Assembly: GCA_947442475.1 (NCBI GenBank)
Contig: CANEVP010000006.1
Location: 1 to 61,674 of the forward strand
Length of the DNA: 61,674 nt
Source of the DNA: Rickettsiales bacterium
GTDB taxonomy: Bacteria; Pseudomonadota; Alphaproteobacteria; Rickettsiales; UBA1997
Direction of reading: 5' to 3'
The translations under genes were made by a program, and so were the position numbers. Under the pieces are notes generated by a model, which saw only the letters and a list, made by a program, of their open reading frames with translations, was not told the DNA's origin and did not search any database. Positions 1-61,674 of the stretch are shown one piece after another. Every line of letters begins with the position of its first letter. Position 1 is the first letter of the stretch.

Positions 1-8801: not shown

Positions 8802-10037
8802 ATTTTCTACCGTCACTCGCAAATCAGGAACTGAGGTGCATTCAAAATCACGACCGATATTGAGTCCGCCCAGTAACTGAATTTGTGGGTGATTTGACTC
8901 AACTAAAAGCAGATCTTTTTTGAGCAAATTAGCCGCCAACATCTGAGCAAAAAGCGGATATTTCTCAGCTTTAAATTCAAAACCCAAGCAGTTCACCACA
9001 AGATCGCAGGTGATTTTCTCTTCCTTAGTTTCTACCAAGATTTTTCCATTTTCTTCGCTGATTTTTTTGACACCTTTTTTGCGAATTTCAATTTGTTCGC
9101 CCTCAATCATTTGCTCGATTAATTCTACTGACGAAATAGGCGCGCGATGACGAAAAATATTCCAGTAAGGCGAAAGGCGCAGAAATAATTTTTTGTTTTT
9201 CTGATCAAAATTTTGCCACAGCAAAGTTGTGATTGAGCGAATAGAATCAAATACATGGCGCAAATCAAATTGTGGATTTTGGTGCAAGAAATTTCTGATT
9301 TTTAAGCACAAAAAAAGCACGCCACTTTTGGCGTCAGAGGCAGAAATAAAATTCACACTTGGCTGAATTTGTGCGAAATGTTTTTTAGGAAAATTGCCGC
9401 GACGCGAAATCACAAAAATTTTTCCGGCGAAGTTTTTGTTTTTCAAACCAACGATCACGTCAACAGCGGTAAGGCCCGAACCGATTAGGCAAATTGTTTC
9501 GTTGCTAAATTTTTGCTCGTGAAATTGATGTGAATTTTTACCCCACAATTTTTCTACCGCTTGCGAGGGTGCGTCAAGAGCGCTTTGTGCAAAACTAGTT
9601 GCGAGCAAAACTCGATCGGCAGTAAATTTTTGGTTAATGACAAAGTTTTTTTCAATTGAAGTTACTTCCTCATTAATGAACTCAAACTCAACGCCATTCT
9701 TCTTGGCATCCACAAAAGCTTGCTTGGTTAACTCATCCAAATACTCGCCGTAAATTCGTCTTGGGGCGAAACCGTTTTCACCAATCTCAGACCAAATTTG
9801 CGGATATTTCTTTTGCAAAAACTCACAAAAATTTCGCGGCGCATCCGAAAAAGCGCTCATTTTTATTGCCGCAACATTCAAAATGTAGTAAGGCGAAAAG
9901 CTTGTAAATGCAGCGCCGAGAGTATCAGGTCCGTTTTTTTCAAAAATCAGAATTTTAGTTTTTTCAGCTTTTTTTACCAAATGCAAAAAAGCCAAACGTC
10001 CACAAAAACCAAATCCAATAATCGCAGTAATTTTCAT
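8793..10037 (-). CDS. FAD/NAD(P)-binding oxidoreductase (NAD_binding_9-like)
   Basis: IIGFGFCG, LNVAAIKMSAF, PRRIYGEYL, LIGSGLTAVD, WNIFRHRAP, VNCLG. Confidence 0.85.
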   Translation of the reverse strand: MKITAIIGFGFCGRLAFLHLVKKAEKTKILIFEKNGPDTLGAAFTSFSPYYILNVAAIKMSAFSDAPRNFCEFLQKKYPQIWSEIGENGFAPRRIYGEYLDELTKQAFVDAKKNGVEFEFINEEVTSIEKNFVINQKFTADRVLLATSFAQSALDAPSQAVEKLWGKNSHQFHEQKFSNETICLIGSGLTAVDVIVGLKNKNFAGKIFVISRRGNFPKKHFAQIQPSVNFISASDAKSGVLFLCLKIRNFLHQNPQFDLRHVFDSIRSITTLLWQNFDQKNKKLFLRLSPYWNIFRHRAPISSVELIEQMIEGEQIEIRKKGVKKISEENGKILVETKEEKITCDLVVNCLGFEFKAEKYPLFAQMLAANLLKKDLLLVESNHPQIQLLGGLNIGRDFECTSVPDLRVTVENLL

Positions 10038-10294
10038 TGGGATTGAGATTCCTCAGCAGCTCTTTTAAGGCGTCGTTCCAACAACATCGCGGTTCTTTTT
10101 TGCATCACTTCGTTAATTTTTTTAACATGCTTGCTGGCATTAATCATGAAAATGAACGGAAAAATTGAGTGCAAAAAAAGAATCGAACTAGCCAGCAAAA
10201 GCCATAAAGACGTGACAAAGGCGAATAAAAAATGTTCAAGGTAGCCTTCGCCGGTTTCAACTAAATGGTTATTAAAGAAGTTAGTTTTTTGCAT
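10034..10294 (-). CDS. DUF6356-like small membrane protein
   Basis: HLVETGEGYLEHFLFA...HSIFPFIF pattern; 4-nt overlap with downstream gene. Confidence 0.7.
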   Translation of the reverse strand: MQKTNFFNNHLVETGEGYLEHFLFAFVTSLWLLLASSILFLHSIFPFIFMINASKHVKKINEVMQKRTAMLLERRLKRAAEESQSQ

Positions 10295-10313
10295 GTTTAA
10301 ATTTTTTTAAAGG

Positions 10314-12473
10314 TTAGCCGGCAATGCGCTCAACTTCGACAATCTTTTTTGAAATGCGCAAGGTCGATAAAATTTCTTCCAAATGGTCAACGCTCTTTAC
10401 GTCGATATCAATCAACAGTTCAAAATATTCGGAGAGGCGGTTGGTAATTTTAATACTGGTAATGTTAACTTTTTTCTTTGCGATGATGCTGCTTACGTCA
10501 GCCAAGCTTCCCGATCTATTTTCAACCATCACTCTGACTCTGCTAGCATACATTTCATCGCCAATTTCTTCGTCGCTTTTCCAACATACATCCAAAACTC
10601 TTTGCGGCGTTAAAACCAAATTTTTTAAATTTTTGCAGGTTTGATTGTGAATCGTCACGCCAGTTCCGGTATTGATGATTCCAACGATCGGATCTCCCGG
10701 AATTGGGTTGCAGCACCCCGCGTAATGCATTGCCATGCCAAAAACTAAACCTTCAATTGGCAGCGAGTGGCTCGATTTATTTTTTGATTCGTGATGTGGT
10801 TTTAAAAATTTTTCTTTGGCAATTTCTTCTTTAAATTCTGGATAAATTACTTTGAGAATTTCTTGGCGCGAAATCACACCTTCAGCCACTTTAAAGCATA
10901 AATCGCCGACAGTTTTTTTGTGAAAATTGTTCAGGCATTTTTCCAAAAGTTTTTCGCTTAATTTTAAATCTTTTGAGGCGAAAAATTTATTTAAAATGAC
11001 GCGACCAAGTGAGCTGTATTCTTCAAATTTTTCACTGCGAATAAAGGCTTTGATTGCCGAACGCGCTTTGGAAGTGGTGACAAATTGCAGCCAATTGTGT
11101 GAAGGCTTGGCATTTTTTGCCGTAATGATTTCAACCTGATCGCCATTTTCGAGTTTTTGCCGCAGCGGTGAAATGGCGCCATTAATTTTTGCCGAAACAC
11201 AGCTATTTCCAACGCCTGAGTGCACCTCGTAAGCAAAATCAATCACGGTTGAACCAAAGGGCAGGTTGAAAATGTCGCCATTTGGTGTGAAGCAAAAGAC
11301 TTTGTCTTGATGCATTTGCAGCTTGTGATTCTTCAAAACTTCCGAAGCGTTTTCAGAGGTTTCAAAAAGATGCAGCAAGTCGCGGATCCAGCGATATTGT
11401 TCGTTTTCAGCGTTAGTCTTGGAAGAAATTTTAGTGAGATTTTCTTTGTAGCGCCAATGTGCTGCAACTCCTAGGTTGGAGAGTTCGTGCATTCTTTGAT
11501 CACGAATCTGAATTTCGATTTTCTTATTAAACGGCCCTAAAATTGTCAGATGCAGCGATTGGTAACCGTTTTCTTTTGGCGTGCTAATGTAGTCTTTGAA
11601 AGTGCCAGGTATCATGTTGTAGTAAGAATTAATCGCACCGAGAATTCGGTAACATTCGCCCACATCTTTGCCAACAATGCGAAACGCCATGATGTCGTGC
11701 ATGTTGTGAAAGCCGATATTTTGATCGCGCATTTTGCGCCAGATTGAATAAGGCTTTTTTTCGCGTCCCGAAACTTCGCATTCGATTTTTTCCAAATCTA
11801 AAATGTGTTTGAGGTCTTCAAGAATTTTCTCGATGAGATTTTTATTTTTTTCGCGCAGCTCATTAATGTGAGAGATGATCTGATTGCGCGCTTCTGCATC
11901 AATAATTTCAAAACACAAATCTTCCATTTCATCTTTGATTTTACTAAGACCAATGCGACCCGCAAGTGGTGCGTAAATATCTAGGCTTTCTTGTGCTTTG
12001 TTAATTTTTTTTTCGCGGGATGGCACGTAAAAAAGCGTGCGCATGTTGTGCAGGCGGTCGGCAAGCTTGACGATTAAGACGCGGATGTCTTGCGACATTG
12101 CCAAAGCTAATTTGCGGAAATTTTCTGCAACTCTTTCACTGGAGGGCGCGGAATGAATTTTGCCTAGCTTGGTCACGCCATCGACCAAATTTACCACTTC
12201 TTCACCAAAATCTTTTTCGATTTCTTCAAGAGTTACCTCGGTGTCTTCAACAACATCATGCAGCAAAGCCGTGATGATTGAGGCTTGGTCGAGTTTGAGA
12301 TCGATTAAAATTTCAGCAACAGCCAGAGGATGAGAAAAATAAGGATCGCCCGAATGGCGCTTTTGATTGCCGTGTGAGGCTTTGGAAAAAAGGTAGGCCT
12401 TTTGGATCAGTTGTTCATTTAGGTCTGGATGGTAAGTGCGGATTTTGGCGATTAATTCGGAAGGTGAGATCAT
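10314..12473 (-). CDS. spoT: Long bifunctional (p)ppGpp synthetase/hydrolase RelA/SpoT
   Basis: HD hydrolase (ALLHDVVEDT), synthetase (GREKKPYS, YQSLH, EIQIR), TGS, CCNPIPGD, ACT domains. Confidence 0.95.
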   Translation of the reverse strand: MISPSELIAKIRTYHPDLNEQLIQKAYLFSKASHGNQKRHSGDPYFSHPLAVAEILIDLKLDQASIITALLHDVVEDTEVTLEEIEKDFGEEVVNLVDGVTKLGKIHSAPSSERVAENFRKLALAMSQDIRVLIVKLADRLHNMRTLFYVPSREKKINKAQESLDIYAPLAGRIGLSKIKDEMEDLCFEIIDAEARNQIISHINELREKNKNLIEKILEDLKHILDLEKIECEVSGREKKPYSIWRKMRDQNIGFHNMHDIMAFRIVGKDVGECYRILGAINSYYNMIPGTFKDYISTPKENGYQSLHLTILGPFNKKIEIQIRDQRMHELSNLGVAAHWRYKENLTKISSKTNAENEQYRWIRDLLHLFETSENASEVLKNHKLQMHQDKVFCFTPNGDIFNLPFGSTVIDFAYEVHSGVGNSCVSAKINGAISPLRQKLENGDQVEIITAKNAKPSHNWLQFVTTSKARSAIKAFIRSEKFEEYSSLGRVILNKFFASKDLKLSEKLLEKCLNNFHKKTVGDLCFKVAEGVISRQEILKVIYPEFKEEIAKEKFLKPHHESKNKSSHSLPIEGLVFGMAMHYAGCCNPIPGDPIVGIINTGTGVTIHNQTCKNLKNLVLTPQRVLDVCWKSDEEIGDEMYASRVRVMVENRSGSLADVSSIIAKKKVNITSIKITNRLSEYFELLIDIDVKSVDHLEEILSTLRISKKIVEVERIAG

Positions 12474-12495
12474 TTAAAATCAGGCTATTTTTTGA

Positions 12496-12519
12496 ATTCC
12501 TGCCGCCGGCGGCAGGAAT
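12496..12519. repeat. 24-bp perfect palindrome (ATT-N7-CCGG-N7'-AAT family), copy 1
   Basis: att cctgccg ccgg cggcagg aat; followed by tcaaaaaa on the minus strand. Confidence 0.85.
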
Positions 12520-12620
12520 GTTGGGAATTTTAAGAATCCTTTAAAATCGCGGGTTGGTGAGGTGTGGTTTGCGAAAAATTAGGTTTTGAAAATCATTTTC
12601 CGATCACTCTTAATCACATT

Positions 12621-12704
12621 CTTAGTCATGCTGAGCCTGTCGAAGCATGATTCTGGGCACCATCGTGCCACGAATCATGCTTCGACAGGCTCAGCATGAC
12701 TAAG
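12621..12704. repeat. REP-like palindromic element with 33-bp perfect arms
   Basis: cttagtcatgctgagcctgtcgaagcatgattc / gaatcatgcttcgacaggctcagcatgactaag with inner ggcac/gtgcc stem. Confidence 0.9.
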
Positions 12705-12725
12705 TAGAAGGTTAGCGAAAAAGAG

Positions 12726-14054
12726 CTAAACCCCTTCAAACCCCGAACCAAAATCTTTAAAAATTTTCTCAAAATTCGGAAAGCTTGTCGCAATCATTGA
12801 AGCGTCATCAATTTCAGTGCCTCTCTCCATCATCAAGCCCATGACCAAAAACGACATTGCAATTCGGTGATCCATTGCGGTTGAAATTTTTATCGCGTTT
12901 TTTTGTTGTTTGACGCCGCCTACAACTTCTAAAAAGTCGTCACCCATTTTGGCGCTAACGCCGCAAGCCTCAAGGTTTTGGGCAATCATCAAAAGACGAT
13001 TACTTTCTTTAAATTTCAATTCAGCAAGGCCGTTCATTTTGGTGGTGCCTTGCGCGTTTGCTGCGGCCACTGCCAAAATCGGATATTCGTCAATCATGCT
13101 TGAAGCGCGATGTGCCGGCACCTCAACACCTTTGAGGTCGCTTGATTCGACCAAAATATCAGCAACTTTTTCGCCGCTAATTTCGCGCTCGTTAACTAAT
13201 TCGATTTTACCGCCCATTTCGCGCAAAGTAACAACCACGCCATCGCGCAAAGGATTAACGCCGACATTTTTAATTTTGATTTTGGAATTTTTTACCAAAA
13301 GCGCCGCAACAATCAAAAAAGCTGCGGATGAAATGTCGCCCGGAACTTCAAAATTTTTGGCGTCAAATTCTTGCAAGCCCGAGTAAGAAATTTTGGTGCC
13401 ATTTTCAAAATTGTCGCAGGCGATTTTTAAGCCCAAATAACGCATCATGATTTCAGTGTGGTCGCGGCATTTTTCTAGCTCAATAATTGTGGTAGTGCCA
13501 CGGGTCACAAGACTGGCAAGTAAGATGCAGCTTTTGACTTGGGCGGAAGCCATTTTCATTTTATACTCAATTGGCAAAGGATCTTTGGCACCAATAACGG
13601 CAAAAGGCATCAAGCCGCCTTGGCGAGAAATAATTTGAGCGCCGAATTGTTTGATTGGCTCCAAAACGCGATTCATTGGGCGTTTGCGTAGTGAGGCATC
13701 ACCTGTAAAAAATGAGGTGAAATTGTAAGGAGTAACAAGACCCGCCATCAAGCGCGCTGCGGTGCCAGAATTGCCCATGTCGAGAAAGTCAGTTGGCTCG
13801 CATAATCCGCCAACGCCAGAGCCATTAACCATCCAATGGTCAGAATTTTTTTCAATTGCCACGCCCATTAAACGCAGAGCGGCGGCGGTTTTTAAAACAT
13901 CTTCGCCTTCGAGAAGGCCAGTGATTTTACTTTTGCCGTGGGCAAGGGCGGCAAAAATTAGCGCGCGGTGTGAAATTGATTTGTCGCCAGCAACCGAGAT
14001 TTCGCCTTTTAGAGCGACATCTTTTTTGCGCGAGAGCAGAGGTTTTGAAATCAT
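12726..14054 (-). CDS. aroA: EPSP synthase (3-phosphoshikimate 1-carboxyvinyltransferase)
   Basis: GDKSISHRA, DMGNSGT, ASAQVKS, RDHTE, KESNR, DHRIAM. Confidence 0.97.
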   Translation of the reverse strand: MISKPLLSRKKDVALKGEISVAGDKSISHRALIFAALAHGKSKITGLLEGEDVLKTAAALRLMGVAIEKNSDHWMVNGSGVGGLCEPTDFLDMGNSGTAARLMAGLVTPYNFTSFFTGDASLRKRPMNRVLEPIKQFGAQIISRQGGLMPFAVIGAKDPLPIEYKMKMASAQVKSCILLASLVTRGTTTIIELEKCRDHTEIMMRYLGLKIACDNFENGTKISYSGLQEFDAKNFEVPGDISSAAFLIVAALLVKNSKIKIKNVGVNPLRDGVVVTLREMGGKIELVNEREISGEKVADILVESSDLKGVEVPAHRASSMIDEYPILAVAAANAQGTTKMNGLAELKFKESNRLLMIAQNLEACGVSAKMGDDFLEVVGGVKQQKNAIKISTAMDHRIAMSFLVMGLMMERGTEIDDASMIATSFPNFEKIFKDFGSGFEGV

Positions 14055-15517
14055 TACAGTCCTGCAAAATTGGCGATTGAATTTGTGATTGCGTCGATGA
14101 AGAAAATGAAAAGTAAGTTGAAAAGTGCGGTAACGAAAATGATTACTTTGATGTTGGTGGTTTGATCGAGTTCCATTACTTTTTGCGGCTCATCAAAATA
14201 CATGATTTTGACGATTCGTAAATAGTAGTAAGCAGAAACCACGCTAAACAAAACTGCTAAAATTGCTGCCGCTAAATGGCCTTGAGATAGTATGGCAGTA
14301 AGGATGAAGAATTTAGAGAAGAATCCGGCTAGAGGCGGAATTCCGGCAGTTGAAAACATCAAAGCGGCTAGTGAAAAAGCCATGAATGGGTTGGTTTTTG
14401 AAAGTCCGGCAAGGGAAGAAATTTCAAAAATTTTGTCGTTTTCAGCATCGCTTTCTTTATCAGTGGTGGCACTGGTAACTAGGTTTAAGAAGCCAAAAGA
14501 ACCAATCGAAATCACTGCGTAAATTACCATGTAAAGAATACAGGCGGTGAATCCATCTTTGCTCAAAACAGACATGCCAAGCAAGACGAAGCCGACGTGG
14601 CCAATTGAGCTGTAGGCTAAAAGTCTTTTAAAACTTTTTTGAAAAATTGCACCAAAACTGCCAACCGCCAAAGAAAGAATGGCTGAGAAAATAAAGATTT
14701 TTTCAATGCCGTGCCAGCCGATGATGAGCGCGTAAAATAAGCGCAACAAAGCCATTACTGCGGTGAATTTGGCGACAGTAGCAAAGAAGGTGGTCGAGAT
14801 TGTGGCTGAACCTTCGTAAACATCAGGGCTCCACATGTGAAACGGTGCAGCGGCGATTTTGAAAAACATCGCGGTGATTACTAAAACGAAACCAAACATT
14901 ACGCCAACCGGAATTTGCGGAGCGACATTTGGTTTGTGGTAAAGCTCCATCAAAGCGCTGAAATTAGTGGTACCAGAAAAGCCGTAAATTAGTGAAATGC
15001 CAAAAAGCAAAATGCCTGAAGCCAAGCAGCCCAGAATAAAATATTTCATCCCAGCTTCAGAAGATTTTGCTGAGTCGCGATTTAGTGCAGCAAGAAGGTA
15101 AAGTGAAAGTGCTTGTAGCTCTAAGCCTAAATAGAAAACCAAAAAGTCATTTGCTGAAACCAAAATCATGCCGCCCGATGTTGCAATCATCAAAAGCGCT
15201 AAAAATTCAGCGCTGATTTTTGGAAAACTACTGACGAATTTAAATGAAAATAAAACTACCACAGCAAGCAGGGCAACAGTGACCGCTTTGACAAAGGAGG
15301 TGAAGGAATTTGAGGCGAACATTTTACTGAAAGTGATGTCGGCAATGGTGAAATTTTTAAGCACGAAGAAAAGGGCGACAGCGCAAAATAAAAGCGAGAG
15401 CAGGTGTGAGATGTAGAAAAAATCTTTTACTTTTTTAGCGAAGAAAACATCTGACATTAAGATGATTAAGGCCCCGAGGAATAAAGTGATTTCTGGAGAG
15501 ATTAGAGTGAGGTTCAT
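14054..15517 (-). CDS. nuoN: NADH-quinone oxidoreductase subunit N
   Basis: LELQAL, SSEAGMKYF, FKIAAAPFHMWSPDVYEG, KRLLAYSSIGH, GIPPLAGF. Confidence 0.96.
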   Translation of the reverse strand: MNLTLISPEITLFLGALIILMSDVFFAKKVKDFFYISHLLSLLFCAVALFFVLKNFTIADITFSKMFASNSFTSFVKAVTVALLAVVVLFSFKFVSSFPKISAEFLALLMIATSGGMILVSANDFLVFYLGLELQALSLYLLAALNRDSAKSSEAGMKYFILGCLASGILLFGISLIYGFSGTTNFSALMELYHKPNVAPQIPVGVMFGFVLVITAMFFKIAAAPFHMWSPDVYEGSATISTTFFATVAKFTAVMALLRLFYALIIGWHGIEKIFIFSAILSLAVGSFGAIFQKSFKRLLAYSSIGHVGFVLLGMSVLSKDGFTACILYMVIYAVISIGSFGFLNLVTSATTDKESDAENDKIFEISSLAGLSKTNPFMAFSLAALMFSTAGIPPLAGFFSKFFILTAILSQGHLAAAILAVLFSVVSAYYYLRIVKIMYFDEPQKVMELDQTTNIKVIIFVTALFNLLFIFFIDAITNSIANFAGL

Positions 15518-15540
15518 GGTAAAATATTAATTAAACAGTT

Positions 15541-15575
15541 CGTCATCCTTGGGTTCTTAGAGCTCAAGGATGACG
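15541..15575. repeat. Short REP-like hairpin between nuoM and nuoN
   Basis: cgtcatccttg-N13-caaggatgacg. Confidence 0.7.
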
Positions 15576-15587
15576 GGTGTGATTATT

Positions 15588-17057
15588 TTAAGAAAAAACT
15601 TTAAGCAAATTGCTAACCGGCAGAGTGAAAAAGCTCAAAACCAGATTTGGTAAAACGCCAAGCAGAATTACAAAAAAAGCCATTAGGCCAAGTGAAATAA
15701 ATTCAACTTTTCCCAGATCAGAAACTTCATCAACATGGTGATTGGTGATTTCGCTAAACCAAACACGTTTGTAGAGCCAAAGCATGTAGCAAGCGCCAAG
15801 AATCACTCCAATTGTTGCAAAAATTGCCGCAGCTTTGTTGGCTTTGAAAGTGCCGAGAATGCTTAAAAATTCTCCAACGAAGCCACTAGTTCCAGGTAAT
15901 CCAACTGAAGCCATGGTGAAAATCATCGCAAGCATGGCGAAGTTGGGCATTTTAGTTGCGATGCCGCCGAGGTCAGCGATTTGCTTGGTGTGAAGACGAT
16001 CGTAAATTGAGCCAACGCACATGAAAAGTGCCGCAGAAACAATCCCGTGGCTAATCATTTGCATGATGGCGCCGTCAATGCCTTGGCGGGTGAAGCTGAA
16101 AATTCCCATGGTCACGAAACCCATGTGAGCAACGGAGGAGTAGGCAATCATTTTTTTCATGTCTTTTTGCATCAAGGCAACAAGCGAAGCGTAGATGATG
16201 GCGATGACGCTGAGCGTTAAAACCATCGGGGCAAAAAATTGCGAAGCCGCAGGAAAAAACGGCAGCGAGAAGCGGATGAAGCCGTAAGCGCCGAGTTTAA
16301 TTAAGATACCAGCAAGAATAACCGAACCAGCAGTTGGCGCTTGCACGTGGGCGTCGGGCAACCAAGTGTGCACTGGAAACATCGGAACTTTCACAGCGAA
16401 AGAAACAAAGAAAGCCAACCACAACCATTTTTGATATTCGAGCGGAAAGTAGGTTGGAAGGCCCTTGGTCAAAGCTACAACGTCAGTGGTGCCAGTGAAA
16501 ACGAAGATGCAAATGATGGCAATGAGAAAAAGAACTGAACCAAAAAGAGTGTAGAGAAAAAATTTGTAAGCCGCGTAAATTCTGTTTTCGCCGCCCCAAA
16601 TGCCAATTACCAAAAACATTGGAATTAACATCGCTTCGAAAAAGATGTAGAAAAAAACTAGGTCAAGCGCGCAGAAAGAGCCAATTACGAAAGCTTCAAT
16701 AAGTAAGAAAGAAATTACGTATTCTTTAATGCGTTTTTCAATTGATTTGAGGCTAATCGCCAAGCAGATCGGGGTTAAGAAGGTGGTGAGTAAAATCATC
16801 AAAATTGAAATTCCATCAACGCCAACGAAATATTTAATGTCGTAATTAGTTAGAAGTTTGAAGACTTCAGTGAATTGAAAGCCGTCTAAATTTTTGTTGA
16901 AATCACAAAGTAATTTGCAGCTTAAGGCAAAGTTAATGAAGCTGATTGCAAGCCCGTAAGTAAAGTAATTACGACTATTTTTGAAGTTGACAAATAGTAG
17001 CGCAATTACGGCTAAAATAGGCAAAAAAATCAAAGTCGAAAGAATCGGAAAAGGCAT
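15588..17057 (-). CDS. nuoM: NADH-quinone oxidoreductase subunit M
   Basis: GVDGIS, FFEAMLIP, KFFLYT, HTWLPDAHVQAPTAGS, IAYSSVAHMG. Confidence 0.97.
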   Translation of the reverse strand: MPFPILSTLIFLPILAVIALLFVNFKNSRNYFTYGLAISFINFALSCKLLCDFNKNLDGFQFTEVFKLLTNYDIKYFVGVDGISILMILLTTFLTPICLAISLKSIEKRIKEYVISFLLIEAFVIGSFCALDLVFFYIFFEAMLIPMFLVIGIWGGENRIYAAYKFFLYTLFGSVLFLIAIICIFVFTGTTDVVALTKGLPTYFPLEYQKWLWLAFFVSFAVKVPMFPVHTWLPDAHVQAPTAGSVILAGILIKLGAYGFIRFSLPFFPAASQFFAPMVLTLSVIAIIYASLVALMQKDMKKMIAYSSVAHMGFVTMGIFSFTRQGIDGAIMQMISHGIVSAALFMCVGSIYDRLHTKQIADLGGIATKMPNFAMLAMIFTMASVGLPGTSGFVGEFLSILGTFKANKAAAIFATIGVILGACYMLWLYKRVWFSEITNHHVDEVSDLGKVEFISLGLMAFFVILLGVLPNLVLSFFTLPVSNLLKVFS

Positions 17058-17207
17058 GAATTTGTAAGAGATTTTTGTAGGGGAAATTTTGCGCGATTTT
17101 TATTTAGCAAAAAAATTAGAATCAATTGTCAAATCGAGCGAGGTTTGTTTTTATGAATCGCTAAGTTAAAAAATTCGCAACTCTCAAATTTCAACATTAC
17201 TCAAATA

Positions 17208-18251
17208 ATGCTTCTCGACCCTCAACAAATTCTCGTTGAAAAAAAATTACAGCAACTTGCCAAAGAGCTTGAAAATCAAGCGTCCGTTGGTTTTTTTCAA
17301 AAAATTATTTCGCCAAAAAACCAATTAAAAAGTTTGTACATTCATGGCGATGTTGGTCGTGGAAAGTCGATGTTGATGAAAAGTTTTTTTAATTCTCTGA
17401 GTAAAACGCCGAAAGTTTATTTTCACTTTAACGGCTTCATGCGCTTAATTCACGAGGCTTTGCGTGACATTCGCCAAGAAGAGAAAGAATTTAAAGAAGA
17501 GTTGATCGAGGCTTTGAAGAGAGTGGTCGGAAAAAATCATCTGATTTGTTTTGACGAATTTCAGGTGATGGATATTGCGGATGCAATGTTGCTTGCGCGG
17601 ATTTTTTCTTTTTTATTTTCACAAAATATTGTGTCGATTTTTACTTCTAATTCTAAGCCGCTAGAGCTTTACAAAAATGGCTTGCAGCGCGAAGTTTTTT
17701 TAGAATTTGTGGAGAAGGTTTTGCTGCAAAATTGCGAGGTTTTGTATCTCGATTCGCCAATTGATTACCGCAGCAGATACGTTAAAAATTTGACGAAGCG
17801 CTATTTTATTTCGAATCAAAAAAATCGTGACGAGGTAAAAAAAATCATCGAAGCCACGACTGACGGCGCCAAGCTAAAGCCAGCTAAAATCAAGGTTTGG
17901 GGGCGTGAAATTAAAATCAAAAAAACTTACAAGAAAGTTGCTGTTTTTGATTTTGATGATTTGTGTCGGGTTGAATTTGCTGCGGCAGAATATCAGGCGA
18001 TCTGTCAAAATTTTGATCTGATTTTTTTGTTGAAAATTCCACAGCTCCTGCCAGAAGATGCCAATGAAGCAAGGCGCTTCGTGCTTTTCATCGATGAGGT
18101 TTACGAAAAAAAAACTGGCCTCATCGTTTTAGCAAAAACAAAATCTGAAAAAATTTACAAAAGCGGAACTGGCGCTGAGGCTTTTAAGCGCACGGTTTCG
18201 CGGTTAAATGAAATTAAGTCTGACCAATATTGGGCGGCTTTAAGCGAGTAG
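17208..18251 (+). CDS. zapE: AFG1/ZapE family ATPase
   Basis: Walker A GDVGRGKS, CFDEFQVMDIADAM, TSN..P..LYKNGLQR, RTVSRL. Confidence 0.93.
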   Translation: MLLDPQQILVEKKLQQLAKELENQASVGFFQKIISPKNQLKSLYIHGDVGRGKSMLMKSFFNSLSKTPKVYFHFNGFMRLIHEALRDIRQEEKEFKEELIEALKRVVGKNHLICFDEFQVMDIADAMLLARIFSFLFSQNIVSIFTSNSKPLELYKNGLQREVFLEFVEKVLLQNCEVLYLDSPIDYRSRYVKNLTKRYFISNQKNRDEVKKIIEATTDGAKLKPAKIKVWGREIKIKKTYKKVAVFDFDDLCRVEFAAAEYQAICQNFDLIFLLKIPQLLPEDANEARRFVLFIDEVYEKKTGLIVLAKTKSEKIYKSGTGAEAFKRTVSRLNEIKSDQYWAALSE

Positions 18252-18288
18252 AAATATTTTTAATTTTTTAAAATAAATTTTTGAATTT

Positions 18289-21200
18289 ATGTCAAAAAAT
18301 AAGGGGCAGAAAAGCGCTGCTGAGAAACACGCTACCATCAAAAAAGATAATAGCGTTGCTATCAAAGAAGCTGTGGAAGCAATACTCAATGCTAGGAAGA
18401 GTAATATAGCCGCCCTAGGGATGCAGCGAGTTGGACGAGGCTTTATGGGTAGAAACAAAGCAGAAGCAATTAAAGTGCTAATTGCGATAGAAGATCTTTT
18501 GTATGAGGGCGGGGAGAATCGTCTTAATAAAAGCCGGCGCTACGGGACCAAAGAGCTTAAATACAAGGGAGAAAGCGAAGAAGGCGAAAGTGACAGTGAG
18601 AATGCAAAAAATGCAAAGCTGATCCAAGGTAGCGACCCGAATGGTGTAGATGTGGCTATCGCTGTTATGGAATTTCTGAAAACTGAGAAACTACAACTAG
18701 AGGAGCCAAAAGAGGGGAAACAAGCATTAGCATTGGAGCCCGCCGGAGTAAATACACCGGCTCTAGGTAGACAGATGATATTGAGGGTAAAGGATATTAA
18801 GCAGGAAAATGTAACAAGAGCCCTAAAAGAGATTGCTTCGAATCTTGATCGTTTCGTGAAGGAAAAGGAGTTGAGGCAAGAGAAAGAGAGGTTGAGTCAA
18901 GAAGCTGCGGAACTTAAGATTATTAATGCAAGGAAATTCGAAGAAGAGCTTGAGAAGCTTCGTGCTTATCATTATAATAAGGAGAATGGGGAGAACGTTT
19001 TGAATGGGGAGGAAGATAGTATTGAAGATAGTATTAATGGAGATGACCTTGAAAGTGTAAATAGTTATCAGGGAGCAATTCGCAATGAATCGAAGGTTTC
19101 TTCAGTCAATGGATCGGGAGGCTCTAGTTCAAAAAGTTCAACACAAAGCAGTCAAAAAAGTAGTCAACCTGTTAAATCGCAGTCTTCTTCATCTAATGGT
19201 TCAAAAAGTTCAGCACGACGCCCCTCTAGCATTAGTAGTGATTCTGATTATCAGGATAGCGAGAATAATGAGGTCGATAATGAATTTGCTACTCTTAATG
19301 CTTTAGCTGAGGAGCTGCGGTCGAAAATAGAAGAGTTAACAAATCGTTATGATGCTGCATTACGTTTGCAAGAGAGCGAAAAGAAACGAGTTGATTCACT
19401 GAAAGAAGAATTCCATAAACACCTTGTTGACCAAAATGCTCATTCGAACTTGATTAGAGGGGGAGGTTTTTTAGGTGGAGGAGTTGGAGTTGGAGTGGAT
19501 TACTCGGGTGATATCAGGGAGATAAGGGAAAGAATGGATAGGATGCTTGAGATTCAGGAAAGAGTAGAAGCAGATCTCCTTGATGCTAAAAATGAAGCTA
19601 AAGCAAGAGAGTTACAAGCCAAAAAAGATGCCGCAGAAAGAGATTTAAAAGCTAAAAATGAAGCTGAAGCAAGAGAGTTACAAGCCAAAAAAGATGCCGA
19701 AGAAAGAGATTTAAAAGCTAAAAATGAAGCTGAAGAAAGACTCAAAACGCTTTCCGGAGATCAAAAAAGAGAATTCGAAGCTCTTCGTAAGCAAGCTGCC
19801 GATCATCAAGCGGCAGAAAAAAAAGCTCGTGAAGAAAAAGAGGCTAGAGAGCTTGCAGAAAAGGCAAGAAGAGATGATCGATCATGGCCAATTAGAATTA
19901 GCCAACTTGAGCTAAGGTCTCTTGGTCATTATGACGGTGATTCGGGTCAAGATTGTAAGATCCCTGAAATTTCGGGTCGAATCAGAGAAAGCGATAAAAC
20001 GATGGAGCTTTACGAAAGTGGTCTTTCGGTGGCTATTTATGATTTTGGTAAAAGAGGTTTAACCTATCTTGGTCACGATGTAGATGCTGCTGGGAATACT
20101 GCGGCACTCCGAGAATCGAAGATGACAATTGCTAAAGTCATTGATCCAAAGGGTGACGGCGAGTCTGCAGATGTTTACTGCGTAATCTCCTCTTCGCCAG
20201 AGCGAGGCATGTCAACAACATATATTTCTGAATCTACTTTTCAGGATATTGCCCTTAAATCCCGCATAGAATATCAAAATGCTGCATTGGCCACAGCAAA
20301 ACTTGTGGAGCTTAAAAAGGCGCTTGAAGTTTTAGAGGCTGGAAGAAAAAGAGCTTATGAAGCGATGGATTTGAGCGGTGTTGTTAGTGATGATTTTAGT
20401 GAGGATGGTAATGATGATTTTAGTGAGGATGGTAATGATGATTTTAGTGAGGATGGCGGCGATATAAAATCAGGTAACTTTTCTCAAAAAAATGCTCTCG
20501 ATCTAGATTATAAAATAAAAGCCCTCAGAAAAATTATAGAAGATGCCGATCTATCACTAGATCCCAAGTCAGAAAAAGCCGAGGATGACAGAGTTAAAAG
20601 AGAAAAGGTGCTTGAGATTTTAAGTGAATACCACTCTGGAGTAAGAAAGGTTTTTGAAGCAGTTAGGACTTTTGAAAGCGACTCGAAGAAATTGGAAAAG
20701 CAAATTGAGGAGGCTAAGAATAATCTAAAAAATTCTTCAGATGATGGCCTTCCAGACTTATATGGAACATATCAAAAAAAGCTCTCGGCTCTTGGTTTGA
20801 AAGAAGATCAAATCGATGAGATTTTGGGTAGCGACGATTTGATTGCTAGGCTCACTTCTCTAGAATCAGGTGAACGTGAACCATTCGATAACTTTGGTCA
20901 AAATCTACAACACTCTCGAGAATTTGTGGAGGATCTTTATCCAACGAGATCACATGCTCTAAAGCGCGCAGCTCAATATTCTCTGAAAAAAGAATTTGGT
21001 GATTTGACGAAGTCAAAATATCAAGATAGTTCGGGAATTGAGCATCCTGTTTTAGAAGGTGTAGAGGGCGATGCTTTAAAAAGCGCCGTAGCTAAATCTT
21101 CTGATACGAAGAAATGTCTCGAAAGTTTAACTGTCGTTGAAAAAGATAACGCCCGCAGAGTTGCCTCAACTGAATTTTCTCGCAATGCCGCCAGAGAAAT

Positions 21201-22203
21201 TGAAGAAGCAAATAAAGAGAAACTTGACTTCAGCGAATTCGAGAAACAAGCAGCTACAGCACAACTCGCGCAGCATTGGAAAAGTAATAGATTTTTTACG
21301 AGTAGTAACGCTTTAGCCTCCAAAGAAACAGACGTAAAAGACTTTTTTGAAAAAGCGAAAATGTCCGATAGCCCTTATCCAGGGCTTCAAGTTTCTAGGC
21401 CAAATCGAAGAAATGACATTGCCACAGTGGTTTTTAATGGTCTAAACAGATTCGATCCTAAATCTGAAGCAGGTTATGAAGGTGACGATATGATGTATCT
21501 TCACGTTCGTGGCACCGTTGCCCCAAATGCTCTCTACGTAAGGGTATGCCTAGCTACTGGGGATGGTGGCAACAACATTAAGGCTTACAAAGATGGTAAA
21601 GAGACCGATAAGACGTTTAAGTACGGCGATATAATCATGGACGAATCAACCGTACACACCAAGGATAGCTCGGGAAACTACCATGCTAAAGGCGTCTCTA
21701 GTCTTTCAAAGGTTGATCAAGGCTTGTGCAATAATTTCAAAGTAAAAGCCATGTCGGTGATTGACGGCGAGCGCAAAACTGCGATCTTGTTTGAAGGAGT
21801 TCCGGTTACGCCTCAAAATGGTATCACTAAAGTTGCACAAGTAAAAGAAGTACCGGTTACAGTTTTGGCTAAAATGACGCCTTTGATTTCTTTGGTTACA
21901 AAAAAGAGGGCAGATAAAAAAGGTAAGGAAATTTCCGATGGCGGAATATATGTGCAAGACGCAAGTGATCCTAACAAGCCACCTGTTCTTACTGGTCCGC
22001 TTTGGAACGATAAGCTGTTATTAGCTGAGCTTGCAAAGCACGGTGTGACAGAAAATATCCCAACTTGTGATTCACTTAAAACAAAAATGAATCTACCACG
22101 CAGTATCTTCAAGACTAACAGCGCTAAACCAATCGGTCTAGATCCTGACCTAACAAACTTGCCACCTCCTCCAATTAAGGGAAGTAGAGGGCTGGGGGGA
22201 TGA
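18289..22203 (+). CDS. Large orphan protein (1304 aa) with coiled coils and tandem repeats, effector-like
   Basis: 3.9-kb ORF; IQ-like [14 protein letters not shown] near N-terminus, Ser-rich and Gly-rich tracts; 4-nt overlap with mnmG. Confidence 0.85.
19585..19740 (+). repeat. 66-bp in-frame tandem repeat (~2.4 copies)
   Basis: Units start at 19585, 19651, 19717 and encode AKNEA(K/E)[10 protein letters not shown](A/E)ERDLK. Confidence 0.92.
20388..20456 (+). repeat. 24-bp in-frame tandem repeat (~3 copies)
   Basis: tgatgattttagtgaggatggtaa repeated, encoding DDFSEDGN. Confidence 0.92.
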
Positions 22204-24059
22204 TGATAATCGTAATTGGCGCAGGCCATGCCGGAGTTGAAGCGGCATGCGCCTCGGCGCGAATGGGTGTAAAAACTTTATTGGTTACTAAAAAGCCGGA
22301 AAATTTGGGCGAGATGTCTTGCAATCCGGCAATTGGCGGTGTGGCTAAAGGCACCATCGTCAAAGAAATTGATGCGCTTGACGGCGTTATGGCCAGAGCA
22401 ATTGATGAAGCCGGAATTCACTTTCGTATTTTAAACGCCTCTAAAGGCCCAGCGGTGCACTCACCACGGGCTCAAGCAGATCGCGAGCTTTACAAAAAAG
22501 CGATTAACAAAATTTTAAAAAATTATCCCAATCTCGAAATCGCCTTTGGCTCAGTTGAAGATATCAAAATTGAAAATGGCAAAGTTTGCGGCGTGGTTTT
22601 AGGTGATGGAAAAACCATTGCAGCCACTTCAGTAATTCTAACCACTGGTACTTTTTTGCGTGGCGTAATTCACATTGGCGATCAACAAACCCCAGCAGGG
22701 CGCGTTGGCGAAGCGCCATCTGAGGGAATTTCGAAAACTCTCGAAGCTCACAAATTTGCTTTGGCGCGACTTAAAACCGGAACTCCGCCACGAATTGATC
22801 GCAACTCAATTGATTTTACCAATCTTGAAGAACAAGCAGGCGACACTCCGCCGCAACCCTTCTCTTATTTAAATGACAAAGTTGCCGCTCCGCAAACTCA
22901 CTGCTACATCACTTACACCAACGCCAAAACTCACGAAATCATCAAAAATAATTTACAAAAATCTGCAATGTATGGCGGCTACATTTCAGGCGTGGGCCCA
23001 CGTTACTGCCCATCAATTGAAGATAAAGTTCATCGCTTTTTTGACAAAGAGCGTCACCAAATTTTCTTAGAGCCCGAAGGTTTGAACAGTGACCTAATTT
23101 ATCCAAATGGCATTTCAACCTCACTACCGCCTGAGGTGCAAATTGAGTTTTTAAAAACAATTCCGGGTCTAGAAAATTGCCGCGTCACCCAAGCTGGTTA
23201 CGCCATTGAGTACGATTTTGTTGATCCACGCGAATTGCTGCCAACTCTTGAAACCAAAAAAATTCGCGGCCTTTTTTTCGCCGGACAAATCAACGGCACC
23301 ACAGGCTACGAAGAAGCGGGAGGGCAGGGTTTAGTTGCCGGAATTAACGCAGCATTAATTGCTCAGGGCTCTAAAGAAGAATTTATTTTAGATCGCGCCA
23401 GCAGCTATATCGGCGTGATGATTGATGATTTAACGACACTTGGAACTAACGAGCCTTACCGCATGCTCACTTCACGCGCGGAATATCGTTTAAGCTTGCG
23501 CGCTGATAACGCCGATATGCGTTTGACGCAAAGAGGTGTAGCAATTGGTGTAGTAAAATCTGAGCGTGAAGAATTTTTTAATCACAAAAAAGCCACAATT
23601 GAAGCAGCAACAAAATTGCTTGAAACTTTAAAAATTTCGCCCAATAAAATTGCCGAATTCGGCGCTAATATTAAGCAAGATGGTGTGGTAAGAAATGCCA
23701 TGGCGTTACTGTCTTTTCCAAAAATTGATTTTGATTTAATTGCCAAAATTTGGCCCAAGGAGATTGCAACAATTGACGAAAAAACCAAAAAACAAATCGC
23801 CATCAATGCGCTCTACAGCTCGTATTTAAAGCGTCAGGAGCGTGACTTGGAAATTTTTCGTCAAGATGAAAATATTAAAATTCCACTCGAACTTGATTAT
23901 GCAAAAATTGAAAGTCTATCGCTTGAGGTGAGAGAAAAATTAAATAAATTTCGTCCCGTAACAATCGCCGCAGCCTTTAAAATTCAAGGCGTTACACCTG
24001 CGTCAATTATGGCGGTGATGGTTTATGTAAAAAATAATTTTGGAAAAAAATCGGCTTAA
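22200..24059 (+). CDS. mnmG: tRNA uridine-5-carboxymethylaminomethyl modification enzyme MnmG/GidA
   Basis: [51 protein letters not shown]. Confidence 0.98.
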
Positions 24060-24195
24060 AAATTTTCTCAAAAACGCCACAAATTAGTCGCCAAATTTTC
24101 AAACACTTTCAGACCTTTTCTTTTAAAATTTAAAAAAATAGAACAACTAAAATCCGAGTCCTTCCAAATCGCTTTTCAAAAATACTAAAATTGTC

Positions 24196-25062
24196 ATGAT
24201 TAAAACTAACGGCTCCAAGAGCACTGTATTTTTTGTTGCAATACTTTCCCTGCAGATCTTTTTAGGTAAGGCTTTTGCATCTAATTATGCAACCAATGAT
24301 GATGTTGTAAAAGAGATAGAAAAAACTCTACTTTTCGACAAGGATTCTCGCGCAAAAATTGATGTTTATAAAAAGAAAAAAGTTGCGAAAAAAAGTGATT
24401 TTACGATGACGGCAGGTGATGCAAAAGATGACCAGCCAAATGAAGATATTGAAATTGTTGTTGTTGATCCGAAGGCTGAAAATTTTGACATGCGTGAGAA
24501 AGAAAAACTCGCTTATAACTCAGCACTGATTGGTCAATATGAAGTTGCAGTTGAGCTTTACAAACAAGTTATCGCTGCTGAACCAGATAACATTTACAGC
24601 AAATTTTCTCTCGCAGTTGTTTATCAAAAACTTGGACAAATTCGCCAAGCTAAAACTTTGTATCGCGATTTGCTAAAAAATAATCCCAACAACCAAGAAG
24701 AAATTATCGGAAATTTGCTTTCAATTTTGATCGAAGAATCTCCTAAAGATGCATCTTACTTGTTGTCGCGTCTAACAGCTCAAAATCCAGATTCAGCTTA
24801 CATCATTGCTCAAGCAGCCTTGGCTTACGACAAAACCAAAAACCATGAGCAAGCCGCTTCATTGCTTGAAAGAGCAATTGCAATCGATCCGAAAAATGTT
24901 GGTTACAAATATAATCTCGCGGTGATTTACGACAAAACTAATCAAGATGAAAAAGCGATAGATCTTTATTCTGGCGTGGAAGAGCTCTACTCTGACGACA
25001 ATCCAGTAGTTCCAATTGAGCAAGTTCAAAAACGCCTCCAATCTCTTAAAAATAAATTATGA
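24196..25062 (+). CDS. Exported tetratricopeptide-repeat protein
   Basis: Signal-like N-terminus; TPR units (AVELYKQVIAAEPDN, ERAIAIDPKN, YNLAVIYD); overlaps pilT. Confidence 0.85.
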   Translation: MIKTNGSKSTVFFVAILSLQIFLGKAFASNYATNDDVVKEIEKTLLFDKDSRAKIDVYKKKKVAKKSDFTMTAGDAKDDQPNEDIEIVVVDPKAENFDMREKEKLAYNSALIGQYEVAVELYKQVIAAEPDNIYSKFSLAVVYQKLGQIRQAKTLYRDLLKNNPNNQEEIIGNLLSILIEESPKDASYLLSRLTAQNPDSAYIIAQAALAYDKTKNHEQAASLLERAIAIDPKNVGYKYNLAVIYDKTNQDEKAIDLYSGVEELYSDDNPVVPIEQVQKRLQSLKNKL

Positions 25063-26087
25063 TCGATAAAATTCTGACCTACGCCAAGAGGCAAAATTGC
25101 TCTGACGTACACATCTCAACTGGGTCATCGCCAATGTTGCGTGTTGATGGTGATATTGTGGCAATTCCTGATGCCCCAATATTGACTGATTCAGTCGTGA
25201 TGGAAATATTGAACTCTGTGATGAATGATGTTCAAAAAAAAACCTACGCCGAAAAATGGGAGTTAGATTTCTCAATTAAAGTTGTGGGTGATCTACGTTT
25301 TCGCGTTAATGCTTTTCGCACTATTTACGGCCCTGCGGCGGTTTTTCGTGAAATTCCAACCGAGATCAAAAGCCTTTCAATGCTGCATGCGCCAGAAATT
25401 ATACGCAGTTTGGCTAGTGCTAAAAAAGGTTTGATTCTAGTTGTTGGACCAACCGGTAGCGGCAAATCAACTACGCTTTCGGCTTTGATTGATCAGATCA
25501 ACACCAACTACGCCCACCACATTATTACAATTGAAGATCCAGTAGAGTTTGTTCACAAAAATAAAAAATCTCTAATCAACCAACGTGAAGTTGGCAACAG
25601 CACTTTATCTTTTGCCAATGCTCTAAAAAGCGCCCTTCGTGAAGACCCGGATGTGGTTTTGGTTGGAGAATTGCGTGACGTTGAAACGATTCACTTGGCT
25701 TTAACTGCCGCTGAAACGGGTCACTTAGTTTTAGGAACTTTACACACTAGTTCTTCCGCCCAAACTATTAACAGAATTATTGACGTATTTCCTCCGCAAG
25801 ACAAGCCAGTTGTGCGTACCATGCTTTCTAGTTCAATCAAAGCAGTAGTCTCTCAACGCCTCTTAAAAAAAGAAGGTGGTGGTAGATGTGCTGCTTACGA
25901 AATTATGATTGCGAATTCTTCGATTCGTAACCTGATTCGCGAAGATAAGGTTCCACAAATGAACTCAATTATTGAATTGGGTAAAAAAGTTGGAATGTGC
26001 CTGATGAAAGACTCAATTAATGATTTGTTGCTGAGAGGCGTCATCAGTCAAGAAGTTGCTGACGAAGCTTTGCTTGCTAACGACTAA
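25059..26087 (+). CDS. pilT: Type IV pilus retraction ATPase
   Basis: GPTGSGKST, TIEDPVE, ALREDPD, AAETGH..TLHT, SIRNLIRE motif. Confidence 0.95.
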   Translation: MIDKILTYAKRQNCSDVHISTGSSPMLRVDGDIVAIPDAPILTDSVVMEILNSVMNDVQKKTYAEKWELDFSIKVVGDLRFRVNAFRTIYGPAAVFREIPTEIKSLSMLHAPEIIRSLASAKKGLILVVGPTGSGKSTTLSALIDQINTNYAHHIITIEDPVEFVHKNKKSLINQREVGNSTLSFANALKSALREDPDVVLVGELRDVETIHLALTAAETGHLVLGTLHTSSSAQTINRIIDVFPPQDKPVVRTMLSSSIKAVVSQRLLKKEGGGRCAAYEIMIANSSIRNLIREDKVPQMNSIIELGKKVGMCLMKDSINDLLLRGVISQEVADEALLAND

Positions 26088-26099
26088 ACTTTTAAATAA

Positions 26100-27497
26100 T
26101 TGCGCAAAATCATGAAATCAATCTTCAGAACCAAGAGCATTGAAAGCACTTTAGCGAGTGCCAAAAAAAATTCTTTGAAAAAAACTTTAACCGCTTTGGA
26201 TTTAGTTTTGCTGTCAATTGGCTGCATTATTGGTGGCGGGATTTTTGTCTTAACTGGTGTTGCTGCTGCTAAATATGCCGGTCCAGCCATTTCTATTTCT
26301 TACTTTTTTTCTGGGGTTGTTTGTATTTTTGCTGCCTTGGCCTACACCGAGCTTGCTGTGATGATTCCAGTTGCTGGTAGCGCTTATACTTACGCTTACG
26401 TTGTTCTTGGTGAGTTTATAGCATGGCTTGTTGCTTGGGCATTAATTTTGGAATATACTTTAATCTCTTCAACCGTTGCTGCGGGATGGTCTGGCTACTT
26501 TGTTGGAATCTTAAAAACTGCCGGCGTTGCTTTTCCTGAATATCTTGCCAAAGGTCCGTTTGAAGGCGGCTTGATTAATCTTCCGGCTGTCTTCATTTGT
26601 ATTTTTATTGGCTCACTATTGATACGTGGCACGAAAGAAAGTTTGATCATTAATCGCATATTAGTTGCGATCAAACTTGGGGTTATTTTTCTTTTCTTAG
26701 CCTTTGCTGCTCCTCACATTAAAATGGAAAATTATGCTGAATTCATGCCATTTGGCTGGAACGGCGTAATCGTTGGCGCTGCAGCGATTTTCTTCGCCTA
26801 TCTTGGTTTTGACGCTATTGCTACAACTGCTGAAGAATGTAAAAATCCTAATCGTGATTTGCCAATTGGCATTATTGGCGGGCTGCTAATCTGCGCTTTA
26901 CTTTACTTAGTCGTGTCTTTGGTTCTTACCGGCATCGTTCATTACAGTGAACTCAACAATGCCGAGCCGATGGCTTACGCTTTACGAGCTAATGGCAGCA
27001 ATATTGGTTCAGCATTGGTTGCTACCGGAACAGTTGCGGGATTAATGGCGGTACTTCTGGTCTTCATGTATGGCCAATCTCGTATCTTTTTCGTAATGGC
27101 TCGCGATGGCTTGATTCCGCCAGTCTTTAACAAATTGCATAAAAAATTCGGCACTCCTTATTTTGGCTGCCTCTTCGTTGCTTTTGCCACCGCAATAATT
27201 TCTGGATTCACCCCAATTCAAATCATGGGCGATCTTTCTAGTCTTGGAACTTTGTTTGCTTTCGTGATGGTTGCGGTTGCTGTGGTAGTTTTGCGCATCA
27301 AGAGACCTGATTTGGAGAGGCCATTTAGATGTCCGGCAGTATTTGTAGTTGGTCCTTTAGCGGTTTTGAGCTGTGGTTATTTGCTTTATCAACTATTCCT
27401 AAAAACCGGTATTTTCTCACTTCTTTGGTTCACGCTAGGTATCGTAGTTTACTTCGTTTACGCCTACAAAAAAAGCCCTTTGAACAAGGTTAAATAA
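26100..27497 (+). CDS. APC-family amino acid permease (CAT/YfnA-like), paralog 1
   Basis: IGCIIGGGIF, AGPA, YTELA..IPVAGSAY, GFDAI..AEECKNP, RPFRCP. Confidence 0.93.
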   Translation: MRKIMKSIFRTKSIESTLASAKKNSLKKTLTALDLVLLSIGCIIGGGIFVLTGVAAAKYAGPAISISYFFSGVVCIFAALAYTELAVMIPVAGSAYTYAYVVLGEFIAWLVAWALILEYTLISSTVAAGWSGYFVGILKTAGVAFPEYLAKGPFEGGLINLPAVFICIFIGSLLIRGTKESLIINRILVAIKLGVIFLFLAFAAPHIKMENYAEFMPFGWNGVIVGAAAIFFAYLGFDAIATTAEECKNPNRDLPIGIIGGLLICALLYLVVSLVLTGIVHYSELNNAEPMAYALRANGSNIGSALVATGTVAGLMAVLLVFMYGQSRIFFVMARDGLIPPVFNKLHKKFGTPYFGCLFVAFATAIISGFTPIQIMGDLSSLGTLFAFVMVAVAVVVLRIKRPDLERPFRCPAVFVVGPLAVLSCGYLLYQLFLKTGIFSLLWFTLGIVVYFVYAYKKSPLNKVK

Positions 27498-27506
27498 GAT
27501 TACAGC

Positions 27507-28898
27507 ATGCTTGACCTATTTCGTAAAAAAACCATTGAAGATCTCGTCGCCGCTTCTGAAAAAAATTCTTTCAAAAAAACTTTAGGTGCCTTCGACCTAA
27601 TATTGATAGGCATCGGTTGTACAATCGGCACCGGCGTTTTTGTTGTGACTGGCGTTGCCGCTGCAACTTACGCAGGTCCTGCGATTGCTCTTTCTTATCT
27701 TCTAGCCGCAATAGTCTGCGTTTTTGCCGGACTTGCTTACGCTGAACTTGCATCAATGGTGCCGGTTTCTGGTAGTGCCTACACTTACTCTTACGCAGTT
27801 TTGGGTGAATTTGTTGGCTGGCTGGTTGGTTGGGGAATGATTTTGGAATATGGAGTAGGGGCTGCAAGTGTAGCGCTGGGTTGGTCGGGATACATTGTTG
27901 GTATTCTTAAAAATGGCGGAATTAATTTACCTGCCGCATTTTCGCAATCGCCAGAAGATGGCGGAATTGTCAACCTTCCGGCAATTGGCATTACAGTTTT
28001 TATCGGTTTGCTTTTAATCCGCGGCACCAAAGAAAGCGTCACGCTTAACCGCATTTTAGTGGCCACCAAGCTTTCAGTAATTTTTCTATTTCTAATTATT
28101 GCCACACCAATGGTTAAGTTAGAAAATTGGTCAAATTTTGCACCATTTGGCATTAGCGGAATTTTCATCGGAGCCGCGACAGTTTTTTACGCCTACATTG
28201 GCTTTGATGCAGTGGCAACGGCGGCAGAAGAATGTAAAAATCCCAAAAGAGATTTGCCAATCGGCATTATTGCATCAGCAGTAATTTGTGCCATTCTCTA
28301 CATTTCAGTGGCTTTGGTTCTTACGGGAATCTCTCACTACACCACTTTGAACAATCCAGAACCTTTGGCTCGCGCACTGCGTGAAAATGGCAATAATATT
28401 GGTTCAGCTTTGGTGGCTACCGGCGCGCTTGCAGGTATCACATCAGTATTGCTAATTTTGATCTACAGCCAATCGCGAGTTTTCTTCGTAATGTCGAGAG
28501 ACGGGTTAATTCCAAAATCTTTTTCTAAAATTCACAAAAGATTTGGCACACCAAATGTTAGCCTGCTTTTTGTAACTGCGGCAGTTGCAATAGTTTCGGG
28601 CTTTTTTCCTTTAAAAACTTTAAGCCACATTACCAGTTTAGGCACTTTGTTTTCTTTCATGGTGGTGGCTTTTGGTGTTTTGGTTTTGCGCATTAAAGAT
28701 CCAAAGCGTCAAAGAACTTTTAAATGCCCAGCAGTTTACGTAACGGTGCCGTTGGCGATTGCCGGATGCGGTTATTTGGTGTACACTTTGCTGATTGAAA
28801 ATGGCTGGTATTTCGCAATTTGGACATCTCTGGGTCTGGCAGTTTATTTCGGCTACGGCTACAGCAGAAGTGCATTAAATAAATCTCGCAAAATCTGA
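27507..28898 (+). CDS. APC-family amino acid permease, paralog 2
   Basis: Same motifs as the upstream permease; tandem paralog. Confidence 0.93.
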   Translation: MLDLFRKKTIEDLVAASEKNSFKKTLGAFDLILIGIGCTIGTGVFVVTGVAAATYAGPAIALSYLLAAIVCVFAGLAYAELASMVPVSGSAYTYSYAVLGEFVGWLVGWGMILEYGVGAASVALGWSGYIVGILKNGGINLPAAFSQSPEDGGIVNLPAIGITVFIGLLLIRGTKESVTLNRILVATKLSVIFLFLIIATPMVKLENWSNFAPFGISGIFIGAATVFYAYIGFDAVATAAEECKNPKRDLPIGIIASAVICAILYISVALVLTGISHYTTLNNPEPLARALRENGNNIGSALVATGALAGITSVLLILIYSQSRVFFVMSRDGLIPKSFSKIHKRFGTPNVSLLFVTAAVAIVSGFFPLKTLSHITSLGTLFSFMVVAFGVLVLRIKDPKRQRTFKCPAVYVTVPLAIAGCGYLVYTLLIENGWYFAIWTSLGLAVYFGYGYSRSALNKSRKI

Positions 28899-28925
28899 AT
28901 TTTCCGCACCGGTGCGGAAAATTCA
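28896..28925. repeat. Perfect palindrome (30 bp; 24-bp core 28899-28922), family copy 2
   Basis: tga att ttccgca ccgg tgcggaa aat tca followed by an A-run. Confidence 0.9.
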
Positions 28926-28968
28926 AAAAAACCACCCCCAACTCAACAAACACAATGCTTGAGGTCAG

Positions 28969-29979
28969 ATGCAAATTTCGCTAAATAATTACAAAAAACT
29001 GCTTTTAGAAGTTCAAAAAACTCTGCAAAAAACCGAGCAAAATATTGTCAAATCAGTTAACCACGAAAAAATTTTAATGAGTTGGCAGATCGGAAAAATA
29101 ATCAACGATCATTTGCTAGAAAATAGACGCGCCCAGTACGGTAAAAAATTATTCGCGCAACTGTCGCAAGATATTAAAATTGCAGAAAAAACTTTGTACC
29201 AAATGCGCGCCTTCTACAAAACCTACTCGACTCTGCCAAGTGAAGAAGGCAAGTTAACTTGGAGCCACTACCGCAGTTTGGTTTCGGTGAAAGACAGTCA
29301 GAAGCGTCAATATTTAGAAGATTTTACAGTTGAAAACGCACTTGAAGCCAACGAGCTGCAACAAGAAATTGCCAAATTAAAACCGCTTAAAAAAGCGCGC
29401 AAAAAAGCTGCAAAAATTTCTCAGCTCGCTGTGCAGCGCGGGCGTCTTTTTACCTACAAAATCGCGCAAGTTGAAGATTTTTCTGAAACTTTTGTTGATT
29501 GCGGCTTCAACATTTTTACTCAAATAAAAACCAGCTTAAAAGGCGAGGGCTTGGTGGTTGAGTCGCTCAAAGAAAGTGAGGCTTTTTCTTTAAAAAAATC
29601 TGACGCAAAGGCGTCTCAACTTCATACTTACAAAGCTCAACTTAGTCGCGTGGTTGACGGTGACACAATTCACGTTACGCTTGATTTGGGATTTAAAATT
29701 CAACACAAAGAAATTTTGCGCTTGGCCAAAATTAGCGCACCCGAATTAAGCAGCGAGGCTGGTAAAAAAAGCGCCGAAACTCTGAAAAAAATTTTAAAAG
29801 ATGCGCCGCTTCTAATTGTCAAAACCAACAAAACCGACATTTACGGTCGCTACATTGCTGATGTTTTTTTTGGCGACAAAGGTGAAATAGATGCAGAGAA
29901 AGTTGCGAAGGAGGGGGTTTATTTAAACCAAGCCCTGCTTGATGCTAAAGCGGCTAAAGAGTATGTCGCCTCTCATTAA
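28969..29979 (+). CDS. DUF1016 (YhcG) N-terminal domain fused to a staphylococcal-nuclease (SNase) domain
   Basis: WQIGKII..RAQYG..LYQMRAFYKTY..LTWSHYRSL (DUF1016-N); RVVDGDT, LRLAKISAPE, DIYGRYIADV, YLNQALL (SNase). Confidence 0.85.
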   Translation: MQISLNNYKKLLLEVQKTLQKTEQNIVKSVNHEKILMSWQIGKIINDHLLENRRAQYGKKLFAQLSQDIKIAEKTLYQMRAFYKTYSTLPSEEGKLTWSHYRSLVSVKDSQKRQYLEDFTVENALEANELQQEIAKLKPLKKARKKAAKISQLAVQRGRLFTYKIAQVEDFSETFVDCGFNIFTQIKTSLKGEGLVVESLKESEAFSLKKSDAKASQLHTYKAQLSRVVDGDTIHVTLDLGFKIQHKEILRLAKISAPELSSEAGKKSAETLKKILKDAPLLIVKTNKTDIYGRYIADVFFGDKGEIDAEKVAKEGVYLNQALLDAKAAKEYVASH

Positions 29980-30072
29980 TTATTAAAATTTCACAGAAAA
30001 AGAGTAATTCGTTAACCAGATTCGGCTATTGTCTTACAAGGGGATTTCAAAAACCTTTGGGACAACATACGG

Positions 30073-30477
30073 TTGCAAATTGGCGCTATTGGACAAACTT
30101 CTAACGCTACCTCATTAATCAGCGATGGTTTGAGGTTAGTTAAAAATGGCTTTGTAGAAGTTGCTTATCATGGAGTGGGGTCACTTATAAAAACTCCTAT
30201 AGAGTCACTTTGGATCAAGTGTCAAAACAAAAACCTTAGAGATGTAACAATAACAACTGGATCTGAGGCGACAAATAACGATGGTCATGATTATAGTAAT
30301 CTCTCTGATGCTGACGCCACTATAAACCTTGCCACTACTGCTCCAGAAGGTCAGACTGTCCGAGGTGGAGATCGGACTAATAGCGAAACAACGCAATTAG
30401 GAATCATCGAGATCCCAACTGCAACAGCTCTCACATCTGCTACCCTGACACGCGGCGGATCGAGTGGGAGATTTTAA
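30073..30477 (+). CDS. Hypothetical protein, possibly a 5'-truncated remnant of an orphan gene
   Basis: TTG start; frame stays open a short way upstream with no ATG; Thr-rich with GGSSGRF tail. Confidence 0.45.
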   Translation: MQIGAIGQTSNATSLISDGLRLVKNGFVEVAYHGVGSLIKTPIESLWIKCQNKNLRDVTITTGSEATNNDGHDYSNLSDADATINLATTAPEGQTVRGGDRTNSETTQLGIIEIPTATALTSATLTRGGSSGRF

Positions 30478-30522
30478 AAATTGGTACATTGCCGCTTAAA
30501 CCCAAAAAGATCTCTCGCTTGT

Positions 30523-30957
30523 TCAAGCTTGCTCTGCCGCGTTTCTAGCCAAAATATCGGCAATCTCATTAAACTTATTGCCGCTGTGTCCCTTAACCCA
30601 AATCCATTTTATTTGGTGTTTTGCCACTTCCGCATCTAACTCTTGCCACAAATCAACATTCTTCACCGGTTTTTTATCAGAGCCTTTCCAGCCATTTTTT
30701 TTCCAGTTGAAAATCCATTTTGTGATCCCATCCATTACATATTTGCTGTCGGTGTAAAGGGTGACTTGCGACAATTTTTTTAGCGTCTTAAGGCTTTCAA
30801 TTACGGCGCGCATTTCCATGCGGTTATTGGTGCTTAATTTTTCGCCGCCTGAAATTTCTTTGCGATGCTCCTTGTAAAGCAAAATAGCGCCCCAGCCGCC
30901 GCGTCCAGGGTTTCCTAAACAAGCGCCGTCTGTGTAGATTTCAATTGATGAGGTCAT
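30523..30957 (-). CDS. rnhA: Ribonuclease HI
   Basis: [36 protein letters not shown]. Confidence 0.97.
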
Positions 30958-31850
30958 TTTTGTTTAGAATTATTTGTATTGAGGTTGATCGCAGAATTGC
31001 CAATGGTCTTTAATTTTACCGAAGGGAGTTTTTTTTGATCCAAAAGGAGCTGCTCGTTTTGCGCTGTAAAATTACGCAAGTTCTGCATCAGATCGCGAAT
31101 AAAAAATCTTAAAGTATCGGGCTTCGTATCTTCAGCCTGATCCAAAACTTTGGTTAACTCTTCAAATCGAGCTAAGGCTAGGTCGTCTTGTTGAAAAAGA
31201 GTTTCTAGTTTTTGATCCCAATGCCTCAGCGACTCTGGATTTACTAAAGATGGATCAAAGATTTTCTTGGTGAGTTGAGCGCCTTTAGCTAACTCAATAG
31301 CTGTTTTATCGCTAGTATCAGTGGCTTCTTCGTAATATCTGACAAGTGGGGGATGAGTTGGAAAATCTTTTAAGTCACAAGATGTTCTAAGAAGCGAATC
31401 TGCTAAAATTTCTCTGCCATCTAACTCCAATAGAATTGCGGTGTGATCAAGGCCGCGTTGAAAGTCTTTCTGATTTTTTGGATTTATATCAAATTGACTA
31501 ACCTGCATCTCGCCAGTTTGGTAAGCAGTTTCATCAACTATCTCAGCAAGTAAGCCGTTGCTCAAAGTAGCACATTCACCGTAGCGAAGCTTTCTGAGCT
31601 GAAAATTTCTCATCGCAACCCATTGGGCTGAATTGTGAGGCACAAATTCTTCACGGCGCAAAAGCATATTTTGCACAACCTCAGCAGCAACAATAGGGAT
31701 TAGTTTTTTGCTGGTATTTTGTAATTCTTCTAAATTGAGGGCGCTTGGCGCAAAATTTAAGAGGAGTGGCGGCGTTCTACCGTAGCTGGAGGCATATTTT
31801 TTTGCAGACAAAGCTGTCATGCATCTATTGACAATCTGGGCTAATCTCAT
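30954..31850 (-). CDS. Orphan protein with a putative Cys-His-Asp triad (papain/transglutaminase-like)
   Basis: YGECATLS ... LDHTAILL ... ILADSLL; 4-nt overlaps with both proC and rnhA. Confidence 0.65.
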
Positions 31851-32653
31851 TTAGCAAGTTTGTTCGATCTTTCTGCAGCAGCGTCAATGGCATCTGAACA
31901 AAGCTTTTTTAATGCCGAACTTTTTTGCAAAATTTGCAGCGCTGCATCGGTGGTGCCGCCTTTTGAAGTGACCGATTTGCGTAGTGCTAAAAAATCTAAA
32001 TCAGAGTTACAAGACATCAAAGCGCTGCCCAAAAATAATTGCTTAACCAACGCTGCAGCATCTTTGTTACTAATTTTGTGACTGATGGCAATTTCAGTAA
32101 AAATTTCTTGTAGTAAAAAAATGTAAGCAGGCCCCGAGCCAAAAATTGCAGTTGCTGCGTCGAAAAGTTTTTCATCTTTTAGCTCAAAAGCAGTGCCGAA
32201 TTTTTCGAAGATTTTTAGCAGTCTTTTTGAATCACTTGCAGTGACATTTTTATTGGCAAAAAATGTGAATACGCCTTGAGAATCCTCAATTGGCAGGTTT
32301 GGCATTGAGCGAATTATTTTGGCCTGCGAGCCAAAAATATTTTCGAAAAAGGTGATTTTTTTTCCGGCGAGAATCGAGATGAAAATGGTGTTTTTAGAAA
32401 ATATTTTTGTTTGAGAAAATTCACTTAAAATTTCTGCGGCGTCTTGGGGTTTGATGGCAAGAAAGACTAAATCGGCTTGGTAATTTTGGGGCAGGTGGCC
32501 GACATTTTTGAAATAATTTAATCCAGCAATTCTGTTATTTTCTGACTTCTCTAAAATGCTGATTTGACTAGTCTTGGCGCTTTTTTGCTCGAGTAAATTT
32601 TTAACTAAAATCGAACCCATTTTTCCGCAACCAAGGAAGAGAATATTTTTCAT
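31847..32653 (-). CDS. proC: Pyrroline-5-carboxylate reductase
   Basis: FLGCGKMG, LAIKPQ, SILAG, RSMPN, GSGPAY, VTSKGGTT. Confidence 0.95.
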   Translation of the reverse strand: MKNILFLGCGKMGSILVKNLLEQKSAKTSQISILEKSENNRIAGLNYFKNVGHLPQNYQADLVFLAIKPQDAAEILSEFSQTKIFSKNTIFISILAGKKITFFENIFGSQAKIIRSMPNLPIEDSQGVFTFFANKNVTASDSKRLLKIFEKFGTAFELKDEKLFDAATAIFGSGPAYIFLLQEIFTEIAISHKISNKDAAALVKQLFLGSALMSCNSDLDFLALRKSVTSKGGTTDAALQILQKSSALKKLCSDAIDAAAERSNKLAK

Positions 32654-32682
32654 TTCTTAGATATTTTTACACCGTCATCACC

Positions 32683-32735
32683 AATAAAATGAGGGATCTC
32701 CCGAGATTTAAACTCACGAGATCCCTCATTTTATT
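32683..32735. repeat. REP-like inverted repeat between sdhB and proC
   Basis: aataaaatgagggatctc-N17-gagatccctcattttatt, preceded by cgtcatc. Confidence 0.8.
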
Positions 32736-32766
32736 TGGAAGGACAGTTTGGTTTTGGTTAAATTCT

Positions 32767-33564
32767 TTAAGCCTTGCGATCGGCAATAGCCTGTTTAATC
32801 GATGCAATCGCTTTTGCCGGATTCAAACCTTTCGGGCAAGTATTGGTGCAATTCATAATTGTGTGGCAGCGATAAAGTTTGAATGGATCTTCTAACGCAT
32901 CCAATCTTTCATCTGTTGCCTCATCGCGAGAATCAACAATCCATCTTTGCGCTTGTAGCAAGGTTGCAGGCCCCAAATATTTATCTCCATTCCACCAATA
33001 GCTTGGGCAAGAAGTTGAACAGCAGGCGCACATGATACATTCATAAAGACCGTCAAGTTTTTCGCGATCTTCTGGGGATTGCAGCCTTTCTTTATTTTGA
33101 TTGTCAGGAATTTCAGCTTGAAGCCAAGGTTTGATTGATTTGTGCTGTTCGTAAAAATTAGTAAGATCAGGAACCAAATCTTTTATCACCGGCATGTGCG
33201 GCAGCGGGTAAATTTTTATATCGTTAGATTTGCAATCAGAAATTGATTTAGTGCAAGCCAACGTATTGGTGCCATCAATATTCATGGCGCATGAACCGCA
33301 AATGCCTTCACGACAAGATCTGCGGAAGGTTACTGAAGAATCATGTTCAGATTTAATCTTAATCAAAGCGTCCAAAACCATTGGACCGCATTCATCAAGA
33401 TCAAGTTCAAAACGATCAATATGTGGATTCTTCTTTTCGGCGTCTTCCGGGTCGTAGCGATAAACATCAAAAGCTCGGACATTTTTTGCGCCATCTTTTG
33501 CTTTAAAAACTTTACCAGCTTTTTTGTCGATTTGTGAATTTTTTGGGAGCGTAAATTCTGCCAT
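32767..33564 (-). CDS. sdhB: Succinate dehydrogenase iron-sulfur subunit
   Basis: [41 protein letters not shown]. Confidence 0.98.
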
Positions 33565-33596
33565 TTTCGTTTCGATTTGTTTAAATTTTCAGAGAT

Positions 33597-35396
33597 TTAG
33601 TAAACACGTTTTTTCGGTGGAAAGGCCTGAACATCATTGCTCATTGGCTTCAACACAACTTCGCGGTAATCGGTTTTGATATTGGCACTTTGGTCGCACC
33701 ACAAGATTGAGTGCTTCATCCAATTTTCATCGTCGCGATCTTTGTAATCATCGCGAGCTTGAGCGCCGCGACTTTCTTTGCGGTTTAGAGCTCCTGCAAT
33801 TGTTACTAAAGCTTGCGATCTAAGGTTATCTAACTCTAAAGCTTCAACTAAATCACTATTCCAAATCAGGCCGCGATCTTCAATTTTTAGATCTTCAAAG
33901 CTTGCAAAAATTTCGCGCATTTTTTCGATGCCTTCAGTCAAAATTTCTTCAGTTCTAAACACTGCGGCGTGAGCTTGCATGCAGTTTTGCATGTTACTTC
34001 TGATTTGTGCAGAAGACGATTTTCCATTAGCATTTCTGATTTTATCAAAACGAGCAAGCGACTCTGCGCCAGCTTCAGCAGGCAATTCAGAATGAGCTGC
34101 ATTTGGCTTAACAATTTCAGCAGCGCGAATTGCTGCAGCGCGGCCAAACACAACCAAATCAAGCAATGAGTTTGAGCCCAAGCGATTAGCGCCGTGAACT
34201 GAAACGCAAGCTGCTTCACCAATTGCCATCAAGCCCAAAACCACTTCAGGTTTGCCGTTTTTAACAGTTAAAACTTCAGCTTTTACGTTAGTTGGAATGC
34301 CGCCCATATTATAGTGAACCGTTGGCAGAACTGGGATTGGCTGTTTAGTAACATCGACTCCGGCAAAAACTTTAGCAGTTTCTGAGATACCAGGTAGGCG
34401 CTCATGTAAGATTTTTGGATCAAGGTGATTGAGGTGTAAATAGATGTGATCTTTTTTTGGACCAACACCGCGGCCAGCCAAAATTTCCATGGTCATGGCG
34501 CGAGAAACCACGTCGCGACTCGCCAAATCTTTAGCACTTGGAGCGTAGCGTTCCATGAAACGCTCACCTTCCGAGTTAACTAAATATCCACCTTCACCGC
34601 GAGCTCCTTCAGTGATTAAGCAACCTGAGCCGTAAACGCCGGTTGGGTGAAATTGTACAAACTCCATATCTTGCAAAGGAAGTCCGGCGCGCAGTACCAT
34701 GGCGTTGCCATCTCCAGTGCAAGTGTGAGCAGAAGTCGCAGAAAAATAAGCGCGTCCGTAGCCGCCAGTTGCAAGAACTACTAGTTGAGCTTTGAATCTG
34801 TGCAAAGTTCCATCAAGCAAAGAAAGCGCAGTGATGCCCCGGCAAATGCCGTTTTCCATGATTAAGTCTAGTGCAAAATATTCGATGAAAAATTGGGCGT
34901 TATGTTTGAGTGATTGTTGGTAGAGTGTGTGAAGAATCGCGTGTCCAGTTCTATCCGCCGCAGCGCAAGTTCTTTGAGCTGGACCGCCTTCACCAAATTC
35001 TTTAGTCATGCCACCAAATGGGCGTTGATAAATTTTGCCTTCTTTAGTGCGTGAAAATGGCACGCCGTAATGTTCAAGTTCAATGATTGCTTCTGGTGCT
35101 TCGCGACACATATATTCGATTGCATCTTGGTCGCCTAGCCAGTCTGAACCTTTAACGGTGTCATACATGTGCCAGCGCCAGTCATCTTCGCCCATATTGC
35201 CGAGTGCTGCTGAAATGCCGCCTTGTGCTGCGACAGTGTGTGAGCGAGTTGGGAATACTTTTGAGATACAGGCCGTTGAAAGACCTTTTTGTGCCATGCC
35301 GAAAGTGGCGCGAAGTCCGGCTCCACCAGCACCAACAACTACAACATCAAATTCATGGTCGATTACTGAATGATTTCCGATTTTTTTTTCTGACAT
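33597..35396 (-). CDS. sdhA: Succinate dehydrogenase flavoprotein subunit
   Basis: [40 protein letters not shown]. Confidence 0.98.
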
Positions 35397-35447
35397 ATTT
35401 ATTTTTTTAGTGAATTAATGCGCTGTAGCTCAAAGAGCGTAAGCGAG

Positions 35448-35810
35448 TTACCCGATTAAATGAAGTCTAATAATTGCAATTACTACGGCAACCGCGGTCA
35501 CAGTAGACAAAAAGTTCACCAACATGATGTAGAAATGCATTTTGGTTTTATTAGCAATGTAATCTTCAATCACAACACGTAGGCCAAGAGAGCCGTGATA
35601 AAGCGAAGTGGTAATCAATAAAATCCCCATGATCGCATTAAGCGGGTAGGCGAAAAATACTGGTAAATAGCCTTGTGGATCTTCGGCGATTTGCACGAAT
35701 GAAAGCACTAGCCAAAGAGTCAAAGGCAAAAGTGCGATTGCTGAAACTCTCTGCATCAACCAATGGTGCGAGCCGGTTTTAGTTGAAGGTGCGATTTTGA
35801 TCTTGTTCAT
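35448..35810 (-). CDS. sdhD: Succinate dehydrogenase membrane anchor
   Basis: HHWLMQRVSA, YHGSLGLRVVIEDY; operon position. Confidence 0.95.
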   Translation of the reverse strand: MNKIKIAPSTKTGSHHWLMQRVSAIALLPLTLWLVLSFVQIAEDPQGYLPVFFAYPLNAIMGILLITTSLYHGSLGLRVVIEDYIANKTKMHFYIMLVNFLSTVTAVAVVIAIIRLHLIG

Positions 35811-35812
35811 GT

Positions 35813-36241
35813 TTAGAAAAATTTAAGATAAAGAACGGTGCCGACAGTTACGGCGGTGAAAATTAGCGACAAAGCAATTACTAAGAAGCCATTGGTTTTA
35901 GCGGTTTCTTTTTCAAAACCTTTACCGATATCCCAAAATAAATGGCGAATGCCGTTGGTGAAATGGTAATAAAGACAGAAGGTTACAGCGATTGCAGCGA
36001 GAGAGAAAATCTTGTCAAAGATTTCATTCATTGGGCAATCACAGGTCTCCATAGACTCTGCTATGTTGATTTGGTAGGTGTAGTAAACGATGTACCAAGA
36101 AATTGCCACTATTGAGATGTAGAGAACAATTCCGGTAAGGCGATGCAAAATTGATGTGAAGGAAGAGATGTTCCATTTGTAAATTTGCAAATGGGGAGAG
36201 GTTGGTCTGCTTGATGTCGAGGTAGATTTTTTTGCTGTCAT
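35813..36241 (-). CDS. sdhC: Succinate dehydrogenase cytochrome b556 subunit
   Basis: RPTSPHLQIY, SILHRLTG, HFTNGIRHLFWD. ATG36241 preferred over track start 36280. Confidence 0.95.
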   Translation of the reverse strand: MTAKKSTSTSSRPTSPHLQIYKWNISSFTSILHRLTGIVLYISIVAISWYIVYYTYQINIAESMETCDCPMNEIFDKIFSLAAIAVTFCLYYHFTNGIRHLFWDIGKGFEKETAKTNGFLVIALSLIFTAVTVGTVLYLKFF

Positions 36242-36474
36242 TTTTTTGGAAAAAAAACTTGTGAGAAGAAGTGGTTTCAAAAACTAAAAAGATGGGGACA
36301 AGTTTACAAGAATTTATTTTGATTCACGTCTAGTATCTTTGGATGCAAGAGGTAGATGTTAGGAAAGAAGAATTAGATGACGAAATTTTTTACAAAAGAT
36401 TACAATTTACTTTGCCCCAACCCTTCTTACGTTTGCTTCAAATCCCTCCCTAAAAAAATAAAATTCAAAAAAAT

Positions 36475-38316
36475 ATGTGCGGAATTGTTGGTGTTGTTGG
36501 TGGTAAAAATGCTGTCTCAATTATTCTCGAAGGTTTGAAAAAATTAGAATATCGCGGCTACGACTCCGCTGGTATTGCTGTGCTTGAAAAAGGCGAATTT
36601 AAAACCGTCAAAGAAGAAGGAAAAATTGCCAATCTCGAAGCGGCCTTGTTGCAAAAAAAACTCGATTCACAAATTGGCATTGGTCACACGCGCTGGGCAA
36701 CTCATGGCAAGCCGAGCAAAGAAAATGCTCATCCGCACGCATCTTCTAACATCTGCGTAGTTCATAATGGCATTATTGAAAATCACCAAGAACTCAAAGC
36801 AAAATTACAAAAAAGCGGCGCTAAATTTTTAAGCGAAACTGATACCGAAGTTGTGCCGCATTTGATTGAATATCACTTCGAAAAAAGCGGCGACATCAAG
36901 AGATCACTGCTTGCAGCTGCTAAAGAAATTAAAGGAACTTTTGCACTAGCCGTAATGTTTAAAAATCGCGGTGACGTCATCGCTGTTGCTAAACGCGGCT
37001 CGCCATTGGTTTTGGGGATAGGTAAAAATGAAAATTACATCGGTTCTGATTACTACGCTTTAAGTGATCACACTCACAAAATTATTGCTCTCGAAGACGA
37101 AGAATTTGCAATTATTTCAGCCGATAAAATTGAAGTTTTTGACGCCAAAGGTGCTGAATTAAAAAAATCAGCGAAGATCATAGAGCCAGAAAAGGCGCGC
37201 ATTTCAAAAGATGGTTTTGACCATTTTATGTTGAAAGAAATTTACGAACAGCCACGCGTTTTGGAAGAAACAATTCAGACTTACGTTGACTTAAACAGCT
37301 CGTCGATTCACTTGCCGAACTTCGCTTTTGACTTAAAAAAAATTAACAAAATCACAATTGTTGCCTGTGGCACTTCTTATTATTCGGGAATGTGCGCCAA
37401 ATATTTGATTGAAGAAATTTCTGGCGTTGAAGTTGAAGTTGATATTGCCTCAGAATTTCGCTACCGCGCTCATCCATTTCGCGAAGACAATTTGATGGTT
37501 TTCGTTTCGCAATCAGGAGAAACCGCCGACACTTTGGCCGCGCTAAAATTTGCCAAACAAAATAATCAAAAAATTCTCTCAATCGTCAATGTGGCGCACA
37601 GCACCATGGCGCAGCTTTCAGATGCGGTAATTCGCACCGCTGCGGGCCCTGAAATTGGCGTTGCATCAACCAAAGCTTACACGGCGCAAGTAACTGTTTT
37701 AGGGCTTTTGGCGATTCATTTTGGTTGCATTAAAGGCAAAATTTCAGCGGCCGAAAAAGCCAAATTATTGCAAGAAATTGCAGAAAGCGGATCGAAAATG
37801 GCCCATCTTTTTGACGAGCCTCAATTAAAAAATATTAAGAAAATTGCCAAGTCGCTAACTCGCGCCAAACATGTGCTCTACATTGGTCGTGGCATTTCGC
37901 AGGTCACTGCTCTTGAAGCAGCATTAAAATTTCGTGAGCTTTCTTACATCAACGCGCAAGGCATTGCGGCAGGTGAATTAAAACACGGAACCATCGCGCT
38001 AATCGACAATAAAATGCCGGTAATTGTGATCGCGCCTCACAATAAAAATAATGATCTCTTTGAAAAAACTGCTTCAAACGCTCAAGAAGTAAATGCGCGG
38101 GGTGGTAAAATAATTTTCATCAGCAATAAAAAAGGCATCAAACAATTTGGCAAAATGGCCAAGCAAAAAATCGAAATTCCAGATCTTGCTGGAATCATCC
38201 AAGAGGCGATTTTGCCAGTGGTGTCAACTCAATTGCTGGCTTACTATGTGGCACTTTACAAGGGCAACGATGTTGACCAGCCGCGTAATTTAGCAAAATC
38301 CGTAACTGTCGAGTAA
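36475..38316 (+). CDS. glmS: Glutamine--fructose-6-phosphate aminotransferase
   Basis: MCGIVG, LEYRGYDSAG, GHTRWATHG, SQSGETADT, PRNLAKSVTVE. Confidence 0.98.
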   Translation: MCGIVGVVGGKNAVSIILEGLKKLEYRGYDSAGIAVLEKGEFKTVKEEGKIANLEAALLQKKLDSQIGIGHTRWATHGKPSKENAHPHASSNICVVHNGIIENHQELKAKLQKSGAKFLSETDTEVVPHLIEYHFEKSGDIKRSLLAAAKEIKGTFALAVMFKNRGDVIAVAKRGSPLVLGIGKNENYIGSDYYALSDHTHKIIALEDEEFAIISADKIEVFDAKGAELKKSAKIIEPEKARISKDGFDHFMLKEIYEQPRVLEETIQTYVDLNSSSIHLPNFAFDLKKINKITIVACGTSYYSGMCAKYLIEEISGVEVEVDIASEFRYRAHPFREDNLMVFVSQSGETADTLAALKFAKQNNQKILSIVNVAHSTMAQLSDAVIRTAAGPEIGVASTKAYTAQVTVLGLLAIHFGCIKGKISAAEKAKLLQEIAESGSKMAHLFDEPQLKNIKKIAKSLTRAKHVLYIGRGISQVTALEAALKFRELSYINAQGIAAGELKHGTIALIDNKMPVIVIAPHNKNNDLFEKTASNAQEVNARGGKIIFISNKKGIKQFGKMAKQKIEIPDLAGIIQEAILPVVSTQLLAYYVALYKGNDVDQPRNLAKSVTVE

Positions 38317-38318
38317 GC

Positions 38319-38784
38319 ATGAAATATCTAGCAATTTTGCTCGCTTTATTTTTTAGCCAAGCCGCTGTGGCTCAAGAATAAGAAGATCCTTTGAAAAATT
38401 ATTTAGTTGCAAAAAAAACCAGCTAAAGATTTTCAAATTATTAACGAAAATTGCGCCATCACTATTGAAATGAGTGATGAAAATATTGAGGAAAAAAAGA
38501 AAGAGGGAGAAGAGAATTTTTATACCGCATCTGATGAATAAATGTTTTACCAAGCTAATGCGCTGGAATTTTTGGCAAAGAAAAAGACAAAAGTAGTCAC
38601 GCCAAAAGTAAGATATTTGATTTTTGTAATGGCGGACGGCAAAGAAATTTATCTTGATACCAAAGCAATGGGCTGGAAATGGGTTTTATTTAGCCCCGAT
38701 AGAAAGCCAAAACTTACTTATCCGATCGACATGGAAAGTAATTACAAAGAATATTTCTTTTCGAGTGTCGTAAATTTTAACTAA
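38319..38784 (+). pseudogene. Pseudogene of an exported hypothetical protein
   Basis: Signal peptide MKYLAILLALFFSQAAVAQE then TAA; frameshift in the A-run near 38411; second TAA just before ORF 38542, which continues the same frame. Confidence 0.7.
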
Positions 38785-38787
38785 AAA

Positions 38788-38811
38788 TTATAACCCAAGT
38801 TATAACCCAAG
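38788..38811 (+). repeat. 12-bp tandem duplication
   Basis: ttataacccaag repeated twice. Confidence 0.7.
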
Positions 38812-38888
38812 ATCGTTTTGTATAAATTCTGTGCCATCAGTTGCCTGCCTTTTCCAGAAAAAATTGTAATCAACAGGTTTGGTTATTT

Positions 38889-40931
38889 TTATAATTTAAT
38901 TTTTAGCCCTGCATAAAATGCCCTTCCATCACCTGGGTAAAAGACATTCCCCGCTCCACTAACAGCAGTGCTGAAAGTGGCGATGTAGTTTTTGTCTAGC
39001 AGGTTGCGACCATCAAGAAAAAAGCTAACATTTTGGCTTAGATTATATCCAGCCGTAAAACCCAATATTGCGTATCCCGGTGATTGCACGGTATTAGAAA
39101 AATCAACTTGCGCACTACTTGCAACTTCAACATTTGGAGCCGCAAACCAAGCAGATTGATCATAACGCAATTCAGAACGTAAGAAATGTCTTGGCTGTCC
39201 GGCGATTATGTTTTTGCCGTATTGACGGTCTTTATCAAAGCGGTAATCGCTCAATGTATAAGCATTGTTAATCTTTAATTTGTCGCTTTTGGCAAAAATA
39301 TTTTCTGCGATTTTCAAATTTAATCCAATTTCAATTCCTTGATGAATTGTATCTTGGGCATTGAAAGTAGCGGCTGGAATCCCCGAGCCCACTGTATATT
39401 GCAGCATTTCATCCCTAATCCAAGAGCGGTAAAGACTTACATCCCAATCAACAATTCCACGATTGCCACGAGTTCCTATTTCCGCAGTCCAAGCTTTTTG
39501 CATATCAAGAGGAGTAAAGCCAACCGTGCCGCTTTGGGTTAGTTCTGAAAAAGTTGGTGGCTCGTGGCTTTTGCTAACATTGGCAAAAAATTGCATATCT
39601 TTAGCGGCTTCATAAAGCATGCCGATTTTTGGATTAAAAGAGCGGTAAATTTTTTCATCACTTTCCTTCAGGGTCAAATAATTGTCTTCTTCGCGCTTAG
39701 ACCAACTTAATTGCGCTCCCGTAACCAAAGATAATTTTTGCGTCAGGAAAAAATGATTCTCTCCATAAATAGTAGCGTTCTTAGAGCTTTGATCAGAGTT
39801 AGAGGTTAGTGCACCTTTTGTGCCTCTAATATTTTGAAAAACTCGTGCGTCAGTTTTTCCAAAATGTGTTCTTACCCCAAGCAAAAATGTGTTGCGATGA
39901 TTAGCTAAATTATATTCTCCCGATCTTTGCGTAAATATTCCGTAATCAACGGTTTTTTGATCAATGAAAATCGATATAGGATGTGATAAATCTTTAACAT
40001 TAAGAAATGCACCAACATCCATTTTATCGCCATCATCCAAGACAAAACTGGTTTTATTGGAAACTCGAACTGAGCGCATATCACGCTTTTGATCTCTCGA
40101 AATCGCCGTCGCGTCTGCCATTTTAGGATTGTTGAGCGCGTTAGATCTGCTCAGGCTTCCCGGCAATTCTTGGTCAATGGAATTTGCGCTTAAATAAAAA
40201 CGTGTTTCAGCGGCCTCACCGATTTTTTTACCAAAATTACCATTAAGTTTTAGATTTTCCTGCGCGCTATGATCGCGATAACCATTGCTGCTTGTGCCAG
40301 TTAAGCTGATAAACATATCAGAATCACCAAAATCACGGCCTGATTGAACATTGAAACGTTTAGTTCCAAAAGAGCCAACTTCTAAACGAATTTGATCTCC
40401 AGGATTACTTTTCCCGGTTTTGCTAACCATATTCACTGCGCCGCCCAAAGTTGAGCCACCGAATTTTAAGGCGTTTGAACCTTTAAAAACTTCAAGACGT
40501 TGAAATGCCAAAGTATCAGCCTCCTGAAAATCCGCTGATCCGTCAGCAAGATTAAAAGGCGCGCCATCTTGCAACAATTCTAAACCGCGCATGTGAAAAC
40601 CGCGCGAAAGTCCTGAACCCCGAACTGAAATCCGCACTTCTTCGCCAAAACGTTTTTGAGTGTAAACGCCAGGAACATAAGCCAGAGTGTCTTGAAGATT
40701 TAGGCTATATTTATTTTCAAATGCTTTTGATTCAACAATAGCTACGCCACCCGGAGTTTGATTAATTTCTTCTCTGGCTTGTGAATTATTAGGAGCTGTT
40801 AAAGAGCTTTCCGCATTTGCTATTACGTTAATCGTAGGAAGTTGCGCCAAAGATTTTTTATTTTCTAAATCAGCTGAAAAGCCAAGAGATGGAATTGCGC
40901 AAAGCGTTAAAACTAAAATTGATTGCTTCAT
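38889..40931 (-). CDS. TonB-dependent outer-membrane receptor
   Basis: Signal peptide, PTINVIA TonB-box-like, plug (YVPGVY, SVRGSG, RLEVFKG, GGAVN), barrel end NLLDKNY..PGDGRAFYAGL. Confidence 0.93.
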   Translation of the reverse strand: MKQSILVLTLCAIPSLGFSADLENKKSLAQLPTINVIANAESSLTAPNNSQAREEINQTPGGVAIVESKAFENKYSLNLQDTLAYVPGVYTQKRFGEEVRISVRGSGLSRGFHMRGLELLQDGAPFNLADGSADFQEADTLAFQRLEVFKGSNALKFGGSTLGGAVNMVSKTGKSNPGDQIRLEVGSFGTKRFNVQSGRDFGDSDMFISLTGTSSNGYRDHSAQENLKLNGNFGKKIGEAAETRFYLSANSIDQELPGSLSRSNALNNPKMADATAISRDQKRDMRSVRVSNKTSFVLDDGDKMDVGAFLNVKDLSHPISIFIDQKTVDYGIFTQRSGEYNLANHRNTFLLGVRTHFGKTDARVFQNIRGTKGALTSNSDQSSKNATIYGENHFFLTQKLSLVTGAQLSWSKREEDNYLTLKESDEKIYRSFNPKIGMLYEAAKDMQFFANVSKSHEPPTFSELTQSGTVGFTPLDMQKAWTAEIGTRGNRGIVDWDVSLYRSWIRDEMLQYTVGSGIPAATFNAQDTIHQGIEIGLNLKIAENIFAKSDKLKINNAYTLSDYRFDKDRQYGKNIIAGQPRHFLRSELRYDQSAWFAAPNVEVASSAQVDFSNTVQSPGYAILGFTAGYNLSQNVSFFLDGRNLLDKNYIATFSTAVSGAGNVFYPGDGRAFYAGLKIKL

Positions 40932-41012
40932 GATTTAATTCAAAATTGTTGGAATAAATTTTGAATTTTTTTACTTCTTTCTCTGAGACAATAGCAAATC
41001 AAATTGCCTAAG

Positions 41013-41028
41013 TGAGACAATTTGTCCA
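41013..41028. promoter_or_regulatory. Candidate RegA/PrrA-type operator in the divergent promoter
   Basis: tgagacaatttgtcca (GACA-N3-TGTC dyad); tgagacaat half-site repeated at 40984. Confidence 0.35.
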
Positions 41029-41065
41029 AGGCGCTTTTACGATTTATTCTTTTATTATCAGATAA

Positions 41066-42313
41066 ATGAAAGACACGATTTCCCAAAACACTAACCGAAA
41101 AAATCTTCTACAGCTGCTTTGCCTGCGCTTAATTGCGATATTTGGTCAGGTGGCAACCATTCTGTTCGCCCATTATTTTCTGCATATTGAGATACCTTTA
41201 GCTGCGATGTTTTTGGTGCTGTTGTTTTTGGTAATTGTTAATTGCGCCAGTTTTTACCGCTACAAGTCACAAGAAAATATCAGCGACAAAAGTCTATTTA
41301 TTGAGCTTTTATTTGATGTCGCAGCTCTTACTTCTCAGCTTTATTTTAGCGGCGGAATTTCCAATCCATTTATCTCGCTATTTTTGCTGCAAGTAATTAT
41401 CGGCGCGATTTTGCTGCGAAGAATTTATGCTTGGTTGATTGCTGCGATTACAATTTTTTGTTATATCTGGCTTAGCTTCAATTACCTTGAACTTCACGCT
41501 TTTCATCATCACGCAGAAGGAGATTTATTTAATCTGCATTTACACGGAATGCTGATTAGCTATGTTTTTGCTGCGATTTTACTACTGATATTTGTCACCA
41601 AAATCATCAAAAATCTAAGAGAAGGAGATGAAAAAATTAACCTTCTGAAGCGACAATCTCTTGAAAAAGAACAAGTAATTCGCATGGGCTTGCTTGCAAC
41701 CGGCGCCGCTCACGAGCTTGGTACGCCACTTTCAACAATTTCGGTAATTCTTGGTGATTGGAAAGAAATGAATCTAAAAAAAGATTTACTCGAAGATGTT
41801 AAAGTGGTTGAAGTGCAACTTGCCCGCTGCAAAAAAATTCTCTCTGAAATTCTTTCCTCTTCCGGAAAAGTTCGGGCTGAAGAAGCAAGAATAGCGCCAG
41901 TTAAAGAAATTTTTGATAATCTGATAAAAGAATGGAACAGCTCCAGAAAGCCGCAAAATTTGATCTATAATTTTTCTGGAGAAGTTAATAAAAAAATCAT
42001 TCTCGACAATATTTTATCTCAGGCTTTTTTTAATATTTTTGACAATGCTTTGGAAGAGTCGCCAGCCTTTATTTCTATTGGCGTTTTAGTTACAGAAGAC
42101 GAGATATCCTTAAATGTAGAAGATCGAGGAAAAGGCTTTAATAAGGAAATTTTAAAACAAATCGGCAAACCAAACCTGACAACAAAAAATAGTAGCGGCT
42201 TAGGTTTATTTTTAGCGCTAAATTCTCTTGATAGAATAGGTGGAAAACTGGAAATAAAAAATCTGACAGACGGCGCAAAAGTGGTAGTAAAAATTCCTTT
42301 GAAAAACTTATGA
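41066..42313 (+). CDS. RegB/PrrB/ActS-family sensor histidine kinase
   Basis: LRLIAIFGQ, GGISNPF, AAHELGTPLSTI H-box, DNALE, DRGKGF, GLGLFL. Confidence 0.92.
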   Translation: MKDTISQNTNRKNLLQLLCLRLIAIFGQVATILFAHYFLHIEIPLAAMFLVLLFLVIVNCASFYRYKSQENISDKSLFIELLFDVAALTSQLYFSGGISNPFISLFLLQVIIGAILLRRIYAWLIAAITIFCYIWLSFNYLELHAFHHHAEGDLFNLHLHGMLISYVFAAILLLIFVTKIIKNLREGDEKINLLKRQSLEKEQVIRMGLLATGAAHELGTPLSTISVILGDWKEMNLKKDLLEDVKVVEVQLARCKKILSEILSSSGKVRAEEARIAPVKEIFDNLIKEWNSSRKPQNLIYNFSGEVNKKIILDNILSQAFFNIFDNALEESPAFISIGVLVTEDEISLNVEDRGKGFNKEILKQIGKPNLTTKNSSGLGLFLALNSLDRIGGKLEIKNLTDGAKVVVKIPLKNL

Positions 42314-42831
42314 AAGATCACAAAGAGATTTTGATTGTTGAAGATGATGAAGTGCTGGCAAAGAGCTTAGGTAGGTCTTTTGAACGCAGAAACTATGAAG
42401 TAAAAATTGCTATCAATGTTAAAGAAGCTCGGTCAATTCTAAAAAAATTTCATCCACGCTACGCCGTTGTAGACTTGAAAATGCCAGGAGAATCAGGCTT
42501 AGAATTGGTAAAGCATTTACACGAATTTGATCAGGCGATAAAAATTGTCATGCTTACGGGATATGCCAGCATCACCACAACTATTGAGGCGATTAAGTTG
42601 GGCGCCTGTTATTATTTGGCAAAGCCTGCCAATGTTGATGCAATAATTGCGGCTTTTGATGGAATTGCTGGGGAGAAAGTTGGCAAAAAAACTTCAATTA
42701 AAAATATCGAATGGGAGTACATACATCAAACTTTAGTTGATTCTGATTTTAATATTTCAGAAGCGGCCAGAATTCTGGGAATGCATCGCAGAACTCTGGC
42801 GCGAAAGCTAGAGAAGAGGAGGGTGAGTTAG
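42310..42831 (+). CDS. RegA/PrrA/ActR-family response regulator
   Basis: VVDLKM, LTGYASITT, YLAKPA, EWEYI, NISEAARILGMHRRTLARKL. Confidence 0.93.
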   Translation: MKDHKEILIVEDDEVLAKSLGRSFERRNYEVKIAINVKEARSILKKFHPRYAVVDLKMPGESGLELVKHLHEFDQAIKIVMLTGYASITTTIEAIKLGACYYLAKPANVDAIIAAFDGIAGEKVGKKTSIKNIEWEYIHQTLVDSDFNISEAARILGMHRRTLARKLEKRRVS

Positions 42832-43355
42832 GATTGCTGTTCTAAAATTTTTTTCAATTCAGCAAGGCCAGATTCGAAGTTTTTTTCTACCACGCCATGC
42901 ATAAAATGGCAGACGATGTTGAGAGGAAATTTGGCCTTTCCAGTCATGCCCCAAGTGACCTTTGTTTGCTTTTCATCAATCGCTTCGGTGGTAAAATAAG
43001 CAAAATTTGTGACATTCATTGGCTCTTTAAAACGCAACTCAACATCAACTCTTTCGCCCTCAACGATATTAATAATTTCTTGCTCGCCAACGCCAACTTT
43101 TCTATTTCCCGACCAAGATGCGATTGCGCCAACGGCGCTGTCAACGCCTTTAAATTCTTCTTTCATCTCTGGATCCATCTTGGCCCAAGGTTGCCATTTT
43201 TTGCTATTTTTCAGAGATTTTAGGTAAACAAAAACATCAGTTTTTGACTTGTTGATGGTGATTGATTTTTCGATTTTGAAATTTTTGGGAAGTATCGCGG
43301 CAACAATCAAAACTAAGGCTATTAATGAGCCGATGATGATTAGAAATATTTTCAT
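42828..43355 (-). CDS. SRPBCC (polyketide cyclase-like) membrane-anchored protein
   Basis: N-terminal TM helix, IEKSITIN, WQPW..DP, VGVGEQEI, TKVTW, FESGLAELK. Confidence 0.85.
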   Translation of the reverse strand: MKIFLIIIGSLIALVLIVAAILPKNFKIEKSITINKSKTDVFVYLKSLKNSKKWQPWAKMDPEMKEEFKGVDSAVGAIASWSGNRKVGVGEQEIINIVEGERVDVELRFKEPMNVTNFAYFTTEAIDEKQTKVTWGMTGKAKFPLNIVCHFMHGVVEKNFESGLAELKKILEQQS

Positions 43356-43497
43356 GATTTTTTGATTTTATGCGAGATGGACTTAAGGTCGAGCTTGTTA
43401 ATTTTTCTAAAACTAATTTTAAAACAAAATTTGGTTGAAGCTGACAAAAGCTCTCAATATCTTTTGCCTCCCTTTTTTAAAAACGATTTCTCCCCAG

Positions 43498-44925
43498 ATG
43501 ACAACTCAAACTCGCAAAGAACTTTTTAACATCGAAGCAGAGCAGGCGGTACTTGGAACTATTATTTTGAACAACGAATATTTAAATCGTGTTTCAGAAT
43601 TTTTGCGCGAAGAGCATTTCTATGAGCCGGCGCATCGCAATATTTTTTCGCAGATTTTGCACAATGTTGAAAAAGTGCAAATCGTTGCCAACCAAGTTAC
43701 TCTTAAACAATTTTTTGAATCAGATGAAGCCGTAAAAGCAACTGGCGGCGCGCTTTATCTTTCAACGCTTTTGGGTGCGGCTTCTTCAATTATTGATATT
43801 GCAGATTACGGGCGCTTGATTCACGACTTGGCGTTGAAGCGTGAATTATCAATGGTTGGCGAAGATATTGTGAATCGCGTTTTTAAGGCAGAAGAAAAAA
43901 CTTCGGCAAGCGACCAAATCGAACTCGCTGAATCGAGTCTTTTCAAGCTTTCGGAGCATGGCAATGGTCGCAGCGATTTTCGCAGCATTTCGGTTTCGCT
44001 AAAAGAAACGCTAGATAAAACGCTAATTGCCAAACAACGCGGAGCTAATATTAGCGGCGTTTCAAGCGGACTTACCGATTTAGATAAAATTCTCGGCGGC
44101 ATGCAGCAATCCGATTTAATCATTTTGGCTGGTCGTCCTTCAATGGGAAAAACGGCACTGGGCGTAAACATTGCGGTGAATGCCTGCAAATTTATGAACA
44201 AAGATGTCACTGAGCAAAAAGACAAAAAAGCGGTAGGATTTTTCTCGCTGGAAATGTCTTCCGACCAATTGGCAGCAAGAATCTTATCGATGGAAACCAG
44301 TCTCAATGCAGGAAAATTCAGAACCGGACAGTTAAACGATCATGAGTGGGAAGCAGTTGCCATGCGCTCTGCCGAGATTTCTAAAATGCCGCTTTTTATT
44401 GATGATACTCCCGCACTTTCAATTTCAGCAATTCGCACCCGTGCGCGTCGCATGGTTCGTAAGCATAATTTATCACTTTTGATTGTGGATTATTTGCAGC
44501 TAATTCGCGGCGTTTCAGCGCGAGGTCAAGATAATCGCGTGCAGGAAGTTTCTGAAATCACTCAAGGTCTAAAGGCGATTGCCAAAGAATTTAATATTCC
44601 GGTGATGGCTTTGTCGCAATTATCACGTGCGGTTGAGCAGCGTGAGGATAAGCGGCCACAACTTTCAGATTTGCGTGAATCGGGTTCGATTGAGCAAGAT
44701 GCTGACGTGGTGGCTTTCGTTTATCGCGACAGTTACTACCACGAAAGAAAAAAGCCGCCAGAAACCGATCCGAAATTTGGTGAGTGGAATCAGAAGATGA
44801 ATGAATTGCGTCATTTGGCAGAAGTTATCATCGCCAAACAGCGTAATGGCCCAGTTGGCAGCGTGAAATTATTTTTTGACGGCGAGTTTACGCGCTTTGG
44901 AAATCTTGATGTTTACCATCACTAA
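43498..44925 (+). CDS. dnaB: Replicative DNA helicase
   Basis: EAEQAVLG, AGRPSMGKT, FSLEMS, IVDYLQL, SDLRESGSIEQDAD, KQRNGP. ATG43498 preferred. Confidence 0.97.
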   Translation: MTTQTRKELFNIEAEQAVLGTIILNNEYLNRVSEFLREEHFYEPAHRNIFSQILHNVEKVQIVANQVTLKQFFESDEAVKATGGALYLSTLLGAASSIIDIADYGRLIHDLALKRELSMVGEDIVNRVFKAEEKTSASDQIELAESSLFKLSEHGNGRSDFRSISVSLKETLDKTLIAKQRGANISGVSSGLTDLDKILGGMQQSDLIILAGRPSMGKTALGVNIAVNACKFMNKDVTEQKDKKAVGFFSLEMSSDQLAARILSMETSLNAGKFRTGQLNDHEWEAVAMRSAEISKMPLFIDDTPALSISAIRTRARRMVRKHNLSLLIVDYLQLIRGVSARGQDNRVQEVSEITQGLKAIAKEFNIPVMALSQLSRAVEQREDKRPQLSDLRESGSIEQDADVVAFVYRDSYYHERKKPPETDPKFGEWNQKMNELRHLAEVIIAKQRNGPVGSVKLFFDGEFTRFGNLDVYHH

Positions 44926-44927
44926 AA

Positions 44928-45983
44928 ATGAAAATTCTCGGAATCGAAACCTCTTGCGATGAAACAGCTGTCGCGATTATTGACGAGCAAAAAAACATTC
45001 TCGCTCACGTTTTAAACTCACAAATTGAGCTGCATAAAAAATTTGGTGGAGTAGTGCCAGAACTTGCGGCGCGTGGTCACGTTGAAGTTTTAGATGATTT
45101 AATTTTGCAGGCTTTGTCTGACGCTAATTTAAAGCTTGAAGATATTGATGGCTTTGCTGCAACTTCGGGACCGGGTCTAATTGGTGGCGTTATTGTTGGC
45201 ATGATGGCGGCAAAAACTTTAGCTTCGGTTTTTCAAAAACCTTTTATTGCGGTAAATCACCTTGAGGCGCATGCTTTAACGGCGCGACTTACTTCCGATT
45301 TAGAATTTCCTTATTTGCTTTTGTTAATTTCTGGTGGCCATTGCCAAATTTTGCTGGCGCGTGGAATTGGCGATTACGAAAAGATTGGCGAGACTATTGA
45401 TGACGCTTTGGGCGAGGCTTTTGATAAGGTAGCGCAAATGTTGGGGCTTCATTATCCCGGAGGTCCAGCAGTTGAAAAAATGGCTAAAAGCGGCGATGAA
45501 AATCGTTTTAAATTTTCACGTCCTTTGATTGATGGGTTTTTGAAGAAAGAGCATCTTTGCAATTTCTCATTTTCAGGACTTAAAACCGCAGTGCGTCGCG
45601 AAATTGAAAAATTAATTAACGAAGATTTTTCACATCTGACTTCACCCCAAAAAATTCTTGAACAAGATAAAGCAGATATTTGCGCTTCATTTCAGCGCGT
45701 AGTTTGCGAGATTATCGTTAATAGATTAGAGAATGTTGATCTTAGAGAAAGACCGGTAAAAAAATTGGTAATTGCTGGAGGAGTTGCGGCTAATCGCTGT
45801 ATTTTTTCAGCACTACAAAACTGGTCCAAGAAACATGATTTAGAAGTTGTAGCGCCTCCAATTGCACTTTGCACAGATAATGCTGCGATGGTTGCATGGG
45901 CTGGGTTAGAAAAGCTTAAGCTCGGGATGAAAGATGATCTAAATTTTAAGCCCCGCGCCAGATGGGAAATGGGTGTTCTTTAA
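44928..45983 (+). CDS. tsaD: tRNA N6-adenosine threonylcarbamoyltransferase
   Basis: GIETSCDET, GGVVPELA, VNHLEAH, DDALGEAFDK, FSFSGLKT, CTDNAAM. Confidence 0.97.
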   Translation: MKILGIETSCDETAVAIIDEQKNILAHVLNSQIELHKKFGGVVPELAARGHVEVLDDLILQALSDANLKLEDIDGFAATSGPGLIGGVIVGMMAAKTLASVFQKPFIAVNHLEAHALTARLTSDLEFPYLLLLISGGHCQILLARGIGDYEKIGETIDDALGEAFDKVAQMLGLHYPGGPAVEKMAKSGDENRFKFSRPLIDGFLKKEHLCNFSFSGLKTAVRREIEKLINEDFSHLTSPQKILEQDKADICASFQRVVCEIIVNRLENVDLRERPVKKLVIAGGVAANRCIFSALQNWSKKHDLEVVAPPIALCTDNAAMVAWAGLEKLKLGMKDDLNFKPRARWEMGVL

Positions 45984-46042
45984 TTTTTGCACAGCGTCAT
46001 TTTGTGAAGGAAGCGAGAGATCACAATTTTCCTTTAGATATA

Positions 46043-46080
46043 AAAAACCGGATTGCTGCTTTTGCAGCAATCCGGTTTTT
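46043..46080. terminator. Bidirectional intrinsic terminator between convergent tsaD and pilin genes
   Basis: aaaaaccggattgctgc-tttt-gcagcaatccggttttt. Confidence 0.85.
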
Positions 46081-46101
46081 AAAAGAATATTTAGTTAAGA
46101 A

Positions 46102-46968
46102 CTAGCTAACTTTAATGCCGTATTTTTTACCTAAGTAAGCTTCGATAGCTTTGCGATCGTCGTCTCTTAAAGCGCTGTCGAAGATAACGATTTCAGAGAT
46201 GTATCCCAAGAAGGCGCCAGCTGTTGTAGCATCTTTTGATCCGATATACATTCCAGTTGTTGCAGTAGCAACTGTAGCAGTAGGTTCTGTTAAAGCATCA
46301 GCTGCACCGTTTGTGAAAAGTTTGATGTTGGTTCCATCAAAAGTTCCAGAAGAAATTGTTGCGTTAGTTGAATATAGAGTGGTTGCAGCAACGTGGTTAG
46401 TTGTACCAGTTTGAACGTTTCTAACAGATGAACCGTTATTTACAAATCCCCAGCCGTTAGTAGTCGCACTTCCATTATAAAACACAGCGCGAGCTGCGTT
46501 GGCATCTTCTTTATAAACTGCGAAGAAAGTGAATCCCGCACTAACAATTGGACTAGCAACTGCAGAAGCCCTGGTAGTAGAAAGAGTCATACCAGTAGTG
46601 TTAGTAGCAAAGTATAGAGCAGGAAGTCCGCCGATTGGAGAAGAAGCTTTGTAAGTTACAAGTCCTGCGGTATTGGTTCTAGCGAAAAGTTTTGAAGTGC
46701 TTTGAGAGTTAATGTCATTCCAAACTGTAACTGCAATGCCATCTGAGGATTCAGATGATGCGAAACTAGCGTCAGATGAAGTTTCTAACCATAACATCAA
46801 ACCTTTATTAGAGCTTATAGGAGAGCTTTGAGTTAAGGTTTGGGCGGTAGAGATTTTTGAAGATGAAATAAGTCTGCTAGATTGCGTGATGCCGGCAACT
46901 AGGATACCTATAATAAGTACCACTATCGAAATTTCGATTAGCGAAAAGGCGCTCTTTTTGTTTCTCAT
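46102..46968 (-). CDS. Type IV pilin-like protein with LamG/ConA-like jellyroll domain
   Basis: Class III signal KKSA|FSLIEISIVVLIIGILVAG; LWLE, WNDIN, GYISEIVIFDSAL, IEAYLGKKYGI. Confidence 0.85.
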   Translation of the reverse strand: MRNKKSAFSLIEISIVVLIIGILVAGITQSSRLISSSKISTAQTLTQSSPISSNKGLMLWLETSSDASFASSESSDGIAVTVWNDINSQSTSKLFARTNTAGLVTYKASSPIGGLPALYFATNTTGMTLSTTRASAVASPIVSAGFTFFAVYKEDANAARAVFYNGSATTNGWGFVNNGSSVRNVQTGTTNHVAATTLYSTNATISSGTFDGTNIKLFTNGAADALTEPTATVATATTGMYIGSKDATTAGAFLGYISEIVIFDSALRDDDRKAIEAYLGKKYGIKVS

Positions 46969-47081
46969 ATTTTTGTGATTTGTGTTTTAGAAATTAGTTA
47001 AGTGGAAGATCTTTTTGTTGAGGTTTGCACGAATTAGAGTGCGTAATTTTTTCAGTCAAGGCTCTGTTTAAATAAATTTCT

Positions 47082-48917
47082 TTATGAGACAGATGATGCT
47101 TCTTCAAGCTCCAACCATCTTTCTTCAGACTCATCTAATTCCTTCTGAAATTTAGCAATTTCCATTGCGATGTGCGCCAGATTTGCCGGGTTGCGATCCT
47201 CTGTCTCGCTAAGCTCTTCGCTTAATTCGCGAATTTTATTTTCGAGTTTTTCGATTTTTTGCGGAAGTTTTTCGAGCTCATGTTTGTATTTGTAGGAAAG
47301 TTTTTTTGACGAGTTTTGTTTTTCTGTCGTAAAATTTGATTCATTTTCAACGCGCTTAAAAACAGGCGCTTCAGCGCTTTTTAAATTACGATTTTTATAT
47401 TCGAGATAGTCGGAATATCCGCCAACGTGAGTGGTAATTTCGCCATTTTCTTCAAAGGCCAAAATGCTAGTTGCAACATTATCCAAAAAATCACGATCGT
47501 GCGAAACCACGATTAGCGTGCCTTGATACTTCATCAGATAATCTTGCAGCATGTCCAAACTATCCATATCAAGATCATTTGTTGGCTCGTCAAGAATCAT
47601 AAAATTGCCGGGATTGGCTAAAGTTTTCGCTAAGAGTAATCGGTTTTGTTGCCCGCCAGATAAGGTTCCAGCAAGAGTTTGCACATCTTTTGGATCAAAC
47701 AAAAAATCTTTTAAATAGCCGCAAATGTGACTAGTTTTGCCATTAGCAAGCTGCACATAATCTGAGCCGCTATCGCATAAAATTTCCTGCATTGTTGAGT
47801 CGGGCTGAATTTTACTGCGTGATTGATCGAAGTACGAAAAATTTAGGTCGCGGGCAGGTTTTACTGTGCCAGAATCTGGCTTTAATTCACCAATCATCAT
47901 CTTTAAAAGTGTCGATTTTCCTGAGCCGTTTTTGCCGATAATTCCGATTTTTTCGCCGCGTAAAATTTTCAAAGAAAATTTATTAATTAGCGGTTTTATT
48001 TCTGAGGTTTTCGAATCAAGAAATCCTTTACTGACGTTATTAAAACTAATGATTACTTGCGGCGCATCTTCTTCGATTTTTTGCGATTCAATCTTGATGT
48101 AACTCTGGTTTGCTTTCACCAATCTTTTCTGCGCTTCTAGCTTGGTTCTAAGCTCCATCAAATAATGCAGGCGGCCAATATTTCTCTTTCTTCTTCCTGT
48201 CACCCCAGTCTGTAACCAGCCGCTTTCCAAGCCCACTTTTTTTTGCAAATTAATTAATTCGCGCTGCTCGTGATCGATAATTTGTTGCGACCATTCGTCA
48301 AAATCTTTGTAGCCTTGTTGGTTAACTTTTAACTTATTGGCACGCAGCCAAAAAACTTTATTAGAAACTTTTTCTAAAAATTTGCGATCGTGCGAAATCA
48401 CCAATAGCGATCCTTGGTAGTTTTGCAGATAATTTTCTAGCCACTGAATAATGTGTAAATCGAGGTGATTTGTTGGCTCGTCAAGCAGCAAAATATCTGG
48501 CTCTAAAACCAAAGCTCGCGCTAAATTTACGCGACGCTTTTGGCCACCCGAAAGATTGTGAGTAAGCGCTGCTTTATCGATTTGTAAATGATCGCAAACG
48601 ATGTCTACAACGTAAGATTTATGCTCATCAATTTTTAAGCCTTCCAAAATAAACTCAGCAACCGTGCGGTTTGGAGGCAGTTTTTCACTTTGCGAAAGAT
48701 AGCCAATAACACAGTGCGGCGATATCCAGCGCTCGCCACAATCAAGATCGAATTGCCCAACAATAGCATTCATCAAACTGGTTTTTCCCACGCCATTTTT
48801 GCCAATCAAACAAATGCGATCACGCGAAAAAAGATTGAGATGTAAATTTTCAAAAAGCGTTTTTTTAGCGAAAGAAATTGTCGCGTCGCGAATCGAGAGA
48901 ATAGGGTGGTTGCGCAT
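47082..48917 (-). CDS. ABC-F family ATPase (Uup-like)
   Basis: Two ABC cassettes (GKNGVGKT/LSGGQ/LDEPTNHLD; GKNGSGKST/LSGGQ/LDEPTNDLD) and C-terminal coiled coil. ATG48917 preferred. Confidence 0.93.
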   Translation of the reverse strand: MRNHPILSIRDATISFAKKTLFENLHLNLFSRDRICLIGKNGVGKTSLMNAIVGQFDLDCGERWISPHCVIGYLSQSEKLPPNRTVAEFILEGLKIDEHKSYVVDIVCDHLQIDKAALTHNLSGGQKRRVNLARALVLEPDILLLDEPTNHLDLHIIQWLENYLQNYQGSLLVISHDRKFLEKVSNKVFWLRANKLKVNQQGYKDFDEWSQQIIDHEQRELINLQKKVGLESGWLQTGVTGRRKRNIGRLHYLMELRTKLEAQKRLVKANQSYIKIESQKIEEDAPQVIISFNNVSKGFLDSKTSEIKPLINKFSLKILRGEKIGIIGKNGSGKSTLLKMMIGELKPDSGTVKPARDLNFSYFDQSRSKIQPDSTMQEILCDSGSDYVQLANGKTSHICGYLKDFLFDPKDVQTLAGTLSGGQQNRLLLAKTLANPGNFMILDEPTNDLDMDSLDMLQDYLMKYQGTLIVVSHDRDFLDNVATSILAFEENGEITTHVGGYSDYLEYKNRNLKSAEAPVFKRVENESNFTTEKQNSSKKLSYKYKHELEKLPQKIEKLENKIRELSEELSETEDRNPANLAHIAMEIAKFQKELDESEERWLELEEASSVS

Positions 48918-49019
48918 GAATATTAGTACTTGTGAAAAAAGTGAGTTTACGAATTTTCTTTTTAGATAAGCCAATTAAAACTTCGCATCTCTTCTGCTTC
49001 AATTTTAAATTTTTTGTAA

Positions 49020-50282
49020 ATGTCAAAAAAAGAAATAACTACTTTGCCTAACGGCCTACGTATTGCCACCGACGAAATGAAAGATGTTGAAACAGTTTCA
49101 GTTGGAGTTTTTGTAAATACCGGAAGTCGCAATGAGAGCATTGAAATCAACGGTATTTCGCACTTTCTTGAGCACATGGCTTTTAAAGGAACCGCAAAAA
49201 GAAGTGCGCGACAAATTGCCGAAGAATTTGAAGGAATTGGCGGTCGCATCAATGCTTACACCTCAAAAGATAAAACAGTTTATTACGCCAAAGTGCTGAA
49301 GAAACATGCTGAATTTGCTGTCGAATTTTTGGCTGATATTTTGCAAAACTCCACTTTCGATTCAGTTGAATTAGAAAAAGAACGCGGCGTAATTTTGCAA
49401 GAAATCGCCATGACTAACGATACTCCAGACGATATTGTTTTCGATTATTTTCAAGAAACCGCTTACCCCAAACAAGCAATTGGTCGTTCAATTTTAGGGC
49501 CAGTAAAAAATATTAAAAAATTTGGGCGCGATCATTTTGTCAACTACATCGCAAGTCAGTACAGCTACAAAAATATCGCAGTAGTTGCGGCAGGAAATAT
49601 CAAAGAAACTGATTTGGTAAAATGGTCGAAAAAATATTTTACTAATCTTGGCACCAATGAAATCAAAGATGTAGAGCCTGCAAAATATGTCGGTGGAGAT
49701 TTTCGAAAAGAAAAAAAACTCGAGCAAATTAATCTAACAATCGGCTTTAAAGGCGTATCACATTTGCATGAAGATTATTACGCTTCGCAAATTTTGGCGA
49801 TGATTTTGGGTGGCGGAATGTCGTCACGTTTATTTCAAGAAGTGCGCGAGAATCGCGGTTTGGCTTACTCGATTTATGCTTTTAATTTTGCTAGTCACGA
49901 TTCGGGCTTGTTTGGAATTTACGCAGGAACAACTCCTGAAAAAACTAATGAGCTAATTTCGGCAACTTGCACCGAGGTGAAAAAAATCTGCGAGAAAGTT
50001 ACTGATAAAGAAATGACTCGAGTTCGCACCCAGTTTGAAGCTGGTCTGTTGATGGCAAAAGAAAGCACCAGCACTAGAATGCAGAGATTGGGCGGAGATA
50101 TTTTTTCTTACGATCGCTTGGTTGGTGATGAAGAGATTTTGAAGAAAGTTTCAGCGGTAAAAAAGTCGGATGTGGCGAGAGTTGCGTCAGAAATTTTTAG
50201 CAGTTCGAAACCAACATTCGCTGCGATTGGCAAAGTGGGGAAGGTGATGGAGATTGGAAAAATCAAAAAGAGTTTTGCTTAA
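49020..50282 (+). CDS. M16 family zinc peptidase (MPP-beta-like)
   Basis: LPNGL, HFLEHMAFKGT (HxxEH), GGGMSSRLFQEVRE..GLAYS. Confidence 0.95.
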   Translation: MSKKEITTLPNGLRIATDEMKDVETVSVGVFVNTGSRNESIEINGISHFLEHMAFKGTAKRSARQIAEEFEGIGGRINAYTSKDKTVYYAKVLKKHAEFAVEFLADILQNSTFDSVELEKERGVILQEIAMTNDTPDDIVFDYFQETAYPKQAIGRSILGPVKNIKKFGRDHFVNYIASQYSYKNIAVVAAGNIKETDLVKWSKKYFTNLGTNEIKDVEPAKYVGGDFRKEKKLEQINLTIGFKGVSHLHEDYYASQILAMILGGGMSSRLFQEVRENRGLAYSIYAFNFASHDSGLFGIYAGTTPEKTNELISATCTEVKKICEKVTDKEMTRVRTQFEAGLLMAKESTSTRMQRLGGDIFSYDRLVGDEEILKKVSAVKKSDVARVASEIFSSSKPTFAAIGKVGKVMEIGKIKKSFA

Positions 50283-50287
50283 AAAAG

Positions 50288-50387
50288 TTATAGGTCCATG
50301 AGCAAAGCGCGAGCGTCGTCGAAAGGCCGAAACTTCGAGTTTCAGGCCATTTTCTACGACGCTCGCGCTTTGCTCATGGAACTATAA
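50288..50387. repeat. ~100-bp REP-like palindromic element with 25-bp perfect core arms
   Basis: tccatgagcaaagcgcgagcgtcgt (50295-50319) / acgacgctcgcgctttgctcatgga (50356-50380), inner ggcc and gaaac stems. Confidence 0.9.
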
Positions 50388-50395
50388 AGTTCTAA

Positions 50396-50566
50396 CTAAA
50401 AATCAATCGCCCGACCATTAATCTGCCAGTCACCAAAACGAGTTGGATCTTGCTCAATTTTTTCTTTAGCAATTTCTGTGTTAGAAATCTGATCATCTTT
50501 TTTTATCTCTTGGGAAGTGTTACATCCACAAGATTCACCACATTTTTTTTCTTCGTATTTAGTCAT
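50396..50566 (-). CDS. DUF1674 / SDH assembly factor 4-like protein (56 aa, not in ORF track)
   Basis: Manual translation MTKYEEKKCGESCGC...DPTRFGDWQINGRAIDF*. Confidence 0.85.
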   Translation of the reverse strand: MTKYEEKKCGESCGCNTSQEIKKDDQISNTEIAKEKIEQDPTRFGDWQINGRAIDF

Positions 50567-50569
50567 AAA

Positions 50570-51028
50570 TTAATGCTCCTGACCTGCTTGTTGAGTTCTA
50601 AATCCGGCACCTTTACCTGCTAATCCTAGATCGCCTTGCACACCAGCAAATGGTTGGGCAGCTTCAGCTGCACCAAGATGTTCAATGCTAATGGTGTCGC
50701 CTTTTGCCTCATCGGTACCAAAATAATTTGCCATTTTTCCAAAACATTCAGAAATACTCGCGCCAAGTGCGCCACCAGCCTTAGTAAAATAGTTAAACAA
50801 TTCTGCCATACTTCCACCAAGTTTTATGGCGCTATCCATTCCGGGGCCGCCAATACATGGCACTTCTTGCTTACCAACATTAAGCATCGAATGCGTTTCA
50901 GAGGCCCCAGCAAATGCCCCAGTTCCTTCAGCTGCTCGAACATCAGGAGCTTTATCTCCCATCGCCACGCCAGAGAAAGCTCCAGCGTGATCTAATTCTC
51001 CTGCGCTTGGTCCTTTGCTCTTACTCAT
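50570..51028 (-). CDS. Gly/Ala-rich hypothetical protein
   Basis: ATG51028 lies just after the maeB stop; co-oriented with maeB and DUF1674. Confidence 0.65.
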   Translation of the reverse strand: MSKSKGPSAGELDHAGAFSGVAMGDKAPDVRAAEGTGAFAGASETHSMLNVGKQEVPCIGGPGMDSAIKLGGSMAELFNYFTKAGGALGASISECFGKMANYFGTDEAKGDTISIEHLGAAEAAQPFAGVQGDLGLAGKGAGFRTQQAGQEH

Positions 51029-51038
51029 ATTTAAAAAA

Positions 51039-53342
51039 CTATTTTGAAGATGATCCAACCGCAGCAATTGCAGCTAGGTTTAAAATATCACTAACAGAAG
51101 AGTTCAGGGTAACAATTTGAACTGATTTTTCAAAGCCATCCATGATTGGTCCAATCACGGTGCAATTACCGACTTCTTCCAAAAGCTTAGTTGCAATTGA
51201 AGCTGAGTGAAGCCCTGGGCAAATCAAAATATTGGCGGGCGCTGTCAATCTACAAAATGGGTAGCGTGCCATTTTATCCATGTTTAGAGCCACGTCAGCC
51301 GTCATTTCGCCGTCATATTCGAAATCAACTTTTTGGCTGTCTAAAATTTCAACCGCGTGTTTGATGCGGCTTGATTCAGTTTTTAAGGCCGAGCCGAAAT
51401 TCGAAAATGACAAGAAAGCAACGCGCGGTTCATAACCCATTTCGCGCACTTTTTTGGCAGTTTGAATGGCGATATCAGCCAAATGTTCTGATGAAGAAAG
51501 TTCTGAACAAGCGGTGTCTGAAATGAAAATAGTTTTGCCTTTTGAGATCACCATTGAAATGCCAAGAACGATTTTATTTTTCTTGTTTTTGATAACTTTC
51601 CAAACGTCAGTTAGCGATTGACGATAACCGCGAGTAAGTCCTGTAACCAAAGCATCGCCATGCCCACAAGCAAGCATTGAGGCAGCAAAAATATTGCGAT
51701 CATTTTTGATCATGCGTGAGCAGTCAGAGCGAAGCACGCCATCACGTTGCAATTTTTTATAAAGGTAGTCGGTAAATTTGCTGTTCTCGTCAGAGATGGA
51801 AGCGTTGAAAATTTCAATGCCTTCAGGGCTGACATTGGCTTCCTTCATGTTTTCCAAAATGCGCTTTTCTTTACCAATCAAAATTGGCTTGCCGTATCCA
51901 GAATCGCGCCACATTGCAGCAACGCGGATGATTTCTGGTTGCTCGCCTTCAGCAAAAATAACTTTTTTTGGTTTTCTTTCAAGCTGATCAAAAATCATGC
52001 TCAAGCTGTGCATCGAAGGATCGCGGCGCGCTTGTAATTGTTTTTTGTAAGCATCCCAATCTGTGATTGGTTTTCTAGCAACACCACTTGCAACTGCGGC
52101 TTTAGCAACTGCAAGAGGCACAACTGAAATCAAGCGTGCGTCAAATGGAGTTGGAATGATGTAGTGTTTGCCAAATTTCATTTCGCGATTGCCATAGGCT
52201 TTCACAACTTCTTCAGGCACATGTTCGCGAGCAAGTTCAGCAATTGCGTGGGCTGCAGCGATTTTCATTTCTTCGTTAATAGTTGAGGCACGAACATCCA
52301 AAGCACCACGGAAAATGTAAGGGAAGCCCATTACGTTATTAACTTGGTTTTCGTAATCCGAGCGCCCAGTTGCAACAATGGCGTCGTCACGAGTAGCGTG
52401 AACTTCTTCTGGAGTAATTTCTGGATCTGGATTTGCCATGGCAAAAATCACTGGATTTTTTGCCATTGATTTCACCATTTCGCGAGTAACCGCGCCTTTA
52501 ACTGAAAGACCCAAGAAAACGTCGGCATTTTTCATTGCCTCAACCAAAGTGCGATCTTTGGTGTTTGAGGCATGCGCAGATTTCCATTGGTTCATTCCTT
52601 CAGTTCTACCTTTGTAGATTATGCCTTTAGTGTCGCAAAGAATTGCGTTGTCGTGGGGCAAGCCCATTGCTTTTAAAAGTTCTAAACAAGCAATTCCGGC
52701 AGCGCCAGCGCCGTTTACGACAACTTTAAGATCTTTAAATTTTTTGCCCGAAATTTGCAAAGCGTTGATAATGCCAGCTGCAGAAACAATCGCGGTGCCA
52801 TGTTGGTCATCGTGAAAAACCGGAATATCCATTAATTCACGCAGCTTGCTTTCAATGATGAAGCATTCTGGCGCCTTGATGTCTTCAAGGTTGATGCCGC
52901 CCCAAGTTGGTCCCAAATATCTAACGGCATTGATAAATTCATCAGCATCTTCAGTTGCAACTTCGATATCAACCGAGTCAATGTCGGCAAAACGTTTGAA
53001 CAAAACTGATTTGCCTTCCATTACTGGTTTCCCAGCTAAAGCGCCAAGATTTCCAAGGCCTAAAACTGCAGTACCGTTTGAAATTACGGCAACGTAATTT
53101 CCTTTCGCGGTGTAGTCGTAAGCAGCGTCAGGATTTTTTTGAATTTCTAAACAAGGCACCGCAACACCAGGTGAGTAAGCCAAAGCCAAATCGCGCTGAG
53201 TGTTAAGTGGCTTGGTTGGTTGCATTGAAACTTTGCCCGGTTGGCCCATCATGTGAAATTGCAAGGCTTCAAGATCTCTAGAGTTTTTGGTTGCTGATTT
53301 AGTGTTAGGAGTGTTTTTTACCGCGTCTTTTTTGCTGGCCAT
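51039..53342 (-). CDS. maeB: NADP-dependent malic enzyme fused to a phosphotransacetylase-like domain
   Basis: AYSPGVA, GKPVMEGK, INLEDIKAPECF, FHDDQHGTA, GAGAAG; C-terminal IFAEGE, SNFGS, DGEM. Confidence 0.96.
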   Translation of the reverse strand: MASKKDAVKNTPNTKSATKNSRDLEALQFHMMGQPGKVSMQPTKPLNTQRDLALAYSPGVAVPCLEIQKNPDAAYDYTAKGNYVAVISNGTAVLGLGNLGALAGKPVMEGKSVLFKRFADIDSVDIEVATEDADEFINAVRYLGPTWGGINLEDIKAPECFIIESKLRELMDIPVFHDDQHGTAIVSAAGIINALQISGKKFKDLKVVVNGAGAAGIACLELLKAMGLPHDNAILCDTKGIIYKGRTEGMNQWKSAHASNTKDRTLVEAMKNADVFLGLSVKGAVTREMVKSMAKNPVIFAMANPDPEITPEEVHATRDDAIVATGRSDYENQVNNVMGFPYIFRGALDVRASTINEEMKIAAAHAIAELAREHVPEEVVKAYGNREMKFGKHYIIPTPFDARLISVVPLAVAKAAVASGVARKPITDWDAYKKQLQARRDPSMHSLSMIFDQLERKPKKVIFAEGEQPEIIRVAAMWRDSGYGKPILIGKEKRILENMKEANVSPEGIEIFNASISDENSKFTDYLYKKLQRDGVLRSDCSRMIKNDRNIFAASMLACGHGDALVTGLTRGYRQSLTDVWKVIKNKKNKIVLGISMVISKGKTIFISDTACSELSSSEHLADIAIQTAKKVREMGYEPRVAFLSFSNFGSALKTESSRIKHAVEILDSQKVDFEYDGEMTADVALNMDKMARYPFCRLTAPANILICPGLHSASIATKLLEEVGNCTVIGPIMDGFEKSVQIVTLNSSVSDILNLAAIAAVGSSSK

Positions 53343-53428
53343 ATTCGGAAATGAAAAATGATTAAAGAAGTGTAATTCGATATAGGTGAATCAAGGAAGG
53401 GCGGGCAAAGTAGTTTTCAAGAATTTTA

Positions 53429-54157
53429 ATGTCAAAAAATATGCAAATCGATCGCGGTAAAAAATTTTTAGAATTTTTTGAACCACAAAATGCGCCAAGA
53501 AAAATTGATTTTTTGGTGTTGCATCACGTTGAGGCAAATTCCGCAGAGCATGCAATTGCCCAGCTTCTTGAACATAAAGTTAGTGCCCATTTTTTAATTG
53601 ACGAAAGCGGAAAAATTTTTGAGCTAGTTGGCGAAAACGACGTTGCCTATCACGCCGGAGTTAGTTTTTGGAAAGGTTTTGAAGGCTTAAATAAAAACTC
53701 AATTGGCATTGAATTTGTTAATTCTTCACCTTTTTCCAAAAAATTTGAAGAGGCGCAGATGGTTGCTGGAGTTCAGCTCTGCAAATATTTAATCGCAAAA
53801 TATCAGCTAGAAGTTGTTGGTCATTCTGACATTGCTTACAACAAAGAAACCGGCTTTTTAGATCGTAAACAAGATCCATCGCATCTTTTTGATTGGCGGT
53901 TTTTAGCCGAAAATGGCGTGGGAATTTTTCCCAACATTAGCGCCGATGAAACAAAAATATTTGAGATCACAAACAAAGATGCGCGCATTAGCGAAATAAA
54001 ACAAAATCTGAAAAAATTTGGTTATCGCATTATAAATCTAAATGATGAATTTGACCTTGAAATGCAAGCCTTGGCGACAGTTTTTAATCGTCGTTTTTTG
54101 GGCAAAGATTTAGATTTTTGGTGCAATAATTCTAATTTAATTTTGCAAAAACTTTAG
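53429..54157 (+). CDS. N-acetylmuramoyl-L-alanine amidase (Amidase_2, AmiD-like)
   Basis: LVLHH, VSAHFLI, AYHAGVS, SIGIE, GHSDIA, RKQDP. Confidence 0.92.
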   Translation: MSKNMQIDRGKKFLEFFEPQNAPRKIDFLVLHHVEANSAEHAIAQLLEHKVSAHFLIDESGKIFELVGENDVAYHAGVSFWKGFEGLNKNSIGIEFVNSSPFSKKFEEAQMVAGVQLCKYLIAKYQLEVVGHSDIAYNKETGFLDRKQDPSHLFDWRFLAENGVGIFPNISADETKIFEITNKDARISEIKQNLKKFGYRIINLNDEFDLEMQALATVFNRRFLGKDLDFWCNNSNLILQKL

Positions 54158-54880
54158 TTAAAAGCTCAGCGCCGTTTTTGCAATTGCCAGCACCACAACT
54201 TTTTTAGCACCGTGTTTTTTTAGAATTTTTGCACAATTCTCAAACGTGGCGCCAGTCGTGGTGACGTCGTCAATTAGTAGAATTTTTTTGCCCCGCACTT
54301 CTTTGAGATATTTCGCGTTTACCACAAAAGCGTTTTTTAAATTATTTTCGCGCTCCTTCTTTTTCAGCTCAACTTGCGGCTTGGTGTCTTTGATTCGCAC
54401 TAAAAAATCGGCAATAAAATTTTTATCTGGTCCAAATTTTAGCAAGTTTTTTGCCAGCAAAACCGCCTGATTAAATTTTCTTTTGCGCAATCTTTTTACA
54501 TGTAGCGGCACTGCAATTATAAGGTCGCAATCAGCAATTTCACTTTTGGCTTTGTCAAATAAAAGCCGCGCAAATTTCTTCGCCAAAAAAGTTTGGTCGC
54601 GATATTTTAGCGAGCTGATGATTTTTCGTAAAATGTGATTGTAGCGAAAAAGCACCACCGCTTTGTCAAAAGCAGGTCTCTTGGTTAAACATTTCGCGCA
54701 CAGCAAACTCAAGCCTTGAAACTCAAACGGATAAGCGCAAATTTGACATTTCGGTTCACAGATAAATTGTAGTTTCGGCCAGCATTCTGAGCAAAAAAAG
54801 CCGTCGCGATTAACGATTTTTTCGCAAGCAAGGCAGTGACTTGGAAAAATAATTTCCAAAAAATTCTTTAAAATTTTCAT
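54158..54880 (-). CDS. comF: ComF family protein
   Basis: Double zinc ribbon, VPLH..R..RKFNQA, LLIDDVTTTGAT. Confidence 0.92.
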   Translation of the reverse strand: MKILKNFLEIIFPSHCLACEKIVNRDGFFCSECWPKLQFICEPKCQICAYPFEFQGLSLLCAKCLTKRPAFDKAVVLFRYNHILRKIISSLKYRDQTFLAKKFARLLFDKAKSEIADCDLIIAVPLHVKRLRKRKFNQAVLLAKNLLKFGPDKNFIADFLVRIKDTKPQVELKKKERENNLKNAFVVNAKYLKEVRGKKILLIDDVTTTGATFENCAKILKKHGAKKVVVLAIAKTALSF

Positions 54881-54888
54881 TTTCTAAC

Positions 54889-55641
54889 GTGATGACTCAA
54901 GAGGTTCTATTTGATCGCGATTTGCTGCGGCAAAACCGCAAACGCGCTGCTAAGGGTTTCGTACAGCATAATTTTTTACATCACGAAGTTGCAAATAGAA
55001 TTGCTGAGAATGTTGGTTTGCTTGATCGTGAGTTTGTCGATGTTTTGGAAATTGGGGCAATGGATAATCAGCTTCAGACTCTTGTGAAAACTGGTCAAGA
55101 AGTGCATTACGATTTTTGCGTGGATGAAGAAAGTTTACCACAAACTCCTGAATCCTTTGACCTAATTTTAAGCAATCTCAGCTTTCACTTCATCAACGAA
55201 ATTCCGCAATTTCTCTTCCAAATCAAAAACCTCTTAAAACCAAACGGAGTCTTTATCGCCAGCTTTTTTGGCGAAGAAAATCTCAGCCAACTTGCCCACG
55301 TTTTATACGAAACTGAAAATGAAATTTACGGCGGAATTTCGCCGAGAATGCCCCCAACAATTGACGTGAAAACCGCTGCTAATCTTTTTGCCAAAGCCGG
55401 ATTTCAAAATCCGATTTCTGATTTTGCTAAAATTGAAGTTGAGTACAGCGAGCCACTAAATCTGTTAAAAGACTTGAAAAACATGGGGCAGGGCAACATT
55501 TTAACTAAACGTTCGCGCAAATTTTTTACTAAAAAATTCCTGCAAAAAATTTCTGAAAATTACCGCAAAACTTACGCAACAAGTGAAGGTGGCGTAGCTG
55601 CAACTTTTGAAATCGTGACTGTAACCGGTTGGAAAAATTAA
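54889..55641 (+). CDS. SAM-dependent methyltransferase (BioC/NDUFAF5-like)
   Basis: LFDR, LEIGA, DEE.LP, FDLILSNL..H, LKPNG, DLKNMG, ATFEIV..GW. Confidence 0.88.
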   Translation: MMTQEVLFDRDLLRQNRKRAAKGFVQHNFLHHEVANRIAENVGLLDREFVDVLEIGAMDNQLQTLVKTGQEVHYDFCVDEESLPQTPESFDLILSNLSFHFINEIPQFLFQIKNLLKPNGVFIASFFGEENLSQLAHVLYETENEIYGGISPRMPPTIDVKTAANLFAKAGFQNPISDFAKIEVEYSEPLNLLKDLKNMGQGNILTKRSRKFFTKKFLQKISENYRKTYATSEGGVAATFEIVTVTGWKN

Positions 55642-55648
55642 AATAAAC

Positions 55649-57028
55649 ATGACCAAAAAATTACACATCAAAACCTACGGCTGCCAAATGAATGTTTATG
55701 ATTCAGATCGCATGCAAGACTTAATGACGGCAGTTGGCTATGAAACAACCGACACTCCAGAAGGCGCCGACATGGTAATTATTAACACTTGTCACATTCG
55801 CGAAAAAGCTTCGGAAAAATTATTTTCTGATTTGGGCAGAATTCGCCCTCATAAAGATAAAATGAAAAATGATGGCAGCCAAATGATTGTTGCAGTTGCT
55901 GGTTGCGTGGCGCAAGCAGAAGGCGAAGAAATTTTTCGCCGTTCTAATGTGGTTGATATTATTGTGGGGCCTGAAAGTTACCAAACCTTGCCAGATTTGG
56001 TTGGAAAGGTGATTCGCGAAAAGAAAAAACAAATTAATTTAGAATTTACTCCCAACGATAAATTTGACGCCTTGCCACAAAGCACTGCGGGCGTTGGCAC
56101 CAGCGCTTTTGTAACGGTTCAAGAAGGTTGCGACAAATTCTGCACTTTCTGTGTCGTGCCTTACACGCGAGGCGCTGAATATTCTCGCGAAGTTTCTAAA
56201 ATTGTTGCTGATGCCAAAAGTCTCGCCGAACAAGGCGTTAGTGAAATTTATTTGCTGGGTCAAAACGTCAACGCCTACCACGGCTTGGATGAAAAAGGTG
56301 AAGCTGCTAGTCTTGCAAAATTAATCGAACAAATCTCGGCAATTCCCGAAGTTAAACGCGTGCGCTACACCACCTCTCACCCGCGCGATATGGGTGACGA
56401 CTTAATTGCAGCCCACGGATCAATTGATAAATTAATGCCATTTTTGCACCTGCCAATTCAGTCGGGTTCAAACAATGTTTTAAAGGGAATGAACCGCAAA
56501 CATACCCGCCAAGATTATTTTAAAATTATCGAAAAGATCCGTGCCGCAAGACCAAACATTGGTTTGTCGTCAGATTTTATTGTAGGCTTTCCCGGCGAAA
56601 CCGACCAAGATTTTGAAGATACACTCGACCTAATCAAAAAAATCGGCTTCTCGCAATGCTACTCTTTTAAATATTCGCCACGTCCAGGAACGCCGGCGGC
56701 GGACGCTAAAATTCAAGTGCCAGAAGAAGTAAAAACCGAGCGCCTTACACGTTTGCAAAAACTTTTAACCGAGCAGCAGATTATTTTTAACCAAGGTTTT
56801 GAAGGCAAAGTAATGGACGTGCTTTTCGAAAAAGAAGCGCCGAAAAGCAAAGCCAACAGCCCAAAAACTCCAAGACCCGGAACTCAGCTGTGGGGAAAAT
56901 CGCCGTGGTTGCAGTCAGTGATTGTTGATGTGGCAAGCGAAGAAGAAGCGAAAAAATATTTTGGAAAAATTGCTGAGGTCAAAATTCTAAAAAGTAGACC
57001 GAGTAGCTTGGTTGGAGAGTTGGCATAG
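55649..57028 (+). CDS. miaB: tRNA-2-methylthio-N6-dimethylallyladenosine synthase
   Basis: TYGCQMN, NTCHIRE, GCVAQ, GCDKFCTFC, IVGFPGET, C-terminal TRAM domain. Confidence 0.97.
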   Translation: MTKKLHIKTYGCQMNVYDSDRMQDLMTAVGYETTDTPEGADMVIINTCHIREKASEKLFSDLGRIRPHKDKMKNDGSQMIVAVAGCVAQAEGEEIFRRSNVVDIIVGPESYQTLPDLVGKVIREKKKQINLEFTPNDKFDALPQSTAGVGTSAFVTVQEGCDKFCTFCVVPYTRGAEYSREVSKIVADAKSLAEQGVSEIYLLGQNVNAYHGLDEKGEAASLAKLIEQISAIPEVKRVRYTTSHPRDMGDDLIAAHGSIDKLMPFLHLPIQSGSNNVLKGMNRKHTRQDYFKIIEKIRAARPNIGLSSDFIVGFPGETDQDFEDTLDLIKKIGFSQCYSFKYSPRPGTPAADAKIQVPEEVKTERLTRLQKLLTEQQIIFNQGFEGKVMDVLFEKEAPKSKANSPKTPRPGTQLWGKSPWLQSVIVDVASEEEAKKYFGKIAEVKILKSRPSSLVGELA

Positions 57029-57650
57029 TTTTATAAGAGATGCAGCCAATGTCTTTTTAGAGAAGTTAGAAAAACTTAAGCACTTCAATAAATTTTACGA
57101 TGAAGGTCAGGAAGCTTTTGCCGCAGATATAGCAACTGCCATCAGAACTATCTGCAAAGGTAGTAAAACTACGCAATCCTTGCTGGAGCAAACAAATTAT
57201 AAATCAAAAATCATCTTTTTAATGTATTCCGACTTAAGGGTGAATGAAGAAAATTTACTCACGTCTAGTCCTTTATGTATTATGAAACTGACAACTGGAT
57301 TAGGCGCTTCGTTTGAACCTAAATTAGATGATGTGAAGCAAATCGGAGGCAATGAATATATGGCAGAATTTAATCTATGGTGGGAGCAGATTGTGATTAA
57401 GGATGCTGTTGGTAACAAGTTCACAAGAAAAGATCTCATTGAAACTGTATGTGATAAGGAAGGTGGGGCCCACTACGACTCAAAACTAGATCAAAAAAGC
57501 AAAAATCTTTTTTACGAAAATAGTATCGCATGGAACGTTGTAAGTTCAAATCATCCAACTCCCAAACCTTTTAATAACAAAGTTCACTACGCTTCAATAA
57601 GGCATATCAGTTATGAGTTAGTTGGTGCCTTAAGCGATCTTCTTCATTAA
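57012..57650 (+). CDS. Hypothetical protein, possibly HEPN-like helical fold
   Basis: IATAIRT..SLL, FNLWWEQIV, FTRKDLI..CDKEGGAHYD, SIRHISYE; overlaps the miaB stop; start uncertain. Confidence 0.65.
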   Translation: MESWHSFIRDAANVFLEKLEKLKHFNKFYDEGQEAFAADIATAIRTICKGSKTTQSLLEQTNYKSKIIFLMYSDLRVNEENLLTSSPLCIMKLTTGLGASFEPKLDDVKQIGGNEYMAEFNLWWEQIVIKDAVGNKFTRKDLIETVCDKEGGAHYDSKLDQKSKNLFYENSIAWNVVSSNHPTPKPFNNKVHYASIRHISYELVGALSDLLH

Positions 57651-57735
57651 CGAATTATGGCTGGTAGCCCCCTACAGTTTAGCATTTGCAATGCCGACCT
57701 CACGTTCATTCCAACTTTTAGCAGGTATGAACAAA

Positions 57736-57963
57736 CAGCAGATCATTTTTAACCAAGGCTTTGAAGGCAAAGTTATGGATGTGCTTTTCGAAAAAGAGGA
57801 GTCAAAAAGCAAAGCTAACATCCTAAAAACCCCACGTCCCAGCACGCAACTTTCGGGCAAAAGCCTGTGGTTAAAGTCGATGATTGTTGACGTGGCAAGT
57901 GAGGAAGAAGTGAGAAAATATTTTAGGAAAATTGCTGAAGTAAAAATTTTGAAAAGCCGTCCG
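57736..57963 (+). pseudogene. Diverged duplicate of the miaB 3' end (TRAM domain)
   Basis: Colinear with 56774-57001; 64 of 76 aa identical by manual alignment; many synonymous changes. Confidence 0.9.
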
Positions 57964-58299
57964 ATTAATGCTTTGCTTTCTTCGGGACCGAATCTTTTTA
58001 AATAATTGATGAGGATGCTCGAAATAACGTAGTTACCACCACATCGCGAATTTCATAATGTTAAGAGTTTTTTTCTAAGAGCCTGTCCTCGCATTGCAGC
58101 TGCACTCGTTGCTTCTTGAATGATTGCCACAAGCTTTGGAAGCTTCTCTTTTTCTGAAGGTGATTCTAACTTTGCTAATCTTGGTTTCATAAAATCTGAA
58201 TTATTAAAAATAATTCCAAGATTTCTTGAGAGAAGAAAAACAAATTTACAAGACTAAACCTTTGCTCGAATTTACTAATAATAATGCATCCTCGGGTTG

Positions 58300-58323
58300 A
58301 TTTTCCGCACCGGTGCGGAAAAT
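58300..58323. repeat. 24-bp perfect palindrome, family copy 3
   Basis: att ttccgca ccgg tgcggaa aat followed by tcgaaaaaa; core identical to 28899-28922. Confidence 0.9.
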
Positions 58324-58380
58324 TCGAAAAAAGCGATCTAAAGCCTTGAAAATCAAACTTGTAACCCGCTTTTAAAATTA

Positions 58381-58962
58381 ATGAAAAAAATGAAAACTCC
58401 CTTCTTAAAATTAATAACTTTTTTTACGCTAATGTTAAATTTTTTATCCAACGCCAACGCCGCAAAATATGAAAAAGCTATTTTAGCCGGAGGATGTTTT
58501 TGGGGAATGCAGGAACTTTTTAGTGGCTTAAACGGTGTGGTAAAAAGCGAAGTTGGTTACAGCGGTGGCAACTTGGCAAATCCAACTTACGAGCTGATTT
58601 CTACGGGCGCGACAGGGCACGCCGAAAGCGTGGAAGTAACCTTCGATCCACAAAAAATCTCTTACGAAAAATTGCTAAAATTTTATTTTACAATTCACAA
58701 CCCAACAACTTTGGATCGCCAAGAACACGACATTGGCAGCCAATATCGCTCAGAAATTTTTTATTTTAATGACGAACAAAAAAATATTGCGCTTAATGTG
58801 ATTGCCGCAGGAAATAAATCAGGAGTGTTCAAAAAGCCAATAGTGACAAGGGTTTCAAAGGCTGGAATTTTTTATCCGGCGGAAGAATATCACCAAAATT
58901 ATCTGAAGAAAAATCCATTTGGCTACACTTGTCATCACGCAAGAGCGGAGTGGAAATTTTAA
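58381..58962 (+). CDS. msrA: Peptide methionine sulfoxide reductase A, probably exported
   Basis: AGGCFWG, GYSGG, TGHAE, DIGSQYRS, AEEYHQNYL, GYTCH; signal-like N-terminus. Confidence 0.95.
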   Translation: MKKMKTPFLKLITFFTLMLNFLSNANAAKYEKAILAGGCFWGMQELFSGLNGVVKSEVGYSGGNLANPTYELISTGATGHAESVEVTFDPQKISYEKLLKFYFTIHNPTTLDRQEHDIGSQYRSEIFYFNDEQKNIALNVIAAGNKSGVFKKPIVTRVSKAGIFYPAEEYHQNYLKKNPFGYTCHHARAEWKF

Positions 58963-59897
58963 TTAGCGGCAATTTTTTTTGCCAAACCAATCGCAGCCAA
59001 CCAAACATCTTCAAGATTAGAATTACTAACCCAGTCGCTAGTTGCGGCAAGGCCCAAATCTGCATCAAAAAATGGTGCAGATTTTTTTTCATCCAAAACC
59101 ACCGAGTAACGCCAGCGGTGAGTTGCAATGTGGTTAGCAGAACTGCAATCAATTTTAGTTAGAAATTCAAACTCGCTTAGCAGCTTTTTTTGCACTTCCA
59201 AAATATCATCTTCCAAATGATCTACTGCCCAAGCGTTGGTTGAATGCGCAACAAAACAACTAACATCTTTATTGCGACTCGGCTTGCTAGAATTAAGCGC
59301 AATTGACTTAATTGGGCCATTTTCAACCTCAGCAAAAATCCATTTTGTTAGCAGGTTGGGTTGGTTAAATCCAATCATTAAAGCAAAGCAGGGTAGCGCT
59401 TTTTCTGATTTAATTTCTTTGCCAAAAAGCTTTTGGGTTTGCGCCAGAGGAGCGGTTGAAATAACCAAATCAAAAACTCCAAGAGCGTTAGAATTTTTGT
59501 CGAATAAATGCCAACCATCAATTTTTTTTTCGGCAAAAGGTACAACTTCTACGCCTAGTTGAACCTCAAAGTTTTGCGCCAATTTTTTGCACAACCCATT
59601 CATGTTTGGAGTCGCAACCAGATAGCTTTCAAAACTCGATTTTCCGCTGGTTAAATTAGCTACTTCACCTTGCCAAATAGCGGCGTCACAGCTTTTAACA
59701 AATTCTAAAAAATCAGGATTTTGTGCTGTGAAATATTGCAAACCGTGATCGAAAGAAAAATTTTCTACGTAACGCGTCGACATTCTGCCACCAACTCCGC
59801 GAGCTTTTTCAAAAATTTTTACATCGGCAATTTTTTGCAACTGATTTGCTAAAACCATTCCCGAAAAGCCAGCGCCAATTATTGCAACTCTAAGCAT
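58959..59897 (-). CDS. Renalase-like FAD/NAD-dependent oxidoreductase
   Basis: IIGAGFSG, FEKARGVGGRMSTR, FDHGLQYFT, HRWRYS. Confidence 0.88.
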   Translation of the reverse strand: MLRVAIIGAGFSGMVLANQLQKIADVKIFEKARGVGGRMSTRYVENFSFDHGLQYFTAQNPDFLEFVKSCDAAIWQGEVANLTSGKSSFESYLVATPNMNGLCKKLAQNFEVQLGVEVVPFAEKKIDGWHLFDKNSNALGVFDLVISTAPLAQTQKLFGKEIKSEKALPCFALMIGFNQPNLLTKWIFAEVENGPIKSIALNSSKPSRNKDVSCFVAHSTNAWAVDHLEDDILEVQKKLLSEFEFLTKIDCSSANHIATHRWRYSVVLDEKKSAPFFDADLGLAATSDWVSNSNLEDVWLAAIGLAKKIAAN

Positions 59898-60532
59898 TAT
59901 TTAATCTCTTGAATTATTTCGTTGCGGCGATTCCAAGGGAAAGTCAAAGGATCGTCGTAATAAAAAATCGCTGCTGCTGATGTAGTGCTTAAGTTTTTTT
60001 GCTCGATGAAATTTTTTAACATCAGTTTTTTTTCTTCAAAAAGTTTGTCCGACCAGCTGCCCGAAAAGCGTATTGCTACAAGAGTTTTTTCTTTGGTAAT
60101 TTTAAATTTTATTTTTTCATCCAGCGCCTTAGGCAGGCTTTCTAGAGTATATTGCTTTGGCATGGCAAATTGGATGCGCCATGTTTTTTGGCTGTCAGAA
60201 ATTTGTGTAACTGGAGAGGTCATGGCAATTTTTTCAGAAATATTTTCCTGCAAAACCGGAGAGGTCATTGCCACTTTTTCCTGAGAAATATTTTTGCCAA
60301 AGATATAGCGCGCTAAAATGATGAATCCTTTTTTTACCGCTTTTTTTCTGTCGCCTTCGACCTCAACTTCAGCAACCAAAATTGCCGGATATTGACGAAT
60401 TTCAATATCGCCATTTTGTTCAACTACCTTGTAAGAAGAAGTTTCATAACCTCTGTAAAAGCCTAATTTATCTGAAGGCGCACAAGAAAAAAACATGAGA
60501 GATGCTGTAAGGATAATTAGTGATTGTCGCAT
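59897..60532 (-). CDS. SOUL heme-binding family lipoprotein
   Basis: Lipobox-like FFSC, EIRQYP, LARYIFG.N, MTSPV twice, FSG, YDDP..RRNEI. Confidence 0.9.
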   Translation of the reverse strand: MRQSLIILTASLMFFSCAPSDKLGFYRGYETSSYKVVEQNGDIEIRQYPAILVAEVEVEGDRKKAVKKGFIILARYIFGKNISQEKVAMTSPVLQENISEKIAMTSPVTQISDSQKTWRIQFAMPKQYTLESLPKALDEKIKFKITKEKTLVAIRFSGSWSDKLFEEKKLMLKNFIEQKNLSTTSAAAIFYYDDPLTFPWNRRNEIIQEIK

Positions 60533-60543
60533 ATTTTAATGAT

Positions 60544-60747
60544 TTAAAAAGTTAGAGTTGCTCCGAAGGTAGTCCAATCTTGCAAATTGCCATTAATATT
60601 GTGGCCGTAGATTAAATCGAAAATAAAGTGAGTTGAAGCCGCGTAACGTAAACCAAATTGCGTGGCTGGAAGAGTTGGACCAGTTTTGCTAGGGCCATTA
60701 GATTGAAATAACTCAGTAATGAAAGACAATATTTCCGTCAAATGCAT
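60544..60747 (-). pseudogene. Probable C-terminal fragment of an outer-membrane beta-barrel protein
   Basis: Alternating beta-strand pattern (QFGLRY, IFDLIYG, FGATLTF with terminal Phe); no N-terminal part or signal peptide. Confidence 0.45.
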
Positions 60748-61674
60748 TTCCGAACCAATGCCTTAATTCAAAAAATCGACGCTCTTTTTTAACTTAAAAA
60801 GATCATTCTCAAAATCAGTCAATTTTGAGCGGATCAGAATTTTGCAAGGGATGAAATTTCTGAATTAAAAACCACAATTCTAGAAAGTCATTTTTTAATC
60901 ACTTTTCTTTAGGTTCTTGCAAATAAATGTGCCCCAACTTTCTCACTCAAGATCCAGCAATTTTCGAACAGGACATTAGCGCATCATCAACCTTTACAAA
61001 ATTCACAAAGCTAATCCGAATTTTCGGCAAGCAGATATTACTAGCGCATCAATTGGAACTCTACTTTTAGGAAATGCTCCAATTGGGTTGATAGCCCAAA
61101 AAATACAAAGCTCGGCAAGTGGCTTTGATTTGGTCGGTGAATTAGAATTAAGTTTGCATCCCCAAGACACCGCTTATTAATTGGCTTGCAAGCAATTGAT
61201 GCTGCGCCCCGATTACACAGAAATTTTCGCCAGCCTGCATGCTAAAATAACGCAAGATCCAGAGCATCACGCAGAACTGCCAATAAGTTTTCAGCATCAT
61301 TGTCTAGAAGTTGCAGCTGGTCAAAACAACGCTGGCACTTGCGCGATGCTGCTGGATAATTTTTTCACCACTGCTGAGATTTTTCTCAGAAGCAACGCAC
61401 TACATTCGGCATCGCTACAAAATAATTGCGAGTTAATGAGCCCGTCGCAAATCTAACTTCCAAAAAAATTTAAACTAAAAAAATCTAACTCAGAACTTTT
61501 AGAAATTTCCTACTCAATTTTTTTGGAATTTTTTTGATTTTTTCTGCGTTTTGGTTCGCAGTTTTGGTAATTTTTGGTTGTTTTTTGGTTTTTAGGCGCA
61601 GCTTTCCCTTGTTCAAGTTGAGATCGGCGGCGGAGCTGATCCAGCTAGAACTACCAATCTTTTGAAGTTAAAAG

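Follow-up and report, generated by a model that had tools for sequence, protein, structure and literature searches.

In the genome (94.4% complete) of a freshwater Rickettsiales-like bacterium, every gene that fuses a DUF1016_N domain to a staphylococcal nuclease (SNase) domain is preceded by a palindrome with a core of its own, and most of these cores recur as solitary intergenic copies (henceforth solos). We propose that the paralogues act as dimers, each binding DNA specifically at its own palindrome with a nuclease in tow and also occupying the solos, a reading we consider probable. The family member described here lies in a window of 61,674 nucleotides, meaning the whole stretch of DNA that was analysed, with the following features:

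28884..30532, no strand assigned: 1.65-kb segment comprising the palindrome, the gene and 550 bp of unique DNA, absent from the two closest genomes
28896..28925, no strand assigned: gene-proximal putative cognate palindrome of 30 bp (15+15 nt, 100% complementary, no spacer)
28926..28968, forward strand: leader of 43 nt from palindrome to start codon, read directly from the sequence
28961-28964, forward strand: GAGG ribosome-binding motif within the leader
28969..29979, forward strand: gene for a 336-aa protein (ORF call; AF2 model with pLDDT 87.7)
28969..29388, forward strand: N-terminal domain of seven helices, residues 1-140, proposed to read the palindrome (model pLDDT 90.3)
29185..29223, forward strand: predicted HTH recognition helix, residues 73-85 (model, and covariation of residues 73, 74 and 78)
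29614..29976, forward strand: SNase, a thermonuclease-like OB-fold domain, residues 216-336 (Pfam, profile search and structure match)
58300..58323, no strand assigned: intergenic solo copy with the core of the 28896 palindrome, 24 bp and perfect, 57 nt upstream of a 194-aa ORF
12496..12519, no strand assigned: solo palindrome, 24 bp and perfect, identical to the palindrome upstream of paralogue C23:22506, with which it shares a tail of ~95 nt

From N- to C-terminus, Pfam and the AF2 model assign the protein a helical, putatively ParB-type DNA-binding DUF1016_N domain, a disordered linker, a small beta domain and the SNase domain. The DUF1016_N match (PF17761) spans residues 14-135 at an E-value of 1e-22 (81 bits; cut-off 32.8), and Pfam found no PD-(D/E)XK domain (PF06250) in the window protein. 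The initial annotation, which had described a DUF1016_N/SNase fusion lacking PD-(D/E)XK, is therefore borne out by Pfam, a structure-profile search and Foldseek. Like YhcG/DUF1016 proteins (PF17761 plus PF06250), the protein has a homologous N domain ahead of a nuclease domain, both encoded by one gene of ~340 aa, but their catalytic domain is PD-(D/E)XK, whereas the window protein carries an SNase OB-fold. Canonical YhcG genes of the genus score 130-167 bits against PF17761, versus 57-96 bits for the SNase-fusion family. YhcG has been placed within the PD-(D/E)XK superfamily and occurs on mobile elements (PMC4316617).

The SNase assignment rests on a Pfam match over residues 250-317 (E 5.8e-5; 23.9 bits, cut-off 21), on thermonuclease as the hit in a profile search of solved structures (E 1e-5), and on a Foldseek alignment of the model with thermonuclease (E 3e-6, TM 0.68 on the target, rmsd 2.2-2.5 A over ~120 residues). 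Across 48 sequences D230, D232, R251 and R294 never vary, and at least 90% conserve E259. Aligned to the thermonuclease motifs (the set tested was Asp21, Arg35, Glu43 and Arg87), the family keeps DGDT and the equivalents of Arg35, Glu43 and Arg87, and has both fold and these catalytic residues in common with staphylococcal nuclease. Unlike that enzyme, the window protein is intracellular and carries a predicted DNA-binding domain as a fusion partner, and the metal ligand Asp40 is replaced in its clade: the position of this Ca2+ ligand is Ser in the window copy and, among 60 sequences of the genus clade, Asn in 51, Gly, Ala or Ser in 8 and Asp in one, whereas the wider family retains the canonical (I/L)-D-x-P-E motif. 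Judged from the alignment, this replacement may leave the nuclease weakened or altered.

The helical part of the N domain begins at residue 8 in the model, and its ten top Foldseek matches are all ParB, Noc or Spo0J proteins (E 0.04-0.1), with the SopB DNA-binding domain among the other best fold matches. VIA-align gave Z-scores of 9.5 for the ParB DBD-parS complex (6s6h), 8.9 for Spo0J and 6.9 for KorB-operator, moderate values in a range (Z below ~13) that may mean a common helical-bundle arrangement. Weak matches to Pfam HTH_ParB (E 0.022, below cut-off) and to NCBIfam Noc were also obtained, and the N-terminal ParB/Srx CTP-binding domain had no Pfam match in the window protein at E up to 1. 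As modelled, the N domain would be a DNA-binding domain of the ParB/Noc/KorB type. Such ParB domains bind palindromes with two-fold symmetry through helix alpha4 together with alpha6 and alpha8 (PMC7383237).

The 30-bp perfect palindrome 5' of the gene had been recognised in the initial annotation and stands, with a gap of 43 nt to the ATG and its centre 58 nt before it. It consists of conserved outer arms around a variable inner core, and it overlaps the upstream permease ORF (27507-28898), whose TGA stop codon supplies the first three bases of the palindrome. Recurrence of its family at 58300 and 12496 had also been claimed. The copy at 58300 indeed carries the same core (2 mismatches over 28 nt, where 100 shuffles yielded 0 matches); the palindrome at 12496 is perfect and shares the outer arms, but its core is different and is the one found at C23:22506. 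In relatives, the place orthologous to 58300 holds a near-perfect palindrome with another core (G029) or a degenerate one (G035), and the site orthologous to 12496 holds two other perfect palindromes in G032 and G035, between flanks that are 92-100% identical. An in-frame reading of the palindrome as IFRTGAEN, also suggested earlier, finds no support, the palindrome being intergenic in all copies.

The usual flanks of these palindromes, a T-run before the stem and an A-run after it, are in the reverse of terminator order; around the core at 28896-28925, too, the 5' side is T-rich and the 3' side A-rich. A terminator scan gave no terminator-like site at 28896-28925, and an Rfam scan of the window gave a tRNA only and no match at the palindrome. 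No sigma-70 consensus lies at the palindrome or leader, the scan having returned 3 sites against 3.0 expected; the idea that the palindrome arms serve as -35 and -10 elements was dropped, as the promoter scan gives it no support. The 3' part of the leader resembles those of paralogues C5:30242, C11, C4 and C21. RNA library X18 contains two 151-nt contigs that fall within the gene (29228-29375 and 29387-29534), which is not proof of transcription and marks no start site.

The genome encodes eight intact paralogues and a broken one, all nine above the PF17761 cut-off. A palindrome lies 14-55 bp upstream of each of the nine, and every core is different. When relatives are included, a perfect palindrome with arms of at least 11 precedes 46 of 63 family loci, as against arms of at least 10 at only 9 of 1440 other ORFs. 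We defined a set of 57 palindromic family loci (arms of at least 10, up to one mismatch, the nine own loci included), in which 34 have the palindrome centred 57-58 nt ahead of the start codon and 14 have it centred at 44-47 nt. There is no spacer in 44 of the 57 palindromes, and one central base in 9; complementarity thus runs through the centre, where the loop of a hairpin would sit, which argues that the site is read as duplex DNA. A strong upstream palindrome is present in only ~5 of 65 family members from other phyla, so the link belongs to this clade and not to the domain architecture as such, and none of six canonical YhcG-type genes of the same genus has one. The initial annotation had also pointed to a palindrome just before the W(S/T)HY codons of DUF1016 genes and saw a vestige of it at 29230-29254. 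Neither survives the control: over the 48 nt preceding these codons, the best stems average 4.0 bp in 52 family genes versus 4.4 bp in 870 control windows from the same genes, so that the vestige is a chance pairing.

Seven of the nine cores recur as one to four intergenic solos. Within a subfamily, identity is 98-100% among the solo palindromes but 29-72% in the flanks of these copies. Among 30 intergenic solos, 14 lie between convergent genes, an arrangement found in 14% of all intergenic regions, and only one is found between divergent genes. The conserved tail of about 18 solos also occurs in the leader of class-A genes, one solo (C25:23256) sits where a relative has a gene copy, and two long versions (C1:27164 and C2:44448) have A-run and T-run flanks like those of bidirectional terminators. 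Roughly 32 solos were counted in this genome, and for about 11-13 of them no intact resident gene has that core. Solos of G029 and G001 also match cores adjoining these genomes' own genes, and one G032 solo core had no match in the four gene-upstream regions fetched from that genome (84% complete). At orthologous solo sites of close relatives, position and flanks are kept while the cores, each perfect, differ. Solo palindromes are selectively conserved, and their cores turn over at fixed sites.

Genomes of the genus that lack the gene provide a control. The loose pattern AATTTT-N12-13-AAAATT is equally common in gene-free and gene-bearing genomes; we rejected these counts as a refutation of the link between gene and palindrome, as the matches in gene-free genomes, when read, are not palindromes. 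Among the matches listed, perfect palindromes numbered 0 of 6 in G002, 0 of 6 in G026, 0 of 49 in G016 and 0 of 26 in G019, all lacking the gene, versus 17 of 49 in G029 and 9 of 26 in G001, which carry it (counted by eye). In all, five gene-lacking genomes were inspected and no such palindromes were seen in them. Both comparisons proposed with the initial annotation, enrichment upstream of homologues (46 of 63 loci in this genome and its relatives) and abundance where the gene is missing, thus came out in favour of its central idea, a nuclease with a cognate element, which is strongly supported and reaches well beyond the single gene first described. The nine paralogues, the control ORFs, the solos that match resident genes and the covariation described below point the same way.

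Mutual information between the protein and its site was calculated over all 336 positions at 46 loci, and residues 73, 74 and 78 against the adjacent site bases form the top columns. Arg74 is associated with a G as core base 1 (G in 18 of 22 Arg loci, Arg in 18 of 19 G sites), Lys78 with a G as core base 2 (Lys at all 7 G sites), and Lys or Arg at residue 73 with a G in arm position 4 (13 of 20). Independent branch pairs never ran in the wrong direction, and tests on them were not significant, the pairs being too few (R74/G, 4 pairs, median p 0.25; residue 73, 6 pairs, p 0.125; K78, 2 pairs, p 0.5); the raw tables are accordingly inflated by shared ancestry. Syntenic loci whose N domains are at least 94% identical have the same or nearly the same core, whereas those at 59-90% have different cores. 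In the different-core pairs amino-acid changes cluster in the N domain, and N-domain dS exceeds that of the rest of the gene in most of them while being lower in same-core pairs. Across syntenic pairs dN/dS is 0.06-0.31.

The gene is patchily distributed, with 0-14 copies per genome within the genus, and seven of the nine copies in this genome share their position with other species. G032 and G035 lack the window copy; there, 18 nt separate the permease stop codon from the end of rnhA, with no palindrome between them and flanks 90-93% identical; DNA contigs searched for this empty allele were fragmentary, and none spanned it. Around the gene we found neither a target duplication nor a terminal inverted repeat, and no element or 3' end that is conserved downstream. 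At the level of the whole fusion family, a profile search (E at most 1e-30) yielded 809 clusters at 50% identity with members in many phyla, where the gene appears as a lone insertion between housekeeping genes. In 39 distant loci ~8 of 77 neighbours are mobile or defence-like, the other Pfam-matched ones are mainly housekeeping genes and about one third have no match; these neighbours give no contextual support for a defence role. A literature search found no paper linking DUF1016/YhcG with SNase or palindromes.

How could a protein of this kind work? A perfect palindrome of 22-26 bp would be read as duplex DNA by two DUF1016_N domains, one on each half, with conserved residues directed at the conserved outer arms and the variable residues 73, 74 and 78, at the start of the recognition helix, directed at the first core bases. 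Every paralogue has its palindrome at a fixed distance upstream of its start codon, in many cases right after the stop of the gene before it. Binding there would most likely block read-through or promoter activity, and the gene would thereby repress itself, which makes autoregulation plausible. The same protein would also occupy one to four solo copies, mainly at gene 3' ends, and the SNase, flexibly linked, would work on DNA or nascent RNA close by. Palindrome and N domain would form a single module, passed on and exchanged as a pair. What the sequences show are the association of gene and palindrome, its geometry, the fold similarity, the covariation, the conservation of solos and the turnover of cores, which together look like a previously undescribed protein-and-site address system; DNA binding, dimerisation, autorepression and whatever catalysis occurs at the sites are what we infer. 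A wider version, possible but on balance doubtful, is that up to 14 ParB-fold/SNase proteins across the genus each own private palindromes at fixed positions, mostly gene 3' ends and their own 5' ends, as roadblocks that stop read-through, cut nascent RNA or nick DNA. Addresses would be rewritten by exchange of the entire core, with position, arms and tail left as they are, so that readers and addresses would co-diversify between strains.

Several features recall selfish elements. In REP/RAYT systems the gene adjoins a repeat family that it presumably recognises and paralogues pair with different repeat variants; REPs are short palindromes dispersed intergenically at gene ends and, like MITEs, have the same placement between convergent genes as the solos. 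Here, too, every gene has its own repeat family with variants per paralogue and dispersed intergenic copies, many solos share a leader tail, and copy number varies widely within one genus, as would follow if the nuclease nicked or cut the palindrome and copied it with a short tail to intergenic sites, the solos being its offspring. We nevertheless judge this decidedly unlikely. The family lacks a Y1/HUH domain, and the Y1 (HUH) transposase PF01797 had 0 matches in the genome although control genomes did match. The palindromes are perfect and loop-free with only 1-5 copies per core, they stand on one side of the gene without terminal repeats or a conserved 3' end, and both genes and solos keep their positions from one species to the next while cores change, unlike fresh insertions. 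Active dispersal or nicking of the palindromes, as the initial annotation had suggested, fits these data poorly. Specificity modules are likewise exchanged in HsdS of type I restriction, and homing endonucleases show presence/absence polymorphism at a conserved locus. The recognition module in our family also has a history different from that of the rest of the gene, and the window copy is polymorphic against genomes with 93% identical flanks. A homing-type or strain-competition nuclease that cuts the palindrome in genomes or alleles without the gene and spreads by repair copying, with core turnover as an arms race, would account for this, for the patchy lone insertions between housekeeping genes of many phyla and, by short-patch repair from another element, for whole-core replacement at fixed solos. 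We consider it quite unlikely: the palindrome is intact and uninterrupted by insertion beside every gene copy of this genome and perfect solos persist, although loss or protection would be expected of sites that are cut; perfect two-fold symmetry would not be preserved by escape from cleavage; no 3'-side homology is available to template homing; and dN/dS is low throughout. The family differs from these known systems also in having no methyltransferase partner, and Pfam found no known homing-endonuclease motif in the window protein.

A role in defence is also unlikely. A nuclease of the DUF1016/PDC-S02 type acting on foreign DNA, with the palindrome as an ordinary autoregulatory operator and the solos as inert relics of lost copies, would explain the patchy distribution and variable copy number, the solo at the place of a relative's gene copy and the solo tails that resemble a gene leader up to the start codon. 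It would also suit the 31 PADLOC PDC-S02 models that match the window protein (best E 1.6e-26), but these matches are confined to the N domain (residues ~4-187), and few neighbours at the distant loci are mobile or defence-like. Relics would decay, yet the solos far exceed their flanks in identity and changed cores stay perfectly symmetric, and a private 24-bp address within the host's own genome is a strange means of sensing phage DNA. Most improbable of all is that the palindromes are RNA or DNA hairpins (terminators or mRNA stabilisers) unrelated to the protein, their adjacency a by-product of shared tolerance. The enrichment of solos at gene 3' ends and the two long terminator-like versions are all that such hairpins would explain, whereas the missing loop, the inverted flank order, the absence of terminator and Rfam matches at the palindrome, the fixed distance to the start codon of a family gene, the lack of palindromes in the gene-lacking genomes inspected and the covariation of protein residues with site bases speak against it.

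The paralogues as binders of private palindromes have their nearest parallel in ParB, Noc and KorB. As described in PMC7383237, these act as symmetric dimers on perfect 14-16-bp palindromes (parS, NBS and OB), with specificity set by few residues, and ParB-type sites are dispersed around the replicon; the Noc NBS given there (TATTTCCC-GGGAAATA) resembles the outer part of the family palindromes. Perfect palindromes, the putative cognate sites, are dispersed in this genome also. Unlike those proteins, the family has no N-terminal ParB/CTPase domain, carries a fused nuclease and has sites of 22-26 bp, and up to 14 paralogues per genome each have a private, fast-changing site.

The SNase fusion family is itself large and unstudied. 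If binding holds true, DUF1016_N, a widespread domain, would gain its first function, as a ParB-like DNA-binding domain, and the family would supply dozens of closely related DNA readers whose 22-26-bp targets are legible beside each gene. A simple residue-to-base pattern is already visible, which would make these readers a ready-made model for the evolution of DNA specificity. It would then become a new question why a 1.7-Mb genome keeps up to 14 site-directed nucleases, and why perfectly symmetric sites stay at conserved positions while their cores are swapped wholesale between close relatives.

Pfam placed a DUF1016_N domain at residues 14-135 of the window protein (E 1e-22) and an SNase domain at residues 250-317 (23.9 bits, cut-off 21), and matched no PD-(D/E)XK domain in it, which confirms the fusion described in the initial annotation. 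A family profile built from 48 members matched PDB chains of thermonuclease (E 1e-5), with DGDT, Arg35, Glu43 and Arg87 aligned between profile and thermonuclease, and a full-length AF2 model of the window protein (pLDDT 87.7) has four parts. The features of the locus and of the modelled protein are as follows.

26100-27497: amino-acid permease paralogue, 465 aa, first of a tandem pair
27507-28898: amino-acid permease paralogue, 463 aa, second of the pair
28896-28925: perfect palindrome of 30 bp, its first bases being the TGA that ends permease ORF 27507-28898
28969-29979, + strand: nuclease ORF, 336 aa
30073-30477: TTG-start ORF, 134 aa, inside the unique stretch 29980-30532
12496-12519: palindrome built as that at 28896-28925, with a different core
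58300-58323: solo palindrome with the core of 28896-28925
Residues 8-137: helical domain (AF2 model)
Residues 140-148: disordered linker (AF2 model)
Residues 162-210: small beta domain (AF2 model)
C-terminal part after the beta domain: OB-fold matching SNase, TM 0.68 (AF2 model)

The palindrome ends 43 nt before the ATG of the nuclease gene. Its recurrence, previously claimed for 12496 and 58300, holds at 58300, where the core (the variable inner part between conserved outer arms) is identical, and in part at 12496, where the build is alike and the core is not; the "vestige" reported within the gene is a chance match. Contigs from public runs often stop at or just past the palindrome (window 28899-28931; record 3 of X2 ends at 28930, and records of X3 start at 28899 and 28919). 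Evidently the repeat fragments short-read assemblies, so that counts of solo palindromes (copies away from family genes) are probably too low in MAGs.

The window is contig C6 of a genome of 64 contigs, 1.68 Mb and 40% GC, in which tblastn found eight intact paralogues and one broken one at 48-63% identity to the window protein; a PF17761 search returned the identical nine loci and no others. All nine genes have a palindrome of 22-30 bp at 14-55 bp upstream of the start, every core being different. Palindromes with arms of at least 11 accompany 46 of 63 family loci, and perfect palindromes with arms of at least 10 lie at most 110 nt upstream of 9 of 1440 other ORFs (background and own-genome ORFs being our own longest-ORF calls). 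A search for related loci yielded 60, at most nine per MAG; the MAGs are from freshwater and carry the label Rickettsiales or Alphaproteobacteria. When own and related loci were pooled, 57 had a palindrome with arms of at least 10 and at most one mismatch, centred 57-58 nt from the start codon in 34, 44-47 nt in 14 and 31-36 nt in six; a spacer is absent in 44 and is a single central base in nine. The outer arms are conserved and the inner cores hypervariable, 12, 13 or 14 nt long, with core length following protein clade.

How might each protein know its core? Modelled alone (pLDDT 90.3), the N domain found its best structural matches in the DNA-binding domains of ParB, Spo0J, Noc, KorB and SopB; the Foldseek top 10 were all ParB/Noc/Spo0J (E 0.04-0.1), and VIA-align gave Z of 9.5, 8.9 and 6.9, moderate scores for a helical domain. 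As modelled, the N domain thus looks like a ParB-type DNA reader. ParB domains, according to PMC7383237, bind palindromic parS with two-fold symmetry via the HTH recognition helix and two more helices, with specificity set by four residues. Across 46 loci, mutual information between protein and site was highest at residues 74, 78 and 73, where predicted helix 73-85 begins. Arg74 pairs with G at core base 1 (18/22 Arg loci; 18/19 G sites), Lys78 with G at core base 2 (7/7 G sites) and Lys/Arg73 with G at arm position 4 (13/20). These covarying traits changed 3-11 times on a tree built without those columns, and no independent pair ran in the opposite direction, the pairs being too few for significance.

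Seven of the nine own copies sit at positions common to other species, where flanking proteins are 90-97% identical and the nuclease proteins 53-96%. Where N-domain identity is at least 94% the core is unchanged or almost so, and at 59-90% it differs; in different-core pairs the differences gather in the N domain (residues 9, 21-25, 50, 53, 63, 70, 72, 75, 109-110 and 128-132). Since dN/dS is low throughout (0.06-0.31) and dS is higher in the N domain than elsewhere in the gene for most different-core pairs and lower for same-core pairs, the sequences point to exchange of palindrome plus N domain as a module, not to rapid point evolution. The copy in the window is itself an indel: relatives G032 and G035 have flanks 90-93% identical without the gene, only 18 nt separate the permease stop from the rnhA end, and window 28884-30532 is absent. 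The C-terminal codons of the second permease differ from theirs because of this adjacent 1.65-kb indel, which includes 550 bp (29980-30532) without a blastn or tblastx match elsewhere in the genome. That stretch is present only where the nuclease gene is, and may be a decayed gene or cargo that was transferred along with the nuclease.

Within the genus, the gene occurs in 22 of 36 other genomes (1-14 matches each), and in none of 24 genomes of the order's other families; all are MAGs, and the sequences compared are related and thus not independent. A loose motif count failed to separate gene-bearing from gene-free genomes, whereas reading individual matches did so for the six genomes read, by eye. 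Among the matches listed, perfect palindromes numbered 17/49 in G029 and 9/26 in G001, both gene-bearing, including cores occurring 2-5 times and cores adjoining genes, and 0/6, 0/6, 0/49 and 0/26 in gene-free G002, G026, G016 and G019. For the matches read in these six, the proposed comparison of genomes with and without the gene came out as anticipated. Part of the genus has a canonical YhcG-type gene, with an upstream palindrome in none of six, so the genus has two DUF1016_N lineages side by side; L167 (G026:C5:61900-63500) and five similar loci encode DUF1016_N joined to a PD-(D/E)XK-like C-terminus (342 aa). The full-length architecture is frequent in metagenomic data, with 809 clusters at 50% identity (E at most 1e-30), and it is present in Omnitrophota, Planctomycetota, Latescibacterota, Leptospiraceae and others. 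Most of these wider-family members keep a canonical SNase motif with Asp; in the genus clade, 51 of 60 have Asn as the Asp40 equivalent. A strong upstream palindrome accompanies only about 5 of 65 wider-family members, and neighbours with a Pfam match are mainly housekeeping genes.

In the own genome, cores of seven of the nine genes recur as 1-4 further copies (at most two mismatches), and solos number about 32, nearly all intergenic. Within subfamilies the palindromes are 98-100% identical, against 32-72% for the tail-side 40 nt and 29-52% for the opposite 30 nt, so the palindrome itself is being kept. A conserved tail, always adjoining a palindrome, marks about 18 elements (47 matches at a 5-mismatch limit versus 1.0 in shuffled genomes) and in class-A genes forms the leader up to the ATG. 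Two family palindromes (C1:27164-27203 and C2:44448-44485) extend to perfect 38-40 bp by A-run/GCC and GGC/T-run, resembling bidirectional intrinsic terminators around a family site.

Our strangest result is that solo sites hold position but swap core. At the site orthologous to 12496, this genome, G035 and G032 have three different perfect palindromes between flanks 92-100% identical: the G035 version differs from ours by two mirrored changes per arm and is identical to the palindrome that precedes a G032 gene, and the core in G032 is entirely different, its palindrome having 10-nt arms round a 3-base centre. At the 58300 site, G029 has a near-perfect palindrome with a different core and G035 a degenerate one; one own solo occupies a position where a relative carries a gene. 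A MITE-like palindromic element of ~85 nt (12620-12705) lies about 100 nt away from the 12496 solo, matching both strands, with at least 15 distinct copies in G032 and G035 together; the broken paralogue on C13 has long inverted repeats of a similar kind on its flanks. At locus L086 (G032:C170:5400-7400) the contig folds back around a copy of the window palindrome core, about 1 kb on each side being mutual reverse complements; this is either a genuine large inverted duplication or an artefact of assembly that the palindrome seeded. An unrelated perfect palindrome of 46 bp (23+23, no spacer) at window 60-105 is identical at C31:24-69; both copies are close to contig ends and may be an assembly-breaking repeat.

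A literature search found no description of this gene-palindrome system. We weighed REP/RAYT-like dispersal, homing, defence and unrelated hairpins as explanations. Solos could also be operators of neighbouring promoters, but 14 of 30 intergenic solos lie between convergent genes (background 197/1400) and one of 30 in a divergent region, which argues against this; five of the nine own family genes are also in convergent regions. The data fit a protein that reads duplex DNA as a dimer, has a nuclease tethered to it and owns a private site at the 5' end of its gene, a reading of binding, cleavage and transcription from sequences and models, with several counts made by eye from listed rows. At that site the protein would repress its own gene, as a roadblock or by occluding the promoter. 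The solo sites seem to persist because they are needed in perfect form, in the simplest case by the cognate protein.
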